Made by a program: the position numbers and the translations under genes
Shown here: piece after piece, positions 1-64,000 of the stretch
How positions within the stretch are numbered: position 1 is the stretch's first letter
How the letters are laid out: every line of letters begins with the position of its first letter
DNA from: an uncultured Methanoregulaceae archaeon
Lineage (GTDB): Archaea > Halobacteriota > Methanomicrobia > Methanomicrobiales > Methanospirillaceae
Assembly: GCA_963829335.1 (NCBI GenBank)
Contig: CAWHIE010000001.1
Location: forward strand, 174,474-238,473
Length of the DNA: 64,000 nt
Direction: 5' to 3'
Notes under the pieces: model-generated
What the model was told of the DNA's origin: nothing
Databases searched by the model: none
Seen by the model: only the letters and a program-made list of their open reading frames with translations

Positions 1-915
1 ACCAGCCACACCAAGGAACTGAACTTTTCGTGGAAGGTCTTTGGCGAGAGGATCAATAACGAGGTGGTCAATATCTTTGGCAACTTTGTCTACCGCACCC
101 TCTTCTTCGCCCACAAGGAGTTTGGCGGTATCCCCCCATGCACCGTCGATCCTGCCATTATTGCCGAGATCGAAAAGAGCCGTCTCGCCGTTGACCGCAT
201 GATGAAGGATTACGAGTTCAAGGGAGCAGTAGATGCAATCATGGCGCTTGCGGCGTTTGGCAATACCTACATCCAGACCAATGCCCCGTGGAAACTGGTC
301 AAAACCGACCGGGATGCGGCGGCACAGGTGATCACCAACTGCGTCCAGATCGTCAAGGCGGTCGCCATCCTTATCGAGCCGGTGATGCCGCTCAAAGCCC
401 AGGAATGCTGGACCATGCTCGGGCACGGCGACAAGCTGGCAGATCATCCGCTCACCGAGGCGGCAGAGCCGGTGGTGCAGACCTGTATCCTGCCCCCGGC
501 CCCGCTCTTTACCCGGATGGAAGAGTCCCAGATCGCCGAGCTTGAAGATCTCCTGCAGAAACGTGTGGTTCAGGCGGACAGGAAGATGGAGAAGATCCCG
601 GTCCTTTCCTTTGAGGAATTCCAGAAACTGGACCTTCGTACCGGGAGAGTTCTCGCCGCAGAACCGGTCAGGAAATCCAGCAAACTCCTGAAACTCCAGG
701 TGGATATCGGGGGAGAGATCCGCCAGATCGTGGCAGGCATGCAGCAGTTCTACCAGCCTGACGAACTTGTGGGCAGGGATGTGGTGGTGGTCACGAACCT
801 TGCACCGGCAACGATCTTTGGCGTGGAGTCCAATGGCATGATTCTTGCCGCCGGGGATGCTGCGTCGCTGCTCACCCCCCTGAAGCCGGTTGAGCCGGGA
901 ACGAAGATCCGCTGA
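1..915 (+). CDS. metG: Methionyl-tRNA synthetase, C-terminal part (5' truncated by window edge)
   Basis: Frame open from base 1 (TSHTKELNFSWK..INNE..GNFVYR); anticodon-binding domain (GNTYIQTNAPWKL) plus Trbp111-like tRNA-binding domain (DLRTGRV..NLAPATIFGVESNGMIL). Confidence 0.96.
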   Translation, partial: TSHTKELNFSWKVFGERINNEVVNIFGNFVYRTLFFAHKEFGGIPPCTVDPAIIAEIEKSRLAVDRMMKDYEFKGAVDAIMALAAFGNTYIQTNAPWKLVKTDRDAAAQVITNCVQIVKAVAILIEPVMPLKAQECWTMLGHGDKLADHPLTEAAEPVVQTCILPPAPLFTRMEESQIAELEDLLQKRVVQADRKMEKIPVLSFEEFQKLDLRTGRVLAAEPVRKSSKLLKLQVDIGGEIRQIVAGMQQFYQPDELVGRDVVVVTNLAPATIFGVESNGMILAAGDAASLLTPLKPVEPGTKIR

Positions 916-1372
916 TACTGGATCTCAATCGCCATTTTTAGAGAGATTTCCCCGGTCAACTCAAGTTTTTGTAGTCGCTATCCGAACGGTACATGGGCAT
1001 CATTTTTTTTAAAGAAACACTCCATTCATGGTGAATTTTGTTTGAACCGTACATAAACCATGTTTTGATACTCCTTTTTCGGGAAAAAGACTCCAAAATT
1101 GAAATAACGACAAGATAACAGGGAAAAAAGAAGCACGCTACGATCTCAAAATCCCGGCAGGTTGTATGCATCTATCGTGACAGATGTCAAACACCCAGAG
1201 TGCCTGCATATAAAGTGCGGTGCTCCGAACAGAGAAACGCGGGGATACCGGAGCGTGCTGACCAGGGCCGGTTATAGATACCAGAACCTGATGGTGGCTG
1301 CACCACGCTAGCAATCATCGTCATGACTCCGTCTGGCTGGCGGTAAAATGATATAAAAAATTTCCGATCAGG

Positions 1373-1585
1373 TTACTGTTGTCCTTCGAAGTACCTCATT
1401 GCTTTAGGAACGTGCTTTTTTATTTCCTCAAAGAAATACTTTACTAATTTTGTATCCGAATCAGCGATCGAGCCATTTATGGTGACGATCAGCCAGTTTG
1501 GCAGATCCGGGTTTTTGTCAAGGACATTCATCACCACAACAACCGTCTCATCGACGGCGGTTTTTGTTTTCCATCGGTAGGGCAT
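1373..1585 (-). CDS. Small hypothetical protein (~70 aa, MPYRWKTK...)
   Basis: Clean ORF with GGTG-type RBS upstream of the ATG; alpha-helical composition; no motif recognised. Confidence 0.6.
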   Translation of the reverse strand: MPYRWKTKTAVDETVVVVMNVLDKNPDLPNWLIVTINGSIADSDTKLVKYFFEEIKKHVPKAMRYFEGQQ

Positions 1586-1975
1586 TTCTTTACACCTCAT
1601 TTGCGCCAATCCTTTTTTTCATACCATAAATCTATCCACATAATTCAATTTTTGAAATATTTTCTGTGAATACAGAAAGCGCGACCGCGCTCACCTCCGA
1701 ATGTTCCTTGACAATTATCTATCCTGGCGTCGATCACTACTGCCATGTGAGGAGATGTGACCCGGGGAACCACCTTTCCGGGAAAAATGTAGCCGGGACC
1801 ATGACACCCGCAGAACACAAAAAGTTCCTCTGTCACCTGACATGTATCATGGAAAAGATTCTCAAAATTAACGAGCAGGATGGAATGATCACGTTCAGCG
1901 CCATCAAATTTCTAATTTCGAGGCTTCTCTTCGTAATCATCAATTTAAAAAAAAGATTGGTTCTCCCGTGAATAC

Positions 1976-2536
1976 CTACTTTTTTCTGTACTTCTTCCCG
2001 GCAGAGAACGCTTTGTCGACCTGTTTCCCGACATCGAAATAGGTAGCCTGGGCGTACACGATGGGATGAATTTTCGTTATATCGGGTTTCCCATCCGTCA
2101 CACAGGACTTGTCTGCATGAATCTCCACAACTTCGCCTATGTGCACATGGTGGCTCCCACAGTCGACGGAATTGAATAGTTTGCATTCAATATTGACGGG
2201 GCACTCTTGAGCCAGGGGAGCAGTTTTCAGTTTCCCGTAAAACGACCGGAAGATCCCGGCCTTGTCCTCATGTGCACCGGAGACGAGACCGCAGTAGTCG
2301 GTTTCGACAACCTGTTGTGTTGACGGGATGTTCAGGCTGAAGGTCTTATTCTCTTCGATTCCCTGAGCGGTATATCGTGCCTTGTTGATTGCGACGCAGA
2401 CCATCGGTGGCGCCATACAGGCGACCATGGCCCAAGCGGCGGTCATGTAATTTGGCTTACCCTTGATATGTGCACCGACGAGTACCGTTGGCATTACACT
2501 CATGTACGGCATTGGGCCAAGCGTTATCTTTTCCAT
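1976..2536 (-). CDS. Flavin reductase-like FMN-binding protein (flavoredoxin family)
   Basis: MPTVLVG..PNYMTAAW..FSLNIP..DYCGLVSG..APLAQECPVNIEC..HIGEV motifs; start taken at MEKITLGP. Confidence 0.9.
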   Translation of the reverse strand: MEKITLGPMPYMSVMPTVLVGAHIKGKPNYMTAAWAMVACMAPPMVCVAINKARYTAQGIEENKTFSLNIPSTQQVVETDYCGLVSGAHEDKAGIFRSFYGKLKTAPLAQECPVNIECKLFNSVDCGSHHVHIGEVVEIHADKSCVTDGKPDITKIHPIVYAQATYFDVGKQVDKAFSAGKKYRKK

Positions 2537-2923
2537 GTTTTTCTTCTCTCCGGAACAAGATTTGCAGAGGAGGCGTTTTAAGGTTACTTTTGTGAACAGC
2601 GAATCTGCGAATGGGCTGTTGGGCACATATTCAGGGATAATAGAGACCTCCTCCGTCTATTCTTGTTGGCGACGGGTAAAAATTCACCACGCCAAGCTTT
2701 TCTGAGTGGTTGAAACTACTAACACATGTGAGATAGTTTAAAAACATCATTCAACTCTGCTGAGCGTTGAATGTCTGGCCTGCCTTCACGGGCATCCGTG
2801 AATCGAAGAGTACATTAAACCCCATGGGCAACTATTGTTCAGCACGTACCGGGGGGCTCCTGCACGAAATTCCTGTATCTTGACCAGACCGTAAAGAACC
2901 CATACCTGATCCCGGGCCTGATC

Positions 2924-4609
2924 ATGGTAAGTACCGTTGCATCACTTTTTCTGAACTGGTACGGGCTCACCCTGGGTATCACCAATGTCCTGCCCCATCT
3001 TTTTTATATCCCGGTCATTCTTGCTGCCTATTACTATCCCCGTCGCGGTATTCTGTTCACGACCGCCCTCTCGGCCATGTATGGTATGATTGTCATCGGC
3101 GTTGGATCACCATCTGCTGAAGTCCTTGTCTCAGCGCTCGCACGGATGATAGTGTTTATCGTCATCGGGACCGTGGTATCCTACCTGAGCGGCAGGATGC
3201 AGCAGGATGCCAGCCTGTGCCGACGGTCGGTGTCCATGCTCGAGTCCTCCGATGACGCCGTGGTGGGCAAAACCCTTGACGGGATCATCACAGACTGGAA
3301 TTCCGGCGCCGAACGACTCTATGGATACACCGCCCGGGAAATTATCGGGAAACCGGTCAGGTTGCTGACCCCCCCTGATCGACCCGACGATGTTCCACGG
3401 CTCATTGAGCGGATCCGGCGCGGGGAACGTATTGAGCGTTATGAAACGGACAGGATCACAAAAGACGGGAGGTCCATCCAGGTATCACTCTCCCTGTCTC
3501 CGATTAAGGATGCTCACGGGGCCATCATCGGTGCTTCCACCACCGCCAACGATATTACCGAGAAGAAAAGGATGCAGGACGAGATCCTGCGGACAAAAAA
3601 CGAATGGGAGCGGACTTTTGACGCAGTTCCCGACCTGATCTCTATCATCGACCGGGAGAACCGCATCGTGCGGGTGAACAAGGGGATGGCCGACCGGCTT
3701 GGTCTGCAGCCTTCGGAGGCCATCGGACATCCCTGTTACGAGATAGTGCATCACAGCGGACTGCCACCACAATCGTGCCCCCACCAGCTCCTGATGAACG
3801 ACGGCCGGGAACACATGCAGGAGATCCATGAGGAGACCCTGAACGGGGACTTCCTGGTTACTGCCTCCCCGATTAGGGACGCATCCGGGACGATAACCGG
3901 GTATGTCCATGTTCTCCATGATATTACGGAACCGAAACGGGCTGAAAAAGCCCTGCAGCAGGCAGTGAAAAAACTCAACATGCTCTCCTCGATCACCCGT
4001 CACGATATCCTGAACCAGCTGATGGTACTGGGTGGCTACCTGGTGATCTCCAAAGATACCATTAAAGACCCTGAAATTCTGGGTTTCGTCAGAAAGGAGG
4101 AAGAAGCGGTAACATCGATCCGCCGCCAGATCGAATTTACCCGCTATTACGAAGATATTGGTGTGAACGCGCCCCAGTGGCAGGAGATCGTAGCCACGAT
4201 CCGCTCATCAGCGGCGCAACTTCCTGTTGAAGGCATCACTCTCGAGATCACCTTTTCCCACGTTGAAATCTTCTCCGATCCCCTTATCAGTAAGGTTTTC
4301 TATAACCTCATGGAGAACTCGATACGTCACGGGGGCGATGTCACCCGGATCAGGTTCCTGTTGAATGAAGCGGACACGGGCGCAGCGATTATCTACGAAG
4401 ATAACGGTGTCGGGATACCCGCCGAAGACAAGGAACGCATCTTCCGGAGAGGGTTTGGCAAACACACCGGCCTTGGGCTTTTCCTGACCCGCGAGATCCT
4501 CGCGATCACCGGTATCACGATCCGTGAGAATGGCGAGCCGGGCAAAGGCGTGCGCTTCGAGATCCTGGTACCGCGTGAGATGTACCGGAATATACCGGAT
4601 TCACCATGA
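2924..4609 (+). CDS. Membrane-bound PAS-domain sensor histidine kinase
   Basis: N-terminal TM helices, two PAS/PAC domains, H-box ITRHDILNQL, N-box NLMENSIRHG, EDNGVGI, GFGKHTGLGL. Confidence 0.93.
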   Translation: MVSTVASLFLNWYGLTLGITNVLPHLFYIPVILAAYYYPRRGILFTTALSAMYGMIVIGVGSPSAEVLVSALARMIVFIVIGTVVSYLSGRMQQDASLCRRSVSMLESSDDAVVGKTLDGIITDWNSGAERLYGYTAREIIGKPVRLLTPPDRPDDVPRLIERIRRGERIERYETDRITKDGRSIQVSLSLSPIKDAHGAIIGASTTANDITEKKRMQDEILRTKNEWERTFDAVPDLISIIDRENRIVRVNKGMADRLGLQPSEAIGHPCYEIVHHSGLPPQSCPHQLLMNDGREHMQEIHEETLNGDFLVTASPIRDASGTITGYVHVLHDITEPKRAEKALQQAVKKLNMLSSITRHDILNQLMVLGGYLVISKDTIKDPEILGFVRKEEEAVTSIRRQIEFTRYYEDIGVNAPQWQEIVATIRSSAAQLPVEGITLEITFSHVEIFSDPLISKVFYNLMENSIRHGGDVTRIRFLLNEADTGAAIIYEDNGVGIPAEDKERIFRRGFGKHTGLGLFLTREILAITGITIRENGEPGKGVRFEILVPREMYRNIPDSP

Positions 4610-5487
4610 CCGCCCCGCAGGTCGATCCTGGACTGACTGCAACCCTCCTTGCCCTCCAGAAGGGTGAGATCACCGAACACCATATTTACCAAAAAATTGC
4701 TGCGGCACAGAAAGATCTCCACAACCGTGAGGTGCTGTATCGGATAGCCGAGCAGGAACTTGGGCATTATTCGATCTGGAAACGTTACACGCAGCAGGAC
4801 GTGGCACCGGCCACGCTCCGTATCTGGTTCTATTACCTGATCGCACGGGTCTTTGGCATGACATTTGCCATCAAGCTCATGGAAGGAGTGGAGAAACGTG
4901 CTCAGGTGCATGACCAGGGACTTGCTGACCAGATCCCTGAGTCGAAAGAGATCCTTGTCAACGAGGAGAACCATGAACGGGAACTCATCGCACTCATCGA
5001 TGAAGAACGGCTGAAATACCTTGGCTCGGTTGTACTCGGTCTTAATGACGCCCTCATCGAGTTCACCGGCACCCTTGCCGGGCTGACCTTTGCGATCCAA
5101 AACACGAAGATCATTGCGGTGGCAGGCCTGATCACTGGTGTTGCCGCCACGCTTTCGATGGGGGCATCCGAGGACCTTTCCCAGCGGTCGGACGGTGGAC
5201 CGACCAACCCTATCAAGGCATCTGCCTATACCGGAGCTGCCTACATCGCAACCGTCGCCCTGCTGATTCTCCCGTACCTGGTCCTGAAAAGCCCCTACCA
5301 CGCCCTGATATTCACCCTGACGGGGGCAGTTCTCATCATTGTCCTGTTCACGTTCTATATATCTGTAGCCAAAGATCTTCCCTTCTGGAGACGTCTCGGC
5401 GAGATGATCCTCATCAGCCTCGGTATTGCAGGGATCTCCTTTGTGATTGGTATTCTCATCCGCACGGTGTTGAACGTCAACATTTAA
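4606..5487 (+). CDS. Rubrerythrin-like domain fused to VIT1/CCC1 family transporter
   Basis: Ferritin-like EITEH..EQELGH..EENHE motifs, then VLGLNDALIE..LSMGASE and TM helices; ATGA overlap with the kinase gene. Confidence 0.88.
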   Translation: MTAPQVDPGLTATLLALQKGEITEHHIYQKIAAAQKDLHNREVLYRIAEQELGHYSIWKRYTQQDVAPATLRIWFYYLIARVFGMTFAIKLMEGVEKRAQVHDQGLADQIPESKEILVNEENHERELIALIDEERLKYLGSVVLGLNDALIEFTGTLAGLTFAIQNTKIIAVAGLITGVAATLSMGASEDLSQRSDGGPTNPIKASAYTGAAYIATVALLILPYLVLKSPYHALIFTLTGAVLIIVLFTFYISVAKDLPFWRRLGEMILISLGIAGISFVIGILIRTVLNVNI

Positions 5488-5645
5488 GAGAGACGTTTAT
5501 GGGACATTCTCACCCGGGTTCTGGTATATTTCTGCATTGAGCGTTTTCATGGATCCATGGTGCCAGGATCGAAAAAACGTACGTTTATGCCCGCAGACTT
5601 CCCCATTGAAGTACGAATGAAAAGAAAAATGTTGACGGTGACCCT

Positions 5646-6440
5646 GTGAAGACCATCATTTATTATTTCAGCGGTACCGGAAATTCGCTCGCGGCTGCAC
5701 GGATTATCTGCCGCCATCTCGGTGACTGCGAACTGGTACCGATCGCGTCGCTTCCCGGAACCCTTACAAATATCATTCCTGCTGCAGACCGCGTGGGCAT
5801 CGTGTGCCCGGTCTATGATCTTGGCCTGCCATCGATTGTGGTCGAATTCGTACAGCGGCTGGACCTCTCCCGCGCCGGCTATAGTTTCGCTGTCCTGACC
5901 ATGGGCGGGTTTGGAGCGTCCGCACTCCACCAGCTCGACGATCTTGTCTTTGCCCGTTCACGGCGGCATCTTGATGCCGCATTTACCGTCAAAATGGTGG
6001 GCAACTTCGTACCGCTCTACGAACCGGCGAAAGGGACCAAGCGGGAAAAACTTCTTGGTGATGCTGAAAAGCGTCTGGACGAGATCGCGGTGAAGATTGA
6101 TATGGGTCTTACCGTACAGCCTGGTAGTGCGTTATTGACAGGTCTCCTGAAGCGGTTCATGTATGACGGGTTCATCCTCCGGATCCACGATGCGGACAAG
6201 GACTTCCTCGCTGACGAAAAATGCACATCCTGCGGTACCTGTGCGGAAGTCTGCCCGGTCCACAATATCGATATGGTTGATGGCAGGCCGGTCTGGAAGC
6301 ACCACTGCGAACTCTGCTGTGCCTGCATCCACCTCTGCCCGGTCGAGGCGATCCAGTACGGGCAGAAAACCAAAACCCGGGGACGGTACCGGCACCCTGA
6401 CCTGAAGATTGCAGATATGAAAGCCCAGCGGGGCGAATGA
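5646..6440 (+). CDS. EFR1-family flavodoxin-ferredoxin fusion
   Basis: YYFSGTGNS flavodoxin motif; two CxxCxxCxxxCP 4Fe-4S motifs. Confidence 0.92.
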   Translation: MKTIIYYFSGTGNSLAAARIICRHLGDCELVPIASLPGTLTNIIPAADRVGIVCPVYDLGLPSIVVEFVQRLDLSRAGYSFAVLTMGGFGASALHQLDDLVFARSRRHLDAAFTVKMVGNFVPLYEPAKGTKREKLLGDAEKRLDEIAVKIDMGLTVQPGSALLTGLLKRFMYDGFILRIHDADKDFLADEKCTSCGTCAEVCPVHNIDMVDGRPVWKHHCELCCACIHLCPVEAIQYGQKTKTRGRYRHPDLKIADMKAQRGE

Positions 6441-6574
6441 AACCCGGTACATCGTTCCAAACTTTTTTCGATGTTACATTCCAAGATTTGAAGATATATC
6501 TTTCCTTGCTCACCGGGAGGAACTTCCAGATTGCCGACATAAATTTAACAGATCTTCCCTGGAGAAAAAAAAGA

Positions 6575-7387
6575 TTATTTTTCTATTTTTGCAAGTTCTT
6601 TGGTGAGATCCCGCGAAAGGTCTACACCCGTAAATGCACCGGTTGTTGGCAGTATCATGTCAAATTCGGGAGTTATGTCATATTCGACGGTGGTATTGGC
6701 AGGCACGATGAAATCGAGGATGTGGCCGCCGGTCTGGCGGTCATCGCTGATGTAATGGAGATGGTACCCCGCAACATTGAGCCCCTCAAAAAAAACCGGG
6801 GTGTAGAACCCGACAACGGAGCCGGTAGCATTCGTGTAGGAATAGACCGACTGATTCTGTAATGCCTCCGCCAGGGTGGGATAAGGTTTCTGTTGCGGAG
6901 GTTCGGATCGCACCCTGATGGAGGGGAAAGTTCCCTGCATCCGCACCGCATAAACCATATTCTTCGACGGCAGCCGATCGGCCATCGTTGAGGCGAAAAT
7001 GGAGAGGTTCATCGGACTTCCGGTGGTAACCGTAACGTCGCGATCAAAGAAGGTCACCGTAGCAAATGGTGTGGTGAGACCATCCGGGACCCGGTATATA
7101 TGGCCGTCTGCCTTCGCCTGGTAGACAATTCCGTCCAGCACGATCATCTCGCCATCCAGGGCATCGAACGTGCCGATCCCGAAATCCCCATGTTTTTTGA
7201 GTTCTGCGACCGGCTGTATCCCGTCAAAGACACCCTGCATCAGGGCATCGATGGTCGAGACCTGGTACAGCGTCTCCCGTTCTGACGGGACCGGGGCATT
7301 CCTGGTGAACTGGGAATATACCGATGCCGCAAAGAACACCAGTACGACGGCGAGCCCGATGCCAAGGAAAAATTTCAGCGTATCCAT
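6575..7387 (-). CDS. budA: Alpha-acetolactate decarboxylase with N-terminal signal/anchor
   Basis: LYQVSTIDAL, HGDFGIGTF.ALDGEMIVLDG, GYHLHYI..GGHILDF. Confidence 0.92.
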   Translation of the reverse strand: MDTLKFFLGIGLAVVLVFFAASVYSQFTRNAPVPSERETLYQVSTIDALMQGVFDGIQPVAELKKHGDFGIGTFDALDGEMIVLDGIVYQAKADGHIYRVPDGLTTPFATVTFFDRDVTVTTGSPMNLSIFASTMADRLPSKNMVYAVRMQGTFPSIRVRSEPPQQKPYPTLAEALQNQSVYSYTNATGSVVGFYTPVFFEGLNVAGYHLHYISDDRQTGGHILDFIVPANTTVEYDITPEFDMILPTTGAFTGVDLSRDLTKELAKIEK

Positions 7388-7723
7388 GGTACCAACGAAT
7401 TACTTCCTGAAAATAAAAAAGGTGGTGTACCTGTACACGTTCTCCACCATCAAGAAAAAAGAATCAGCTTTATATGCCCGGTTATCCAGAAAAAGACCCT
7501 TTTTCGCGCGCCTGCCGGGAAAAACCCGCACGTTCCTGCGTTTTTCTCCGGATTTTTTAATTGCCATTTTAATGTCATTTTTTAATTCTGGACGGTCAGG
7601 AACGATTTCCGGGGAGTCGGAAGGAATGTGGACAATACAATATTCCCAAAACTTTCCTTCCCCTTATATCCGGCCGGGTCTTACAAAAATTACCGGCAAG
7701 TTCCGGACTGGTGATTAAGTTCT

Positions 7724-8971
7724 ATGACAAAACTCCATCTTGGTTCAGGAATAATCCTGCTTGTACTATTTTTTACTGTCGGAATCGTGTGGGCAGCAGA
7801 CATGGACGCCAATCTTAGCGTCTCGAAAGTTGTGAGCTCAGCCGCACCCTATGAAACAGGTCAACCGGTGACCTGGGTTATAACTCTCTCGAATAACGGG
7901 CCGATTGACGCAACAAACATCTCCCTGGCTGAAGATCTTTCGGGTTTCTCCGGCCAGGTGAATATAAGCGGCACCGCAGATCTGGGCACCTATAATAATG
8001 CCTCACGGATATGGAATATCAGCCAGCTCGATAACGCCTCGTCCGCTCATCTCACGATAATTACCCTGTTCTCTGCGTCAGGTCAGCAGACAAATAATGT
8101 GGATATCCTTGGTCTCGACCAGACAAATCAGGGAACTACTCATGCTGATGCAATAATACCCGTAATTAACAACGCAGGGGCGGTCATTCCCGATCAGCCA
8201 TTAAAGGTAAACCTCCAGATCAAGCCAACTACCCTGAACCTTAACAGCAAGGGTGTATTTACCGTATTTATTACCCTGAGCGGTGGGGATTCCCCGTTCC
8301 CGACGGATATGGACCGCAAACCCCGCATCGATTTCGGGAACAGTTCCCTGACCTGCGGCGGCGCTGAACTTGTTCGTGCCAGTACGTCGAATAAGGACGG
8401 TGGGACCCTTATTGCAAAGTTCCACCGCCAGGACCTCGAGAATGTTACCAGCGGGCCGGGCGTCCGGATTAACTGTTCGGGGACACTTTCCGTCAATGGA
8501 AAATCCGTTGATGTCGAGGGTAGTGATACCATCAGGGTCATCGGGGAAAAGAAGGGACTGGATAAATTCATTTCAAGACTTATGAAGTACCTGGGCCTTG
8601 AAAAAGATGATATTGCGGTCAATGAAACCGAGGACGGGAATTTCACGGTGTCATTCACCCTGAACCCCGATAACGTTAAGAATAACGGCCAGATGAAGAA
8701 AGCGCTGAAGAACGCGGATACTACCTCATTCCCTGCGGGTAGTACCCGGAACGCCTCTGACAAGGGCACTGGTCAGCAGGACACGGTGAAGAACAATGGC
8801 AAGGATAAAAACAATAACGGCCAGGACAACAAGGTCCAGGAGAACAACGCCGGCACGGATAAGAAGGTCCAGAAGAACGATAACGACAATAACAAGGACA
8901 ATGGCAACAAAAATAACAACAATGGCCTTGGCGAATCGAATGGAAAATCAAACGGGAAAAAGAACACGTGA
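7724..8971 (+). CDS. Secreted DUF11 (Ig-like) protein with Asn/Lys/Asp-rich tail
   Basis: Signal peptide, ANLSVSK..VTWVITLSNNGP DUF11 motif, IKPTTLNLNSKG domain, low-complexity C-terminus. Confidence 0.8.
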   Translation: MTKLHLGSGIILLVLFFTVGIVWAADMDANLSVSKVVSSAAPYETGQPVTWVITLSNNGPIDATNISLAEDLSGFSGQVNISGTADLGTYNNASRIWNISQLDNASSAHLTIITLFSASGQQTNNVDILGLDQTNQGTTHADAIIPVINNAGAVIPDQPLKVNLQIKPTTLNLNSKGVFTVFITLSGGDSPFPTDMDRKPRIDFGNSSLTCGGAELVRASTSNKDGGTLIAKFHRQDLENVTSGPGVRINCSGTLSVNGKSVDVEGSDTIRVIGEKKGLDKFISRLMKYLGLEKDDIAVNETEDGNFTVSFTLNPDNVKNNGQMKKALKNADTTSFPAGSTRNASDKGTGQQDTVKNNGKDKNNNGQDNKVQENNAGTDKKVQKNDNDNNKDNGNKNNNNGLGESNGKSNGKKNT

Positions 8972-9069
8972 ACAGGTTTCCCTGTCACCTTTTTTCCCGG
9001 GAGCATAACCACCTTTATGTGCCAGAAAAGCCACATTTCAACCAGAGAACCTGTGGATAACGAGGACGT

Positions 9070-9849
9070 ATGAACACCAGGCTGATCATCCTTGCGGGAT
9101 TTATTATCATTGCGCTGCTCTCCACTACGGGAACCGTCGTCGCATCGGGGGACAGTTCTGCAACCCCGGACACGGTTTCAGGTACCGGTGTCCCTGATAC
9201 AAATCCGATCGGCCCGGGAAGTCCTCTTTTCGGGCTGAAGGTCGCGATGGAAAACCTTGACGAAACGTTTACGGTCAATGATACCCGGAGGGTGGAAAAA
9301 CAGGTTGACCATGCCCAGGCCAGGATCGATGAGGTGCGACAGGAACTGGAACTCAACCAAACCGGCTATGCGGATCAGTCGCTGGAGCTGTACCGGGAGA
9401 AACTGAACCAGACAGAAGCCGCTTTACCACGTTTCCCGTTCAATGCGACCGGACTCCTGCATGCACAGGAGGTCATCGCCGGGCACCAGGCGGTGCTTGC
9501 TGATCTCCTGTCCCGGTACCCGGGCGACCCGGGTCTGACCCGTGCCTACAACCACAGTCAGGTACTCGAACAGAAGTTCGGAGAGAAAACCCGGGTGAAG
9601 TTCGACCGGGTCACCGGAAAGGATAATACAACCTCCCTCAAAGCGGTGAAACGGGAGACCGGGAAACAGAACAATGCCGGCAATACCGCATCTGCCGGGA
9701 GTTCCGGGGAGGGCAGGAATGATACCCAGGACCATGTGAAGGATAAAAAGACAGACGTTCCGGTAACTCCGCTCGTACCTCCGATTCACCCGACACCGGG
9801 CGATGACAAGGGATCGATTAAAGATCAGGGAAAAAAGGGAAGTAAATAA
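9070..9849 (+). CDS. Secreted DUF5667-like helical protein
   Basis: Signal peptide; IGPGSPLFGLKVAMENLDETFT..HAQARIDE typical of DUF5667. Confidence 0.75.
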   Translation: MNTRLIILAGFIIIALLSTTGTVVASGDSSATPDTVSGTGVPDTNPIGPGSPLFGLKVAMENLDETFTVNDTRRVEKQVDHAQARIDEVRQELELNQTGYADQSLELYREKLNQTEAALPRFPFNATGLLHAQEVIAGHQAVLADLLSRYPGDPGLTRAYNHSQVLEQKFGEKTRVKFDRVTGKDNTTSLKAVKRETGKQNNAGNTASAGSSGEGRNDTQDHVKDKKTDVPVTPLVPPIHPTPGDDKGSIKDQGKKGSK

Positions 9850-9899
9850 TAAAGTTGGGTGATCCGGATAAAATCCCCGGATCTTTACCCGCCGGTGGG

Positions 9900-10704
9900 T
9901 TATACTGACGGTCCTGGTGGGACGACCTGAGGTTCGCCCTGATCGTACACAAGGGTGAAGTACCGGGCAATAAAGATCGTGAAAAACGGTGCTATGATGA
10001 TGACGAGCACCCATCCGATGAACGGGATAACACCCAGGACCGCAGAAATGATGGCATAGATGATCCCGACAACAACGACGACAATGAGGGCAAGGATATA
10101 CGACAGCCACCCCATGGTCCGGATGGTCGTGAGGATCCCGGAAAACCGGATCCCTTCGCGGATACTTCCCGTCCGGGCAAACCGGACTGCACCGAGGATT
10201 CCAAAGAACAGGACGATTATCAGGAGGATGAACTCCAGAAGAAGAAGGAGCAGCACGAAGAGCAGAATGGCGATATTCATCGCAGGGGCTGCCGGGGAAG
10301 AAACAAAAAATACAAACGCAAAGAGGGCTCCGACTGCCAGCACGATGAAGAGGGGCAGCACCCAGAGGAGCCATACGATTGCGAGCTTGATACCGTCGAC
10401 AAAAAGACCTGCCCAGTTGGTGAAGTCAGGCGCAGGTTTTTCTCCCCGGTATACCCGGACACACATAGCCCGAGATAAAGAACGAGAGGAGGATGCCGAT
10501 GCCGGCAAGGATGGCGATCTGACCCCACGGGATAGCACTCCAGTTAATTGTCGTGCCGGTCATGATTTTTTTCGGGTCAACGACAAACTGGATGAGCGAG
10601 AACGGAAGTGCGAGGATAATGAAAATCGCCCACCGCACCCATTTTCCCACCAGCGCATCCTGTGCATAAGCAAATGAGTCTGAAAGTAATACTCCGATAT
10701 CCAT
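9900..10704 (-). CDS. DUF4013 family membrane protein (frameshift near 10465)
   Basis: MDIGVLLSDSFAY..FFISGY joins VRVYRGEKPAPDFTNW..LFVDGIK in another frame. Confidence 0.85.
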
Positions 10705-11014
10705 AGCATGATCTCGTGTGATTATGGTATATTAACAATGGTAATGTAATTGGCACTACGCCAAACCGGACCTCGCGTTCTGCTCCCTTCGGAAGGTTCT
10801 GGCAATCGGTCACAGCAGAAAGCCCGGAAAATTTCAGCCATACCTGCCATGGCTCTTTGGTTAAGGTTTGCCCGGCTGAAGCATTCCACCGCTCTGATGC
10901 TTCTGCGACCTCGTTTTCAGTTCTTCAGGCCAATGGAACCGGTGTCCTGATCGGGATGATGACAATGCTTAAGCGGGCCGGAACGAATCAACTAAGGAAA
11001 CAGGATGTACCACC

Positions 11015-11587
11015 ATGTCCAGATCAACTGTATTCATCACGACCTTCTGCATCTCTCTTGTACTGGTGTCCCTGGTGATGATTGCCGGGTGTACCACAAC
11101 CCCCACCGGTCCCGGAGGGACAATCCCGGCGACCTCCTCACCTGCACCAACCGTGACCTCAGTACCTGTTTCAACCTCAAATCCTGATCAATCCGCTGCA
11201 AACATCCAGCTGAAGGGTAATATCTATGGATTATCCTCCAATCCGCTGACGGGAATTGACACCATCAGGTTCACTATCGGTACGGGATCATCGCAGACGC
11301 CACCTATCGACCTGACCAGGATGGAAATTGTCTTTTCAACCCAGGGTACTGCTCCCGTAACCCTCACCCAGAGCACCAGCGATTCATTAAGAACGTTTTC
11401 CACTACCATGGGGAACAATCACGTTACCTCCCTCGGTCCCGGCGACGAGGTTGAGATAGATTTCAGGGTGCCTGTAGTTCCCGGTGGGACCAGAGTAACT
11501 ATTGAGTCGAGACCCCCCGTTGGCGCCGTGTTACCCCTCTCAAAGACGGTGCCGGAAGTGATTTCGTCAACGACTGTTCTCGATTAA
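11015..11587 (+). CDS. Lipoprotein with archaellin/pilin-like globular domain
   Basis: Lipobox IAGC, T/P-rich linker, then NIQLKGNIYG..IRFTI..PPIDL..LGPGDEV..IESRPPVGAVL, resembling the archaellin C-terminal domain. Confidence 0.7.
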   Translation: MSRSTVFITTFCISLVLVSLVMIAGCTTTPTGPGGTIPATSSPAPTVTSVPVSTSNPDQSAANIQLKGNIYGLSSNPLTGIDTIRFTIGTGSSQTPPIDLTRMEIVFSTQGTAPVTLTQSTSDSLRTFSTTMGNNHVTSLGPGDEVEIDFRVPVVPGGTRVTIESRPPVGAVLPLSKTVPEVISSTTVLD

Positions 11588-11741
11588 ATCTCTTTTTTTT
11601 AATAATTCATGAAATACCCTCGGTAAAAGGTGGACAATTCAATCGGGGTTAACCGGTCATTCATTCATGAAAGTGTTGTGTCAATGATCAAGCTGATAAG
11701 AACCCGGATGTCCATGTACTGGAATTACCGGAACGGATGGT

Positions 11742-11912
11742 ATGAAACACCTGGACCTGAAACCTTCAATGGCTGGAGGGGTTATTTTTGGCCTCATTGT
11801 CGCGATTGTGCTGTTCTTCGCCCCCACACCACCGGGTTTTGCCCTCGCAGTGGGCATAATTTCTGGCGTTATAGCATTTGTTGTCCTGGATGACGGTGAG
11901 AAAGAGCGATGA
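11742..11912 (+). CDS. Small two-TM membrane protein (56 aa, below ORF-track cutoff)
   Basis: Translates to MKHLDLKPSMAGGVIFGLIVAIVLFFAPTPPGFALAVGIISGVIAFVVLDDGEKER*. Confidence 0.55.
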   Translation: MKHLDLKPSMAGGVIFGLIVAIVLFFAPTPPGFALAVGIISGVIAFVVLDDGEKER

Positions 11913-12213
11913 ATTTCTGTTCCGGTTGTAGTTGTACATTCTCATAAAATCCAGTCCAGGTTGAAGAACAACAGCAGAATATCCAGATATACCGTAAAAA
12001 AATCCGTTATGATATTACCCCTCTCTAATAATGCGGGGGATATGGGTATACTCCAAAAATGCCACTTTTTTAATATCGATTATACTGGCGGATGTGTGTT
12101 TAATCAACAGAAGTTCAATTCGCGGTCGTCAAATTTTTTATTTTCATGAAAAGATTTAAGTCAGTATTATTCAATCGTTTTACTATCCCCACGTATCCTG
12201 GGGAGGGGATACC

Positions 12214-12535
12214 ATGAGCACCGAAACTGTTGAATTGCAAAAGGCAAAATATGCCTATATTATCAGTATCGTTGGATTGGGCGAGTACTTGCGATTATTA
12301 TTATACTCATCCTCATAAAGTACGGGACTGGATCAACTGACGTCGTCGCGATTGTTGGTACCATTACCGGATTGGTTGGAACAATCGTCGGAGCTTTTCT
12401 AGGAGTTCAAGCTGGTGCAAAGGGTAAGCCGGCCCTGATGTTACAATTAAAAGAGACACAGTTGTTACTGAATCGTGCATTTGCCCAGCTCTTCCAAGAA
12501 ATGAGGCTGAAAAAATATTATCCAAAACGGAATGA
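12214..12535 (+). CDS. Small membrane protein, frameshifted
   Basis: RBS GGAGGGG; MSTETVELQKAKYAYIISIVGLG, then shifted VLAIIIILILIKYG..VVAIVGTITGLVGTIVGAFLGVQAG; 3' end approximate. Confidence 0.5.
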
Positions 12536-13075
12536 AAAAGGATAAATTCTCAATTTTCCAGGCTTTTTTTTTAGATTTCATCAACGTCAAGATTACCGGT
12601 TAATGAGTGGGTACCAGGATTACATTGCTCACCTGTAATGGCATTTTTGTGTGCTGAATTGACCTGAAAAACGTAATTTGTTCCGGCTTTCCTGAAGAGA
12701 CTGAGGGGTACTGGAACGATGCAGCGGTGAATTCCCTATCTGCCGGGGAAAAATCTGCCGATGGCCTGAATATCCCCCTGTTTTTATTACCGCCGGTCCA
12801 AAAATGGGTTTTTCACTAAGAGGGTGCCATGAAAAAAAAACACGAAGAACGACAACCCCTCATTCTCAATAAGCACATCAGAGTGAGAGTGGATCATGGG
12901 GGAACAGGGGGTATCGGGAACCGGGTAAATCAGGTATGAAACCCTGGACGACACACGGGAGGCTACAGCCGGACAATGCCTGCAGCCTGCCTGTAAAAAA
13001 CCGGAACAGCACAGTCTCTACCGAAAAAGAATTAAACCGGGCATTGGTACTGACATGCTAAGTGCATAGTCAGCT

Positions 13076-15137
13076 TTGGTTCAGGATAGTCCAAGGGTAG
13101 AGAGAGGTCCGGCTCACGTCAGAACCTGTCCTCTGTCACTGCCAGAAGATGATGTTGTGGATAAGGACTCATGGAACTGGGAGGATATTCGGGATGGAGC
13201 CCGCCGGACCATTATCGGCGCCAAGAAAAACATCGAAGACCCGTCACTATTCCATAAGATTGCCTTAATACCCGTCCTTGCCTGGATCGGGCTTGGAGCA
13301 GATGGCGTCTCGTCATCGTCCTACGGACCTCCTGAGGCTTTTGTGGCACTGGGTGGTCACACCTATCTCGCCATTTTCCTCGCATTGGGTACCGCAATAA
13401 CCGTTTTTATTATTTCCTATGCCTACTCCCGTATTATCGAACATTTCCCCAGTGGTGGCGGGGGGTATATTGTCGCTACCCATACGATCAGCCAGCGGGC
13501 AGGTGTCGTATCCGGAAGTGCGCTCCTCGTAGATTACATACTGACCATCACGGTCTCCATTGCCGCCTGCGCCGATGCGGTCTTCTCATTTTTACCCTAT
13601 TCATACCAGCCGTACAAACTGGTGGCAGCCTGTCTGCTCATCATAATACTGATTGAAATGAACCTGCGTGGGGTAAAAGAGTCCATCCTTACGCTTGCAC
13701 CAATATTTCTTGTGTTCATCGTAGCCCATGCCCTGCTTCTCGGGTATGGGATCTTTGCTCATGCTCCCCAGATCGGCATGGTCACCGGAGGATTCCAGTC
13801 CGGGCTCTCAAACGATCTGGCGGCCGTAGGTATGATCGGCGTTCTTGCCATCTTCTTCCGGGCGTATTCTCTGGGAAGCGGAACCTATACCGGGATCGAA
13901 GCGGTTGCAAACGGGATGCAGATCATGCGCGAGCCTAAAGTAAAAACCGGAAAGCGGACGATGGGATATATGGCATTCTCTCTCGCAATCCTTTCCGGCG
14001 GACTCTTCCTGTGTTATCTGCTCTGGAATATCCAGCCGGTTCCGGGACAGACCCTGAATGCCGTACTGGCGGCGAATGTGTTTGGAGGCTGGCCGTTGGG
14101 AGAAGCCTTCGCACTGGTCACCATCCTGTCTGAGGGTGCCCTCCTCTTTGTGGCGGCCCAGACCGGGTTTATTGACGGACCACGGGTCATGGCAAATATG
14201 GCAATCGATTCGTGGCTTCCCCGGTCCTTTGCTATCCTCTCGGAGCGCCTCACGATGACCAATGGGATCCTCCTTATGGGAGGATCGGCACTCCTGCTCA
14301 TGATCTTCTCGCACGGATCCATCGTTTTTCTCGTCACCATGTACGCAATAAATGTGTTCATCACATTTTCCCTGTCCGAGTTCGGGATGACACGGTTCTT
14401 TTACAAGAACCGGGCCACTGAAAAGAACTGGAAACGACATATACCCATCCACATTATCGGGTTTATATTATGTAGTGCAATCCTCCTTATCACCCTCTAT
14501 GAAAAGATTGGTGAAGGGGGCTGGCTCACGTTATTCCTGACATCTGCACTTGTCGGGCTCTGTTTCCTGATCCATGATCATTATCAGAGAGTAACGCGGG
14601 GGTTAAGGAAGTTAGATACCCTGCTTGAGGTTATACCCGCGACCGGGAAGTAAAAATACTGAGCCCGTGAATCCCCATACAATGACCGCTGTCCAGCTCG
14701 TTTCCGGGTACCATGGTTTTGGCGTAAACACATTTTATTCAATTGTCAAAAATTTCCCCGGAGTCTATGAAAATTTCATTTTTGTTTCGGTTGCCGTGGT
14801 AGATTCGGGAACATTCAAGGGTTCGGCGGAAGTCACGGCACTCATGCAGTCAACGGAGAACTCACTCAATAAATACGTGAATCTTGCCAGGGAATCAGGC
14901 TTTGCAGCTGATTACCGGATAGATATCGGGACCGATGTTGTTGAAACGGCAGTTCCCCTGTGTAAACATATCGCAAAGGAATTTCCGAATTCCACATTTT
15001 TCACGGGACAGATTGTCTTCCGTCACGAAAATCCCTTCCAGAAGATACTGCATAACGAAACTGCATTTGCGATACAGCGACGTTTGCAGTACAGCGGTAT
15101 TACCACGGTCATTATGCCCCTCCGTGCGGAACGATAA
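13076..15137 (+). CDS. APC-family permease, KimA/YdaO-like (probable K+ transporter), frameshift near 14650
   Basis: GADGVSSSSYGP, FPSGGGGY, TGIEAVANG; cytoplasmic C-terminal domain (LHNETAFAIQRRL) continues in ORF 14625..15137. Confidence 0.85.
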
Positions 15138-15241
15138 ATTGGGGGGGACCTGCCATGCAGTCCTGTACCGGGAGTTCAGACACCGGAAAGAAACATTCGG
15201 GGGATCGCGATCATTATTATGTGCGGTTCAGGGCTCCGGTA

Positions 15242-15607
15242 TTACCCTTTATACCGGCGATATTTCATCTGGGGTAGACCGCTTTTGTACATTGAATCGT
15301 CAAACGAATCGTACCCCCATTCAGTTATTTCACCGCTCACCGATCGGGTGGAATAGAGCCCGGGCTGTATCTTTGTCCAGTTGCCCGTATCTGTCTCTTC
15401 CCCGCGGTTGAGAAAAAACGTCATGGAGAGAAACGTCTGGTTTTCATAAAAAATCACGTGGCGATCCGATGCCGGTGGCTCTCCCCCTATCCACTGGCCG
15501 ATAATGGGATCGGGTGTGTTACTGAGAGTATGTATTCCCGGGAGTATGCACCCTGCTGTCAGGATTGTGCAGAAGAACATTGTGCACACGATCCACGCTG
15601 ATCGCAT
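15242..15607 (-). CDS. Hypothetical lipoprotein
   Basis: Lipobox LTAGC followed by DPIIGQW beta-rich domain. Confidence 0.65.
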   Translation of the reverse strand: MRSAWIVCTMFFCTILTAGCILPGIHTLSNTPDPIIGQWIGGEPPASDRHVIFYENQTFLSMTFFLNRGEETDTGNWTKIQPGLYSTRSVSGEITEWGYDSFDDSMYKSGLPQMKYRRYKG

Positions 15608-16009
15608 ACTTGATGATTGAATAGTTCTGACACGTTTAAGCTTTCTCTCATGAGGAATCAAAACAGCAATATTTTTTTATGCTGACGTATATCTTCAGGA
15701 GCAATGAGGGGAGAGGATCTTTTCAAAAAGAAATTGTTGGTGGGATCAGACGTGATACCATTGTATGTTCAATGCGGTTCACTGGTAATTCAGAAACGAT
15801 AAGGGTGAATGGTTCTTAAAATCAGGGAAATGTGCCTATGTCCCAGAGAATATGTCCGAGATGTGGAAAGGATATAACCTGCCCGTATTGTAAGGGAAAG
15901 AGATCCAAAGCTCACAACTCTGGTAGTTTACCTTTGACCAGTCTCTGCAAAAATTGCGGGGGATCCGGACAAATTCCCCACCGGTGTTCTGATTACTATG
16001 GGGTGTAAT

Positions 16010-16502
16010 TGGCAGCCGCAGGCAGGCTGAAGATGAATTCCGCCGGGCGGAAAGGAAGCTCAAACTCCTGTCCAGCATAACGCGGCATGACATCAGCAAC
16101 CAGATTACCCTGCACACCGGGTTCCTCCGGATTCTTGAGAAGAAGCAGACCGATCCCACACTCAGTCAGTATTTCCAGAAGATTTCAACGACTGCAGAAC
16201 GGATCTCCGCCATGATCCGTTTCATCAGGGAATACAAGAAGATTGGAATTAAAGCCCCTCTCTGGCAGGAGATCCGGACCCTTATCGGGACAGCGGCCAG
16301 CGAAACCATGCCCGGAACAATCGTCGTGAAAAACGATGTTTCGCACGGATTCGGGAAGAACACCGGGATCGGGCTCTTTCTTGCCCGCGAGATCCTTTCC
16401 ATTACGGGCATCACTATCCGGGAGACCGGGACTCCGGGCAAAGGAACACGGTTCGAGATAACGGTACCAAAAGGGGCATACCAGGTCGCCGGTGAGAAGT
16501 GA
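16010..16502 (+). pseudogene. Truncated, internally deleted sensor histidine kinase remnant
   Basis: RKLKLLSSITRHDISNQ H-box and GFGKNTGIGLFLAREILS G2 box are present. Sensor domains, N-box and G1 box are missing relative to the paralogue at 2924..4609. Confidence 0.8.
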
Positions 16503-16641
16503 AATTCGGAGCGGGTGGCGAAGGGTGTGCGTAAAATTTTTCGGTGTGAAAAGTTCTATCGCGATTCATTTGTTACCCATACAACACCCGGCGCAAATAT
16601 TTTTCCACAAATATAAATTCCACGAGGGATAGTTATTTGTT

Positions 16642-17520
16642 ATGGATTCATGGAAAAGATACATTCTTTTTTTGATTCTCCTGGTAATAGTGACAGGTTC
16701 AGGCTGCATCTCACAACCTGCAGATAATACTTCTTCACCAATAACCATAACGAAGCAGCCACGGGAAGAGTCTACGCCCCGGTATATCGGGGATCACCGG
16801 TACTGGATCAGGATCGATCCTATCGCCGATTTTCGATCAGAGTCACCGTTTACAGTGACCGGAACATCGAAATTTAATATTAACGTGACAACTAATTACC
16901 CCGAAGGATCGCTTTTCTGGGTTAAAATTGTTGAAGTCGAGAGATCACGTCCCCTGATGTCAGAAGTCCTCGTTCCATCGAGTGTTAATAGTGACGGGGT
17001 GAATTCATTTTCCTATCCTTTTGATATTCAGGGCAATCCCCCGGCACATTACCACGTGGAGATCCGCAAGGCCAACCAGAATGTTACCGGACCAGAAGAG
17101 TTCAGGATTATCCTGATCCCTTCAAAAGAACCGTGGCTGTGGGTCCATATCGATCCAATCATATGGCCCCAACAAGATGAAAATCTGAACGTAACTGGGA
17201 CGACAAATCTTCCGGTGGGGAGTGAGATTTCACTTGAATCAGCGACATGGGGCCATACATGCGTATATCCAGTTCCTGGTTCACCACCTATAAATAAAAC
17301 CGGGATGCCGAGATCCTATTGCAATGGTGGATGCAATGAGAATATAGAAGGAACCTGTCCCGTTATTAAAGGGAATCAGGGAATAAATTTGTGGAGTGTA
17401 TACTCTCAATACAACAGACTGGTGTATTGATGAAAGACACTGGGTCAGTGCAGGAGTACGCAACTGGACGAATGTAACGGGGGATTACCAGGAATTTCTC
17501 AATTGGATAGATTTTTTTAA
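16642..17520 (+). CDS. Secreted lipoprotein with duplicated W.xIDPI..NVTxTTNLP module (frameshift near 17400; end approximate)
   Basis: Lipobox GSGC; YWIRIDPI..NVTTNYP and LWVHIDPI..NVTGTTNLP; continues as TLNTTDW in a second frame. Confidence 0.65.
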
Positions 17521-17797
17521 GTTCATTTTGATCCTTGCGATATCACATCTGAAGGTTACAAAAACTGCGAGACCGGTAATCCGGATTAATGAAAGTTATA
17601 AAGAGAAAATTGTGTTATTAATTAAGAGAAGTGGGAAGACAGGATTTTTTGAAATACCTGCATTAAGATGCAGTGCTCCGGCAGGTGACTCCTGTGTTTG
17701 GTCGGCAGATCCATGATGGCAGAGAAAATCGGGGATGAATTATCTCTCTGCCTCCAGATAAACCAGAGATCATATCGCCGGTAACGGGGTCACCGGA

Positions 17798-18129
17798 TCA
17801 CCCGGGAAAACCAAAAAATGAAAAGCCAACCTTCATGAGCACCGGCATATTCGTAGCACCGAGATAGATCACACAGCCGAGCAGTGCGAAATCTTCCGGC
17901 AGGTCAAAACCGATAATATAGTAATGGTATTTTTTCACGACAGCGTCAATAATCTCCGGGGACAGCGGCCTTTTCTGCGTCCGGCAGCATTGCCATCCTG
18001 GTTTGCCTCGTCCCATGCGAGAGGCTGTCTCTTCCAGAACCTGAAACCTTCTTTCAGGCCATACCCGAACGCGTGCCATTCGATATCGGTGAGGCCCAGA
18101 AAGACCGGGGTTACCGGGTCTTCCAGCAT
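17798..18129 (-). CDS. Hypothetical membrane protein, gene 4 of cassette (frameshift near 17980)
   Basis: MLEDPVTPVFLGLTDIEWHAFGYGLKEG.. joins ..PLSPEIIDAVVKKYHYYIIGFDLPEDFALLGCVIYLGA..; start overlaps the previous stop (TAATG). Confidence 0.6.
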
Positions 18130-18602
18130 TACAATCCCCCGTCTTTGATGGCGATCTCAAACACCGGGCTCGTGGAGCCGCCATTCCCCGGGCTGAAATC
18201 CCTGACCCGTCCCATCTGGGCGAACTTCCTGCGGCCTGTCCGGATCTGCACCATGTGGATCCCCGGTGCACGCGGCCAGACCCGGCGGCCATCTATATCG
18301 TGCATCTCCTCATAGGGCGGGATATCGAACCAGTCCGGCCAGAACCGTAGGCCCCGGGGAATATCGGTCCCCCGCCTCAGGTCCTGCAGCCGCATCGGCG
18401 AGAGGTTATCATAGATCACATCGATGATCAGGTTCTCATCACTTCTGTCCGGGTTCAGGTCCAGTTCATAGAAGACGGGATTCCGTCTCACTTCGTCCCG
18501 GGTAAGGGGTGTGTTCACCGTGAGCGGTTCAAGCCCGCCGGATGTTCCCCGGTACAGGCCGGTCACCCGTGCGACCGGTTGCGATACGGCTTCAGCTTCC
18601 AT
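18129..18602 (-). CDS. Hypothetical protein (157 aa), gene 3 of cassette
   Basis: Clean ORF with GGGAG RBS, coupled to both neighbours. Confidence 0.7.
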   Translation of the reverse strand: MEAEAVSQPVARVTGLYRGTSGGLEPLTVNTPLTRDEVRRNPVFYELDLNPDRSDENLIIDVIYDNLSPMRLQDLRRGTDIPRGLRFWPDWFDIPPYEEMHDIDGRRVWPRAPGIHMVQIRTGRRKFAQMGRVRDFSPGNGGSTSPVFEIAIKDGGL

Positions 18603-18756
18603 GCCAGTTCTCCCTCAGGCTTTCGTGTTCAGCCCGGAGTTTTTTGAATTCCTCAACGACCTCATCGTACCTGCCGATCTTCTGGTAGATGACAAACAGC
18701 ATCGGGTAGATCGGCAATACTGCTCCCAGCATAATGCCTAACAGTTCTATTTCCAT
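18592..18756 (-). CDS. Small membrane/coiled-coil protein (~54 aa), gene 2 of cassette
   Basis: MEIELLGIMLGAVLPIYPMLFVIYQKIGRYDEVVEEFKKLRAEHESL; one TM helix plus charged helix; GGAG RBS. Confidence 0.6.
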   Translation of the reverse strand: MEIELLGIMLGAVLPIYPMLFVIYQKIGRYDEVVEEFKKLRAEHESLRENWHGS

Positions 18757-18848
18757 ACGAATACTCCAGAAAAAAGACGAAAAATGCCCGGACGGAAAGG
18801 GGAACATTGCAGTTCCTATCCCTCCGGGCCTTTCTCGTCCGGATACGA

Positions 18849-19352
18849 TCAGGCTAATGCCGGAACGGTATCGGCCCAGGTATCGACCGCCGTCCGGATG
18901 GCATCATCCGAGTAGGAGGTGAGGGTCACCTGGCCCCGGCTGAAGTTCACCATGTACAGCTCGCCGTTCACATCGTGGCAGCGGAGCGATGCCGTATAGG
19001 TTTCCGAGTCCGGCTGGCGGACCGCGGTACCGGCGTGGGCGGTCGTGATGGCCGCTGCAGCGAGGGTCGCAGCGATACCGGCGTTGAACCCGGCGATGGT
19101 GTTGTACCGGTCGGATGCCGTACCCACCGACTTTGCCTCTGCATCCTCGTACACGATCTTTGCCACGTACGATTCACGGGTCTTTTCAACAGGCGGGTGG
19201 CTGACGCCTGCGGTCATATATGCTACACATGCAAACGGGTTGTCGGCGATGACCGACTGGACGATCGTGTTGAACGCCGCCACGTCTGCTATCGGGCTCG
19301 CGAGTTTGCGAACCGCACTTTTTACATTTGTGCTTTGGACAAAATCTGCCAT
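18849..19352 (-). CDS. Ala/Thr-rich hypothetical protein (MADFVQ..WADTVPALA), gene 1 of cassette
   Basis: Clean 167-aa ORF with host-like codon usage; I recall similar multicopy hypotheticals in Methanomicrobiales (not verified). Confidence 0.8.
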   Translation of the reverse strand: MADFVQSTNVKSAVRKLASPIADVAAFNTIVQSVIADNPFACVAYMTAGVSHPPVEKTRESYVAKIVYEDAEAKSVGTASDRYNTIAGFNAGIAATLAAAAITTAHAGTAVRQPDSETYTASLRCHDVNGELYMVNFSRGQVTLTSYSDDAIRTAVDTWADTVPALA

Positions 19353-19758
19353 TGTTTTTCAACTCTTTTTTGTGTTTTTCTGGCTGGTTCATCTGAACCA
19401 GGAAGATGGGAATGATGACATTTAGTCTCCATTCGAATCGGGGTGTCTCGGGGCCCTTTGACATACACTTATACGACGTGTGAGGGCTTAGTCGTGACTG
19501 AATCTTTTTGAAAATGGGGAAATGGGGATTGGATTGTTGTTTGATTGGGGATTGGGGCGTGTTATGAGCGGGGAACCTTTGGGAAAAAACGGGAGAATGG
19601 GGGAAAATTTGTTGATGAAATCAGTTATTTGCATTAATGGTCATATACAAATGGTTCGAACGCTTCTTTTTAAAATAAATCTAGAATTCGAGCAAATAGC
19701 ATAGGTTTTTCGATAATGAAATTAATAAATTAATTTAAAAAATTTATGGTAGACTTTA

Positions 19759-20478
19759 ATGAAAGATATAAAAAAAATTGTAGATCGATCTATAGAAAAA
19801 AATTGCAAATCGATTATATTTTATTATATTGCATATATTCAATTATTTATTTTACTCTCATCAATTATTTTAGTCATAATTGCTTTATTCGTGTTAATTT
19901 CATTCATTAATCTAATTTTCTCATTAGTATATGCCATAATCGTAGGCCTCTTTTTTTTGTTGTTTGGACGTTATGAGGAAAGATTGGGGGAAGATACGTA
20001 TCAATTAATACAAAAATATCCCGAAAGTCAGGTCGGGGAAAATCTCCATGCAATTATTATTGTGCATAAAAAATTGCCCAAAAAATCACCATATTCACCA
20101 AGTGATTACACCGAAGGAGTTGATATATTAATAAAAAAATTCCGAAACAATTCGATGCCTCAGAAATATCAAATATACGATATTTCTTTGAAAACAGAAT
20201 TTAAAGAAAAAATTGAAAATTGCAATGCTACCCACATATGGATTTTTGGTCATGGTCGACGATATGGGATAAAAACTATCGATGGTTTGTTATGTTATTT
20301 CGAATTAAAAAACATAGGACAAATCGAGTTTGTTGGACAATATCATTGTAATTCGTTATTAGGATCTAGTCTTGCTGATTATTATCACCCAAAGTATCAA
20401 GATGTCACCCGGTGGCCGAGATTTTCCTTTGGAATTCGGATATCTGTGAAGAAAAAATTAAATGAAATGGGAATATGA
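19759..20478 (+). CDS. Membrane-anchored caspase/CHAT-like cysteine protease
   Basis: Two N-terminal TM helices; HIWIFGHG and FVGQYHCNS give the His-Gly and Cys pattern of clan CD proteases. Confidence 0.6.
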   Translation: MKDIKKIVDRSIEKNCKSIIFYYIAYIQLFILLSSIILVIIALFVLISFINLIFSLVYAIIVGLFFLLFGRYEERLGEDTYQLIQKYPESQVGENLHAIIIVHKKLPKKSPYSPSDYTEGVDILIKKFRNNSMPQKYQIYDISLKTEFKEKIENCNATHIWIFGHGRRYGIKTIDGLLCYFELKNIGQIEFVGQYHCNSLLGSSLADYYHPKYQDVTRWPRFSFGIRISVKKKLNEMGI

Positions 20479-20973
20479 TATAAAAAAAAGAACCCAATCG
20501 GTAAATATGTGGTTGAATAAGGTCACGAATTACCAGGAAAAGGAGATTTCTTACGGTTATCTGATAGCGTTAAAAACGAGAGAAATTAGTACGTTCTCTG
20601 ACAGTTCAGAACGTCACTTTTAACGTTTCAACGTCAGGACTAAACGTTAGAGACGTGACGATTCCGACAAAATTCGACAAAAATACTTACATTAACTTAC
20701 GCGGAATAGCAGGAAATGGGATTTTCGAAGGGAACTTTATACTACATGAAAAAGAATGCGAAGGCCCATAAACCATTTACTCTAAATAAAAATGTTAGAG
20801 AAAGGCTGGAGTAGTGGGGGTTTGAGGGAAATCCGGGAATGTGTGGAAAGGATTAATCAATTGCCATGAAATTTAATCTGATGCATTCTGATATAAAGGG
20901 CATACTGATTATTATAGTTCATTACTAGCGATGATTCCCTTTGCCCATTATGCGGCTTCTGAAACGGATGAGC

Positions 20974-22165
20974 CTATTTTAAAGTTGATCTAAATAATAT
21001 TTCAGATTCAGCATCCTTTAAAGTTCCCAATTTTTTAATTTGTTCATTTAATACACTTGTCTCACGTTGAATTGAAAGCAATTTCATTCTATCCTCAGAA
21101 CTTGATGGAAAATCTGGAGCGACTCTGATAATGGTTGTTATAGATATTATCAAGACAAAACCCGCAATAAATAATGTTGACAAATCCAAGTATCTCCAAT
21201 AAAATATAAAAATAAATAACAATATATATGCAATAATTGTCAGAGGCAAATAAACATAAAGAAATTTTCTCTGTTTCATCCTTTTTTGTAAGGCATATTG
21301 CATCTTATCATAATTATTTAATTTGATCATATTTTCTTCATATTGTTCCTTAATTGGCTGTCGAATTTTGTCTGCTTTATCTTTGATCCAAATATCAAGT
21401 TCGGAAGTTATGGTTTCACCAAATATTGCCTTTATTGTTTGCATTACAGTCGAATGTATGATTATTCCCATAATTGAGATCGAGAGCCAATTTTCGTCGT
21501 GCATATGCTTTCACAACTTCAGCATCCCAAGGGATTGGATTTGGATATTTAACTACTTCAAGAAAATCTGTGAATGACTGAACAAAGTCTGGCAGCAATT
21601 TATTAAGCAAAATCCATGTTCGATCGATTGTTAAATCCTCTCTTAATAAACCTTTTAACCGCTCGACTCCAGCAGCTGACACTGGATCATATTCAGAAAC
21701 TATTATCACTTCATCTGAAATTCCTCTTTTCATACAAAATTGAGAAACCGGATTCGATCCGGTCTTGAGTATCAATAAATATGAAATCGAATTTTACTTT
21801 TGAGAATCTCAATATAGTATCAAGTCTAAATTTAAATGTTTCAAAAGGCACATTTTTAGTGTCAGAAAATGAAAAGATCGCTGGGAAAAAGACCACACCA
21901 TTTTTCATTTGAATTAATTCAAAGCTGTTTTATCTGATTTTTGTTCAAAAAGCCCTAAAGCATCCCTCTTTTGAGAAATTGCTATTTCAGCCTTGAGTTT
22001 TACTTCATCTATATAAAAAATTGTTAATCCATTGGTAGAGGCATCAGCATCAATAATAAGAACTTTTTTTCCCAATGCTACTAAAAATTCTGCAAAGGTT
22101 GCAGTAAGAAATGTTTTACCAGTCCCTCCTTTTGCACTTGCCATACAATAAATTTTAGCTTCCAC
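20974..22165 (-). CDS. ParA/MinD-type ATPase with C-terminal coiled coil and 2 TM helices (about 3 frameshifts)
   Basis: SAKGGTGKT, VLIIDADASTNG, FDFIFIDTQ, DEVIIVSEYDPVS, LLNK and IPWD spread across ORFs 21914-22192, 21711-21908, 21416-21775 and 20974-21504. Confidence 0.7.
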
Positions 22166-22697
22166 CTCTCGCCCCCTCCCACTCTTTAACAAGAGTCGAT
22201 GTATTGCTTATCTCTGAAGAAACTGCACTTTCTATATCGATTGTCGGATAACCCGCGGCGATTGGTTGATATGCTGCGTTAAATTCTTCAAAAGTCATCC
22301 CTTTGGTAAGAAAACACTCTACAAGTGGCATAATTCTTTCTTTGAACCTTAAAATTTGTCTTTGATCTTCAAGCAAAATTGCCACCTGTTTTTTAAATTC
22401 TGGTTCATTGTTACAAGGATCATTATAATATGATAAATATGCCATACGAAAATTGAATACAAGATTTTGATTAGACTCATCGATTTTAATAAGTATATGT
22501 GATGCTTTTTGAGCCCTTTTAGCATCAGCCTTTCCTATTAAATTATTAACCGCAGCACTTATAGAAAAAGTACTTCTACATCTTTAATAAATAGGGGAAT
22601 CGCATCATCGATATTTTTGAATCTAGTTTTTTTAGTAATGCCATCTGGGCAAGGAATTTCCTCTGTTTTTGAAAAAAAATGCGGATAATAAATTCAT
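22155..22697 (-). CDS. Hypothetical protein (~180 aa, frameshift near 22565) coupled to the ParA-like gene
   Basis: MNFIIRIFFSKTEEIPCPDG.. continues into ..NLVFNFRMAYLSYYNDPC..; its stop overlaps the ParA GTG start. Confidence 0.55.
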
Positions 22698-22924
22698 TTT
22701 AAATAGATCTATTGATTCTTGCAATAAAAATATATCTCCACATAAATAAAGATTTTAAAAAAATTTAAATGATTCTGAAGGATTAGAATGCGTAAAAATT
22801 ATATTTTTTATTATAAAATATTGGTGTCCCTCGCGCTGATTACTCTGAAGATATAGTGAAATTCAAAATAAAGGCTACGCAAAAAAAAGGTTTACATGAG
22901 CTAGATAACTATAACCCATAACAA

Positions 22925-22946
22925 TGCAAGAGACCGGATTCGAACC
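22925..22946 (-). repeat. tRNA(Leu)-like 3' fragment; probable att site
   Basis: Minus strand GG TTCGAAT CCGGT CTCTTGC A = T-loop, 3' T-stem, 7-nt acceptor strand and discriminator A; no 5' half. Confidence 0.7.
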
Positions 22947-23153
22947 CCATCTTCACTAATCATTCCTTTACTCCTTTTCTGAGATAATAGCGATGCTGGG
23001 ACCGTTGAGAATGGAATTCGAAAAAAAACATTCTTAATCGTTGCCGGAATGGAAAGGATGAAACAAAAAAGAGCCCAAGCATCGCCAATATCCTCCATGC
23101 TCAACACCTTTAACCTCCCCCACCACAAACTCACTAATCGCGAGAGATAACTC

Positions 23154-23441
23154 ATGGCCGTCTTCAGGTACGAGAACAAATACGCCGCCCCGACAAAGGA
23201 GCAGCGGGAACGCTACATGAAAGGGGAGCGTGAGGAGCATCATTTCGGGCCGGACGGGCAGATCGTGCTCATCCTCTGGCCTGAAGCAGCATACCTGAAA
23301 GATGACATTGACAACGTCCGGATCCTCTTTACCGGGTATAAGGATAAACAGAAGGTGCAGGATGAGGTGCGGAGGCTGGTGGAGTACCACCAGCAGAAGG
23401 ATAAACGCACAGGATCATTTTCTTCCGGAAATGAAACATAA
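23154..23441 (+). CDS. Hypothetical protein (95 aa) whose 3' end is duplicated downstream
   Basis: Clean ORF with host-like codon usage; contains repeat copy 1. Confidence 0.75.
   Translation: MAVFRYENKYAAPTKEQRERYMKGEREEHHFGPDGQIVLILWPEAAYLKDDIDNVRILFTGYKDKQKVQDEVRRLVEYHQQKDKRTGSFSSGNET
23355..23434 (+). repeat. 80-bp direct repeat, copy 1
   Basis: Matches 24373..24452 at 76/80 positions. Confidence 0.95.
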
Positions 23442-23452
23442 TCTTTATCTTA
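23441..23452 (+). promoter_or_regulatory. Putative TATA box for the structured-repeat/TA transcript
   Basis: ATCTTTATCTTA about 25 bp upstream of repeat unit A. Confidence 0.4.
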
Positions 23453-23469
23453 ACGCGATTACAATACTG

Positions 23470-23676
23470 TAAGTGGTTACAAAACTTTAAAGGCTGTAAG
23501 AGGGCGAAGCAGCAAACCGTGCTGTGATTGTATCCCTAACCAATTTAGCCTAGTCAGACCGACCTACACGAAGCTTAAGTGGGTACACAGAACTAAAGGC
23601 AGTAAGAGGACAACGCAACGAAACGTACCGCGATTGTATTCCTAAACCAATTTTGCCTAACGAACCAACCCGAGCT
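23470..23676 (+). ncRNA. Two tandem ~105-nt structured units (putative ncRNA / 5' leader)
   Basis: Units 23470..23575 and 23576..23676 align with conserved blocks and compensatory pairs (AGGCT/AGCCT vs AGGCA/TGCCT; AGGG/CCCT vs AGGA/TCCT). Confidence 0.65.
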
Positions 23677-23684
23677 GATACACA

Positions 23685-23909
23685 ATGACCGAAGTCGCAA
23701 ATAAGAGAATCCCCGTGACTGAAGAGATCTGGGAATCCCTCGCGGACCTGAAAAAACACGGTCAGACGTACGATCAACTCCTTGCGGAGATGATCGCACT
23801 CAAACAGGAACGTGATTTTCTGGCCCACATCGAGGAGATCGAAAAGCGCGGTGAGTTTGTCAGCCTGAAGGATGCTGCAAAAATGCTTAACATCCCGGAA
23901 TCAGGCTGA
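23685..23909 (+). CDS. RHH-type antitoxin (RelB/VapB-like)
   Basis: KRIPVTEEIWESLADLKKHGQTYDQLL ribbon-helix-helix pattern, acidic tail with GEFVSL, located upstream of RelE. Confidence 0.8.
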   Translation: MTEVANKRIPVTEEIWESLADLKKHGQTYDQLLAEMIALKQERDFLAHIEEIEKRGEFVSLKDAAKMLNIPESG

Positions 23910-23985
23910 AAGAACAGCCTGGCGAAATTTTGTCCTCTTGTTAAAGAGTGGCAAATGATAGGGGCAGGATTGCAGGAGTATAACC

Positions 23986-24258
23986 GTGGATGTTCAAATT
24001 GAACGAAGCGTCATCAAGACCCTCGAAAAGTATCCGGAGAAGATCCGGGAACATATCTTCAACCACCTCCGCAAACTTGAAGATCCGTACAGCGCACCTG
24101 ATGTGGAATGTCTGTATCCCAAAGTGCAGATCTATCGTATGCATATCGGGCGGGCTTACACGGTTATTTTCAGGATTAACAATGAATCAAACATCGTCCT
24201 GGTGCTTGATCTGATGACCATCGAACAGGCACACAAAAGATACGGCCGCTACTCCTGA
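23986..24258 (+). CDS. RelE/ParE family toxin
   Basis: VIKTLEKYP..IFNHLRKLEDPY..IYRMHIGRAYTVIFRI..IVLVLDL..AHKRY. Confidence 0.88.
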   Translation: MDVQIERSVIKTLEKYPEKIREHIFNHLRKLEDPYSAPDVECLYPKVQIYRMHIGRAYTVIFRINNESNIVLVLDLMTIEQAHKRYGRYS

Positions 24259-24372
24259 CGGTAGAGACCCTCCTGGTTGCGGCTCTATGGTACCGGAGCA
24301 TTCGTTCCCGGTCTTCATTTTCCTGTTTTACTCTTACCGTAAATCTCGATAAATATGGGAAAATCCGCAGAT

Positions 24373-24452
24373 GTGCAGGATGAGGTGCGGAGGCTGGTGG
24401 AGTACCACCAGCAGAAGGACGAACGCACGGGATCATTTTCTTCCGGAAACGA
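24373..24452 (+). repeat. 80-bp direct repeat, copy 2
   Basis: Matches 23355..23434 at 76/80 positions. Confidence 0.95.
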
Positions 24453-24697
24453 GAGGTGATGCCGTAGTTATCCGGTATTAATGTTTCACGTATGCGTCCA
24501 CCTCCAGTTCGAAGAAACGCGTTCTTCCCGAATTTTGCTCTGTACTTTTTCTGAGATAGTGTAATGCCAGGACATCGCGAACAGAATCCGGAAAACAGCA
24601 GCATGACGCAAGGTACGTAAAAATGCGCATATCGTGTACGAAATAAATGCCTTAATCATCAGGGACAGCAGATGGGTTTCAATGTCGGGGTTCTAAA

Positions 24698-24862
24698 ATG
24701 ACGCAAAGATACCGCTGCGGCGGGGATTACACGAATACTTTTTCAAATACGGCTGATGTGAAGAGTTACCAACGAAAACATGGCGGACGGATTTACATCT
24801 GCGAGTTTAAAACCGGGAGGCCGGCAGCAGAACAGGACTGGCGACCCATTACGTTGAGATGA
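24698..24862 (+). CDS. Possible 54-aa protein (below ORF-track cutoff)
   Basis: MTQRYRCGGDYTNTFSNTADVKSYQRKHGGRIYICEFKTGRPAAEQDWRPITLR*; lies between repeat copies 2 and 3. Confidence 0.35.
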   Translation: MTQRYRCGGDYTNTFSNTADVKSYQRKHGGRIYICEFKTGRPAAEQDWRPITLR

Positions 24863-25011
24863 GGTGAAATTCAGGAACGTAATTGCGATTAACAAAGATC
24901 TAAAATAATGAATCAGTCGTCATTCCCTTCGGGCCTTTCTTTGTATGGTTCGTAGTGCATAATTCTTTTGCCATGTTAAGAACCGCACAATGATTATCAA
25001 AAAACCACGCA

Positions 25012-25031
25012 CATTTTCTTCCGGAAACGAG
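25012..25031 (+). repeat. Partial third copy of the repeat core
   Basis: CATTTTCTTCCGGAAACGAG is identical to 24434..24453. Confidence 0.85.
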
Positions 25032-25106
25032 GGCTGACAGTGAAAGGTAAGGCCTCTAAAGACATGAAAAATGCCCGGGACTGATGAACATATCAGCTCA
25101 CGGTTT

Positions 25107-26159
25107 TTACCGTGAGTGATGAGCCGGAACCGGATTTTTCAATAAAAAAATATGGACTCCTAACGCCAGGCTCCAGAGAATAAGTGCGCCTATCAGGACG
25201 AGAGCACCGAGGGTGGCATACTGAATCGGGGATGCCGGGGTCGGTTGCTGGACAGGTGCAGTGACAACAAACGGGATCTCGGTATAGGTGTCATCAACCG
25301 TGGGGTCATTGAGAGCAGCGATAAGCGCTTCTGCTGCGTCGTGACCCTGGAGGCTTCCTGCGCCGGTGATCCTGAAGAGGTTCATTCCGGTGCCTGGACT
25401 TCCGCCTTGAAGCTGGAGATTCTTTACCCAGTCCCCGCTCACAACGATATCAAGCTGGTTATTCTGCATCGGGTGCTGGACGATAAGATACCATTGTCCG
25501 GCGGGAAGTTTTTCTGAGATTTGCGGGGTGATATTGAATAAGAATGATGAATCGGGATTTGTGGGGCTGGTCGTGGTAAAGACATAGGTATCGCCGATGA
25601 TCCATGCCTGGACGGCCCCCGGGTTTCCTTCCGCAAATCCGGTGACCGTGAAAGGCTGTCCTTTTGAAATCTCAAGTGGTGTGATCTCTGCAGTTATAAA
25701 CGGCTTTTTGAATATTACCCGGGCAGATTTGTTCTCAGCAGCGGTTACCTGGGCTGCCGTTTTTGGCTGGCTCACTGCATAGATGGCATACGGCCCGGGA
25801 TTAATCCCGAGGTTATTGGTGTAAAGGGTGTATTCCCACGTTTTATCCGGTTTTGTCTGTACCCTGGCGAAGGAATTGGGATCTCCGATGCTGACATTCT
25901 GGAGAGGCGAAGTAAGTTTTCCGCCATTCGGGGAGATGCCTGGTCCGGTCATAAAGAGGTACGTGAAATCCGAATCATAGTTGGAACCACTCAAGACTAT
26001 TTCTTCCCCAAGATAATAGGACTGGTCTCCCTGTGCGGAGACAGTAACTCCCGTTTCCGCAGAGACAGGGGATATCAATACTACGGCTGTTCCTGCAATG
26101 ATAAGCAACAGGATCATTTTTTGGAACCTGAACGTTTTCTCACTGGCTGTCATTACCAT
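25107..26159 (-). CDS. Cell-surface glycoprotein (DUF3821 / Methanomicrobiales S-layer-related)
   Basis: Signal peptide, AQGDQSYYLGEEIVLSG, KKPFITA, IVQHPMQN, DDTYT, C-terminal TM. Confidence 0.8.
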   Translation of the reverse strand: MVMTASEKTFRFQKMILLLIIAGTAVVLISPVSAETGVTVSAQGDQSYYLGEEIVLSGSNYDSDFTYLFMTGPGISPNGGKLTSPLQNVSIGDPNSFARVQTKPDKTWEYTLYTNNLGINPGPYAIYAVSQPKTAAQVTAAENKSARVIFKKPFITAEITPLEISKGQPFTVTGFAEGNPGAVQAWIIGDTYVFTTTSPTNPDSSFLFNITPQISEKLPAGQWYLIVQHPMQNNQLDIVVSGDWVKNLQLQGGSPGTGMNLFRITGAGSLQGHDAAEALIAALNDPTVDDTYTEIPFVVTAPVQQPTPASPIQYATLGALVLIGALILWSLALGVHIFLLKNPVPAHHSR

Positions 26160-26474
26160 GTGTCAACATTAGTATGTTGACAATATAAAATTATCTTTAT
26201 TCGGCCCGGGAAAAATCCTCAGTGAAAAAAGATAGGGAGATGTTGAATCGTCCCGAGGGGTCAGAACGTCGTTCCCGGTTTATGAACATTGCATGAATCT
26301 TCCTTTGTTATTTTAAAAAATTGAGTGGATTGTCATGCCGCTGGTACCGGTAGTACAGTTTTCGGTTCTCCCTGGTCGTATACCAGCACGAAGCAACAGC
26401 CGGTGATGATCGTGAAGACCGGGTTTGAACATATGTCTTGAACAAGTCCTCACGATTCTCTGGATCATGATGCC

Positions 26475-27966
26475 TCATATTTCCAGGATAACCTCCTTTC
26501 CTTCCTCGCTTTTCACGGTCTTCTTCACCTCGATAAAGAGTGCGACCAGTGCCGCTACGACCAGGATGATGGCGGCGATGGTGAAGAGAGTATGGTAGGC
26601 CAGGATCTGTGCGTCCAGGTACATGAGTGCGACAACCTGCTGCAGAACGGCAGGAGTATGTATGTTCACGACGGAGTGTGCCGAAAGGGCAAGCAGGTTA
26701 GTGTCGATGGAACTGCTGAGCAGGGTGGTGAAGATGGCGATGCCAAACGCCCCGGCAACATTCCGTATCAATGCAAGAACTGCCGAGGCACTGCCGATCT
26801 CATCGGTGGGAACGACCGCGGCAATGATTCCCGTACCGCTGGGACATGCCGAATCCCAGGCCAAACGCCATGACACTGATCGGGATAATAATGTCAAGGG
26901 GACCGGAGCGGACATCGAGACCCGTGAACAGGAACATTCCGAGACCGGCAACGAGGGTATTCAGGGCAATGACGTAACGGGGCTGGAACCTGCCGACAAG
27001 ACTTGCCCCTATAGGCGCCGCAAGCATCATAAACAGGGCCATCGGGATGAACTGGAGACCCGTCTCTGTGGCGCTTAACCCGAGGAAGGTCTGGTCGAAG
27101 ATCGGGATTAAAAAGATCCCTCCCTGCATGCACATGAAGATCAGGAAGTTGTTACTCAGGGTAATGGTGAAGGCAGGGATCCTGAAAAAACTGAAATCGA
27201 TGATCGGCTCGGGGTGCCGGGAATCGATGAGGTAGAATATATACAGGAACAGACCTGACCCCGCAAAGGAGAGCACGATGGGGAGTGATGTCCAGCCCCA
27301 GCCATTACCCCGGTCCAGGCCCAAAACGAGGAGTGCGAGTGCAATACCGAGAGTAAGCGCGCCATACCAGTCAAAGGAGGCACTCTTCTTATCGCTCACC
27401 GATTCCGGAACATACGTGAGGGCCATCGCTATCCCGATCAGGCCGATGGGAAGATTGACCAGGAAGACCGAACGCCACCCGAAGGTGTCGATCAGCGGGC
27501 CTCCGATCAGAGGGCCGAACACAATGGCAGAGGCGAATGCCGAGGACCAGATACCCAGGGCCTGGGCCCGTTCCTTCCCGTTGCTGAAATTTACCGCTAT
27601 GATCGCCATGGCGGTGGGATAATCCGCCGAACTTGCGACCGCCTGGATGACACGGAAGAGGATCATCGAGCTGAGATCCCAGGCGAAGGCGGCGAGAATC
27701 GAGCCGACAATGAAGATGGAGAAACCCCAGATGTATACTTTTTTCCGGCCGATGGTATCGCCGAGTTTGCCCCAGACCGGCACGAAAACGGCGTTTGCGA
27801 GAATATACGCGGTGGCTATCCATGCCGCATCGGAGGTGAGGATATTGAAATCCAGCATTATCTTCGGCACCGCAAGGCCGACAACGGTCTGGTCCATGGC
27901 ACCGAGGAACGTGCCGACCATGACCGTGAGAAGAATCAGCCACCGGTTCCGGTTATTTTCGGCCAT
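26475..27966 (-). CDS. DHA2 (EmrB/QacA) MFS efflux transporter (frameshift near 26830)
   Basis: MDQTVVGLAVP, WGKLGDTIGRKK, WRSVFLVNLPIG; C-terminus continues in ORF 26475..26951. Confidence 0.9.
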
Positions 27967-27978
27967 AAAAAGGGAAAA

Positions 27979-28696
27979 TTATCGGGAGATCCACATCTTC
28001 GCGGACATGCCGTTCTTCAGTTCAGGATAGGCAGCCACGTCATAGGAGACCCTGACTTCAAATTCCTGCTCCTGACGCTTGTCAGAGATGGAAAAGACGA
28101 TGTCCCCCGTCCGGGAAGACGGTGCAACCGCCTCGACCATGCCCTGGTACTGGGCGGATGGGATAGGCGTCGACGGTAAACATCACATGCTGGCCGGGTG
28201 CGATGTCCTTGAGGCCCTTGTCCTCCTGCACCCTCCCGATAACGCGGAGCTCCCGGGGGTCGATCATGGAGATCACGGGTACGGGGTCCATGCCCGGGTT
28301 TACCAGCTGTCCCGGGGTATTTTTAACACCCGTGATCACACCGCTGGTCTTTGCGACAAGAACCTCATTGCCGACCTTTGCGAGTATCTGGTCCTTCCTG
28401 ACCTGATCCCCGACGGAGACATACACCTCGGTGATAATACCCGGCACGGTGGGATTGATCGAGATGACCGGAGCAGAAATCTGGGAATTTTCGACGTAGA
28501 CCTTGCTCTGGAGGTCGTTCCAGTAGAAGAGCCCGCCGAGGGCAACCAGGATGATGAGGACTATCAGTCCTCCGAGCAACCAGGGATTGCTGCGTACCTT
28601 TTTTATGAGGTTGCCAACCTTCCCTCCTTTTTTATCCGGCGGGGTTCCACCCTTTGCATCTGAAACCATCACGGTTGGTTCATCAATGGTTGTCAT
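27979..28696 (-). CDS. EmrA/HlyD-like efflux adaptor (frameshift near 28150)
   Basis: Single TM, lipoyl-like GIITEVYVSVGDQVRKDQIL, GQHVMFTVDAYP; shifted C-terminus ..PELKNGMSAKMWISR*. Confidence 0.85.
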
Positions 28697-28764
28697 AGTT
28701 TTCCTCCTCACATCGCGGCTGGTATTCGTCAGGATACTGAAGTCGTGTCATGGGTCAGACCCGT

Positions 28765-29981
28765 TTATTGCTTCTTCAGCTTCGATGCGATCCATGTGCG
28801 CTTCATGTACAGGACGATGGCGGCTAGTCACGATGATGCCACCCGCCATGACCGGGTAGAAGGAGCCGAGACCGCCACCGGGAGTGTTTCCGGCAGAGCT
28901 GCTGATCCCACCCGGGGATCCCCCCGCAAGCGTATGAAGATCGAGAGTGATTGTCGATGACTGGGTGGTGCCCTGTGAATCCTTCCACTGGACCTGGACC
29001 GGTAACTACGGAGAGATCGGTGGAGGTAAATGTCAGGCTGAACCGTGTAAATTCATTCGATGCCAGCGAACCGACCGCATAACTCAGGTACGGCCCCACC
29101 GGTTTCAGCGGTGCACCAACCGAGAGGATCATGCCCTGGGCATCGGTGATACCGGCGTTTCCGACATCACCGGTCATCGTATAGGACCCGGCAGTGCTGA
29201 CCAGCGCTACATTATTGATCACCGGGATTGCCGCAGATTTATCCGCTCCGATGTTCAGAGGTAAAACAATATTCGTTGTGTGTTCGTTATCCCCATTGCG
29301 GAAACTGACCCTGAAATTCACATCGGACTGCTGGTGCGGGGTTATGGCGAACGGAACCTTCACCGAAGAGCCGGCCGGGATAGACTCCACGTATTCTTCT
29401 GAGGGTGATATGTCGCTTCCCGGGGAAGATGCAACGATCAGGACATCGGATATATCTCCGAGCCGTGGGTTCACGACACTTACATTCACCGTATCCGTTT
29501 TTTCAAGCGAGAAGGTATTGGGCTTGTTCGAGATACTTGCCCTCACCTCGGTCGAGTCGATTTTCAGTTTTATCTGGGAGTGGATCGCGGATGTACCCAC
29601 ATTTGAAGAAACGGTGAAGAGCGGAAGGTATGTCCCATCGGGACCATCGGCCCGTATAATAAAAATATAATCGACCGTTGCCCCTGGCCCGATCAACGTG
29701 GAGGTAACAAATGCACCCTTGTTGACGACATCAACATTGGGATCAATAAGATCCGGCTGGGAAACTGCCACGGAAGCATCCGCTCCATTGGTGACATGAA
29801 CCGTCAGGGTGCCGGTTTCATCGGGGTAAAACACACCGGGCGTGAGATCATACCCGGATACGTACACGAGCGCTGCGGCATCCTGGGGATTCGTTACAGA
29901 GACGGTACTGGTGGCCGCCCCTGCAACGGTTATCATACACGCCAGCGCGATAAAACTGAAAATAATCACTGTTTGTTTCAT
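28765..29981 (-). CDS. COG1361-type S-layer-domain protein (frameshifts in the 3' part)
   Basis: Signal peptide, P.VFYPDETGTLTV, GDVGNAGITDA, VGSL.S.EF..F.LTF; C-terminal TM plus basic tail in a shifted frame. Confidence 0.75.
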
Positions 29982-30118
29982 TTTTTTACTGCCCTCTCAA
30001 TACTGTATACCGGGAGTTTTTCACCCAATCGGAGCCGGCCCGTGCGAATGCCGCATGCATTCTGTCGATTCCATAACGGCCGGTTGCGTTCGATAGGTTT
30101 CTTAACGTCTCCATAAGA

Positions 30119-30176
30119 ATACTCACCAGTCACTATTAAAACTAACCATTCAGTCATTTAAATTACCCAATAGTCA
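30119..30176. promoter_or_regulatory. Three putative TetR operators
   Basis: atACTcaccAGTCA (30119), taACCattcAGTCA (30143) and ttACCcaatAGTCA (30163) lie in the divergent promoter, next to TATA-like TTTATTATATAT. Confidence 0.6.
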
Positions 30177-30211
30177 TCTTTATTATATATACGGATCCAA
30201 ATAAAATCACA

Positions 30212-30922
30212 ATGCCCAAAGTTGTCCCGGAATACAAGGAAGAGGCGAAGAAAAAGATTATCGCCGCAGGTCGCCAGGTGATGAGCAAAAAAGGGTACGA
30301 TGCCACTACGATGGATGACATCGCTGCCTATGTTGGCGTCAGTAAAGGCGCACTCTACCTGTACCTCGGAAGTAAGGACGAACTGGTCGTTGAGATCGTG
30401 AAAGCTCTTCCCGAGCAGGTCCGGCAAATAGCGACGTCAATGTCCCTTGCCACCGATCCGATTGATTCCTGGACCGCCATCCTCGATTTCTTCCTGGAAA
30501 ATAATGCAGAACAGAACGCTCTTATTTTTGAGTTCCTCTCGATGATGGTCCGGAATCCGGAGATCGGGAAGAGTTTCTCCGGAAATATGGAAATTGGACT
30601 CCGGAACGCTACCCGCGGTGTCACGGAATATCAACGAAAGGGAATCATCGATCCGGATGTCGATCCCCGCACTATTGCTTTTGCCATGGCAAGCCTCTTC
30701 CAGGGTATCCGGTACTTCCTGCTTATCGGCGTGGGACGGGACGAACTGCGCGAGCGCTGGATAGAGATGGGGAAGATTCTTTTCGGATATTATAGCGACT
30801 CCCGGAAAAGAGCGGGAAAGGGAAAAAGAGTTAAACGAAAGCCAGCCGCCCGATCTGGTATTAAGAAGACCCCGAATGGTGAAGGCACGGTTGCACGTGA
30901 TAACCGGCGTTTATCACATTAA
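30212..30922 (+). CDS. TetR/AcrR family regulator
   Basis: MPKVVPEYKEEAK..GYDATTMDDIAAYVGVSKGALYLY..SKDEL; divergent from the efflux operon. Confidence 0.93.
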   Translation: MPKVVPEYKEEAKKKIIAAGRQVMSKKGYDATTMDDIAAYVGVSKGALYLYLGSKDELVVEIVKALPEQVRQIATSMSLATDPIDSWTAILDFFLENNAEQNALIFEFLSMMVRNPEIGKSFSGNMEIGLRNATRGVTEYQRKGIIDPDVDPRTIAFAMASLFQGIRYFLLIGVGRDELRERWIEMGKILFGYYSDSRKRAGKGKRVKRKPAARSGIKKTPNGEGTVARDNRRLSH

Positions 30923-31213
30923 AATTATAACCAATTGCCAACATAAAACAACGCCAGATGATTAGCAAAAACAGGCGAAGTTTTTGGAGATTTTACCCTC
31001 TTCAAAGAACCTGATTTTGATACTTTTTCTCGCAGTGCTCTGTCAGTGGGGGCTTCCCGTGTCTTTGTCATCTTTTCAGACCAAGCACACGTTCAACCTC
31101 CCGCCGAACACCAGCAGCCCGTCCCGCAACCCTGCGATCAATCCGTTCAAACGTCGGATCAACAAAATCATGCACCCGGGTATCATGCGAACCGTCGTCT
31201 TCAATAGGCATGG

Positions 31214-31528
31214 TCACATACGAGCCGGTAGATCATCCGGTCCTTCCCTGCATCCTTCTGGACGACAGAAAGCAGGCGCTTCCGGGCATGGTCGTTCAGG
31301 TTCATCACCTTTGACCGGCAGAGTCCGGTAAGGCTGGTTGTTGATATCCTCCATCCAGTCCGGGCAGTCATCAGGTCCGAACGGTGGCGTGTAATCAATC
31401 CGGATACCGGGATCTCCTTTGTAGCGGACAGAACGCACATGCACCTCGACTCCGCCAAGAATAATCGTGTCACCCTCAAGTGCCATCTTTGCCGCTTCAT
31501 CTTCTGTTATTTTCCTGATATCTGTCAT
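31214..31528 (-). CDS. Hypothetical protein downstream of primase-helicase
   Basis: 104-aa ORF with GGAG RBS, co-oriented with the replication module. Confidence 0.5.
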   Translation of the reverse strand: MTDIRKITEDEAAKMALEGDTIILGGVEVHVRSVRYKGDPGIRIDYTPPFGPDDCPDWMEDINNQPYRTLPVKGDEPERPCPEAPAFCRPEGCREGPDDLPARM

Positions 31529-31597
31529 TTTTTATTTCTCCATTGGGTTGTCCTGTTCATCCTTCGTTCGCTCATGATTCCGGTTCCCAGCGGGTCC

Positions 31598-31698
31598 GGG
31601 CACCATGGACACCATTTTCACGATTTCCGGGATCTTTTTTCTGTACAATTTTCCCGAAGGACTTTCCGGAAAAACCAGAAATGGTGTCCATGGTGTCC
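31598..31698. repeat. Iteron-like inverted repeat; putative replication origin
   Basis: GGGCACCATGGACACCATTT (31598..31617) vs AAATGGTGTCCATGGTGTCC (31679..31698), 19/20 inverted; each arm is built from a doubled GGACACCAT 9-mer. Confidence 0.75.
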
Positions 31699-31722
31699 AA
31701 ATTTCCAGAACCTCAAAAATTT

Positions 31723-34260
31723 TCATAATACTCCCAGCGTGACCTGCCCGGATACAGCCTGCTCTGCCGCAATCCGCTCCTGCTCATTCTTGAACCGGAG
31801 GCCGGACCAGTACCCGGTCGATGCCGGATTTTCCCCCATCGGTTACGCCAATATCCCGCAGTGCTGCAAAAAGTCTCTTTTTGGAGATATGCTGCTTGTA
31901 TCCTTCTTCTTCACACCATCTCTCGAACACTTCATTCATCGCCATGCGTGAAATCCGGGACCGGCTTCGACAATGCATTCCGTTGCCAAAAACAACCCAA
32001 CCGTATCGCTCACTGTTCGCAGGTTCCCGGTCGCAACGGATACTTTGCGGGGCTGCACCAGTCTCCCGCCGTTTTCGTAAAACCGCTTGAGCCCGCACAG
32101 GCACCAGTTCAGGATCCCGGCTGACTCCGTAAGCAGTTTCGCCGCGATATCGGGATCGCACTTATCCTCCGGGATCTGGACGGCGAACGGCACCATCCAG
32201 ATCCGACGCCAGATGCCGTCATCAGTGCCCTTGATTACGGGCTCGTGGTTCGTGGTCAGCCAGATCTTTGCCATGGGCGTGAACTCGAACTCATTCTCAT
32301 AGAGCTTCCGCACGGTGATCGCATACTCGCCGGTGATCTGCTTGATGATCGACTCGTCCATCCGTGCACCTTCCGCTCCTTCCGCCGCCGTTGCGAGCCG
32401 GGCGCCTGCGAGCCGTGCCAGGTCAGAACGGGCATTCTCGAACCGTTTGGCCACCAGGGACTCGGCGGCGATGTTGACCGCATAGTCATCGAGGATGCGG
32501 GCGAGCACCTCGATGGTCTTTGACTTCCCGTTCCTGCCTTTCCCGTAGAGGATAAACATCACCTGCTGGGGGTTGGTGCCCAGCAGGGAGTACCCGCACA
32601 TGGACTGGAACCCCGCGAGGTAATCGGCATCCCCGCCAAAGATGAGGCTGAGGTGGGCGAGCCACTGCGGACAGGCCGCCTCCGGGTCATACGTAATCGC
32701 TGCCTTTTTTGTCAGCATATCTCCGGGGAGGTGGTCCCGGAAGGTCATGGTATCGAGTTCGAGCGTCCCGTTCCGGCAGTTGAGGAGGTGTACCGGTGCG
32801 TCGAACACTTCCGGGAGTACCGGGATGTGCGGGGCTGCGGAATCAATCATCGCTTTCCTCGCGTGCAGGCTCTCGGAACACAGTGCCCAGCGGGAAAGTG
32901 CCCGGGACTCGTCCGCGGTCGATGCGACCGCTGCCTCGTTGTGTATCGAACGTGCAACATCGGTGGCGATCAAAAGCATCCTGCCGCTGTCATCCCGTTC
33001 CCAGACCGTGCCGTTCCAGAGATACCATGCATTGAAGGTCGCACAGTAACGAACAGATTCACCATATTGTGCAATGAGCCGTTCGCCATTTCCCGCATCG
33101 GTCAGGGCAAACGGTACTGATGGATGACCGTTCTTTTGTACCGGAAGCGTGCTCTCCGTTGACTTCGCTTGTGCCCGTTCTTTCTTTCCCGCAGTAATCC
33201 GCCGCTCCTGGCGTTTCTGCCGTTCTTCGGTTGTCTCGTACTTCTCACGCAGTTCCTTCCACCGCTGCTTCCCGCCGCCACAGGAGGCATGGTGACAGCC
33301 GGCAAAGACCGCGCCGTTTTTGAACTGGATCGCGTACGCTCCGTCCCTGTGCGCCGCAGAAAATGGGCAGGTATCAAGGAGGTAGATTCTCCCATCCTGG
33401 TAGGGTTTTTCGGATTTTACCCGGATTCCATGTGCGTTCATCCAATCCGGCAAATGCAGAATATTCTTATACCCCTTTATTTCCACTGGAGTTTCAGACG
33501 GAACCTGGGCTTTGGTGGGGAGCTGTGAAACAAGATAAAGTAACTGTTCTGAGGTAACAATAGTGAGCAGATCCGGAGCAGAGAGCATCCGGCTCCTCCG
33601 GTGCGGACGTTCGGCGGTATGGTCACCTTTGCGTGCCATGGTACCGTATAATTTCCAGATCCGCCCGGCGTTGTAGTTTGCGGCATCGACCGATACCTGC
33701 GAGTCCGAGAAGAGGAGATCGAGCGTGACAAGGCACTGTCGTACGAGGTTCTTTGAACGTTCATCGTTGGGCAGGTCGATTCGGTAAAGCAGGTGGGCCC
33801 CGTTGCCGGAGTCGCCCCGGACCGGTCCCGGAAAACCCAGGCCGTTCAGCCATCCTGCGATCTCCCCGGCTTTTCTTAGGGCATGGTCGTGCTCGATATC
33901 CGTACTTGAAACCCCGCCAGGTCGGACCGGGTCGATATCAATCGGGAGCCATCTGCGCCGGACAATATCCGCATCGCCGGTGGTCGCATCTGATCTGGAG
34001 AGGTGCATCTTGATCCGGTTGGCACGCCGTGCGAGCAGGGCGGGATTCACTTCGTTGAGAGTAACATAGATCCCGTGCACTGCCGGGTCGGTATCGAGTG
34101 GCTCCACAATCCGGGCAAGTGCGGCAGTCTCGGTGAAGTACCCGCTGTGCGTACTGGTTTCAGCGAGAGCCCGGAGCTCGATCACCTGGCCAGGGTCTGC
34201 GAGGACATGCAGTACTGATTCAAGACTGTTGACCGGGGAAGTGTCCCCGGAATCAGTCAT
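31723..34260 (-). CDS. AEP primase-polymerase / Zn-finger / D5-P4-type SF3 helicase (frameshifts near 31950 and 31810)
   Basis: WLPIDID, DSGNGAHLLY, RIWKLYGT; CPF..H..CHHASC; TDAGNGERL; GKGRNGKS Walker A; TTNHEP..DDGIWRR; winged-helix tail FERWCEEEG in a shifted frame. Confidence 0.92.
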
Positions 34261-34762
34261 TGTCCACTACCATGCGTGGCTGCCCCGAAAGCGATTCTGA
34301 TCCCGGGTCCTTTCCAGAAGAATCTGCCATTAATTCCGATCCCTGACTCCTGAAACCATTCGTCTGATCAATCGCCATCGCCACAGTACCAGGGTGCTCT
34401 GAGATCAGTTTGGGTTCCGGGTTCCTTCGGGAAAAGTCAGCGATCAATTCCTGTGCCCTGCCCATGATGCGATCTGTTTGATCCTGGCTGAAAGATCCAG
34501 GGAGTTGTTCCGGCCCATGAATTGCCCCAGAGGATCCGGATAATGGTTCCGGTCCTGGAGCTGGTGAACGATCCGTACCGTCATCCAACGGTTCCATCGC
34601 AATCTTTGCCCGGCACTTGCACTTGACGGTATAATGGTGCAGGTGTGTCCGCACGATCGAGATACGGTATAATTTCTCACCCCGCTCCCGGATCCGCTGG
34701 GCAATGGTGACCGGAATCAGATGGAGCGGGACTATACGGTCATATTCCTTTGGGCGGGTCAT
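34253..34762 (-). CDS. Hypothetical protein, coupled to primase
   Basis: Overlaps both neighbours by a few bases. Confidence 0.6.
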   Translation of the reverse strand: MTRPKEYDRIVPLHLIPVTIAQRIRERGEKLYRISIVRTHLHHYTVKCKCRAKIAMEPLDDGTDRSPAPGPEPLSGSSGAIHGPEQLPGSFSQDQTDRIMGRAQELIADFSRRNPEPKLISEHPGTVAMAIDQTNGFRSQGSELMADSSGKDPGSESLSGQPRMVVDND

Positions 34763-35241
34763 CCGGACCTCTTTGCCTGTTTGAGATCTTCGATCTCTCC
34801 TTCGAGATCATCCATCCGGTACCCGAGATCATTGAGTGTTACGAAAAGCTGCTCGTACATCCGGTCCTGTCGTTCCATCAGGGAACAGACCAGATCACGT
34901 GCCGCAGTTTCGAACCTGGCACAGGGTACTTCAGGATCGGAAACGTTGAGGTCATGTTCTGTCCGTTTCCTGATCGTGCTCTTCTTTTCCCGCGAAGGAG
35001 CAATACCCAGCCCACGGAGTTCTGTCTTCCGTTCCACCAGCCGGGGTGCAGGGCGGCAGGTCTTTTGCACGCCCCCGGCAGTCTCATCATTCGTGTTCTC
35101 CGGTCCTGTACCGACCGTACAGGACGCCTGAGCATCCGGTCCGGTCACCTCGCGGGAAGAAACAGCAGTACCGTCACTTCTCCGCCCGGGGATCCCTTGG
35201 GATCCCGGTAATGGTGTGTTTTCCTTGTTAGCATCTGTCAT
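34759..35241 (-). CDS. Hypothetical protein with C-terminal coiled coil
   Basis: ..LMERQDRMYEQL..LNDLGYRMDDLEGEIEDLKQ; ATGA overlap with the next gene. Confidence 0.6.
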   Translation of the reverse strand: MTDANKENTPLPGSQGIPGRRSDGTAVSSREVTGPDAQASCTVGTGPENTNDETAGGVQKTCRPAPRLVERKTELRGLGIAPSREKKSTIRKRTEHDLNVSDPEVPCARFETAARDLVCSLMERQDRMYEQLFVTLNDLGYRMDDLEGEIEDLKQAKRSG

Positions 35242-35441
35242 GAGTATTCACGTTTTGAAAGTGTGATTTGCCGGCAATGCAGGCAATCAGGAGCATTCGC
35301 TCATTTTTTAAGGTAAATCCTGCCGGTCAGGTACGATGAAATGCAGAACAGAAACCATCGAAAGATTACCTGACCACTTTTCTGGACAGGGGAACCTGAT
35401 GTGACAATTCTGCGATAACAATCATACCCGGAAACCAGCGG

Positions 35442-35678
35442 TTACCGTTTACCAGAAAAGTCGGGTGAACCCATACCGGCCCGGGCGCCCGAAAACCATT
35501 CCCCGGAACCGGTAATCCGATTAGTCTCAACCTGGGACAGGAGGTAATACATTCCCATCAGCCCGCACACGGACATCACAAGAGAAAAGAAGAACCGGGC
35601 AAACCGGATCGCAGGCTTGCGTGCGTATCCGAGTTTCCGGATCTTCCTCGATGTGTCTGTGCAGAAATCTTGTGTCAT
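35442..35678 (-). CDS. Small single-TM hypothetical protein
   Basis: Basic N-terminus followed by FFFSLVMSVCGLMGMYYLL. Confidence 0.4.
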   Translation of the reverse strand: MTQDFCTDTSRKIRKLGYARKPAIRFARFFFSLVMSVCGLMGMYYLLSQVETNRITGSGEWFSGARAGMGSPDFSGKR

Positions 35679-35930
35679 TGTTCTATTTCAATCATCAGCA
35701 ATTCAGCTTATAAAGATTCATATAACCCGGAAGTTGTACGTACAGTTATAACACCTTTTTGCGTGAATCGGGACTTTATTATAGCCCGGATTTTAGGGAA
35801 CAATGGAAAGTTGAGCGGGCGCGGGAACTTTTTTAGTAAATATCGTTTTACGGGCCCGGATTTGGGGGAAAAGAATGGAGGTGCGCGGGAGGGAGAGGAT
35901 TTGGAATGTTCAGAGTTCGTGAGAATTTTA

Positions 35931-36194
35931 TTATTCATCGGAATTATCTGATTGGCTGAACTCCTTTTCGGATCCATTAATCTTTTTTCTCTTTTGGTTC
36001 AGGTTAACCCGTTCTTTCCGTACAAACTCGTTAAACTGATCTTTCTCTTTCTCACTCAGCTTTTCTTCTCCCGGGTCGCAGCAATCCCGGCACATCTCCA
36101 TAAACTTTGGGATATACCGGATTCTGGTCTGCCCGCCGGTCTGCCAGTGAGCAATAATACATCGAGGACACGGTTTCATACTCTTCCTCGCCAT
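35931..36194 (-). CDS. Small Cys-rich (Zn-binding) hypothetical protein
   Basis: CPRC..CRDCC plus a basic tail. Confidence 0.55.
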   Translation of the reverse strand: MARKSMKPCPRCIIAHWQTGGQTRIRYIPKFMEMCRDCCDPGEEKLSEKEKDQFNEFVRKERVNLNQKRKKINGSEKEFSQSDNSDE

Positions 36195-36250
36195 ATGCTA
36201 TTCTTCAGTATATCAAAAAATAAAAAATTTTCATAATGCGTTCGAAATAA

Positions 36251-36346
36251 AAATCCTTCTTAAATCCTTCTTAGTACGTTTCTGTTGCCAGACCTGGCAC
36301 AGCCTTGGTATATCGTCAATATCACGACTATCATATCACGACTATC
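36251..36346. repeat. Two short perfect tandem duplications upstream of the replication operon
   Basis: AAATCCTTCTT x2 (36251..36272) and ATATCACGACTATC x2 (36319..36346). Confidence 0.8.
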
Positions 36347-36771
36347 TTTCTCTCCACGTTCAGACAATTGCAGAACTACGCTGATCCGGATACCTGTCGG
36401 GTTCCCTGATATAACCCGGATACTATTCTTATCATTTATTTTTCGGGAATAACAGTCAGATAACGGCGCAATAATCCGTTGATACCAAAACTGTCCGGTA
36501 GATCGACATGGATACCTTAAGTATTGTCACATCGTGGTTAATGGTCCTGGTTTTCCTCTCCGTATTCCTTCAGGGATTTCTCTCTTCGCCCGGGATTTAT
36601 CGGATGCGGAACCGTTGGAATTCTGGTGGTGACATCTCGGATTAGCCCATCGGGTGATCCCGATCATGCTTTTATGTGACGACTAATACAGTGCACCCGT
36701 GAGACATGTCCTATTCAGATGTCAGGTCCAGACCTGTTGGAAGTGCCGTACCTTTTTTCTCTTGCTAACGG

Positions 36772-36936
36772 TCACAGTTCCACGAGTGCGAACTCGTTCT
36801 TCCCTGCACCGCACGACGGGCACAGCCAGTCATCCGGAAGGCTGAAGAAGATCACACCGGGCGGGATCCCGCCAGCCGGATCCCCTTCTTCAGGGTTATA
36901 GATATAACCACAGACGAGGCACTCGAAGGTTTCCAT
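36772..36936 (-). CDS. Rubredoxin
   Basis: FECLVCGYIYNPEEGDP..LPDDWLCPSCGAGK. Confidence 0.95.
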   Translation of the reverse strand: METFECLVCGYIYNPEEGDPAGGIPPGVIFFSLPDDWLCPSCGAGKNEFALVEL

Positions 36937-37520
36937 GACCTCTTCCATGTCTTCCATGATGTGATCTACATAATCTGTCCGAATAAAAATTTTTGGAATA
37001 CTGCACGTGCGATTGGATGGAATGCACCCTGTTGTCATGGACATATTTCGCTCAAACCGGGATGCAATGCACCGATGCCTTGCCAGATTTTATTATTTCG
37101 GGCAACGTGAATATGATCAACCTCATCGGCGAAGATTCACGCCGGGATGAGGTCAGAGAACACATCGCGTTTGATGCGGGAAAAAAGTCAGATTGCACAA
37201 TCAGGTTCAACTCCAATGTCAGATGGTCCACGTCCTCTCCCGGAAGGTTCACCCGTCATAGTACGTCTCAGTATTATTGTAGGGTTTCTTCTGGTGCTTC
37301 TCGTCATCGTTGCAATCAGAAGACCCTGAATACTTTTTTAAAAAATATCTCACTAATGTTTGTAAAGTCATCGAATCCAAAGAAATATTACAGGAATATA
37401 TCTCGCCGCTCTATTGTTGCCACCACAAAAAACCTTGACACTTTTGTCATCGGAGCATGGAAATACAACCCCCTAATAAGATAGAAAATATTTATGCGAG
37501 ATTCAACATAGTTCCGGACT

Positions 37521-38099
37521 ATGGCATGGATTGAAACTATCAGTCGGGATACAAACATTAACAGTGATACAATCGAGAGAATATATTTCCAGACCAGACG
37601 AAGTAAAGTATTCGAAGGGAACCTGTTATTCGAACAGGATTTAGAGAAATATTCCAGCACAGAAGAAGCCGTCAACGAAATAAAAATTATCAGACTGGAT
37701 ATTCGTGTCTCAGGTGGGAATGCAGATTCTATTATTTTTTCTGCTGATATCACGGGAAAATGCACTGAATATGCACTCCATAAATCATCCCAAAAATTTC
37801 GTCAGAAAGATGGAGAAGAAAATGAATATCACTATTGGAAGCACTGGCGATCTTTTGTTACATCCCATTCATACCCGATACAACTTGTATTAGGAAACAG
37901 GCTCATCTCTGAAATACTATCGGTACTATCAACCGCAAAAAAGGAAGAAATATTGAATTTCTTTACTTCATTCCAAGAAAAGGATATAGGCCTTCTTACT
38001 ACTATTCAGAGTCTGGAAGACGGTTTTAATACGCTTGAAATAGACCCTCAATGGGAGAAAGAAAGAATTAAATTTTTAAAGAAAAAGGAGTGGTTTTAA
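37521..38099 (+). CDS. AT-rich hypothetical protein
   Basis: 192-aa ORF with atypical composition; no motif recognised. Confidence 0.65.
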   Translation: MAWIETISRDTNINSDTIERIYFQTRRSKVFEGNLLFEQDLEKYSSTEEAVNEIKIIRLDIRVSGGNADSIIFSADITGKCTEYALHKSSQKFRQKDGEENEYHYWKHWRSFVTSHSYPIQLVLGNRLISEILSVLSTAKKEEILNFFTSFQEKDIGLLTTIQSLEDGFNTLEIDPQWEKERIKFLKKKEWF

Positions 38100-38202
38100 C
38101 ATTTAAAATAGTGTTTGAAGAGTTATCCGGCGTGCGAAGATGCGGGGGTCCACACATCGAAAGGATCCGTATTAAGGAATCCCAGTAAAAAATTGCCGGA
38201 TC

Positions 38203-38874
38203 TCATAACGTTTTCAATGGCTGTATAAGGCGCTCATCATCAACATCCGGACTATTTACCCGTGACGAGACCGGGTACGCCTCCATTTCACGAGCCGGGT
38301 AGGGTCCGAGAATCCTTTTCATCTCATCGGGTGCGGGAGCGCCTCCGGTAAGCCAGCGTTCTTCATCCTCACGCTTCAGGATCACCGGCATCCTGTCGTG
38401 GAGCGGTGCCGCGAGTTCGTTCGCCTGTGTGGTAACGAGCGTGTAGGTGGGATGAGCCGTAGAATTCGCGTCATGCCATACGTCATAGAGACCGGCGAAT
38501 GCGAAGAGCCGGGTTTCTTTCAAGCGAATATAAAAGGGAATTTTTTTTGTTCCCTCCTTCTTCCATTCATAAAACCCGCTGGCAGGGACAAGGCAGCGTT
38601 GATTCTGCAACAGGTTTCGGAACATAGGTTTTTCGGCAAGTGTCTCTGCTTTTGCATTGATGGGATGCAGTGACTTTTCCGGGTCCTTCGCCATCTGCGG
38701 GATAAGACCCCATTGCATCATGACCATCCCGGTCTTTCCGTACTGGTGCACGATCACCGGCATTATCTGGGACGGGGCGATATTGAAGTGGGAGCGGATA
38801 CCGAGCATCGGGTCGAAGATGCGGAAACGTTTACCAAGGTCATCGATGAAGATGAGTGAGTATCTCCCGCACAT
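38203..38874 (-). CDS. SOS response-associated peptidase (SRAP/HMCES/YedK abasic-site protein)
   Basis: N-terminal MCGRY, FNIAPSQ, INAKAET, GFYEW, HDRMPVIL. Confidence 0.95.
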   Translation of the reverse strand: MCGRYSLIFIDDLGKRFRIFDPMLGIRSHFNIAPSQIMPVIVHQYGKTGMVMMQWGLIPQMAKDPEKSLHPINAKAETLAEKPMFRNLLQNQRCLVPASGFYEWKKEGTKKIPFYIRLKETRLFAFAGLYDVWHDANSTAHPTYTLVTTQANELAAPLHDRMPVILKREDEERWLTGGAPAPDEMKRILGPYPAREMEAYPVSSRVNSPDVDDERLIQPLKTL

Positions 38875-38984
38875 GGTAACCATTCTGCTTTAGTTTTTAA
38901 AAGCATTCAGTATCTGATGTATAATAAAAGCCGATGTTGATGTAAGAACTTCGACTGGTCCGGGATCATTTTCCCTGTTCGGCG

Positions 38985-39275
38985 TTAGCAGACTGTTGAT
39001 GTATCAGGAGGTGACGGGATATCTGTATCATCGTGATGCAGGGAAGCCAGATACAATCCAAGATAAACACACTCTTTTTTCGTGAACGTTGGTTCCTCCG
39101 CGATCAGATCTATCAATTGCGATGTACTCATAAATGGACCGATACCGGAAGCTTCCACCAACTCGTACAGGCGATGTACCAGTTCCTTGTGTCGCCGTAC
39201 ATTAATACCGATTGTGTCAGCGACTTTTCCTTTATAATCCTCTCCTGCCATGGCAAAACTCTCGTACAATGGCAT
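38985..39275 (-). CDS. Small hypothetical protein
   Basis: 96-aa helical ORF between SRAP and PolB2. Confidence 0.55.
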   Translation of the reverse strand: MPLYESFAMAGEDYKGKVADTIGINVRRHKELVHRLYELVEASGIGPFMSTSQLIDLIAEEPTFTKKECVYLGLYLASLHHDDTDIPSPPDTSTVC

Positions 39276-39479
39276 ATTTGTCAGGTAATAAAAGGATATC
39301 GTGGAATCATTCCCTTCTTCGCGAAATTTATTTCATCAGGAAAAATTTTAGCGGGATTTCTGATCGGAGTTATCAAAGTTAATATTTTATAAAAAAATAT
39401 AAAAAAAAATTTCATGATCCACTTTCACACCGCTAAGACCTGAGCCTTATCTCATTGAGGGTGGGAGGTATCCGGTGCC

Positions 39480-39614
39480 ATGCCGATCGAACTCCGCACT
39501 GGATTGCTGCACAACGACGGCACCGTTCATGCGGTGACAGCCCCCGGGGACGCAATGATCCCTGCACGTCCCATAACTACGGACCCGGCGGTGAGGACCC
39601 CTGTGGATATTTGA
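39480..39614 (+). CDS. Short ORF (44 aa) overlapping the PolB2 start
   Basis: GGAGGT RBS; MPIELRTGLLHNDGTVHAVTAPG..; its stop lies inside the first PolB2 codons. Confidence 0.4.
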   Translation: MPIELRTGLLHNDGTVHAVTAPGDAMIPARPITTDPAVRTPVDI

Positions 39615-41580
39615 TTCGGCATACCGTGATGGTGGTGTCGATCTCTGGACAAAAGACAGGACAGTGACCCGTGTCCATCACGAGTACAACCCTCCCTTCC
39701 TCATTCACTTCCACGACCCGCAGGGAAACCACGAGATGATCGAGGCGCTCGAAGAGCAGTACGATGCCGGGGAGTGCACCATCCACACCATTTTTGGCGA
39801 TCTTCCCGGTCTTTCTGTCCGTGCCGGCCGCGACGTCGCCGAGGCCATAGAGAAGCAGGCACAATTCGACGTAGACCTCTTCAACGTTGATGTCCGGAGA
39901 GACCAGCGATTCATGGCCGGGACGGGGATCTTCCCGTGTGGCGGTGAGAACGACTCACGGTTCTCGCCGGAGTTCTCCCATGAGCTCGGCATCATCGAAC
40001 TCAGGGTCCCCGGCAACCCCGCCCTTGCCGAACCCTGCTCCGGTATCGAGGTCATCCACGAGCGAACCGAACAACTGACCGGGCAGCCACGGGAAGTCCT
40101 CGCGGATCTCTTCACGCTTGTCGGATCTCTCGACCCCGATATTATCCTCATGCCCAACGCTGATACCTGGATGCCGAAGATCCGGAAGCTGGCATGGAGG
40201 TATGATCTCACCGTGCCGTTCTCGCGCAACGGGAAATACCGGCAGATGGACTCCCGTTCTTACTGGAGTTACGGGAGAATAGAGCACAAGGAATCGGCTC
40301 TCATTCCGGACGGCCGCATCCTCATCGATACCGAACAGTCGTTTGTCTACCAGGAAGGAGGGCTTGATGGTGTCCTCATGGCCGCACGAATCTCGGGCCT
40401 CTCCCCGAACCTCGCATCACGGTTCACGCCCGGTACCCTCATCAGTTCCTATGAGGTGTACGAGGCGGTGAAGAGGGGGATCGCCGTACCCTTCCGGAAG
40501 AGCGATCCGGAACTGATACGCCGTGTCGCTACGCTGCAGGGGGCGGACCGCGGGGGCATGATGTTCCAGCCGGTGCCGGGAATTTACGAGAATGTCGAAG
40601 AGCTCGATTTCACCTCCATGTATCCCGCGATCATCGTCCGGTTCAACCTGTCGCCAGAAACCGTCGGGCACCCGGATCACCCGGGATTCCTTCCTGCTGC
40701 ACTCGATCCCCTCCTCGAACTGCGGGTAACCACCAAACGCATGAAAAAGACAAGCCCCCGGCTCGCAGGTATCGACTCGATCCTGAAATGGATGCTGGTC
40801 ACCTGCTTTGGGTACACCGGTTACAAAAACGCAAAGTTCGGCAGGATTGAGGTCCACGAAGGGATCACCGGGCGGTCCCGCGATATCCTGCTGCAGACCA
40901 AAGATATCGCCGAGAAGATGAAGTTCAAGGTCCTTCATGGGATCGTGGATTGCCTGTGGCTCCAGGGATCCCCGGTCAAAGTCCTGAAGGAGCGGGTCGA
41001 ACGTGAGACCGGCCTGCTCTCGGAAATTGAGCACTTCGACTGGCTGGTCTTCGAGCCGATGAATGACGGGACCGGTGCATATAACCGGTATTTCGGCAGG
41101 CTCGCTGATGGCAGCATCAAAGTCCGGGGGATTGCGGCGCGGAGACACGATACCCCGGAGTTCATCCGGTCGATGCAGGGCCGGATGCTGGAGGTCATGG
41201 CAGGGGCAGGAAGCATCGCCGGACTGGAAGAGAGAAAAGAGCAGGTCAGCGATATCTTCCGGGAGACCCTCGAAGCCCTGCCTGCCGCTGAACCGAAAGC
41301 GATGGCAATCTCGCGACGGATAAGCAGGCTCACCTACGCCCACCGCTGCCTTGAAGGGGCTGCGGTCCAGGCGTACCGGAACAGCGGAGTCGGGATCGCG
41401 CCGGGGATGAAAATCCAGTACGTGGTAACGGATGCCCGGCGGTACCAGGTCAGACCCGAATGGAGTGCGGATTCTTTCGATCTCCCGTTCTACCGGAGCC
41501 TGATCGACAAGGCCGCATCTGAGATCTCGTTTGCATTCAGGAGCGGAAATTTCGGCAGAAGGGCAAAAACTTTTTTATGA
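39601..41580 (+). CDS. polB2: Family B DNA polymerase, PolB2 (Dpo2-like) group
   Basis: LDFTSMYPAII, LKWMLVTCFGYTGY and VLHGIVDCLW (PolB2-type motif C), KVRGI..RR.DTP; frame open back to CTG at 39601 (xWIFDSAY). Confidence 0.9.
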   Translation: MWIFDSAYRDGGVDLWTKDRTVTRVHHEYNPPFLIHFHDPQGNHEMIEALEEQYDAGECTIHTIFGDLPGLSVRAGRDVAEAIEKQAQFDVDLFNVDVRRDQRFMAGTGIFPCGGENDSRFSPEFSHELGIIELRVPGNPALAEPCSGIEVIHERTEQLTGQPREVLADLFTLVGSLDPDIILMPNADTWMPKIRKLAWRYDLTVPFSRNGKYRQMDSRSYWSYGRIEHKESALIPDGRILIDTEQSFVYQEGGLDGVLMAARISGLSPNLASRFTPGTLISSYEVYEAVKRGIAVPFRKSDPELIRRVATLQGADRGGMMFQPVPGIYENVEELDFTSMYPAIIVRFNLSPETVGHPDHPGFLPAALDPLLELRVTTKRMKKTSPRLAGIDSILKWMLVTCFGYTGYKNAKFGRIEVHEGITGRSRDILLQTKDIAEKMKFKVLHGIVDCLWLQGSPVKVLKERVERETGLLSEIEHFDWLVFEPMNDGTGAYNRYFGRLADGSIKVRGIAARRHDTPEFIRSMQGRMLEVMAGAGSIAGLEERKEQVSDIFRETLEALPAAEPKAMAISRRISRLTYAHRCLEGAAVQAYRNSGVGIAPGMKIQYVVTDARRYQVRPEWSADSFDLPFYRSLIDKAASEISFAFRSGNFGRRAKTFL

Positions 41581-41736
41581 TCCCGCCGCAGCAAAGAAAT
41601 GAAGCAGTTATATCGTAACGTATACCGGTAGTCGTTCCCGACACACCGGATCATGCGCCTTCCCGAAAACCCTGAAGGCGATAGCATGAGATACTCGTAA
41701 GAAGATATCTTTCGCTGAAACGTTTATGCGATACCC

Positions 41737-42690
41737 ATGACCTACACCATCTCTCTCATCACACCGGAAGAGACCGGGCGCCTGTCACAGCAGTATCTTC
41801 CGGGTATCCGCTACGAGATCAAATCCGAAGTCTATGGCTGCTGCATCAAGCTCCTCTGCGACGATCATACCCTCAAGGATACCTGGGAAGACAACTTTTA
41901 CTCGATGTCGCAGAATGTCCGTTCGCACGGCAGGCTCTTTGTGTGCAAAGATCCGGCCTACCCGGCGGATACCGTGCTCTTCGATCCGCACGCGAAGACG
42001 GCATTCCTGGTCAATATCCGGTATTACGGCTGGGTAAAATCGATAGCACTCAGCCTTGCGGGTGATATCCTTGAAGACGAACACGGGATCTGGTCGGTGC
42101 ATGGTGCCTGCGTGGATGTCGGGGGCAGCGGGCTCTGCATCGTCGGCGCACCGGGGTCCGGCAAGACTACCCAGACGTACGGGCTGCTGACCAACCCCCG
42201 GACCCGCATGATCGCAGACGACTGGTTCTTCTCCCGGGTCTACGGGGAAGATATTCTTGCCTATGGTTCAGAGAAGAATTTTTACATCCAGGAAGATCTC
42301 GCCACCATCTGGAAGGAGTTCCGGGACCTGGTACCTGATAATGCGTATGATCCGGACGGAAGGGCAGTTACCGATGTGCGATGGATTATAGGGAAAGGGA
42401 GGATCCTGCCCCTCACCACGCTCAGGACCGTGATCGTCCTCAAGCGGGATCCATCCGATCCGGATACCGCACGGTCCCTTGATCCGGAGACCGGCCTGAA
42501 ACTCTTTTCGGAAATGAACTATTTCAATCCCCACCTTCTTGTCAATAACTCCCATAAAATCCGACTGAGGGACCAATATATCGCAGATCTCCTGAGCCGG
42601 ACGGATTGTTATCTGGTCAATACGACCGGATCGCCTGCCGAGACCCAGAAACTGATACGCTCATTAGCAATGGTAAAACAGGAGCCGTGA
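41737..42690 (+). CDS. HPr kinase/PEPCK-like P-loop protein
   Basis: VHGACV..GAPGSGKTT..IADDW. Confidence 0.75.
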   Translation: MTYTISLITPEETGRLSQQYLPGIRYEIKSEVYGCCIKLLCDDHTLKDTWEDNFYSMSQNVRSHGRLFVCKDPAYPADTVLFDPHAKTAFLVNIRYYGWVKSIALSLAGDILEDEHGIWSVHGACVDVGGSGLCIVGAPGSGKTTQTYGLLTNPRTRMIADDWFFSRVYGEDILAYGSEKNFYIQEDLATIWKEFRDLVPDNAYDPDGRAVTDVRWIIGKGRILPLTTLRTVIVLKRDPSDPDTARSLDPETGLKLFSEMNYFNPHLLVNNSHKIRLRDQYIADLLSRTDCYLVNTTGSPAETQKLIRSLAMVKQEP

Positions 42691-42871
42691 TCTCATCCTC
42701 GTGAATATCAGTATCATGCCGGGAATCCCTGGTAAACCTCACGGCCGACCGTATTCTGGCATCGGAATTGCATCTGTTTTCCGCATCACACCAAACCCTC
42801 CTTCTTTGTTGCTGCCACATCCGGACAATTGTGGAAGCTGTCATGAAACGACATCATCAGGGGTAGAAAAA

Positions 42872-43401
42872 TTATTCGTCTTTTCTTCGCCGGATGAGGA
42901 GCGCAACTCCAACTATTCCGATAATACGTAGTACCGGGATACCAGAAAATGGAAACTCAGGAGTTGGAATCGGAGTTACCCTATCGTTGTTTCCCGGATC
43001 GGCCGGGTTGAAGGGACCTGACGGGTTCCGATCGCCCGGATTATCATGGTCATTCGGGGCACTCGTATCAACCGGACCTGGATCATCCGGGTTACTGATA
43101 TCAACAGGGTTTACCGGACCCACCAGGTCAGGATTATCCGGACTTCCCGGCGAATCCGGTGTACCAGAACCAGACCGGCTGCCCTGATTGCCACGGCCAT
43201 CTTGACCGCCCTTATAGCCCTGACCTGCCGGGGATCCTTTGATTCGCTTTGACCGCCATGGCTTTGGTTGGATCGATCGACATGGATGGGTTTTCCAATC
43301 CGGATGATTCCATCGGCCTGGTTACCTGTATCGACGTGTAAAAAGGTAATACCGCTACGAGGACCAATAACAATAATACTGCAATCAACAATTTTTTTCA
43401 A
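42872..43401 (-). pseudogene. Degraded or frameshifted PEF-CTERM sorting-domain protein
   Basis: G/N/P/D-rich linker ending PTPEFP, TM helix and RRRK; N-terminal frame disrupted. Confidence 0.6.
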
Positions 43402-43695
43402 ACGAACTATCCCTTAAGACTTCCCTGACCCATGCTTTTTAAGGGAAGTGTAATAAATATCCGGTAATATATTGTTCGCGGCACCGGTGCATTGCAGTAC
43501 CCGCGGAAAACAAAGGATACAGAAGAATCCGGGATCGAACGAGATGATAAAAAAAATTATGTGTCTTTATCCTGGAACACCATTATTTTTTTGGAGAAAT
43601 GGTTCAGTTTGGCTATTATTTTCCCGGGTTCTGGTATAATGGTTGGATCAACAAAAAGATAATTATAAATAATTGTTCATTCAAAGACCCGTAAT

Positions 43696-44557
43696 ATGGT
43701 ACGGACAGAACGAGAGACAACGGGGGTATACGGCCCGGTCATACTCACGGCCCAGCCAGCCATGAGGGGATTCATCTCCCGATATATCCTCGGCCTCACA
43801 CCCGTTGTACCTGGTAGTTCTCTCCCTTGTTGCCCTTACGTACCTGCCCGCTCTGGTGAAGGGCTCCACACTATCCATGGTGGACTCCCTGCAGACCATT
43901 GTGCCGGAACTCCCCCAATACCTCGATATTTGCATTTTACTCATCGTACCGGTAGGCATCTTCCTCTTTTTCATCTGGCTCGGTGATGTCATCCACCGTA
44001 CCGAGATCTGGACCGGCGCAGGGCTGACCATGCTCCTGAGCAGCATCGGTGCGCTGGTCATGGTACAGGGCAGTAATCTCCCGATACTCTCCACCGGATA
44101 TCTGCTGACACTTTTTCAGTGGGTGGCGTACCTGGTCCAGCCTTTCAGCATTGTCGCTGCCGTTATGGTTATTTCAGGAGATGAAGCATTCCGACGCACC
44201 CTGCGTTATACCCTCACCCGGGATGTCGTGATAATCACCGGAGGGATCTGGACCCAGGTGGAAAATGTCATCCCGCTGCGGCAGATCGAGAGGATCGTTC
44301 TCGTGCAGGGCCGGCTGGGACATCTTTTACATTTCGGCACCGTCGTTCCCGAAGGAAGAGTGTTCGGGCTTGCCGGAACCGATATAACCGGGCATCAGGA
44401 AACAGGTGATATGCTCAGGGATACGGAACAGGTATCTGTCCTGCGCTGGCAGCAGGGATCATCCAACCCGCTCGTATGCCTGTACGGGATCTTACATCCC
44501 GAAGATATGAAATCGGGCATCGAACTGGCGATGCACAAAGGGTCGGAAAAGGACTAG
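43696..44557 (+). CDS. Membrane protein with bPH_2 (DUF304-like) domain (frameshift near 43805)
   Basis: TM helices followed by RYTLT..VIITGGIW..IPLRQIERI..QG.LG.L.HFGTV. Confidence 0.7.
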
Positions 44558-44745
44558 ATATCCTCAGGACCGTGTGAATGACGGGATTATTGTTTTCGCA
44601 GTCAGACACTGCAGGAAGCATGATACCGGTCAGGGGGATTCCTGGACTATTTCGCACTTTTCCTGAAGAAAACGGATTATGGAACCCATCATTACCGGGG
44701 AAGGGAGAAAAAAAAGTGTCCTGATATCCGCAATTGCCCGTACGC

Positions 44746-45540
44746 TTACGAAGGCCCTGCTCCTGCCTTTTCCATCGCGGCATCCTGCTCATCGAAGTAG
44801 GTGGTCAGGTAATTGAGCGTCTCCAGATCAACATCCGCATAGGTGTTGGATCCGATCTCGAACGGGTTATCCATGTCCCGGATAAGGAGCAGGAGGCCGA
44901 TGAGCATACCGCAGACAACCGTAAAGATGATGATCCCTTCCAGGTACGGGTCCATCTTGATAAAGAGGAGAAGAAGGATCACACTTCCGGTCGCCACCTC
45001 GGCAAGTGCATATGCCGCCGGAATAAAATCGGTCCGGATGATCACCTCGATCCTGTTCGTCATCTTGTCGAGCACCCCCAGTTCATTTCTCAGTTTTGCA
45101 ATCAGCGGGGGAGCCACATTCAGGTACGACAGGACGCGGATATCGTTGTTGATCTTGTCCATCTCACGGTTAATGTCCGGAAGGTTCCAGGTATTTTCTG
45201 AAAAACAGGTCTGCATGGCACGGTGAAGATCCCGGACATGAGCCCTGAAAACCCGTGCCGGTGCCTCATCCGCCAGCGGGAGGACCCTGCTGTCGTTATA
45301 GAGCGCCTTTAAAGAGGCCGCGAGCTCTCCTCCGACTTTTTCACTCTCCTTGAAATCGGTGAACGTGCCGGTGAAAATGATCGCAATGGTGAAAATCGCA
45401 CCGCTGATGAAGGCACCGACCACGGTATTGATGGGTACCACATCAAACCCATAGAAATCGATGAATGTCCGGGGCACCAGGAGGATGAGCGTGATGATAA
45501 ATGCCCTGGACATAATGCCCCATTTCTTTCGGTATTCCAT
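44746..45540 (-). CDS. Membrane protein, bestrophin/DUF4239-like
   Basis: 4 TM helices with a helical cytoplasmic insert; LIRDMDNPF. Confidence 0.6.
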   Translation of the reverse strand: MEYRKKWGIMSRAFIITLILLVPRTFIDFYGFDVVPINTVVGAFISGAIFTIAIIFTGTFTDFKESEKVGGELAASLKALYNDSRVLPLADEAPARVFRAHVRDLHRAMQTCFSENTWNLPDINREMDKINNDIRVLSYLNVAPPLIAKLRNELGVLDKMTNRIEVIIRTDFIPAAYALAEVATGSVILLLLFIKMDPYLEGIIIFTVVCGMLIGLLLLIRDMDNPFEIGSNTYADVDLETLNYLTTYFDEQDAAMEKAGAGPS

Positions 45541-45769
45541 ACCTACAGGTGCTGCTCATACAGGTTAGTACATTTCGGTTTCGGGAGACCGGGTTGTTAC
45601 CTGCCGGGGGGAAATCCCGGCAATGAAAGAAAAAACCACCGGTACACCAGCTGCTCGTAATTGACACGATCCCTCACGGGAGCACCAGGAGGGTAATGGG
45701 CCGGCTCCCTGATCTGGATCCGCAAGTTCCATCACCTTTCACCGCAAAGCCGGAGTACATCAGAAGAGT

Positions 45770-46057
45770 GTGACGGTCATGAATATGCAGGTTGTCAGAT
45801 GGTTTCTGGATCTCGGTATGGGCATTTTTTTTCTCATCAGTGTTATTACCGGTTTCTTCAAGTTTACCCTCCTCGTGCGGACATTCGGGCTTACCAAACT
45901 GGTGCTCCCCCTCGCCCTTATGAGCGATATCCATGACTGGTCCGGCATTGCACTGGCCTTTTTTGTCGCTGCCCACCTCATCGTCAACCGTGGGTGGATC
46001 ATAACGATGACCAGAAAGATCTTCAGGGGCGAAAAACCGATTGAAAAATTGCTCTGA
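45770..46057 (+). CDS. DUF4405-like small heme-b membrane protein
   Basis: ITG..IHDWSGI..AHLIVN.W His pattern. Confidence 0.7.
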   Translation: MTVMNMQVVRWFLDLGMGIFFLISVITGFFKFTLLVRTFGLTKLVLPLALMSDIHDWSGIALAFFVAAHLIVNRGWIITMTRKIFRGEKPIEKLL

Positions 46058-46335
46058 AAAGATCATAAGCAGATGTAAAATGTTCCCAAAGACATGGTTT
46101 TTTTAGTACACCATCGGTGTTGCATCTCCCATACATGCGATACCTGAACAAAAAGTTCTCCTCCCATCAATCGCGACAGTTCCGGGCGAACTCATAGGGA
46201 ACAGGCGGGGCTTCATCCCATTTATTTCCATTGTAAAATTTTCAGAAAACCAGCGTTCTCTCCCGACTTGAAAAATTAAATTGTGAACCAGGGAATCTCA
46301 TTCTTCCGTATGAAAAAAATATGTTTGGAGGGGAT

Positions 46336-47022
46336 TTATCCGGTTGAATAGAAACTTTTTTCCAGATCCCCGGTGTTGGAATATCCCCGCTCCTCCCAGT
46401 ATCCATGGTAGTTTGGATCACTGCTCAGCTCGATCTTCTCGACCCACTTGATCCATTTATACCCCCATTTGTCCTCGGCGACCAGCTGGAACGGGTAGCC
46501 CCGGTCCGCCGGGAGCGTGACATTGTTCATCCGGTAGGCCATGATGATATCGTTGTTCATCAGGTAACTGAGCGGGAAGGACGTAGTGTAACCATCATGG
46601 GCGGTGAAGATCACCGTATTTGCCCGGGGATCAATGCCTGCGTGCCGGATAAGATCGCTCACCTTCACACCCTCCCAGAGAATCGTCACATCCCAGCCCT
46701 CCACGCAGAAAAGGGTGACTACCTTCGTGTAGTGAGGAAACCCGTCCAGGACTTCGTTGTAGGTATAGACGTCGGTACCGTTTGTCAGGCCGGTGACGGT
46801 GAGACGGTAATCGGATATATTGATATACTGGGGACCCTTGATGGAGTTTTCCCGGAAATCATTGATGGAGGAGAGATCCTTTCCCTCGTAGGCTCTTACC
46901 TCGACCCCCGGAAGCACCCGGGGCGAACCGGGCTGGCTTCCCGGTCCCAGGAGAAGGAAAAGCGCTGCTGCAATGAGGATAACCGCCGCGATCACGACGA
47001 CGATACCATACTTTGAGTTCAT
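46336..47022 (-). CDS. Molybdopterin-dependent oxidoreductase (sulfite oxidase/MsrP-like)
   Basis: VTLFCVEGW..WEGV..DGYTTS..GYPFQLV..KWGYKWIKWV..GYWEERGY; N-terminal anchor. Confidence 0.9.
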   Translation of the reverse strand: MNSKYGIVVVIAAVILIAAALFLLLGPGSQPGSPRVLPGVEVRAYEGKDLSSINDFRENSIKGPQYINISDYRLTVTGLTNGTDVYTYNEVLDGFPHYTKVVTLFCVEGWDVTILWEGVKVSDLIRHAGIDPRANTVIFTAHDGYTTSFPLSYLMNNDIIMAYRMNNVTLPADRGYPFQLVAEDKWGYKWIKWVEKIELSSDPNYHGYWEERGYSNTGDLEKSFYSTG

Positions 47023-47335
47023 TATCTCAGACTGTCATCGAAATCTTATTAACTATCGCTTGGAGGCAGGAATCATAGCGGAAGATAAAAAGACTGCCTT
47101 TCCGGGAATGGCAGGCAGCCAGAAGATTCCCGTGTCCACGCCGACGTTTTCGGATGGCCCCGATCTTCCTCAGGCCCCGCAGGCATGACGTGTCACCAGG
47201 TCATACCGTTCGCTTATATCGGATTTCAGGTTAGCTCCATCTGTGACGTCGCCTGGCAGTGCAGAGAAAAAGTGGACTATATTGTCTCCTTAAGAAGCGG
47301 AACGAAGCATAACCGCGTGTTCAGCGTATCCGGCC

Positions 47336-48150
47336 TTAGTATCCTGTCGCATAATAATACCCGTCTTCTTCCCTCACCCGTAGTGGAACGTCGAACAGCT
47401 TCCCGATATGTTCATCGGTGAGGAGCTCCGCTTTTGGTCCGTCACGACAGAATCTCCCGTTCTTCATCAGGATCACCCGGGTGATCTCCGGGATGATATC
47501 ATGAAGGTTGTGGGTCACGAGGATGATACCGGTGCCGGAGCGGGCAATCTTCCGGAGGGTCTGGCGGAAGGTGTGAAGTGCGTGCAGGTCGAGGGAGCTG
47601 GTTGGTTCGTCAAGAACGAGGGTCGCCGGTGCCGGGACCAGTGCCCTCCCGATGAGAAAACGCCGGGCCTCACCCGAAGACATCGTGGTCATTGACTGGT
47701 ACTGGAGATGATCGATTCCCAGGAACGCCAGCATCTCGTCTGCTTTCTTCTCCATTGCCGGCGTGACGGTATGATGAAAGAACCCGATGCTGCTGAAAAA
47801 ACCAGAGAGGATTACCTCCCTGCCCGTCAGGTCCCGCATAAATGTGTACTGCAGGTCAGGAGAAACGATGCCCAGCGTTAATCGCAGGTCAAAAACATCC
47901 CACATATCCCTGGCCCGGATTCGGGACGTGACTGGATCTTCGGTTATGACCGGATAGTATTCCCGGTAATTGCCTTGATAAATGAGGATTTCCCGGCGCC
48001 GTTCGGTCCCAGGACAGCGATGTTCTCCCCGGTATGGATCATAACAGAAAGGGCGTCCAGGACCTTTTTGTCGCCTTTCACTACCGTGACGTTCTCAAAT
48101 TCCAGCAGCGGTACCGGGTGTGAGCGGGGATCTGTTTGCGCAACGACCAT
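47336..48150 (-). CDS. ABC transporter ATP-binding protein (ModF-like; frameshift near 47950)
   Basis: GPNGAGKS, MSSGE, LVLDEP, VTH. Confidence 0.85.
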
Positions 48151-48350
48151 AGCCGGGTCTCCCCGCAGGGGATGAAAATCTCCACGAGGTATGTGTTCCG
48201 GTAATGTTACCCCGGTAACCCTTTAATCTTCTGACCGGTCGACAAAAATCAGCACACTACGATACCACCCGCGACCGATCGGTTCGATAATCCTGCCCTG
48301 AACATAACCTATTTTATCTCATAACCCTCAAAAGCACCGTGCGGAAGTAT

Positions 48351-49064
48351 ATGGATAACGAGGGAATTGAACAATACGTCTGCCAGGTCTGCGGATATAA
48401 TATGGCAGGATACCATCCGGTATTCTGCCCTTTCTGCGGGGCGACGAACGATAAATTTCTGTCGGCCGAAGATAATTCGGCCCGCCACCACGTGGAAGGG
48501 ATGCACGTCAATGCGCAGGTAACCCGTTTCAGCACAGTCCCGAAACTGGGGTATGAACATGCAGCCTACCGGGTCGAAGCAGAGGGAGCAGTGTTCCTGA
48601 TCGACTGTCCCTCAACATTCGACCGATCACTCCCGGGTATGGACACCATCATCTTCACCCATAACCATTTCCTCGGCGCATGCAACCAGTACCGTGACCT
48701 TTACCCGGCCCATGTCGCCATTCATGAGAACGATTTTCACCATGACCTTTGCCGGGGTTTCACCTTCGATGATCTCTTCCTGGGCAGTTATTGCGACCAC
48801 GGGCTCCATGCAGTACACATCGGCGGACATACCCCGGGCTTCACCTGCTATTTCTTCCGGGACGTATTGTTCATCTGTGACTATGTCATGAAAGGAAAGG
48901 AGAAGATGGTTCTCAACCCTTACGGTCCCCCGGCTGCGACACATGAGGGACTGGCCACCTTGATCGGTCATATCCCGGATTACCCGGTGTCTACCGTCTG
49001 CGGGGTCGATTATGTCATGGATTATCCTTCATGGGAAGCACTGGTCCGCCCGCTCATTCAATAA
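48351..49064 (+). CDS. Rubredoxin-like Zn/Fe knuckle fused to MBL-fold domain
   Basis: CQVCGY..CPFCG; LIDCP, FTHNH, GGHTPG, LFICD. Confidence 0.8.
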   Translation: MDNEGIEQYVCQVCGYNMAGYHPVFCPFCGATNDKFLSAEDNSARHHVEGMHVNAQVTRFSTVPKLGYEHAAYRVEAEGAVFLIDCPSTFDRSLPGMDTIIFTHNHFLGACNQYRDLYPAHVAIHENDFHHDLCRGFTFDDLFLGSYCDHGLHAVHIGGHTPGFTCYFFRDVLFICDYVMKGKEKMVLNPYGPPAATHEGLATLIGHIPDYPVSTVCGVDYVMDYPSWEALVRPLIQ

Positions 49065-49283
49065 AACGCCGGCAGTCCGGGCATCTGACTCTGGAGTCCC
49101 CCAGTACATCCCGATCTCCCTGTCATGTCGGAGACCTCAGTGATTTTCTCTCATTGCCTTCTTTTCCTGAACCATTCACTGTCCCTGGATCTAAAATATC
49201 CTCGAACAATTTCGCAGTTAAATAAAGCCATAAATAATCCTGTATCCAAACAATCAGGATAACAGCGAGAGAGAATTGGTTGT

Positions 49284-49732
49284 ATGAAGCGTAGTATGGT
49301 TATTTTCAGTCTCGGGTTATGCTGCCTCTGTGGAGTGATGTTCGCAGGACTGTCTCCGGTCCGGTAAATCCGGAACCATCGCCAACACCGACGGGGACAG
49401 CAATCCCGGCAGACAATCTTGTAGTCAACGAAACACAAAACAACGCAACTGTATATATGAGCAAGGACACTATCATAACGGTGAAACTCGCGGAGAACCC
49501 CACGACGGGATTCCAGTGGAACCTGACTACGACTCCAGGACTCCGTGTCGTAAAAGACGAATATATCCCGGGCGATCCCTCCGGTACGCTGCCGGGATCC
49601 GGCGGGATTCATGTTTGGGATATTTCAACGGAGATGACCGGATCCCAGGAAATCCAGGCGGAATATACACATTCCTGGGAGAAAATATCCGTAAACGGAT
49701 CCCTCTTCTCGATGACGGTCGTGGTGAGTTAG
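49284..49732 (+). CDS. Protease inhibitor I42 (chagasin) lipoprotein (frameshift near 49350)
   Basis: LAENPTTGFQW..GSGG motif; signal peptide MKRSMVIFSLGL..FAG in the upstream frame. Confidence 0.85.
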
Positions 49733-50029
49733 GAATATTTCCCCTTTTTTTACTGTTATTTCCTGGGAAAAATGAAAAATTTCAGCCAGGACCGGTCTCA
49801 TTTCGTCAGGAATCACACATCTTTAAGGATCGGTATGGTTACAGGTTCTCTATTTCATTTCGTGTTCTGAGGATCAGTATTCACACACCAGACCGGTAGT
49901 AAAAAAAATAGTCATAACGACGATCGTAACGGCAACAAACGATCGAGCCTGATAACAACAACCCCGGACCTGTCAGGAAAGATTGGACCAACGGTCCAGC
50001 CGGATCGGAAGTAGGGAAGTTTCGGACCT

Positions 50030-50542
50030 TCAGGATGTTGTGAGATTTTTTATAAAAGCAATCACTTCCTGTATGTCCGGGACAGAGTGCACAGGGTATA
50101 CCCTGACAAACACCACCTTCTGTTTTTCATCGACGACCACATTTGCCCGTTCGGCATACCCGTTTGCTTCCCTGAAGAGACCATAGTGCTGCGCCACAAT
50201 CCCGTGAGGCCAGAAATCAGAGAGCAGCCGGGTCCTGGAGATACCGAGTTTCTCTGCCCATGCTTTTTTACACGGTACTGAGTCGACACTGATGCCGACG
50301 GCAATGGTATTGAGCGAGGAGAGAGTATCCACATTATCTTCCAGGGATTTCATCTGGCCGGCGCAGAATGCGGTCCATGCAAGGGGGTGGAAGGAGAGGA
50401 GCGTCCTCTTTCCCATATTTTCAAAGAGGTCGAACGTCGTGTCATTATGGTCTTTCAGGGAAAAATTCCCTGCCGGATTTCCCGGCTGGATCATCTTCTG
50501 TGGTTGCATTCGTTCGTCACCAGTATTCATCCTCTCGTTCAT
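50030..50542 (-). CDS. Peroxiredoxin (AhpE/AhpC-TSA)
   Basis: FHPLAWTAFC, GISVDS, LLSDFWPHG, ERANVVVD. Confidence 0.9.
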   Translation of the reverse strand: MNERMNTGDERMQPQKMIQPGNPAGNFSLKDHNDTTFDLFENMGKRTLLSFHPLAWTAFCAGQMKSLEDNVDTLSSLNTIAVGISVDSVPCKKAWAEKLGISRTRLLSDFWPHGIVAQHYGLFREANGYAERANVVVDEKQKVVFVRVYPVHSVPDIQEVIAFIKNLTTS

Positions 50543-50785
50543 TCAATATCAGACTTTGGATAGAGGCTGGTTGGTTCTTTGCCACATGCAAAATCATGTT
50601 TCATACTAAGGTGTCCGGGCATTGTTTTTCATCTCCGGTCATGGTGATCTTGCGAAAATTACTGGGGAGCATTAACCGGAAAAACAACAAAAAGAGGATC
50701 GGAAACTGTATCCGCGCGAAAACAGAGAACGGTCGTCGATCATGTTACCCACCGGGCAATGAATACCCAGGAGATTACCGGATCC

Positions 50786-52708
50786 TCATACCAACGGCTG
50801 CTGCTGGGAGGCACAATGGAATGTGCCAAATCCCTCAACCAGCGCACGGGCATCGATCCCGGTCACCTTCCGGTCCGGGAAAAATTTCTGTATGATCTGC
50901 AGTGCCACCGCATCATTCGGGTCATTGAAGACCGGCACGATAACCACCGTATTGCCGATATAGAAGTTGGTGTAGCTTGCCGGGTACCGCTCATTTCCGT
51001 CGGCGACCGGCGCCGGCATCGGGAGTTTTACCACGGTAAGGGGCCTGCCATCCTGGTCGGTTGATCTCTTCAGGATCTCGTAATTTTCCTGCAGAGCCGC
51101 GTAATTTGCATCTGCCGGGTCGTCCTCGTAGGCGCATACGACCGTGGACGGGGAGACAAAACGGGCTATGTCGTCGATATGGCCATCGGTATCATCACCC
51201 ACGATCCCCTTATTCAGCCAGATGACCTTTACGATCCCGAGATACTCTTTCAGGTACTCGGTGATCCCGTCCTGGGAAAGCGACGGATTCCGGTTCGGGT
51301 TGAGGAGACAGGATCGGGTGGTCAGGACCGTGCCCCTGCCATTGACATCTACCGATCCCCCCTCGAGCACGATCCCGGGGACAAACTGGGGCAGCTCAAG
51401 CCAGCGGTTCATGACGGCCGGGATCTTCCCGTCCTGCATTTGGTCTTCGTACTTCTCTCCCCAGGCATTGAAGTTCCAGCGGACCATCGCCGTCCGTTTC
51501 AGAGCCCGGTTGATGACGAAGGTCGGTCCGTAATCCCGGATCCAGACGTCAGAGAACCCGGTCGTATGAAGGACAACCCGGGAGAGGTCGACGCCGGCTT
51601 CCCGCAGCCGCGCCCGTATTTTCCGGTGAATAGCTGCGCCGGGGACAAACAGTTCAACCCGTTCTGAAGTATTGATCGCCATGACAAATTCATAATAGGC
51701 ATCTTCAACGGTCTGCAGGCGGGGAAAGGTATTTTTATTGTGCGGCCAGGAGAGCCACACGCAATCGTGCGGTTCCCATTCCGCCGGCATATGGAACCCG
51801 CGGTTCCGGGGTGTATCTCCCGGACGAATATCGGGAAACGTCATGTCCCCGCCCGGGAAAAGAGTGCAGGTAGCACCATATGTATCTGGTCGGCGGTTAC
51901 GGAAGAAACCCCATGAATCCCGGACCGAACAGTTCATGGAGAGATCGAGCGGAGCAATGATCGTCTCTTCGGTGTCGCCGCTCTTGGCGATGATCTTGCC
52001 GAATGCATCGCAGATGAACGACCCCCCGAAAAAACGGATATTGGCTTCCTGTCCCACACGGTTTACCGCGGCAACATGAATGCTGTTTGCTACTGCATGT
52101 CCCCGCTGGATCAATACCCATGCTTCGTGCCAGTCACCTTCGACCGGTTCTTCAGATGAGGGGTGACCAATCGCCGTCGGGTAAAAAATGATCTGTGCAC
52201 CATCGAGGGCAACACACCGCGCCGCTTCCGGGAACCACTGGTCATAACAGATAAGGACCGCGATACGCCCGTACCGGGTTTCATGAACCTGGTACCGGTT
52301 CCCGGGATAGAAGTAGCCTTTCTCAAAGAACCCTGGGTCCTGCGGTATATGGACCTTGTGATAGGGCGCGTGAAGCGTTCCGTCAGCGTCGATGATCACG
52401 GCCGAATTGTAATACCTGCCGTCAGAAGACTTCTCGTAGATCGGGACGATGATCACGACCTTATACCGGCAGGCAATCACGGCAAATGCCCTGGTCGAGA
52501 CTCCCGGGATCTCCTCAGCGAGCGGCGATGCATTAACCCCGATTCCCTGGGCAAAGTACCGCGTCCGGTAGAGTTCGGGGAGGCAGATGATCTGTGACCC
52601 GTCTTTTGCCGCCTGCTCGACGTTTGCCAGCGCTTTATTAAAATTCTCCTCAGGATCCGGTCCGACTGCCATCTGGACGAGACCCACAATTACCTGTTCC
52701 TGCTCCAT
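50786..52708 (-). CDS. N-carbamoylputrescine amidase (nitrilase fold) fused to agmatine deiminase
   Basis: ICLPEL, KVHIP..FFEKGYF, ICYDQWFPE; then MPAEWEPH, WIRDYGP, LEGGS, DTDGHID, GTFHCASQQQP. Confidence 0.93.
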   Translation of the reverse strand: MEQEQVIVGLVQMAVGPDPEENFNKALANVEQAAKDGSQIICLPELYRTRYFAQGIGVNASPLAEEIPGVSTRAFAVIACRYKVVIIVPIYEKSSDGRYYNSAVIIDADGTLHAPYHKVHIPQDPGFFEKGYFYPGNRYQVHETRYGRIAVLICYDQWFPEAARCVALDGAQIIFYPTAIGHPSSEEPVEGDWHEAWVLIQRGHAVANSIHVAAVNRVGQEANIRFFGGSFICDAFGKIIAKSGDTEETIIAPLDLSMNCSVRDSWGFFRNRRPDTYGATCTLFPGGDMTFPDIRPGDTPRNRGFHMPAEWEPHDCVWLSWPHNKNTFPRLQTVEDAYYEFVMAINTSERVELFVPGAAIHRKIRARLREAGVDLSRVVLHTTGFSDVWIRDYGPTFVINRALKRTAMVRWNFNAWGEKYEDQMQDGKIPAVMNRWLELPQFVPGIVLEGGSVDVNGRGTVLTTRSCLLNPNRNPSLSQDGITEYLKEYLGIVKVIWLNKGIVGDDTDGHIDDIARFVSPSTVVCAYEDDPADANYAALQENYEILKRSTDQDGRPLTVVKLPMPAPVADGNERYPASYTNFYIGNTVVIVPVFNDPNDAVALQIIQKFFPDRKVTGIDARALVEGFGTFHCASQQQPLV

Positions 52709-53015
52709 ACGCCTCGTGATATACGAGTTTTTTTTACTATGATAATATGCTATCCACCCGGAGGGGGTCAAAACTGCTGATGCCTGTCATGTCTGACAGG
52801 ACGATGCAGCGAAAATTTTAGAGAGAATGGCATATCCACAATTTTTGAAAGCCTTATGCAGCACGAAACGGTCTTTCAGTTCCCCGAAATAAGCAGAGGT
52901 AGTGAGAATCCGGCACCGAAGTATGTCCATGATTCCTCTTTTATTTGAACAAAATAGAAAATATACTTAACAAAAAGAGGATAATTTAATACAAAAAGAA
53001 AAGTTTATATGCTAA

Positions 53016-53037
53016 AATGTAAATCATAATTTACATT
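53016..53037. promoter_or_regulatory. Perfect palindromic operator just downstream of a TATA box
   Basis: AATGTAAAT-cata-ATTTACATT follows TTTATAT (53004..53010); probable site for the nearby XRE regulator. Confidence 0.7.
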
Positions 53038-53059
53038 ACATTTTAATGTGGGAATAAGT

Positions 53060-53383
53060 ATGGATCGAAGTGAATACGGTAAACTCATCCGTGAAGAAGA
53101 GGGTACTGCGTGGCAGGAAGGGCATACACTCGTTATCCTCACCGCTGGAGCATGCCTGTTTGCCCTCGTCATAGCCTTAAAAAATATTCTTGGCGTCCCG
53201 ACGGATCGGCTCACGATGGATCTCCTCTTTAGTATGGGTGTCCTGGGAGGTCTCGCAACCTCGTATCCTTTCGTCACGAAAAGACGATCCGCATCAGCAA
53301 TCAGTCACCCGGGCCTCTGGATCGCTGCAATCATACTGATTACCATGGCCATTATCGTCATGCACGCCACCCGGTTTCCGTAA
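53060..53383 (+). CDS. Small 3-TM membrane protein
   Basis: Three hydrophobic segments; lies directly after the operator. Confidence 0.65.
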   Translation: MDRSEYGKLIREEEGTAWQEGHTLVILTAGACLFALVIALKNILGVPTDRLTMDLLFSMGVLGGLATSYPFVTKRRSASAISHPGLWIAAIILITMAIIVMHATRFP

Positions 53384-53651
53384 ATCACCGCCAAAATCTA
53401 TCACTGCAAGAAGAGTCTGCCATGTCTGCCGGGATGAGAGAGAGGATTATGGATAATGCCGGGGTGCGCCACAGCATCAACCGTTTCCCTTCCGGTTTCT
53501 TTCGCTCCAGTCATCCAGTCATCTTCAACGGTTGTGGTACTGCACGGGTCCGTGATCCCCGAAAATCAGGTCTGCTGAAAGGGCTCTGCACGCGAACGGT
53601 TCTCCTGTCCCCGGCCCCGTCATATCATCCAGCACCCGGAGTGCAACGGGA

Positions 53652-53876
53652 ATGAAGAACAGGATTAAAGTGTACCGGGCCCTGCGTAACCTGACCCAGG
53701 AGGTTCTTGCCGACCAGCTTGGGGTAACCCGGCAGACGATCCTCGCCATAGAAAAAGAGAAGTATGATCCCTCGCTTGAACTCGCGTTCCGGATCTCACG
53801 GTTGTTCAAGGTCCCGATTGAGAAAATGTTCTTGTATGATACAGGAGGAGAGGACCAGCCATTCTTCGAAGACTGA
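53652..53876 (+). CDS. XRE-family HTH transcriptional regulator
   Basis: MKNRIKVYRA..LTQEVLADQLGVTRQTILAIEKEKYDPSLELAF. Confidence 0.95.
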   Translation: MKNRIKVYRALRNLTQEVLADQLGVTRQTILAIEKEKYDPSLELAFRISRLFKVPIEKMFLYDTGGEDQPFFED

Positions 53877-54268
53877 GGTCATGGATACGTTCCACACCAT
53901 ATCTTTCCGGCGATTATTCTGCCGGAAAATCGGCTTCAGAAAGAATACCCCCGCAACAAGCGGGTATCTCAGCCATGAACATTCTCCAACCATGGTACCC
54001 CCGTAATCGGTCTTTCAGATGTATTTTCTCTGTCACCTGCAGACGATGGAGTTGAATCGGTAACCACTCATGAAGTCTGAAGGGATCATCTTTTCCCCGG
54101 ACCCTTATCACCCGCGAGCCGGCAGCGGATTGATTTTAACAAAGCTTATTAAATCCGGAGAAGAACGGCTAATTACCGGGGCCCTGTAAGACACATCAGA
54201 CGATTTATCCGATAATTGTCCTGACCTGATTCCTGCATCACCCCTGCAGCTGCACGGGGATCACTCGA

Positions 54269-56699
54269 ATGGACAGGTCGGAAAATAGTTCTTCTGGTTA
54301 CAACCATACCTGTGCATCTCCCGGATCTGCCCCGTTCTGTCATTCGTGGAATAGATCCTGCAGATTCCTGACTCTAACCTCACTCTTCCTAGCGGGGGTC
54401 ACAATTTTCCTGGTTCTGATGCCACCCGCCTCTGCCCTTGACTGGACAATCGAAACGGTCGACAGCAATGGCGATGTGGGATACTATACATCCCTCGCCC
54501 TTGACAACTCTGGTAATCCTCAGATCAGTTATTGGGACTGGACAAACCTTCACCTGAAATATGCAGGGAAGAACGGCGGGGTATGGATCAATGAAACGGT
54601 AGATGAGACAAGAAATACGGGTGAGTTCAGTTCCCTTACACTTGATGCAACCGGGCTGCCCTTCATCAGCTACTATGACGCAAATCTGGGAAATCTTTCT
54701 TTTGCCACAAAAATCGAGGATGACTGGATCCGCAATACGATAGACAGCGGGAGTGTCGGGCGGTATACCTCGCTTGCACTGGATAATGCCGGGAACCCCG
54801 GGATCGCCTATCAGGACCTGGGGAATACGAACCTGAAATACGCGGAAAAGAACGGCGGTTTCTGGACCAATGAAACCGTAGACAACTCCGGAATTGTGGG
54901 GGCGTATTCATCCCTTGCACGTGATGGTGCCGGGAACCCTTCGATAAGTTATTACGATGCAGAGCACGTGTCCCTGAAGTATGCGGCGAAGAGCGGTGGG
55001 CTCTGGTCCTGCACGACGGTAGATACCACGGGAAATCCCGGGTATTACACCTCCCTGGCTCTCGATACAACGGGTAATCCACGGATCAGCTATTATGACG
55101 GGGTGGGCAGGGACCTGAAATTTGCATCAAGGACGGGAGGCATCTGGAAGAAAGAGATCGTCGATAGTGCCGGGAGTGTCGGGAAGTATACATCGCTCGC
55201 GCTCGATGTTTCAGGAAATCCCCATGTCAGCTACTTTGATGAGACAAATGGTCACCTGAAGTATGCGGTGAAGAACGGGCTTGTCTGGACCAATGAGACC
55301 GTGGACACCGGGCCGAATGTTGGATTGTATACTTCCCTTGCCCTTGATGGCGCAGGAAATCCCCGCATCAGTTACCGGGATGGCGGGAATGGCGACCTCA
55401 GATATGCCGTTGGTATTCCTGCGCTCATCCCCGACTTCACTGCTTCGCCCCAGGACGGCCCCGCCCCGCTGCACGTGCAGTTCACCGATTCATCCACCGG
55501 AGGATCACCCTCCTGCTGGAACTGGTCATTTGGCGACGGCTCGTGGTTCAATACTACCCTATCCGCGGAACGGAACCCGGCTCATGTGTACGAGAATCCC
55601 GGGGTTTACGATGTGACGATGATAGTCCGGAATTTTACGGTGACCATCAACACGAGCAGGAGGGGATATATCACCGTGAATGTGCCCCCCGCTACGACTA
55701 CGCCAACCACCTCACCAACGCCTCTCCCGACATCTCCGGATCCCACACCAACAATAACTTCAACCCCGGAGCCTACACCTACGTTTACCCCCACGCCATC
55801 AATGTCTCCTACACCTGAACCAACGTCTTCACTTACTCCTGCTCCTTCATCATCACCAACCCCGGATCCTACCTCTTCGATTACCCCAATACCCCCATCA
55901 TCACCAACCCCGGAATCCACAATTTCACCGTTACCATCACCATCCCCCGTCGCAATTCCGGATAGCGGCAGCGAAGATCCGCCCGATATGCCCCCGGTTC
56001 ACCGGGATCCAGGACCACTCGTATGTCAGACCGTAACAATTGGAGGAGATACGGCGGTCAATCGCGTAACCGTAACGGGACGTGATTTATCCGATATTAT
56101 AGTCACTGCCAGCAGGGTCACGATCCTTCCTGTCAATGTGACTCCGCCGGATATGCCGGTATACCAGTATGTTAACCTCATGCCGGTTCATTACACGTTC
56201 ATCTCTGCAGTGCTCATCGAGTTTGATGTACCGCTTTCGTTCTTCAACGATACTCATTCCACACCGGATCAGGTCAGGCTGTGTATGCTCCGGAATCAGA
56301 CATGGGTCTGTCTGCCGACCCAGTTCAGGGGAAAACGAAACGGCCAGGTACACTATAGTGCTGAAAGCCCGGAATTTTCCGTTTTTGCTGTTGCGCTACG
56401 TAATGAAACGCCTGTTATATCAGCGGGAGACGTGTTCACGATGCGGCCGGCTGTTCCTGAATATACGTCGGCGACCCCTGACATTCCGGTCATATCTCAA
56501 CCCCCGCTGCCAGTCTGCGACAACCGAGCAGGATGAAGGTAATCCCATTGTGCCGGTGGCCGTCGGTACCACCGGATTGTGCGTGGTGGCAATCGCGGCA
56601 ATCGTTATGTTCCGTACCGGGAATCGGGAGATAACACGTTTCCTGAGATCATACACCCAGCGACTTATGCCCGGGGCGACGTTCCCGCACCGTCTCTGA
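54269..56699 (+). CDS. Cell-surface protein: beta-propeller repeats, PKD, P/T/S linker, PGF-pre-PGF domain, TM anchor (frameshift near 56520)
   Basis: About 7 [19 protein letters not shown] repeats; WNWSFGDG; [11 protein letters not shown]; TM anchor in the frame of ORF 56169..56699. Confidence 0.85.
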
Positions 56700-57431
56700 A
56701 CAATACAATCAAAACCAGACCTGACAAATTCTTCACACCGGGCATCTGCCTGGTCCTTGGTGCAAAAGGTATAGAAATGGATCATTCCCCCGGGTTTTAC
56801 CAAAGGAGCGATGAGATCGAAGATTGCATCCATCCCATAGGGTGTCGGAATGATGGCACGGTCGAACGCTCCTGCCGGAAGATGTGAGGTATCAAACGCG
56901 TCCCCGATGATCAGGATAACCTGATCCTCAACTCCGTTCAGCACCACGTTCTCCCTGAGCCAGCGGCATGCCTCGGGATTCTGTTCAACGGCAACAACCG
57001 TCGCCCCGTGCACTGCCGCGGGAATTACAAACGGGCCGACACCGCAAAAGGGCACAAGCACCAGTTCACCGGAAAAAACCTGGCAGGAGACGCGCTGACG
57101 CTCGCTGGCCAGCCTGGGGATTGTAAAATACCGTTCTGACATCGAGGCGATAAGAAAAATCATACTCTTTATGTACGGTAACCGTATCGCTTCCGGCAAG
57201 GATCTCATACACTGCAGTACGGTTGCTTCCTTCAAGGCGGGAGATTTTATTCAGGACAGTCCTGATTGTCCGTCGCCTGGAGATAACCGCATCCGCAATG
57301 ACATGGCGATACGGAGTGAGCTCCTCAGGAAGCGAGAGCACTGCGATCTCCCCGATTATATCAAACCGGTCAGAAAGGGAAGAGACCGCCCGTCCCGGAA
57401 GGGTATCCCTCAGCTGCTCTTTCAGGCCCAT
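56420..57431 (-). CDS. Trm5/Met-10+-like class I SAM methyltransferase (frameshift near 57130; 3' end uncertain)
   Basis: [46 protein letters not shown]. Confidence 0.8.
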
Positions 57432-57536
57432 GATACCAGATTATGCAACTGCCGTTCCGATAAACATAGTCGCATCTTTTTTCCTGATATTCCCCAAACC
57501 ATATATTCAATATCCAACACTTCCTGTCTCTTCTTT

Positions 57537-58394
57537 ATGGAACAGGTCCGCGCAGTCGAACGTATTCTCCGGGCATACCCGACCATTGAAGGTGCCGGCG
57601 TCCGCCTGCACCGGGCATTTGGCAGCTATGAAGTTCCGCAATTCGATCCTTTCCTGATGCTTGACGATTTCAGGGCTCCGCGGCCGGAAGATTACCTCGC
57701 CGGTTTTCCAACCCACCCCCACCGGGGCATTGAGACGGTCACCTACATGCTCAACGGGCTGGTGGAGCATGCCGACAGCATGGGAAATGCCGGGAAAGTG
57801 AACGCCGGTAACGTGCAATGGATGACGGCAGGATCCGGCATCGTCCATTCGGAGATGCCAAAGCCGGTAAACGGGCAGATGGGAGGATTCCAGCTCTGGG
57901 TGAATCTCCCCAGGTCAAACAAGATGATGGACCCGCGGTACCAGGAAGTAACGCGGGACCAGATCCAGACGGTTCTCCCCAAGGAGGGCGTTACAATCCG
58001 GGTGATCGCCGGTTCGGCAGGTGACGTTACCGGCCCGGTGCGGGATATCGTTGCGGATCCTGATTATCTCGATGTAACCTTAGGCCCCAAAGCAACATTC
58101 TCCCAGCCGGTGAAGGAAGGATACACGGCTCTGGCCTACGTCATTGCGGGAGAAGGGACTTTTGATCCCAGGGAAGAGCACCGGGTAAATAACCGTGATC
58201 TGGTATTGTTTGGTGACGGGTCATCGGTGACTGCGGTTTCTTCCGCAAAGGGTTTCAGGTTTCTCTTTTTTTCGGGAAAGCCCATTCACGAACCGGTTGC
58301 CTGGAGGGGTCCCATCGTAATGAATACCGCAGAGGAATTGCGGGAAGCGTTCCGCGAATACGCAGACGGGACATTTATCAAAAAGAAGGCGTAA
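57537..58394 (+). CDS. Pirin family protein
   Basis: EGAGV, DPFLMLD, HPHRGIETVTY, WMTAGSGIVHSE, GPIVMNT. Confidence 0.95.
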   Translation: MEQVRAVERILRAYPTIEGAGVRLHRAFGSYEVPQFDPFLMLDDFRAPRPEDYLAGFPTHPHRGIETVTYMLNGLVEHADSMGNAGKVNAGNVQWMTAGSGIVHSEMPKPVNGQMGGFQLWVNLPRSNKMMDPRYQEVTRDQIQTVLPKEGVTIRVIAGSAGDVTGPVRDIVADPDYLDVTLGPKATFSQPVKEGYTALAYVIAGEGTFDPREEHRVNNRDLVLFGDGSSVTAVSSAKGFRFLFFSGKPIHEPVAWRGPIVMNTAEELREAFREYADGTFIKKKA

Positions 58395-58399
58395 CGATC

Positions 58400-59031
58400 A
58401 TAGTGACAGTCGGTCACGTGGTGATGCAACGACCAATCTCCCGTTTTTCACTTCACCGGATAATATCAGATTTCTCCGGCGGGATACGCCGTTTCGCCAG
58501 ATATTTGAGGTACCGGAATACCGGTTCGATGACATTGGTCCTGACGACCGGGTGATTGACATCGGTGCAAACGTGGGGGCCTTCTGTATCCGGGCTTCCC
58601 GGTATTCCCGGCATGTGATCGCAGTAGAGCCGGTGACTGCAGACCTGCTGCGGGAGAATATCCGGCTGAATAATGCTCCCGTCCGGGTTATTGAGGGAGC
58701 GCTTGGCGACGGAAGATCAAAAAAGGTCTGCTGGGACGATCGTGAAGTCGCCTCATTGACATACCCGCTCCGGAAGATCATCGAGATGAGCGGGGGCTGC
58801 GATTTCCTGAAATGCGATTGCGAGGGTGCAGAATGGCAGATAGAACCAAAGGATCTTGGTGGTATCCACCGGATAGAGATGGAGCTCCACATTCCGCCAA
58901 TCGGCGGTCTCCCCAGCCGTTCTCTCCTCGACTCCCTAGACCGGAACTATTATTTATCCATTGAACGGAAACCGGTTCATTCTGCCCTCGGCGTGATGGG
59001 CATACTCCACGCGGAACGGAAATTACCCTGA
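58400..59031 (+). CDS. FkbM family methyltransferase (start codon apparently damaged)
   Basis: VIDIGANVG, AVEP, LKCDCEGAE; frame open back to about 58400, where ATAGT may be ATGAGT missing a base. Confidence 0.8.
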
Positions 59032-59136
59032 AATTCAGCCTAGTTTCCCGTATCGCAGAGCGTTGATATACAAAGGAACCCCTGATGTGCCAAGCTTCAA
59101 GAACCGGGTCTTTCAAATCAATCTGCGTGAAGTATC

Positions 59137-59802
59137 ATGTGCACTGAGAATGCGGAACAGCGGAATATCTGTCTGGACGAGATTCTCGCCGGGCGCCGGT
59201 CATACCGGATGTTTAAACCTGAATTTCCCCCCAAAGACACAATCATGCGCATCATCCAGGCCGGGCTTCTTGCCCCGTATGCTGCGGCTGCCGTGGGAAA
59301 TTCCGCCGATTATTTTCGCCGGTTCTTTGTGATGGAGAAAGGGTCTTCGAGCATGATCGCTGCGGGACCTCTTGTGATGAAGCAGGTTACCGTCATGACA
59401 CAGGAGCTGGAAAAGGAGATGGAAAAGAATCCAGCTCTCCGTACCATGGCAGTTTCCTTTGTCCAGCGTCTCGCTCAGATCAGGAAGATGGGCAGTGTAC
59501 CCGGCATCGGGACGGCTCCCTATTATATTGTTGTCGCTGAACGCAAAGGGTTCCCCCCGGTGGAGCAGCAGTCGCTTGCCCATTGCCTGGAAAATATGTG
59601 GCTGAAGGCAACGGCACTCGGCCTCGGGTTCCAGATGGTATCGGTCACCGCCCAGATGTCATCCGATCCCTCATTCTGCCGGATCCTCGGGATTACCCCC
59701 GGGCAATGGGAACTGATGGGGTGTGCAATCGGCTATCCGAAGGAAGAGCTCGGACCCTCAATCCGCCCGCCGGTTGAAGATGTTACCCGCTGGCTGGAAT
59801 AA
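59137..59802 (+). CDS. Nitroreductase family protein
   Basis: RRSYRMF..AGLLAP..ENMWLKATALGLG..AIGYP. Confidence 0.9.
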   Translation: MCTENAEQRNICLDEILAGRRSYRMFKPEFPPKDTIMRIIQAGLLAPYAAAAVGNSADYFRRFFVMEKGSSSMIAAGPLVMKQVTVMTQELEKEMEKNPALRTMAVSFVQRLAQIRKMGSVPGIGTAPYYIVVAERKGFPPVEQQSLAHCLENMWLKATALGLGFQMVSVTAQMSSDPSFCRILGITPGQWELMGCAIGYPKEELGPSIRPPVEDVTRWLE

Positions 59803-59874
59803 TTTTTTTTGGGAATAGTCCCATTCTCACGACTAATTTTATGAAAAAGATATACATTTTCCTCAAAAATCGCT

Positions 59875-60050
59875 CTTGAGGGCTCCAGCACATCATGCCT
59901 CCGCCCCCGCCGCTAGGGCATCCCCCAAAATACGATAGTCCCTCAGAAGGTTGATGAAATACCTCGAAAGTGGGGGTCAAGGGGCTGCTCCCTTTGGGTT
60001 GCCTCCCCCTTTGGGGGAGAGAGGGGGTCACCCTCATAGCTGCCGCAGAG
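59875..60050. repeat. GC-rich, multi-hairpin intergenic element (MITE/REP-like)
   Basis: Hairpins AAGGGG-ctgc-TCCCTT, CTCCCCC-ttt-GGGGGAG and GAGGG-ggtca-CCCTC between convergent genes with AT-rich flanks; single copy in this window. Confidence 0.4.
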
Positions 60051-60239
60051 ATTAACCTGGTGACAGGAGAAAAGAATTTCTGCAAAACATAAAAATTGAA
60101 CTTTTTTATCAGTCAGTTCCGGGAACATTTTTTTGCAATTTTTCTCTCGTTATTACTGATCAATTTTGGTGGCTGGAATAGGACTATATCATAATTTTTT
60201 TTGTCTGCAGGGAAAGAAAAAAATGGATTTAATGGATTA

Positions 60240-60452
60240 TTACCGTCTTTTCAACCGTTCAATCTGGTCCAACAACCGTTTCTTTGCTTCCTTTGTTCCT
60301 TCCGGATCCCTTTCTATCCTGATCGTCAGGATATCTCCTTCCCGGCTGCCCGTGGGGAGGAGGGAGACCGGAATGGTGAACCGCATCGCTTCGTCATCCT
60401 GAGGGATGAGAACAGCGATGGTTCCTTCAATCCGGTCGATGGTCACTTTCAT
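60240..60452 (-). CDS. DUF3006 family protein
   Basis: VTIDRIEGTIAVL..LP..REGDIL; usual partner of ComEC-like genes. Confidence 0.85.
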   Translation of the reverse strand: MKVTIDRIEGTIAVLIPQDDEAMRFTIPVSLLPTGSREGDILTIRIERDPEGTKEAKKRLLDQIERLKRR

Positions 60453-60462
60453 GCGTACTCCG

Positions 60463-61894
60463 TTATGATCGTTGATCAATACTATTCCCGCTGCCGTCTT
60501 TCAGGATTGCCTCATCGCCCGTATTGCCCCATAATGGTGCGTCCAGACTCATGAACAGCGCCGTGTCATTCATCGTCCCCCGCCCGGAATAGACCGTCAC
60601 CGAAGAGCCCGGCATCAGGATATACGCAGGGAAGACATACGGGTGCGAACCAGTCGTATCCGAGAGTGTCCAGCCGGCGAGGAGGACCAGCCCGTCCCCG
60701 CGGTTCGTCAGGCGCACCCATTCGTCGTTCAGGTTCTGACGGTCATCACCAAGTGCGTCGAAATGGGTTGCACTGATAAATACTCCGGATGCATTGCCGA
60801 TCTGCGGCGCGGGAGGCAACGGGGGAATCGTCCAGTTTTCTGCAAACGGAGGAAGGGTCAGGGACGGCAGGGGGACTGCCCCATCACCGGGAAGGGTCGG
60901 CAGCGTGAAGGCCGGAACCGGAAAGAGCGTCCCTGGTGTCGCCAACTGCATAGGCAGTGGGGTAACTCCAGTAGTGCGGGACATAGTTGTCTGGGTTTTC
61001 ACCGAATAGGACATCCCGTCGGTCCGGACGAGAATGGTCCCATTCACATCAGTGCGGTATATCGTAACCCCGCTCCGTTCCAGAAGATCCATGGTCTCTG
61101 TATGTGGGTGGCCGTAGGGGTTGTCCGCCCCGACGGAAATGATTGCTGTCTCCGGATCGGACCCGGTTAAGAAAGGCCTGAGACGTTGAAGATGAACTCC
61201 CGTGATGCCCGACTTTCAGGATCTCGGCGTCAACCGGATAACCGGTCCTGAGCAGGGCATCTTCTCCCGCATTGTCGAGATCTCCGGTCATAAGAAAATC
61301 AATAGTACCATACGATATGCGGAGCACTATCGAGTCGGTATTCAAATTCTCCCCGGACCGCTCGTCCGGCGGTGAAAGCACGACCACCCTCAGCGCCGGG
61401 TCAACGTTAATAGTCTGTCCCTGCTCGGCAACCTGGTAGGGAATGTGCTTTTCTTCTATCGTTTCCAAGAAATGCTCATACAATGTTGATGGATGAGGGA
61501 GGCCGGTATCGAGCACTTTCCCCACCGGAAAAGCCCCAGGTACCTTCTGCATACCCCCGATATGGTCCGAGTGCGGGTGCGTGGCGACCAGCAGATCGAT
61601 CCGCGTGATGTTACATGCACGTAAATCGCTCACCACCTGGTCGCCCATGTCCACCTCACCCGCGTCGATCAGGATTGTTTTTCCCTCGTAGATAAAGAGG
61701 GTCGAGTCTCCCTGCCCGACGTCAAGGAAATAGGCGGATAATTTCCCCTCGTTCTCCGCAAGGTGGGTCTGCCCGCCAGAACCGGGGAAGGTAAGTGCGC
61801 CAAGACAACCGGTAGCGATGACACATCCGGCCAGGACCAGAAAAATGGCTACCGAGAGCCAGATCCCTGCCTTTTTTTGTCCCGGTCTCGCCAT
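60463..61894 (-). CDS. ComEC/Rec2-like MBL hydrolase plus lamin-tail domain lipoprotein (frameshift near 61160)
   Basis: DVGQGD, THPHSDHIGG, LKVGHHGS, YRTD.NG; NDEWV.LTN..WGNTGD. Confidence 0.88.
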
Positions 61895-61895
61895 G

Positions 61896-63216
61896 TCAGC
61901 TGTTCCGGACACGGCGGACAAGTTCGTATGCCGCACATGCAGCCTCTTCCCGTATCGCTGCTTCACCGGGGATCTCGCCTTCCAGCATCAGGACCTTCCC
62001 GTCACAGATGGTCGTATCAACAGCCCCGCCATTACAGGAGTATACAAGATTTGAGGTGGGGTTGTGGAGAGGCGTATTGCAAACCCTTCGGGTGCTTACG
62101 AGCACAATATCAGCAACCGCGCCGACCGTGAGTCCTCCCGTGGCAAAACCCAGTGCCTTTGCCCCATGGAGCGTTGCCATGGCAAGGGCTTCCTGCGCCG
62201 GGAGGATAGTGGGATCATTCCAGTAAAACTTCTGCAGGAGGGCCGCAATCTTCACCTCTTCGAACAGGTCGAGACTGTTGTTTGAGGCACAGCCATCGGT
62301 GCCAAGACAGACATTCACCCCGGCAGCTGACAACAGGGGATAGGGCATCGCCCGGTGCGTGGCAAGTTTCATATTGCTTGCCGGGTTGTGCGATACACTC
62401 ACACCCCGTTTTTTCAGCAGGGTGCACTCCGCCTCATCCAGCCAGCAGCAGTGCGCCGCAACCGTACGGGGGGTAAGGATCCCGCATGTATCGAGAAATA
62501 CGGATGGGCGCGTGCCGTACCTGGCGATGCAGTCCTGCACCTCCTTTTCTGTTTCGGCGAGGTGAATATGGGTACCGATCTTCTCTTCCCCGGCACATTC
62601 CGCGCACCATACCAATCCACCCTTTGAGACCGTATATATCGAGTGAGGTCCGACAGCGGCCTTGATCCGGGTATTCTTCATCTTCCGGACATGTGAGACG
62701 AGGTTCTCCGTAGCTTTGCACTCGATCTCGCGTTTGTCTTCATTGAAGAGATCGATGAAACCGTAGGACGAGTACTGCACGGATACCGGATTCGTCAACC
62801 GCACGGGCTGCATCATCCATAAAGAAATACATATCGTTGAATGCGGTTGTACCGCTCCTGATCATCTCAAGACAGGCAAGCCGTGTGCCAAGGTAGACGT
62901 CATCACCGGTCAGATGCGCTTCGAGCGGCCAGATCTTCTGCGAAAGCCAGTCCTGCAGGATCATGTCATCTGCATACCCCCGCAGCAGGGTCATTGCTGC
63001 ATGGGTATGAGTATTCACGAGGCCGGGGAGGGCGATCGCACGGTCACCGTCGATGATAAACTCCGCCTCACCTTTGTGTTCTTTCCGCTCACTCTCACCG
63101 AGACCGGCAATGGTACCGGTTTCGTCGATAAAAATGTCGACTGCCTTTCCATCCGCCACAACGTCAGTGATGAGAAGCGAATGTTTTCCTTCAAATATAT
63201 CTGTCGTCGTCTCCAT
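61896..63216 (-). CDS. mtaD: MTA/SAH (5'-deoxyadenosine) deaminase, amidohydrolase family (frameshift near 62780)
   Basis: NTHTHAAM..RG.ADD, DMYF, HIHLAET, HNPASNMKLA, LGTDG.ASNN. Confidence 0.88.
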
Positions 63217-63222
63217 GCGGTA

Positions 63223-63894
63223 TCAGCCCATATTCCCGATGATCTTTTTCATGATCTCTCCGGTCCGGGTGCAGTGCTCTTTTGAGGTGGCAAGGATGTG
63301 CTCATAGGTCAGCACCTCGCTGCCAAGCCCGTTTGCGTAGTTATCGACCGTGCAAAGCGCTGCAAACTCCATGCCAAGTTCACAGGCGAGGGTCGCCTCC
63401 GATGCAAGCGTCATCCCGACAACATCTGCAACCCGTGCAAGTGCGTTCACCTCGGCAACCGTCTCAATACGGGGGCCGCTTGTCTGGACATACACGCCCC
63501 CGAACCGGGCGGAAGGGACCAGACGGAAAAGATCTCTTGCCAGACATTCGGAGAGTTCCGGGCGGACATGTTCGATGGCATGATCGTGGATGGACGGGGT
63601 AGGGGTCAGGCTGATATAATCGGTGGGGATCGCCAGAGAGCCGGGTTTAATATCGGGTTTGAGCGATCCGGCTGATCCAAATGCAACGATCCGGTCGACA
63701 CCGGTGATTGCAAGAGCCGCAAGGTTGGCCCGGTGATTGATCCGGTGAGGAGGGAGCCCGTTCTGGTGACGCATCAGCATCGCGACGTCCCCCGAGAGGA
63801 TCTCCGCCGCACCAAACGGCGTGGATACGGTCGCCTTCTCCAGTGAAGGGAGCGCGGAGAATAAAAGACTCGTGCCCCCGATGATGCCCAGCAT
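63223..63894 (-). CDS. MTAP-family purine nucleoside phosphorylase (probably methylthioinosine-type)
   Basis: GIIGGT, RH..PPH.IN, GPRIETVAE, VGMT, VDNYANG; adjacent to the deaminase. Confidence 0.88.
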   Translation of the reverse strand: MLGIIGGTSLLFSALPSLEKATVSTPFGAAEILSGDVAMLMRHQNGLPPHRINHRANLAALAITGVDRIVAFGSAGSLKPDIKPGSLAIPTDYISLTPTPSIHDHAIEHVRPELSECLARDLFRLVPSARFGGVYVQTSGPRIETVAEVNALARVADVVGMTLASEATLACELGMEFAALCTVDNYANGLGSEVLTYEHILATSKEHCTRTGEIMKKIIGNMG

Positions 63895-64000
63895 CAGCAC
63901 CACCTGCCTTTTAGAACTAATCCTGACTGAAATCCGGTTTTACCCATGCGTCGCATATATCCTCTGAATGAAAGTTTGTCCATTGGTGCACTAATAGGTA

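Follow-up and report, generated by a model that had tools for sequence, protein, structure and literature searches.

A compact cassette of four small genes, g1 to g4, lies within a stretch of 64,000 nucleotides (the window) from an uncultured Methanoregulaceae archaeon, and raises the question of what kind of system it encodes. A first-pass annotation proposed a virus-like structural module, with a coat-like protein, holin-like membrane proteins and a possible tie to a primase-helicase 12 kb away. From that proposal we retain the lack of enzyme and family matches, the multicopy state and the linkage to mobile or defence DNA; the coat-like protein, the virus and the primase tie were not supported. 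The reading that we tentatively favour, and that we rate slightly below an even chance, takes the locus for one copy of an accessory conflict module that is carried on genomic islands and peculiar to Methanomicrobiales, in which an abundant g1 controls membrane-acting partners.

Table 1 Features of the cassette and its upstream region, in positions of the window.
Feature	Position	Strand	Description
g1	18849-19352	minus	167 aa, begins MADFVQ...
g2	18592-18756	minus	54 aa
g3	18129-18602	minus	157 aa
g4	17798-18129	minus	short (109-111 aa) variant of the cassette's fourth gene; apparent frameshift at 17969-17970
Post-g1 hairpin	18775-18843	minus	long, GC-rich, directly 3' of the g1 stop codon
Promoter/leader block (putative)	19445-19502	minus	conserved, three parts: TTCAGTCACGACTAAGCCCT (19502-19483), TATA-like TATAAGTGTAT (19473-19463) and GTCAAAGGGCCCCGAGAC (19462-19445)
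C-rich upstream block CCCCCATTCTCCCGTTTTTTCCCAA	19579-19603	minus	from the alignment of 32 upstream regions

Most of the layout first described holds (Table 1). The four genes are real and co-oriented, g1 encodes the expected protein, and the g2 product is a single-pass membrane protein with a hydrophobic N-terminal helix followed by a conserved charged helix (QKIGRYDEVVEEFKKLR). The g3 product, described as beta-rich, is modelled as an Ig-like beta-sandwich, whose structural matches are generic Ig-like sandwiches only (Z ≤ 7.6). The last three genes overlap as claimed, by 11 nt between g2 and g3 and by 1 nt between the g3 stop and g4 start codons (TAATG), and the 96-nt gap between g1 and g2 contains the hairpin. 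The AT-rich insert beside the cassette is evident in the GC profile, with 32-42% GC at 19-23 kb versus 45-58% on both flanks. The fourth gene and the leader ORF fared differently. The frame opened by the ATG at 18129 ends after 64 aa, and a continuous product of ~110 aa requires a frame change; a related genome has an intact 109-aa ORF whose residues 1-53 and 54-107 correspond to the two pieces, and g4 here appears to be broken by a frameshift. It has at most one hydrophobic segment; most other copies have a distantly related g4 instead, a polytopic membrane protein of 194 aa. The leader ORF (19186-19464) runs in a different frame from g1, which it overlaps, and its ATG (19464-19462) falls within the promoter/leader block.

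The DNA motif TATGTCAAAGGGCCCCGAGAC upstream of g1 copies is conserved irrespective of reading frame, so the leader ORF was rejected as a gene for a conserved peptide and the motif is best regarded as a putative promoter/leader element. It occurs three times in the genome under study, twice ahead of g1 copies and once ahead of a g1-less remnant. A search for the exact pattern in three other genomes located it nowhere but ahead of g1, with 0 control matches. Farther upstream, the C-rich block forms the distal end of a non-coding region conserved before several g1 copies, and lies ~50 bp from the AT-rich insert. The hairpin behind g1 is predicted to be highly stable (-43.3 kcal/mol, z -4.47), with T-runs in and just 3' of its 3' arm, and may be terminator- or attenuator-like or a transcript-stabilising element. 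Most other g1 copies likewise have a stable hairpin just 3' of the stop codon, as read off the fold listing rather than tallied, and in several copies with the g2b partner described below, the partner start codon lies inside the predicted hairpin. An Rfam search over 17000-23500 returned sub-threshold hairpin look-alikes only.

The g1 protein is the founder of an orphan family confined to Methanomicrobiales. Of 47 genomes of the order, 44 carry it, against 0 of 254 genomes from the rest of the phylum, and public data contain over 1,200 sequence clusters of the family. Genomes that carry it have 1-11 matches, many of them truncated or stop-containing, in agreement with the multicopy state suspected earlier. 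With the queries used, no match was found in the complete genomes G036 and G227, which belong to otherwise g1-bearing genera. The absence of enzyme motifs noted at first reading was borne out: g1 to g4 and the partner protein u81 (see below) gave no significant match in Pfam, NCBIfam or PADLOC, no PHROG model matches g1, and profile searches with g1, g3 and u81 against PDB sequences gave nothing below E 0.04. The ESM Atlas, searched by features and shape, returned only the family's own unnamed archaeal clusters. In the literature, no paper was found that lists the M. boonei and M. bourgensis proteins by accession number or locus tag, and nothing relevant turned up on Methanomicrobiales proviruses. 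Longer g1 representatives are mostly read-through artefacts, and no fusions of at least 294 aa were found; one metagenomic g1, P0275, has an N-terminal extension with 3-4 hydrophobic helices. The accompanying genes are more restricted. g3 is found only in the genus Methanoregula, g2 and g4 are seen only beside g3, and g1 copies outnumber those of g3, for example by six to two in M. boonei.

A small single-pass membrane ORF adjoins g1 in 53 of 65 full-length copies, whereas the other 12, one whole subclade included, have no recognisable membrane partner. At least four partner types occur, each lineage-specific and conserved within itself: g2 (18 aligned sequences, 81% mean column identity), g2b (about 45 aa, MDNE...WDRVLDHME), u81 (about 80 aa, transcribed divergently from g1), and a partner of 32-38 aa in a Methanocorpusculum-like genome. 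The u81 protein has an N-terminal coiled coil and a C-terminal glycine-rich transmembrane helix, rich in GxxxG (AGAGGVVGGVVAV). Homology between g2 and g2b is unproven because the hhalign probability is just 35%, and profile comparison revealed none between g2 and u81. g1 is the constant part of the module and the membrane partner varies by lineage, an arrangement newly recognised here. The u81 of Methanoculleus bourgensis MS2 matches phrog_1103, a family of phage small membrane proteins of holin/XhlA architecture that carries no functional annotation (E 2.4e-6, residues 12-74 of 80); the two share the same layout and a length of ~80 aa, and the match is full-length. The other three u81 queries gave E 0.016-0.35, and the window g2, which has the reverse topology, gave no match. 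Hits of g2 to a 4TM effector in PADLOC-DB 2.0 (E 0.038) and to Pfam S_4TM (E 0.031) are at chance level and far below the cut-off, respectively. A complex prediction for g1 and g2 (alignments A1 and A3) scored 0.00, which is evidence neither for nor against contact.

In Methanoculleus-type genomes, the duplicated DNA spans positions -420 to +525 relative to the g1 start. This unit of ~950 bp consists exactly of u81, g1 and the hairpin, and its copies are 84-97% identical with unrelated flanks. In the Methanocorpusculum-like genome, g1 stands at the end of a ~4-kb unit that occurs five times and also contains HNH/HTH genes. The four neighbourhoods with Pfam labels are all defence or mobile islands, containing DUF499/DUF1156 methylase/SNF2 helicase; DEAD helicase/PLDc_2 with ArdC and an integrase; DndB/ScoMcrA with MNT-HepT and HicB; and NERD-UvrD, Cdc6 and an integrase. 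The islands hold restriction/DISARM-like genes, toxin-antitoxin pairs, Cdc6 and integrases, and additional copies adjoin Cdc6, HNH and Schlafen/AlbA_2 genes. Such neighbours support the suspected link to mobile or defence DNA, so the outcomes that the first-pass annotation named as fatal to its own proposal did not arise. The primase-helicase at 31936-34260 does contain D5_N/DUF5906 domains; the only clear match among the ORFs scanned between it and the cassette is an MFS transporter, and a functional link was rejected as unsupported.

These observations can be joined in a conflict module of the toxin or defence type. Its core would consist of two genes, a soluble g1 with its own promoter motif and a post-stop hairpin, often with a U-tract, and a tiny single-pass membrane protein. 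In Methanoregula, this core would be extended by the beta-sandwich protein g3 and the membrane protein g4, both translationally coupled to g2. We infer that g1 is made in excess, with read-through into the membrane genes limited by the hairpin. The effectors would be the small membrane proteins, which would perturb the membrane, and g1 would either restrain them or serve as a sensor that releases them, much as in those toxin-antitoxin, abortive-infection or exclusion modules whose effectors are small membrane proteins. The range and copy number of g1, its membrane partner, the duplicated unit, the accessory genes, the island context and the expression signals point, if tentatively, to this reading, and the u81 match to phrog_1103 and the hydrophobic extension of P0275 are further hints. 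Against it stand the 12 copies lacking a recognisable membrane partner and the zero homology of the cassette to known toxin, antitoxin or defence proteins. In addition, the island context is guilt by association, Pfam labels were available for four neighbourhoods, and some copies adjoin ordinary loci, for example the mtr operon or metG.

An alternative that we consider unlikely is a lineage-specific cellular system for housekeeping or stress, in which abundant cytoplasmic g1 acts at the membrane together with small anchors, for example in envelope or membrane maintenance. Its paralogues would have expanded as in other small stress-protein families. Such a vertically inherited function would fit the near-universality of g1 in Methanomicrobiales and also its tree, which for the most part tracks host families. 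The strong conservation of g1 length, of both its termini and of the promoter motif agrees with it as well, and so does the adjacency of one copy pair (that of the window and L025) to a histidine-kinase gene in two species. A cellular role is harder to reconcile with a copy number that varies between 0 and 11, with the many fragments and pseudogenes, with the lack of a g1 match in G036 and G227, and with partner genes swapped between lineages. The sharp gene-end boundaries of the duplicated unit within unrelated flanks, and the repeated placement of copies in defence or integrase islands, likewise speak against it.

The virus-like reading, in which g1 is the coat or nucleoprotein, g2 and g4 serve as holin-like membrane or egress proteins, and the whole is the structural module of a small virus, satellite or particle not described before, was examined through the structure of g1. 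The AlphaFold model is confident (pLDDT 92.5) and shows an alpha+beta sandwich with an antiparallel sheet packed by helices, similar in this respect to TBP-like, KA1-like and CYTH-like two-layer folds. At E ≤ 0.001, it has zero matches in the PDB and in BFVD, which holds predicted viral structures. Foldseek matches are weak (E ≥ 0.0036), and the best VIA matches (Z at most 7.1, over about 80 residues) are to non-capsid domains. The best partial, weak matches are KA1 domains, the Roco COR domain, Mediator Med18/20 and CYTH proteins; no capsid fold is among them. A CYTH/triphosphate tunnel metalloenzyme was not supported, since the ExExK signature is absent from alignment A1, where strand 1 reads K-S-A-V-R-x-L, and the fold matches are weak (TM 0.25-0.43). 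The only nearly invariant polar residues in this alignment are R15, N38, Y45, C125, R139, S146 and D161; W159 is nearly invariant as well.

The coat or virus reading lacks positive support, and we regard it as very unlikely. It could draw on the promoter followed by a hairpin, which suggests an excess of g1 over the downstream genes, on the conservation of both g1 termini, as in assembling subunits, on copies in integrated-element contexts with Cdc6, primase-like and integrase genes, on the fivefold Methanocorpusculum-like unit ending in g1, and on the likeness of u81 to a phage membrane-protein family. Yet no relatives of g1 or u81 were found in 50,697 GenBank phage/virus records, none in IMG/VR contigs with two g1 queries, and no g1 relatives in PLSDB plasmid records. 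Neighbours vary between copies, and no packaging, replication, capsid or integrase gene travels consistently with g1. The duplicated unit can be just ~950 bp, and g1 copies inside one genome, at 34-75% identity, are old paralogues rather than recent proviruses. A k-mer scan of the assembly found no CRISPR repeat array, hence no spacers for comparison. A conflict module is likelier than a virus coat because g1 is paired with a membrane partner and its usual setting is a mobile or defence island. A system of the archaeocin or exclusion type, with small glycine-rich membrane peptides that kill or exclude, g1 as the cognate immunity or processing protein and strain competition driving diversification, is just as improbable: the many lineage-specific small hydrophobic partners, the GxxxG-rich u81 helix, the multicopy, fast-diverging family and the lower identity of g1 relatives to the window protein (68-75%, five close ones excepted, versus 76-92% for g3, in the best 120 matches each) would suit it, but no signal or leader peptide, transporter or protease is consistently linked, and g1 is cytoplasmic-looking and far better conserved than typical immunity proteins.

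Modules built around small membrane effectors include lambda RexA/RexB, Hok- and TisB-type toxins, and the transmembrane effectors of CBASS and Pycsar. Like toxin-antitoxin and abortive-infection modules, the cassette is compact (two to four genes), pairs a soluble component with small membrane protein(s), has many diverged and frequently decayed copies per genome, sits in defence or mobile islands, and appears to have its membrane component throttled by RNA structure. Unlike them, it has no sequence or profile match to known members and is near-universal in one archaeal order, and g1 lacks the DNA-binding domain typical of antitoxins, which counts against the conflict reading. The cassette also differs from phage holin-type systems in having neither a lysis enzyme nor any other phage gene linked to it. 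Intercistronic stem-loops give unequal output of first and later genes in the puf and pap operons. The cassette resembles these in its strong hairpin right after a presumably abundant first gene, followed by coupled genes; the analogy covers regulation only, not function.

A bolder form of the conflict module is possible, though we hold it doubtful. In this form, g1 and its tiny partner would represent an unrecognised archaea-specific class of membrane-acting conflict system, of the toxin-antitoxin or abortive-infection kind, endemic since the origin of Methanomicrobiales, with interchangeable effectors and a new fold for the soluble sensor or neutraliser. Stranger still, g1 could be the subunit from which nearly all members of the order build an undescribed particle or intracellular structure.

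In wetlands, digesters and sediments, Methanomicrobiales rank as major producers of methane, and to our knowledge almost nothing is known of how they handle viruses and mobile DNA. Should the module indeed be a conflict system that acts at the membrane, the catalogue of defence and toxin-antitoxin systems would gain an archaeal class, and the module would serve as a marker for genomic islands in this order. Should g1 instead belong to a cellular structure or particle, the order would have a defining trait so far undescribed. Because the cultured strains M. boonei 6A8 and M. bourgensis MS2 (BN140_1233/1234) carry the module, it can be tested either way.

The cassette in the window is composed of g1, which encodes a 167-aa protein, followed on the same strand by g2, g3, and g4. 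The first-pass annotation described four tightly coupled genes; their co-orientation and the g2/g3 and g3/g4 overlaps hold, whereas its ~110-aa fourth gene is broken. The frame opened at the g4 start hits a stop after 64 aa, and the two halves of g4 (18129-17971 and 17968-17801) align at 72-75% identity with residues 1-53 and 54-107 of a 109-aa ORF that is intact in a related genome. The frame is therefore broken at 17969-17970, adjacent to an A4 run. The Methanoregula-type assembly containing the window (G000, with the window at C1:174474-238473; 13 contigs, 76% complete) carries two full cassettes, with g1 72% identical, and one diverged g1 copy. Since the second cassette (G000:C4:357831-358866) likewise has broken frames in g3 and g4, indel-prone assembly is as likely as real decay. 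Together with this completeness and contig number, the frame breaks suggest an indel-prone (long-read) assembly instead of, or besides, real pseudogenes.

Features of the cassette and its surroundings in the window
Feature	Position	Strand	Remark
Conserved non-coding region	19603-19445	minus	first element in 5'->3' order
g1	18849-19352	minus	167 aa
g1-g2 spacer		minus	96 nt, with long hairpin
g2	18592-18756	minus	54 aa
g3	18129-18602	minus	157 aa; 11-nt overlap with g2
g4	18129-17798	minus	start at 18129 (TAATG overlap), end at 17798
GTTCGAAC	19648-19655		~45 bp past C-rich upstream block
Primase-helicase ORF	31936-34260		D5_N/DUF5906
ARAGORN tRNA-Ala(GGC)	32590-32672	minus	inside primase-helicase ORF

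A profile search located g1 in 44 of 47 Methanomicrobiales genomes, spanning six families, and in none of the 254 genomes taken from the phylum's other families. Each genome contains 1-11 matches, many of them fragmentary or stop-containing, in line with the earlier suggestion that the first gene is multicopy in the order. In contrast, g3 turned up only within the genus, in both other Methanoregula genomes and in 0 of the 58 remaining genomes of the order. Even inside Methanoregula it accompanies only part of the g1 copies, and M. boonei 6A8 has six g1 versus two g2-g3-g4 sets. The ancient, constant component is therefore g1, to which g3, along with the g2 and g4 that accompany it, was added at genus level. 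The g1 tree is largely congruent with the host families; within Methanoregulaceae it contains several old paralogue clades, and one of these is without membrane partners. The near-universal presence of g1 in the order and its host-like tree argue for a lineage-specific cellular function, a reading we consider unlikely.

Among 69 g1 loci from 30 genomes, all oriented on g1, only one kind of neighbour recurs, namely very small membrane proteins with a single pass. The g2 type (54 aa) lies downstream of g1 in Methanoregula, and the g2b type (~45 aa), present in Methanoregula and genera g15 and g7, starts 2-50 nt past the g1 stop. The u81 type (~80 aa), found in families f3-f5, is encoded divergently 60-460 nt upstream of g1 and combines a coiled coil with a glycine-rich C-terminal helix. 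Its bearers include Methanoplanus endosymbiosus and Methanoculleus bourgensis MS2 (BN140_1234 beside BN140_1233), and the u81 of the latter matches the phage family phrog_1103, which is equal in size and has no assigned function. A fourth type (32-38 aa) belongs to a Methanocorpusculum-like genome. Judged by motif, a partner of one of these types accompanies 53 of the 65 full-length g1 copies; conservation is good within each type, and no relatedness is demonstrable between them. Three Methanoculleus-type loci (L046, L048, and L062) have, besides the divergent u81, an extra ORF 31-32 nt past the g1 stop, whose 64-66-aa product (MPID..VIVAGV..AIPTVADALDRRARRNAGID) carries a hydrophobic helix at its N terminus. 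The metagenomic g1 homologue P0275 (283 aa) has a 118-residue N-terminal extension with 3-4 hydrophobic helices, which may reflect either natural fusion to a membrane anchor or a mis-called start.

Methanoculleus-type copies share 84-97% DNA identity within and between genomes, from -420 to +525 relative to the g1 start. This span contains u81, g1, and the hairpin, beyond which similarity ends abruptly, giving a duplicated unit of ~950 bp. In the Methanocorpusculum-like genome (G327), g1 closes a ~4-kb unit present five times (L055-L057, L075, L076, L079-L083), which encodes, in order, a 121-aa protein, an HNH_3/HTH protein, an 86-aa zinc-finger protein, a 193-aa protein, a 61-69-aa HTH protein, g1, and the 32-38-aa membrane ORF. 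DNA identity between its copies is 85-96% for g1 versus 66-85% for the upstream genes.

All four g1 neighbourhoods with precomputed Pfam labels are islands of the defence/integrase kind, containing DUF499, DUF1156 methylase, and SNF2 helicase; DEAD helicase, PLDc_2, ArdC, and integrase; DndB, ScoMcrA, MNT/HepT, and HicB; and NERD-UvrD, Cdc6, and integrase, respectively. Further copies adjoin Cdc6, primase-like, and Schlafen/AlbA_2 genes, and for some the neighbours are ordinary genes, metG and the mtr operon among them. The upstream end of the window cassette is located ~50 bp from a 3.3-kb AT-rich insert, which agrees with the annotated contact between the two. At the insert edge, GTTCGAAC is similar to a portion of a tRNA T-arm; it recurs at the same distance from the C-rich block upstream of g1 in the related copy L025, and may be an attachment-site remnant common to cassette copies. 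Moreover, a Methanoregula locus (L092:6138-7902) has five small, tightly packed ORFs in the same orientation (123, 128, 139, 123, and 82 aa), all lacking Pfam matches, immediately upstream of g1; they separate the cassette from a DndB/ScoMcrA/RNase III cluster.

The region of ~170-250 nt 5' of g1 is conserved between paralogues with 30% protein difference, and contains a TATA-like box followed by GTCAAAGGGCCCCGAGAC. The short leader ORF annotated here is rejected as a gene: it overlaps g1 out of frame, and its ATG falls inside a DNA motif kept before g1 copies whatever the frame. We read it as a putative piece of promoter or leader. Two of the three occurrences of the promoter motif in G000 precede g1, and one precedes a g1-less remnant with a decayed g2b. 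The exact pattern occurs only 5' of g1 in three other genomes, with 0 control hits. On contig C5 (G000:C5:2844-4716), the g1-type motif GTCAAAGGGGCCC at 2968 is followed by three ORFs instead of g1, of 114 aa, of 95 aa, and, 1.5 kb further, a decayed g2b-like one; this may be a rearranged or larger form of the element. The 95-aa ORF resembles a 134-aa gene that precedes one of the g1 copies in M. boonei; this type has a PD-(D/E)xK-like pattern and no Pfam match.

Directly 3' of the window g1 stop, a GC-rich hairpin (-43.3 kcal/mol, z -4.5) is accompanied by T5 and T6 runs. By our reading of the fold listing, most other g1 copies also have a post-stop hairpin, and in several g2b-type copies the start codon of the partner lies inside it. 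This promoter/hairpin layout predicts g1 output far above that of the downstream products.

Searches of Pfam, NCBIfam, PHROG, and PADLOC gave no significant match for any of g1-g4, and the protein accessions of the cultured strains are cited in no paper; on this basis the families are undescribed. The 1,274 g1 relatives among non-redundant clusters (433 clusters at 50% identity) are, where named, almost all "hypothetical protein" from Methanoregula or other methanogens. The AlphaFold2 model of g1, built from a 40-sequence alignment, is confident (pLDDT 92.5, pTM 0.82) and shows four helices packing against an antiparallel sheet with roughly nine strands. Foldseek against PDB and viral predicted structures gave no match at E <= 0.001, and ESM Atlas searches yielded nothing beyond the family's own unnamed archaeal clusters. 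An exhaustive structural aligner reached a best Z of 7.1 over ~80 residues (KA1, COR, and TBP-like domains), a level typical of unrelated folds. A CYTH identity was rejected, the resemblance being weak and the ExExK signature missing. For g3, one run in five gave a usable model (pLDDT 80), which has a generic Ig-like sandwich fold. Among copies, g4 is mostly a 194-aa polytopic membrane protein, to which the short window g4 is distantly related (29% identity, E 4e-4).

The primase-helicase, to which the cassette had been tentatively tied, is a genuine D5_N/DUF5906 protein; the ORFs scanned between the two gave one clear match, an MFS transporter. The tRNA-Ala(GGC) called within the primase-helicase ORF is probably either spurious or an embedded leftover. 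A new coat fold is conceivable, but a coat role is without any positive support, and the structural or particle idea is very unlikely. An archaeocin/immunity-type system appears similarly improbable, and the remaining probability goes to something else.

Because the unit is compact, multicopy, often decayed, and island-borne, with interchangeable membrane partners and apparently asymmetric expression, an accessory, selfishly duplicating module is a better fit than either a housekeeping gene or a structural module of a virus. Judged from architecture and context, its nearest functional analogy may tentatively be sought in toxin-antitoxin, abortive-infection, or exclusion systems with small membrane effectors, a kind of conflict system already known in outline, in which g1 would serve as the soluble, abundant component that controls or senses.

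Follow-up and report, generated by a model that had tools for sequence, protein, structure and literature searches.

We found that the 5′ leader of a RelE toxin-antitoxin (TA) operon in the window, i.e., the whole 64,000-nucleotide stretch of an uncultured Methanoregulaceae genome analyzed here, carries two tandem copies of a unit whose comparison across approximately 25 related loci supports a sense-strand structured RNA module with compensating mutations. Sequence and covariance searches confirmed this unit as an undescribed RNA motif of narrow range, specific to one mobile RelE operon family in Methanoregula. The leader measures approximately 212 nt from the predicted transcription start to the antitoxin gene, and the locus is laid out as follows.

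23444-23453, + strand: TTTATCTTAA, the TATA-like box of the TA promoter; its distance to the operator is constant among related loci of all leader types

23458-23500, + strand: operator-like half-sites ATTACA (23458), TGTAAG (23468), GTTACA (23476), and TGTAAG (23495)

23470-23575, + strand: repeat unit 1, 106 nt, made of a duplicated operator part, a folded core, and a linker

23487-23560, + strand: folded core of unit 1 (covariance model, 74.3 bits; MFE fold; pair counts), with P1 at 23491-23496/23546-23551, the UAAG loop at 23497-23500, P2 at 23501-23504/23534-23537, P2b at 23505-23507/23528-23530, the UAU bulge at 23531-23533, and P3 at 23509-23514/23520-23525

23576-23684, + strand: repeat unit 2, 109 nt, reaching up to the antitoxin ATG

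23593-23667, + strand: folded core of unit 2 (covariance model, 85.5 bits; MFE fold), with P1 at 23597-23602/23653-23658, P2 at 23607-23610/23640-23643, P2b at 23611-23613/23634-23636, and the UAU bulge at 23637-23639

23672-23678, + strand: Shine-Dalgarno (SD)-like element GAGCTGA, 6 nt before the antitoxin ATG

23685-23909, + strand: antitoxin gene, 74 aa, with weak matches to Pfam DUF7557 and VapB_antitox

23910-23985, + strand: antitoxin-toxin spacer, 76 nt, with hairpin-forming inverted repeats (CAGGCTG..CAGCCTG from 23902)

23986-24258, + strand: RelE-family toxin gene, 90 aa, GTG start, with a Pfam ParE_toxin match and a RelE fold

The first-pass annotation of this DNA had described a duplicated unit of approximately 106 nt between a TATA-like box and the antitoxin ATG, and both elements were borne out: units 1 and 2 share 77% identity over 84 nt (blastn E value of 1.4e-15), their global alignment score lies 10.8 standard deviations above that of dinucleotide shuffles, and the box TTTATCTTAA is kept in all related loci. 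Tandem Repeats Finder did not detect the repeat in the window because the copies are too diverged. The paired segments that the annotation had named were present where it had placed them, the outer stem being AGGCT (23491)/AGCCT (23547) in unit 1 versus AGGCA (23597)/TGCCT (23654) in unit 2 and the inner stem AGGG (23501)/CCCT (23534) versus AGGA (23607)/TCCT (23640), together with the CGA/TTG versus CAA/TTG pair and the TAT bulge (23531 and 23637). The core, approximately 75 nt long, is an irregular hairpin in the order P1-P2-P2b-P3, in which P1 has 6 bp, P2 has 4 bp, and P2b has 3 bp, with a UAAG/RAYYGAAAUU internal loop whose side opposite UAAG is 11 nt long; ViennaRNA gave the same shape for both window units. 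Single-unit fold z-scores were weak (−0.6 for unit 1 and −0.3 for unit 2), neither unit being significantly stabler than shuffles. In the linkers, no structure was found beyond trivial pairing of the P1 3′ strand of one unit with the P1 5′ strand of the next.

The ancestral duplication began at the second operator half-site and stopped just short of the SD element. Because it included part of the operator, the inter-unit linker is a decayed operator copy, as the alignment of the linkers shows in all lineages. In each unit, the unpaired UAAG represents the last bases of a TGTAAG half-site, whose CTTACA counterpart has become degenerate in the downstream units. TAAGTGG, previously listed as a conserved block of the unit, turned out to be this duplicated part of the DNA operator (CTTACA/TGTAAG half-sites), lying outside the folded core.

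Evidence for an RNA structure came from 47 distinct units of 24 loci, in which the named structure P1-P2-UAU-P2b-P3 was tested and the pairing-preserving differences first noticed between the two window copies were upheld. Pairing occurred in 82.6% of 918 cells, compared to 30 to 41% when the 3′ partners were slid; P1 was paired in 95% and P2 in 92%, and 11 pairs showed changes on both sides. The covariation score was 0.205 versus 0.156 ± 0.007, a value reached by none of 500 shuffles. When the tree was taken into account, 11 double changes on the same branch ended in a standard pair, corresponding to a compensatory rate of 0.0355 versus 0.0069 for other column pairs, approximately 5-fold higher (0 of 5,000 resamples). 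In P1, AGGCU/AGCCU was exchanged for AGGCA/UGCCU, GGGCU/AGCCC (via G·U intermediates), or AAGCU/AGCUU, while in P2 AGGG/CCCU became AGGA/UCCU in two separate lineages or AAGG/CCUU. The P3 hairpin persists with its sequence wholly changed (CGCGAT/ATCGCG, GCAGCA/TGCTGT, GCAGTAA/TTATTGC, and TCGTGAT/ATTGCGA), and the commonest unit type has a weak P3. The claim that G-U wobbles favor the + strand also held, with 140 G·U cells (G10·U73 in 42 of the 47 units) and a mean fold z-score of −1.58 on the + strand versus −0.34 on the reverse complement. The MFE fold contained P1 in 37 and P2 in 32 of the 47 units; RNAalifold, run on both alignments, gave P1 only as a consensus, P2 and P3 having been tested as part of the named structure. 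All carriers are closely related members of part of one genus, and recent common descent may alone account for the conservation of the loop sequences. With an operator half-site (TGTAAG) in each unit, constraint on the DNA could also explain some of the sequence conservation.

When 401 genomes of the order were searched at the DNA level, the leader turned up solely in the genus of the window, in 12 of 102 other genomes; the carrier genus is Methanoregula, with MAGs from peat and wetland. Anchoring on the antitoxin protein yielded 15 genome loci and 46 metagenome loci, and approximately 45 related Methanoregula loci were gathered. The promoter, the CTTACA/TGTAAG operator, and both genes are kept in all antitoxin-anchored loci, and the stretch from operator to SD is modular, being short (approximately 45 to 55 nt), one of several unrelated sequences of approximately 90 nt, or the studied unit. 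As determined with nhmmer and the covariance model, the unit is always on the sense strand, between the operator and the antitoxin ATG (24 distinct loci and one truncated), as one copy in 5 loci, two in 11, and three in 8.

The covariance model, whose construction had been proposed at the outset, matched solely TA leaders: its two matches in the window's own genome are the two window units, and its matches in 8 of 108 genomes of the genus all fall at TA leaders, real units scoring 28 to 97 bits. It had no match in 150 other genomes sampled across the order, and the exact 15-mer matches obtained from genome contigs all fell in unrelated phyla and were attributable to chance (≤19 bits with the model). 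In the more distant TA homologues (toxins 61 to 64% identical, including that of Methanocalculus), promoter and operator are kept and the leader is long, but the unit is missing (best score, 13 bits). No relative of the antitoxin was found in viral contigs. The element had been put forward as undescribed; consistent with this, Rfam 15 gave no match to the unit in positions 22000 to 26000 of the window at an E value of ≤10, a lone 17-bit chance match elsewhere being unrelated, and a literature search found no description of such a leader. A MITE or insertion sequence (IS) terminal repeat, the IS end having been named as an alternative, is ruled out, as there are no dispersed copies elsewhere in the genome and the unit occurs only at TA leaders in the 108 genomes of the genus.

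The promoter and operator are shared well beyond the unit. From archaeal promoter geometry, the transcription start is predicted approximately 25 nt past the TATA box, at approximately 23470 to 23476, inside the operator. The four operator-like half-sites are arranged as two inverted repeats, one with a 4-nt and the other with a 13-nt spacer, and the CTTACA/TGTAAG words are kept across all leader types and in the distant homologues. On a Methanotrichaceae contig (L033, approximately 1440 to 1500), a 52%-identical antitoxin homologue without a long leader is preceded, just before its ATG, by three direct CTTACA repeats with 9-nt spacing; this triple supports CTTACA/TGTAAG as the operator word of the antitoxin family, and we infer that the antitoxin binds this predicted operator. 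The SD-like element is GAGCTGA or GGAGTGA in related loci.

The assignment of the pair to RelBE-type type II modules, in line with the type II TA module named in the first-pass annotation, is justified at the level of sequence and structural models, with toxicity and neutralization as predicted properties. The toxin matched Pfam ParE_toxin (PF05016) with an E value of 8.7e-5 and 23.5 bits (cutoff, 23), and its AF2 model (pLDDT of 91) had as top Foldseek matches the RelE proteins of T. thermophilus, M. tuberculosis, P. horikoshii, and M. jannaschii, as well as YoeB (structures 2KHE, 9G12, 3G5O, 1WMI from Pyrococcus with a TM score of 0.75, and 3BPQ); 1WMI and 3BPQ are archaeal aRelE-aRelB structures. 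Its homologues are named RelE family in public sources, and a C-terminal HKRYxRY is invariant in 24 homologues. For the antitoxin, DUF7557 is on record for a homologue, and the AF2 model shows an extended N terminus followed by helices, with an invariant G-Q-T turn. A fold search with the antitoxin gave no significant match, and sequence searches of PDB with both proteins and of NCBIfam returned nothing; the model suggests that the antitoxin N terminus may be a ribbon-helix-helix-like DNA binder.

Within the region 23902 to 23985, the antitoxin stop codon lies inside the 7-bp hairpin CAGGCTG..CAGCCTG, and a second inverted repeat, in the TTTTGTCC..GGCAAA region, precedes the toxin GTG. A version of the spacer is conserved in many relatives, and its hairpins may affect the relative translation or stability of the two cistrons.

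The module common to different genomic contexts runs from approximately 23437 to approximately 24264. In the window, the cassette sits between 80-nt direct repeats that are 95% identical (23355 to 23434 and 24373 to 24452) and correspond to the 3′ end of an upstream 95-aa open reading frame (ORF) (23154 to 23441); a third, 26-nt copy of the end of the repeat is found at 25012 to 25037, after another ~550 nt of ORF-poor DNA. Adjoining the cassette is an island of approximately 30% GC (19500 to 23000) in a background of approximately 50 to 55% GC, which holds a ParA/MinD-type P-loop ORF split into several pieces (21416 to 22192). In a related locus (L034, 109 to 1239), the TA promoter comes directly after the stop codon of a gene for a tyrosine recombinase of 376 aa (Pfam Phage_integrase, E value of 6e-14) with a C-terminal zinc ribbon, an arrangement seen also in the upstream regions of L019, L023/L047, and L099. 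No integrase of the L034 type was found in the window's genome (76% complete). The setting in these relatives gives the TA pair the appearance of an addiction module carried by an integrative element.

Antitoxins 89 to 97% identical to that of the window occur with short or unrelated ~90-nt leaders, and leader types and copy numbers are interspersed on the TA-gene tree, which points to recombination within the conserved flanks. On this tree (loci L020 to L076; short leaders, types B and C, and one to three units), type B leaders nest among one- and two-unit loci; they yielded no consensus fold and are unstructured and rich in GTAA/TTAC words. Because near-identical TA operons carry short or unrelated leaders and the types are interspersed, the function of the unit would be accessory: to judge from these comparisons, the TA pair clearly works without the unit, which is an optional add-on. 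The leader, and not the proteins, is the fast-evolving, recombining part of the mobile cassette.

In predictions for 20 loci, the SD was 0.22 to 0.74 unpaired and the AUG mostly unpaired, no consensus helix covered the ribosome-binding site, and sequestration of the SD or AUG by the last unit was not seen. Neither a conserved T-run nor a terminator hairpin was found between the last unit and the antitoxin ATG, and pairing of the units with either the spacer that separates the two genes or the region around the toxin start gave z-scores near 0 in most loci, with no conserved site. An RNA-library contig from a related strain extends from within a unit across the SD and into antitoxin coding sequence; DNA carry-over being possible, this bridging contig weakly supports that the units are co-transcribed with the antitoxin gene. 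RNA-library contigs of relatives leave positions 23555 to 23647 of the leader uncovered, which is uninformative as the contigs break at repeats and come from relatives only.

Several candidate motifs were rejected. A leader peptide was considered for the commonest unit type (L047, L029, L040, L054, L021, and others; alignment columns 14 to 64), where an SD-like GAGGG is followed at a distance of 3 nt by an ATG. This ATG opens a 10-codon frame (MQRNVRRLYP) that stops at the TAA or TGA of CCCTAAC/CCCTGAC, and the combination occurs in 25 of the 47 units. We regard this frame as incidental, since the remaining units, those of the window among them, have no such ATG and a single inserted nucleotide alters the peptide. 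Inspected by eye, neither a kink-turn (GA/GA beside a 3-nt bulge) nor the archaeal bulge-helix-bulge splice motif fits, given the 11-nt loop opposite UAAG.

Since each unit arose through duplication of part of the operator, it could be a DNA-level element that gives the antitoxin repressor a further, auxiliary half-site to bind (TGTAAG plus a TGTAT-like word), with sites approximately 106 bp, or approximately ten helical turns, apart, extending autorepression into the transcribed region and leaving the RNA fold secondary. That TGTAAG/CTTACA are conserved operator words of the whole family, that the unpaired UAAG of every unit is the TGTAAG word, and that the unstructured type B leaders are likewise rich in GTAA/TTAC all agree with it. 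However, column 9, the first base of the TGTAAG-derived word, covaries with its RNA partner (T-A to A-T), and the partner half-site CTTACA is degenerate in downstream units; a DNA-only reading thus explains less than the RNA reading, and compensatory changes and abundant G·U pairs are meaningless for duplex DNA. We therefore consider it unlikely. Similarly improbable in our judgment is that slippage or recombination merely duplicated a fast-evolving leader whose hairpins persist without function. Such neutral expansion would fit the frequent change in copy number, the dispensability of the unit, the leader being the most variable part of the cassette, and the modest thermodynamic stability, but not the excess of same-branch compensatory changes (5-fold over background) or a fold asymmetry specific to the sense strand. 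In addition, first and last units keep distinct identities across loci, which argues that the tandem state is old relative to the divergence of the loci. If the module were only neutral expansion, it would be of minor interest.

The well conserved internal loops enclosed by covarying stems, in an arrangement like that of known tandem riboswitches, could also form tandem ligand-sensing aptamers, i.e., an archaeal riboswitch coupling a small-molecule signal to TA expression. The leader indeed has a covarying aptamer-type fold, within a narrow phylogenetic range, but the riboswitch-like leader suggested by the first-pass annotation lacks an expression platform, with no terminator and no SD-sequestering structure. 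A riboswitch-type gate is disfavored by the absence of a terminator, the open SD and AUG, the lack of pairing with the toxin start, and the unstructured linker; as the units are also optional among near-identical operons, associated with no metabolic gene, and restricted to part of one genus, we find this reading very hard to credit. The same annotation had further envisaged an extra RNA antitoxin, a RelE-processed substrate, or a protected RNA cargo. Tandem structured repeats upstream of a toxin gene are what processed RNAs of approximately 105 nt acting in trans would call for, either in a type II/III hybrid, as a second antidote or a decoy directed at the toxin, or as another riboregulator, and a second RNA-library contig from a related strain does consist of a linker and a unit only, an observation that cannot be ranked as assemblies break at repeats. 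Against these proposals, every locus encodes a protein antitoxin, the toxin fold is that of RelE and not of a ToxN/AbiQ-type RNase, no terminator follows the repeats, no conserved complementarity to the toxin translation start region was found, and TA pairs with near-identical proteins lack the units, leader types being shuffled on the TA tree. Characterized RelE-fold toxins cut translated mRNA on the ribosome, not free structured RNA repeats. The dispensable units, the RelE fold, and the constant protein antitoxin thus disfavor a type III-like reading, and action in trans appears highly doubtful. It would be a long shot, too, that the units are excised as ~105-nt RNAs whose conserved loops control toxin release by binding RelE, the TA complex, or a signal of stress or viral origin; if true, the system would be an archaeal hybrid of protein-antitoxin (type II) and RNA-antitoxin (type III) systems.

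As in type III TA systems (ToxI, CptI, and TenpI), tandem structured RNA repeats behind one promoter lie upstream of a toxin on mobile DNA. Type III repeats are approximately 35 to 45 nt long, are followed by a terminator, replace the protein antitoxin, and are cut by their own ToxN/AbiQ-type endoRNase toxin (PMC4147584, PMC4627078). Here, by contrast, the units are approximately 106 nt, precede a protein antitoxin gene, are dispensable, and have no terminator, and the toxin has a RelE fold and not one of the ToxN/AbiQ/CptN type; the RNA does not stand in for a protein antitoxin, as the conserved 74-aa antitoxin ORF stands between units and toxin in all loci. The order antitoxin-toxin, the RelE fold, the C-terminal Arg/Tyr cluster, and the palindromic putative operator at the promoter are those of RelBE type II modules. 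Described RelBE modules have short leaders, and their genes usually overlap or are closely spaced, whereas leaders in the window's family are 90 to 330 nt long, here with structured repeats, and the genes are separated by a 76-nt structured intergenic spacer. Tandem riboswitches, e.g., the glycine riboswitch and tandem aptamer arrangements (PMC9481103), likewise repeat one covarying fold two or three times within a 5′ leader; the units studied here differ in having no expression platform or ligand-related gene context, in being optional, and in being confined to one genus.

The units also recall integron attC sites, as imperfect hairpins that keep their shape while their sequence varies, beside TA cassettes of which some relatives adjoin a tyrosine recombinase. 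An attC site adopts its fold in single-stranded DNA and is located at a cassette's 3′ end, whereas the units lie inside a transcribed leader downstream of the operator, in 0 to 3 tandem copies, and depend on G·U pairs. An attC site was rejected, the units being internal to the module 23437 to 24264 and downstream of its promoter. Bacterial 5′-UTR stabilizer stem-loops, such as that of the ompA leader, are single simple hairpins at the extreme 5′ end. Under our working model, the units would resemble them as autonomous leader hairpins that leave the ribosome-binding site free and could set mRNA lifetime, and would differ in being a repeated, internally looped 75-nt module approximately 20 nt past the predicted 5′ end, for which an effect on stability is only proposed.

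Given the open ribosome-binding site and the absence of a terminator, a docking or stability role is the most likely of the functions considered, and we tentatively favor the units as an accessory, cis-acting structured 5′-UTR module of the RelE TA mRNA, acting as a docking or stability element. Transcription would start approximately 25 nt past the TATA box, probably inside the operator, and proceed through a leader of approximately 212 nt, the antitoxin, and the toxin. Each unit would fold independently into P1, the UAAG/RAYYGAAAUU loop, P2, the UAU bulge, P2b, and a sequence-variable P3, and the module might be where a protein or RNase docks and thereby determines how long the TA mRNA lasts or how fast it is translated, with the copy number, from 0 to 3, setting the strength of the effect. 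In this scheme, we infer the transcription start, the bound factor, and any effect on expression.

Control of type II TA operons is usually explained by transcriptional autorepression alone, and to our knowledge few cis-acting structured RNAs are known in archaea. The unit would add to these a covariation-supported, repeatable leader module of a type II operon. Near-identical operons with 0 to 3 copies or a different leader constitute a natural allelic series, which suits the question of whether leader structure may tune the antitoxin:toxin balance or mRNA lifetime in a methanogen.
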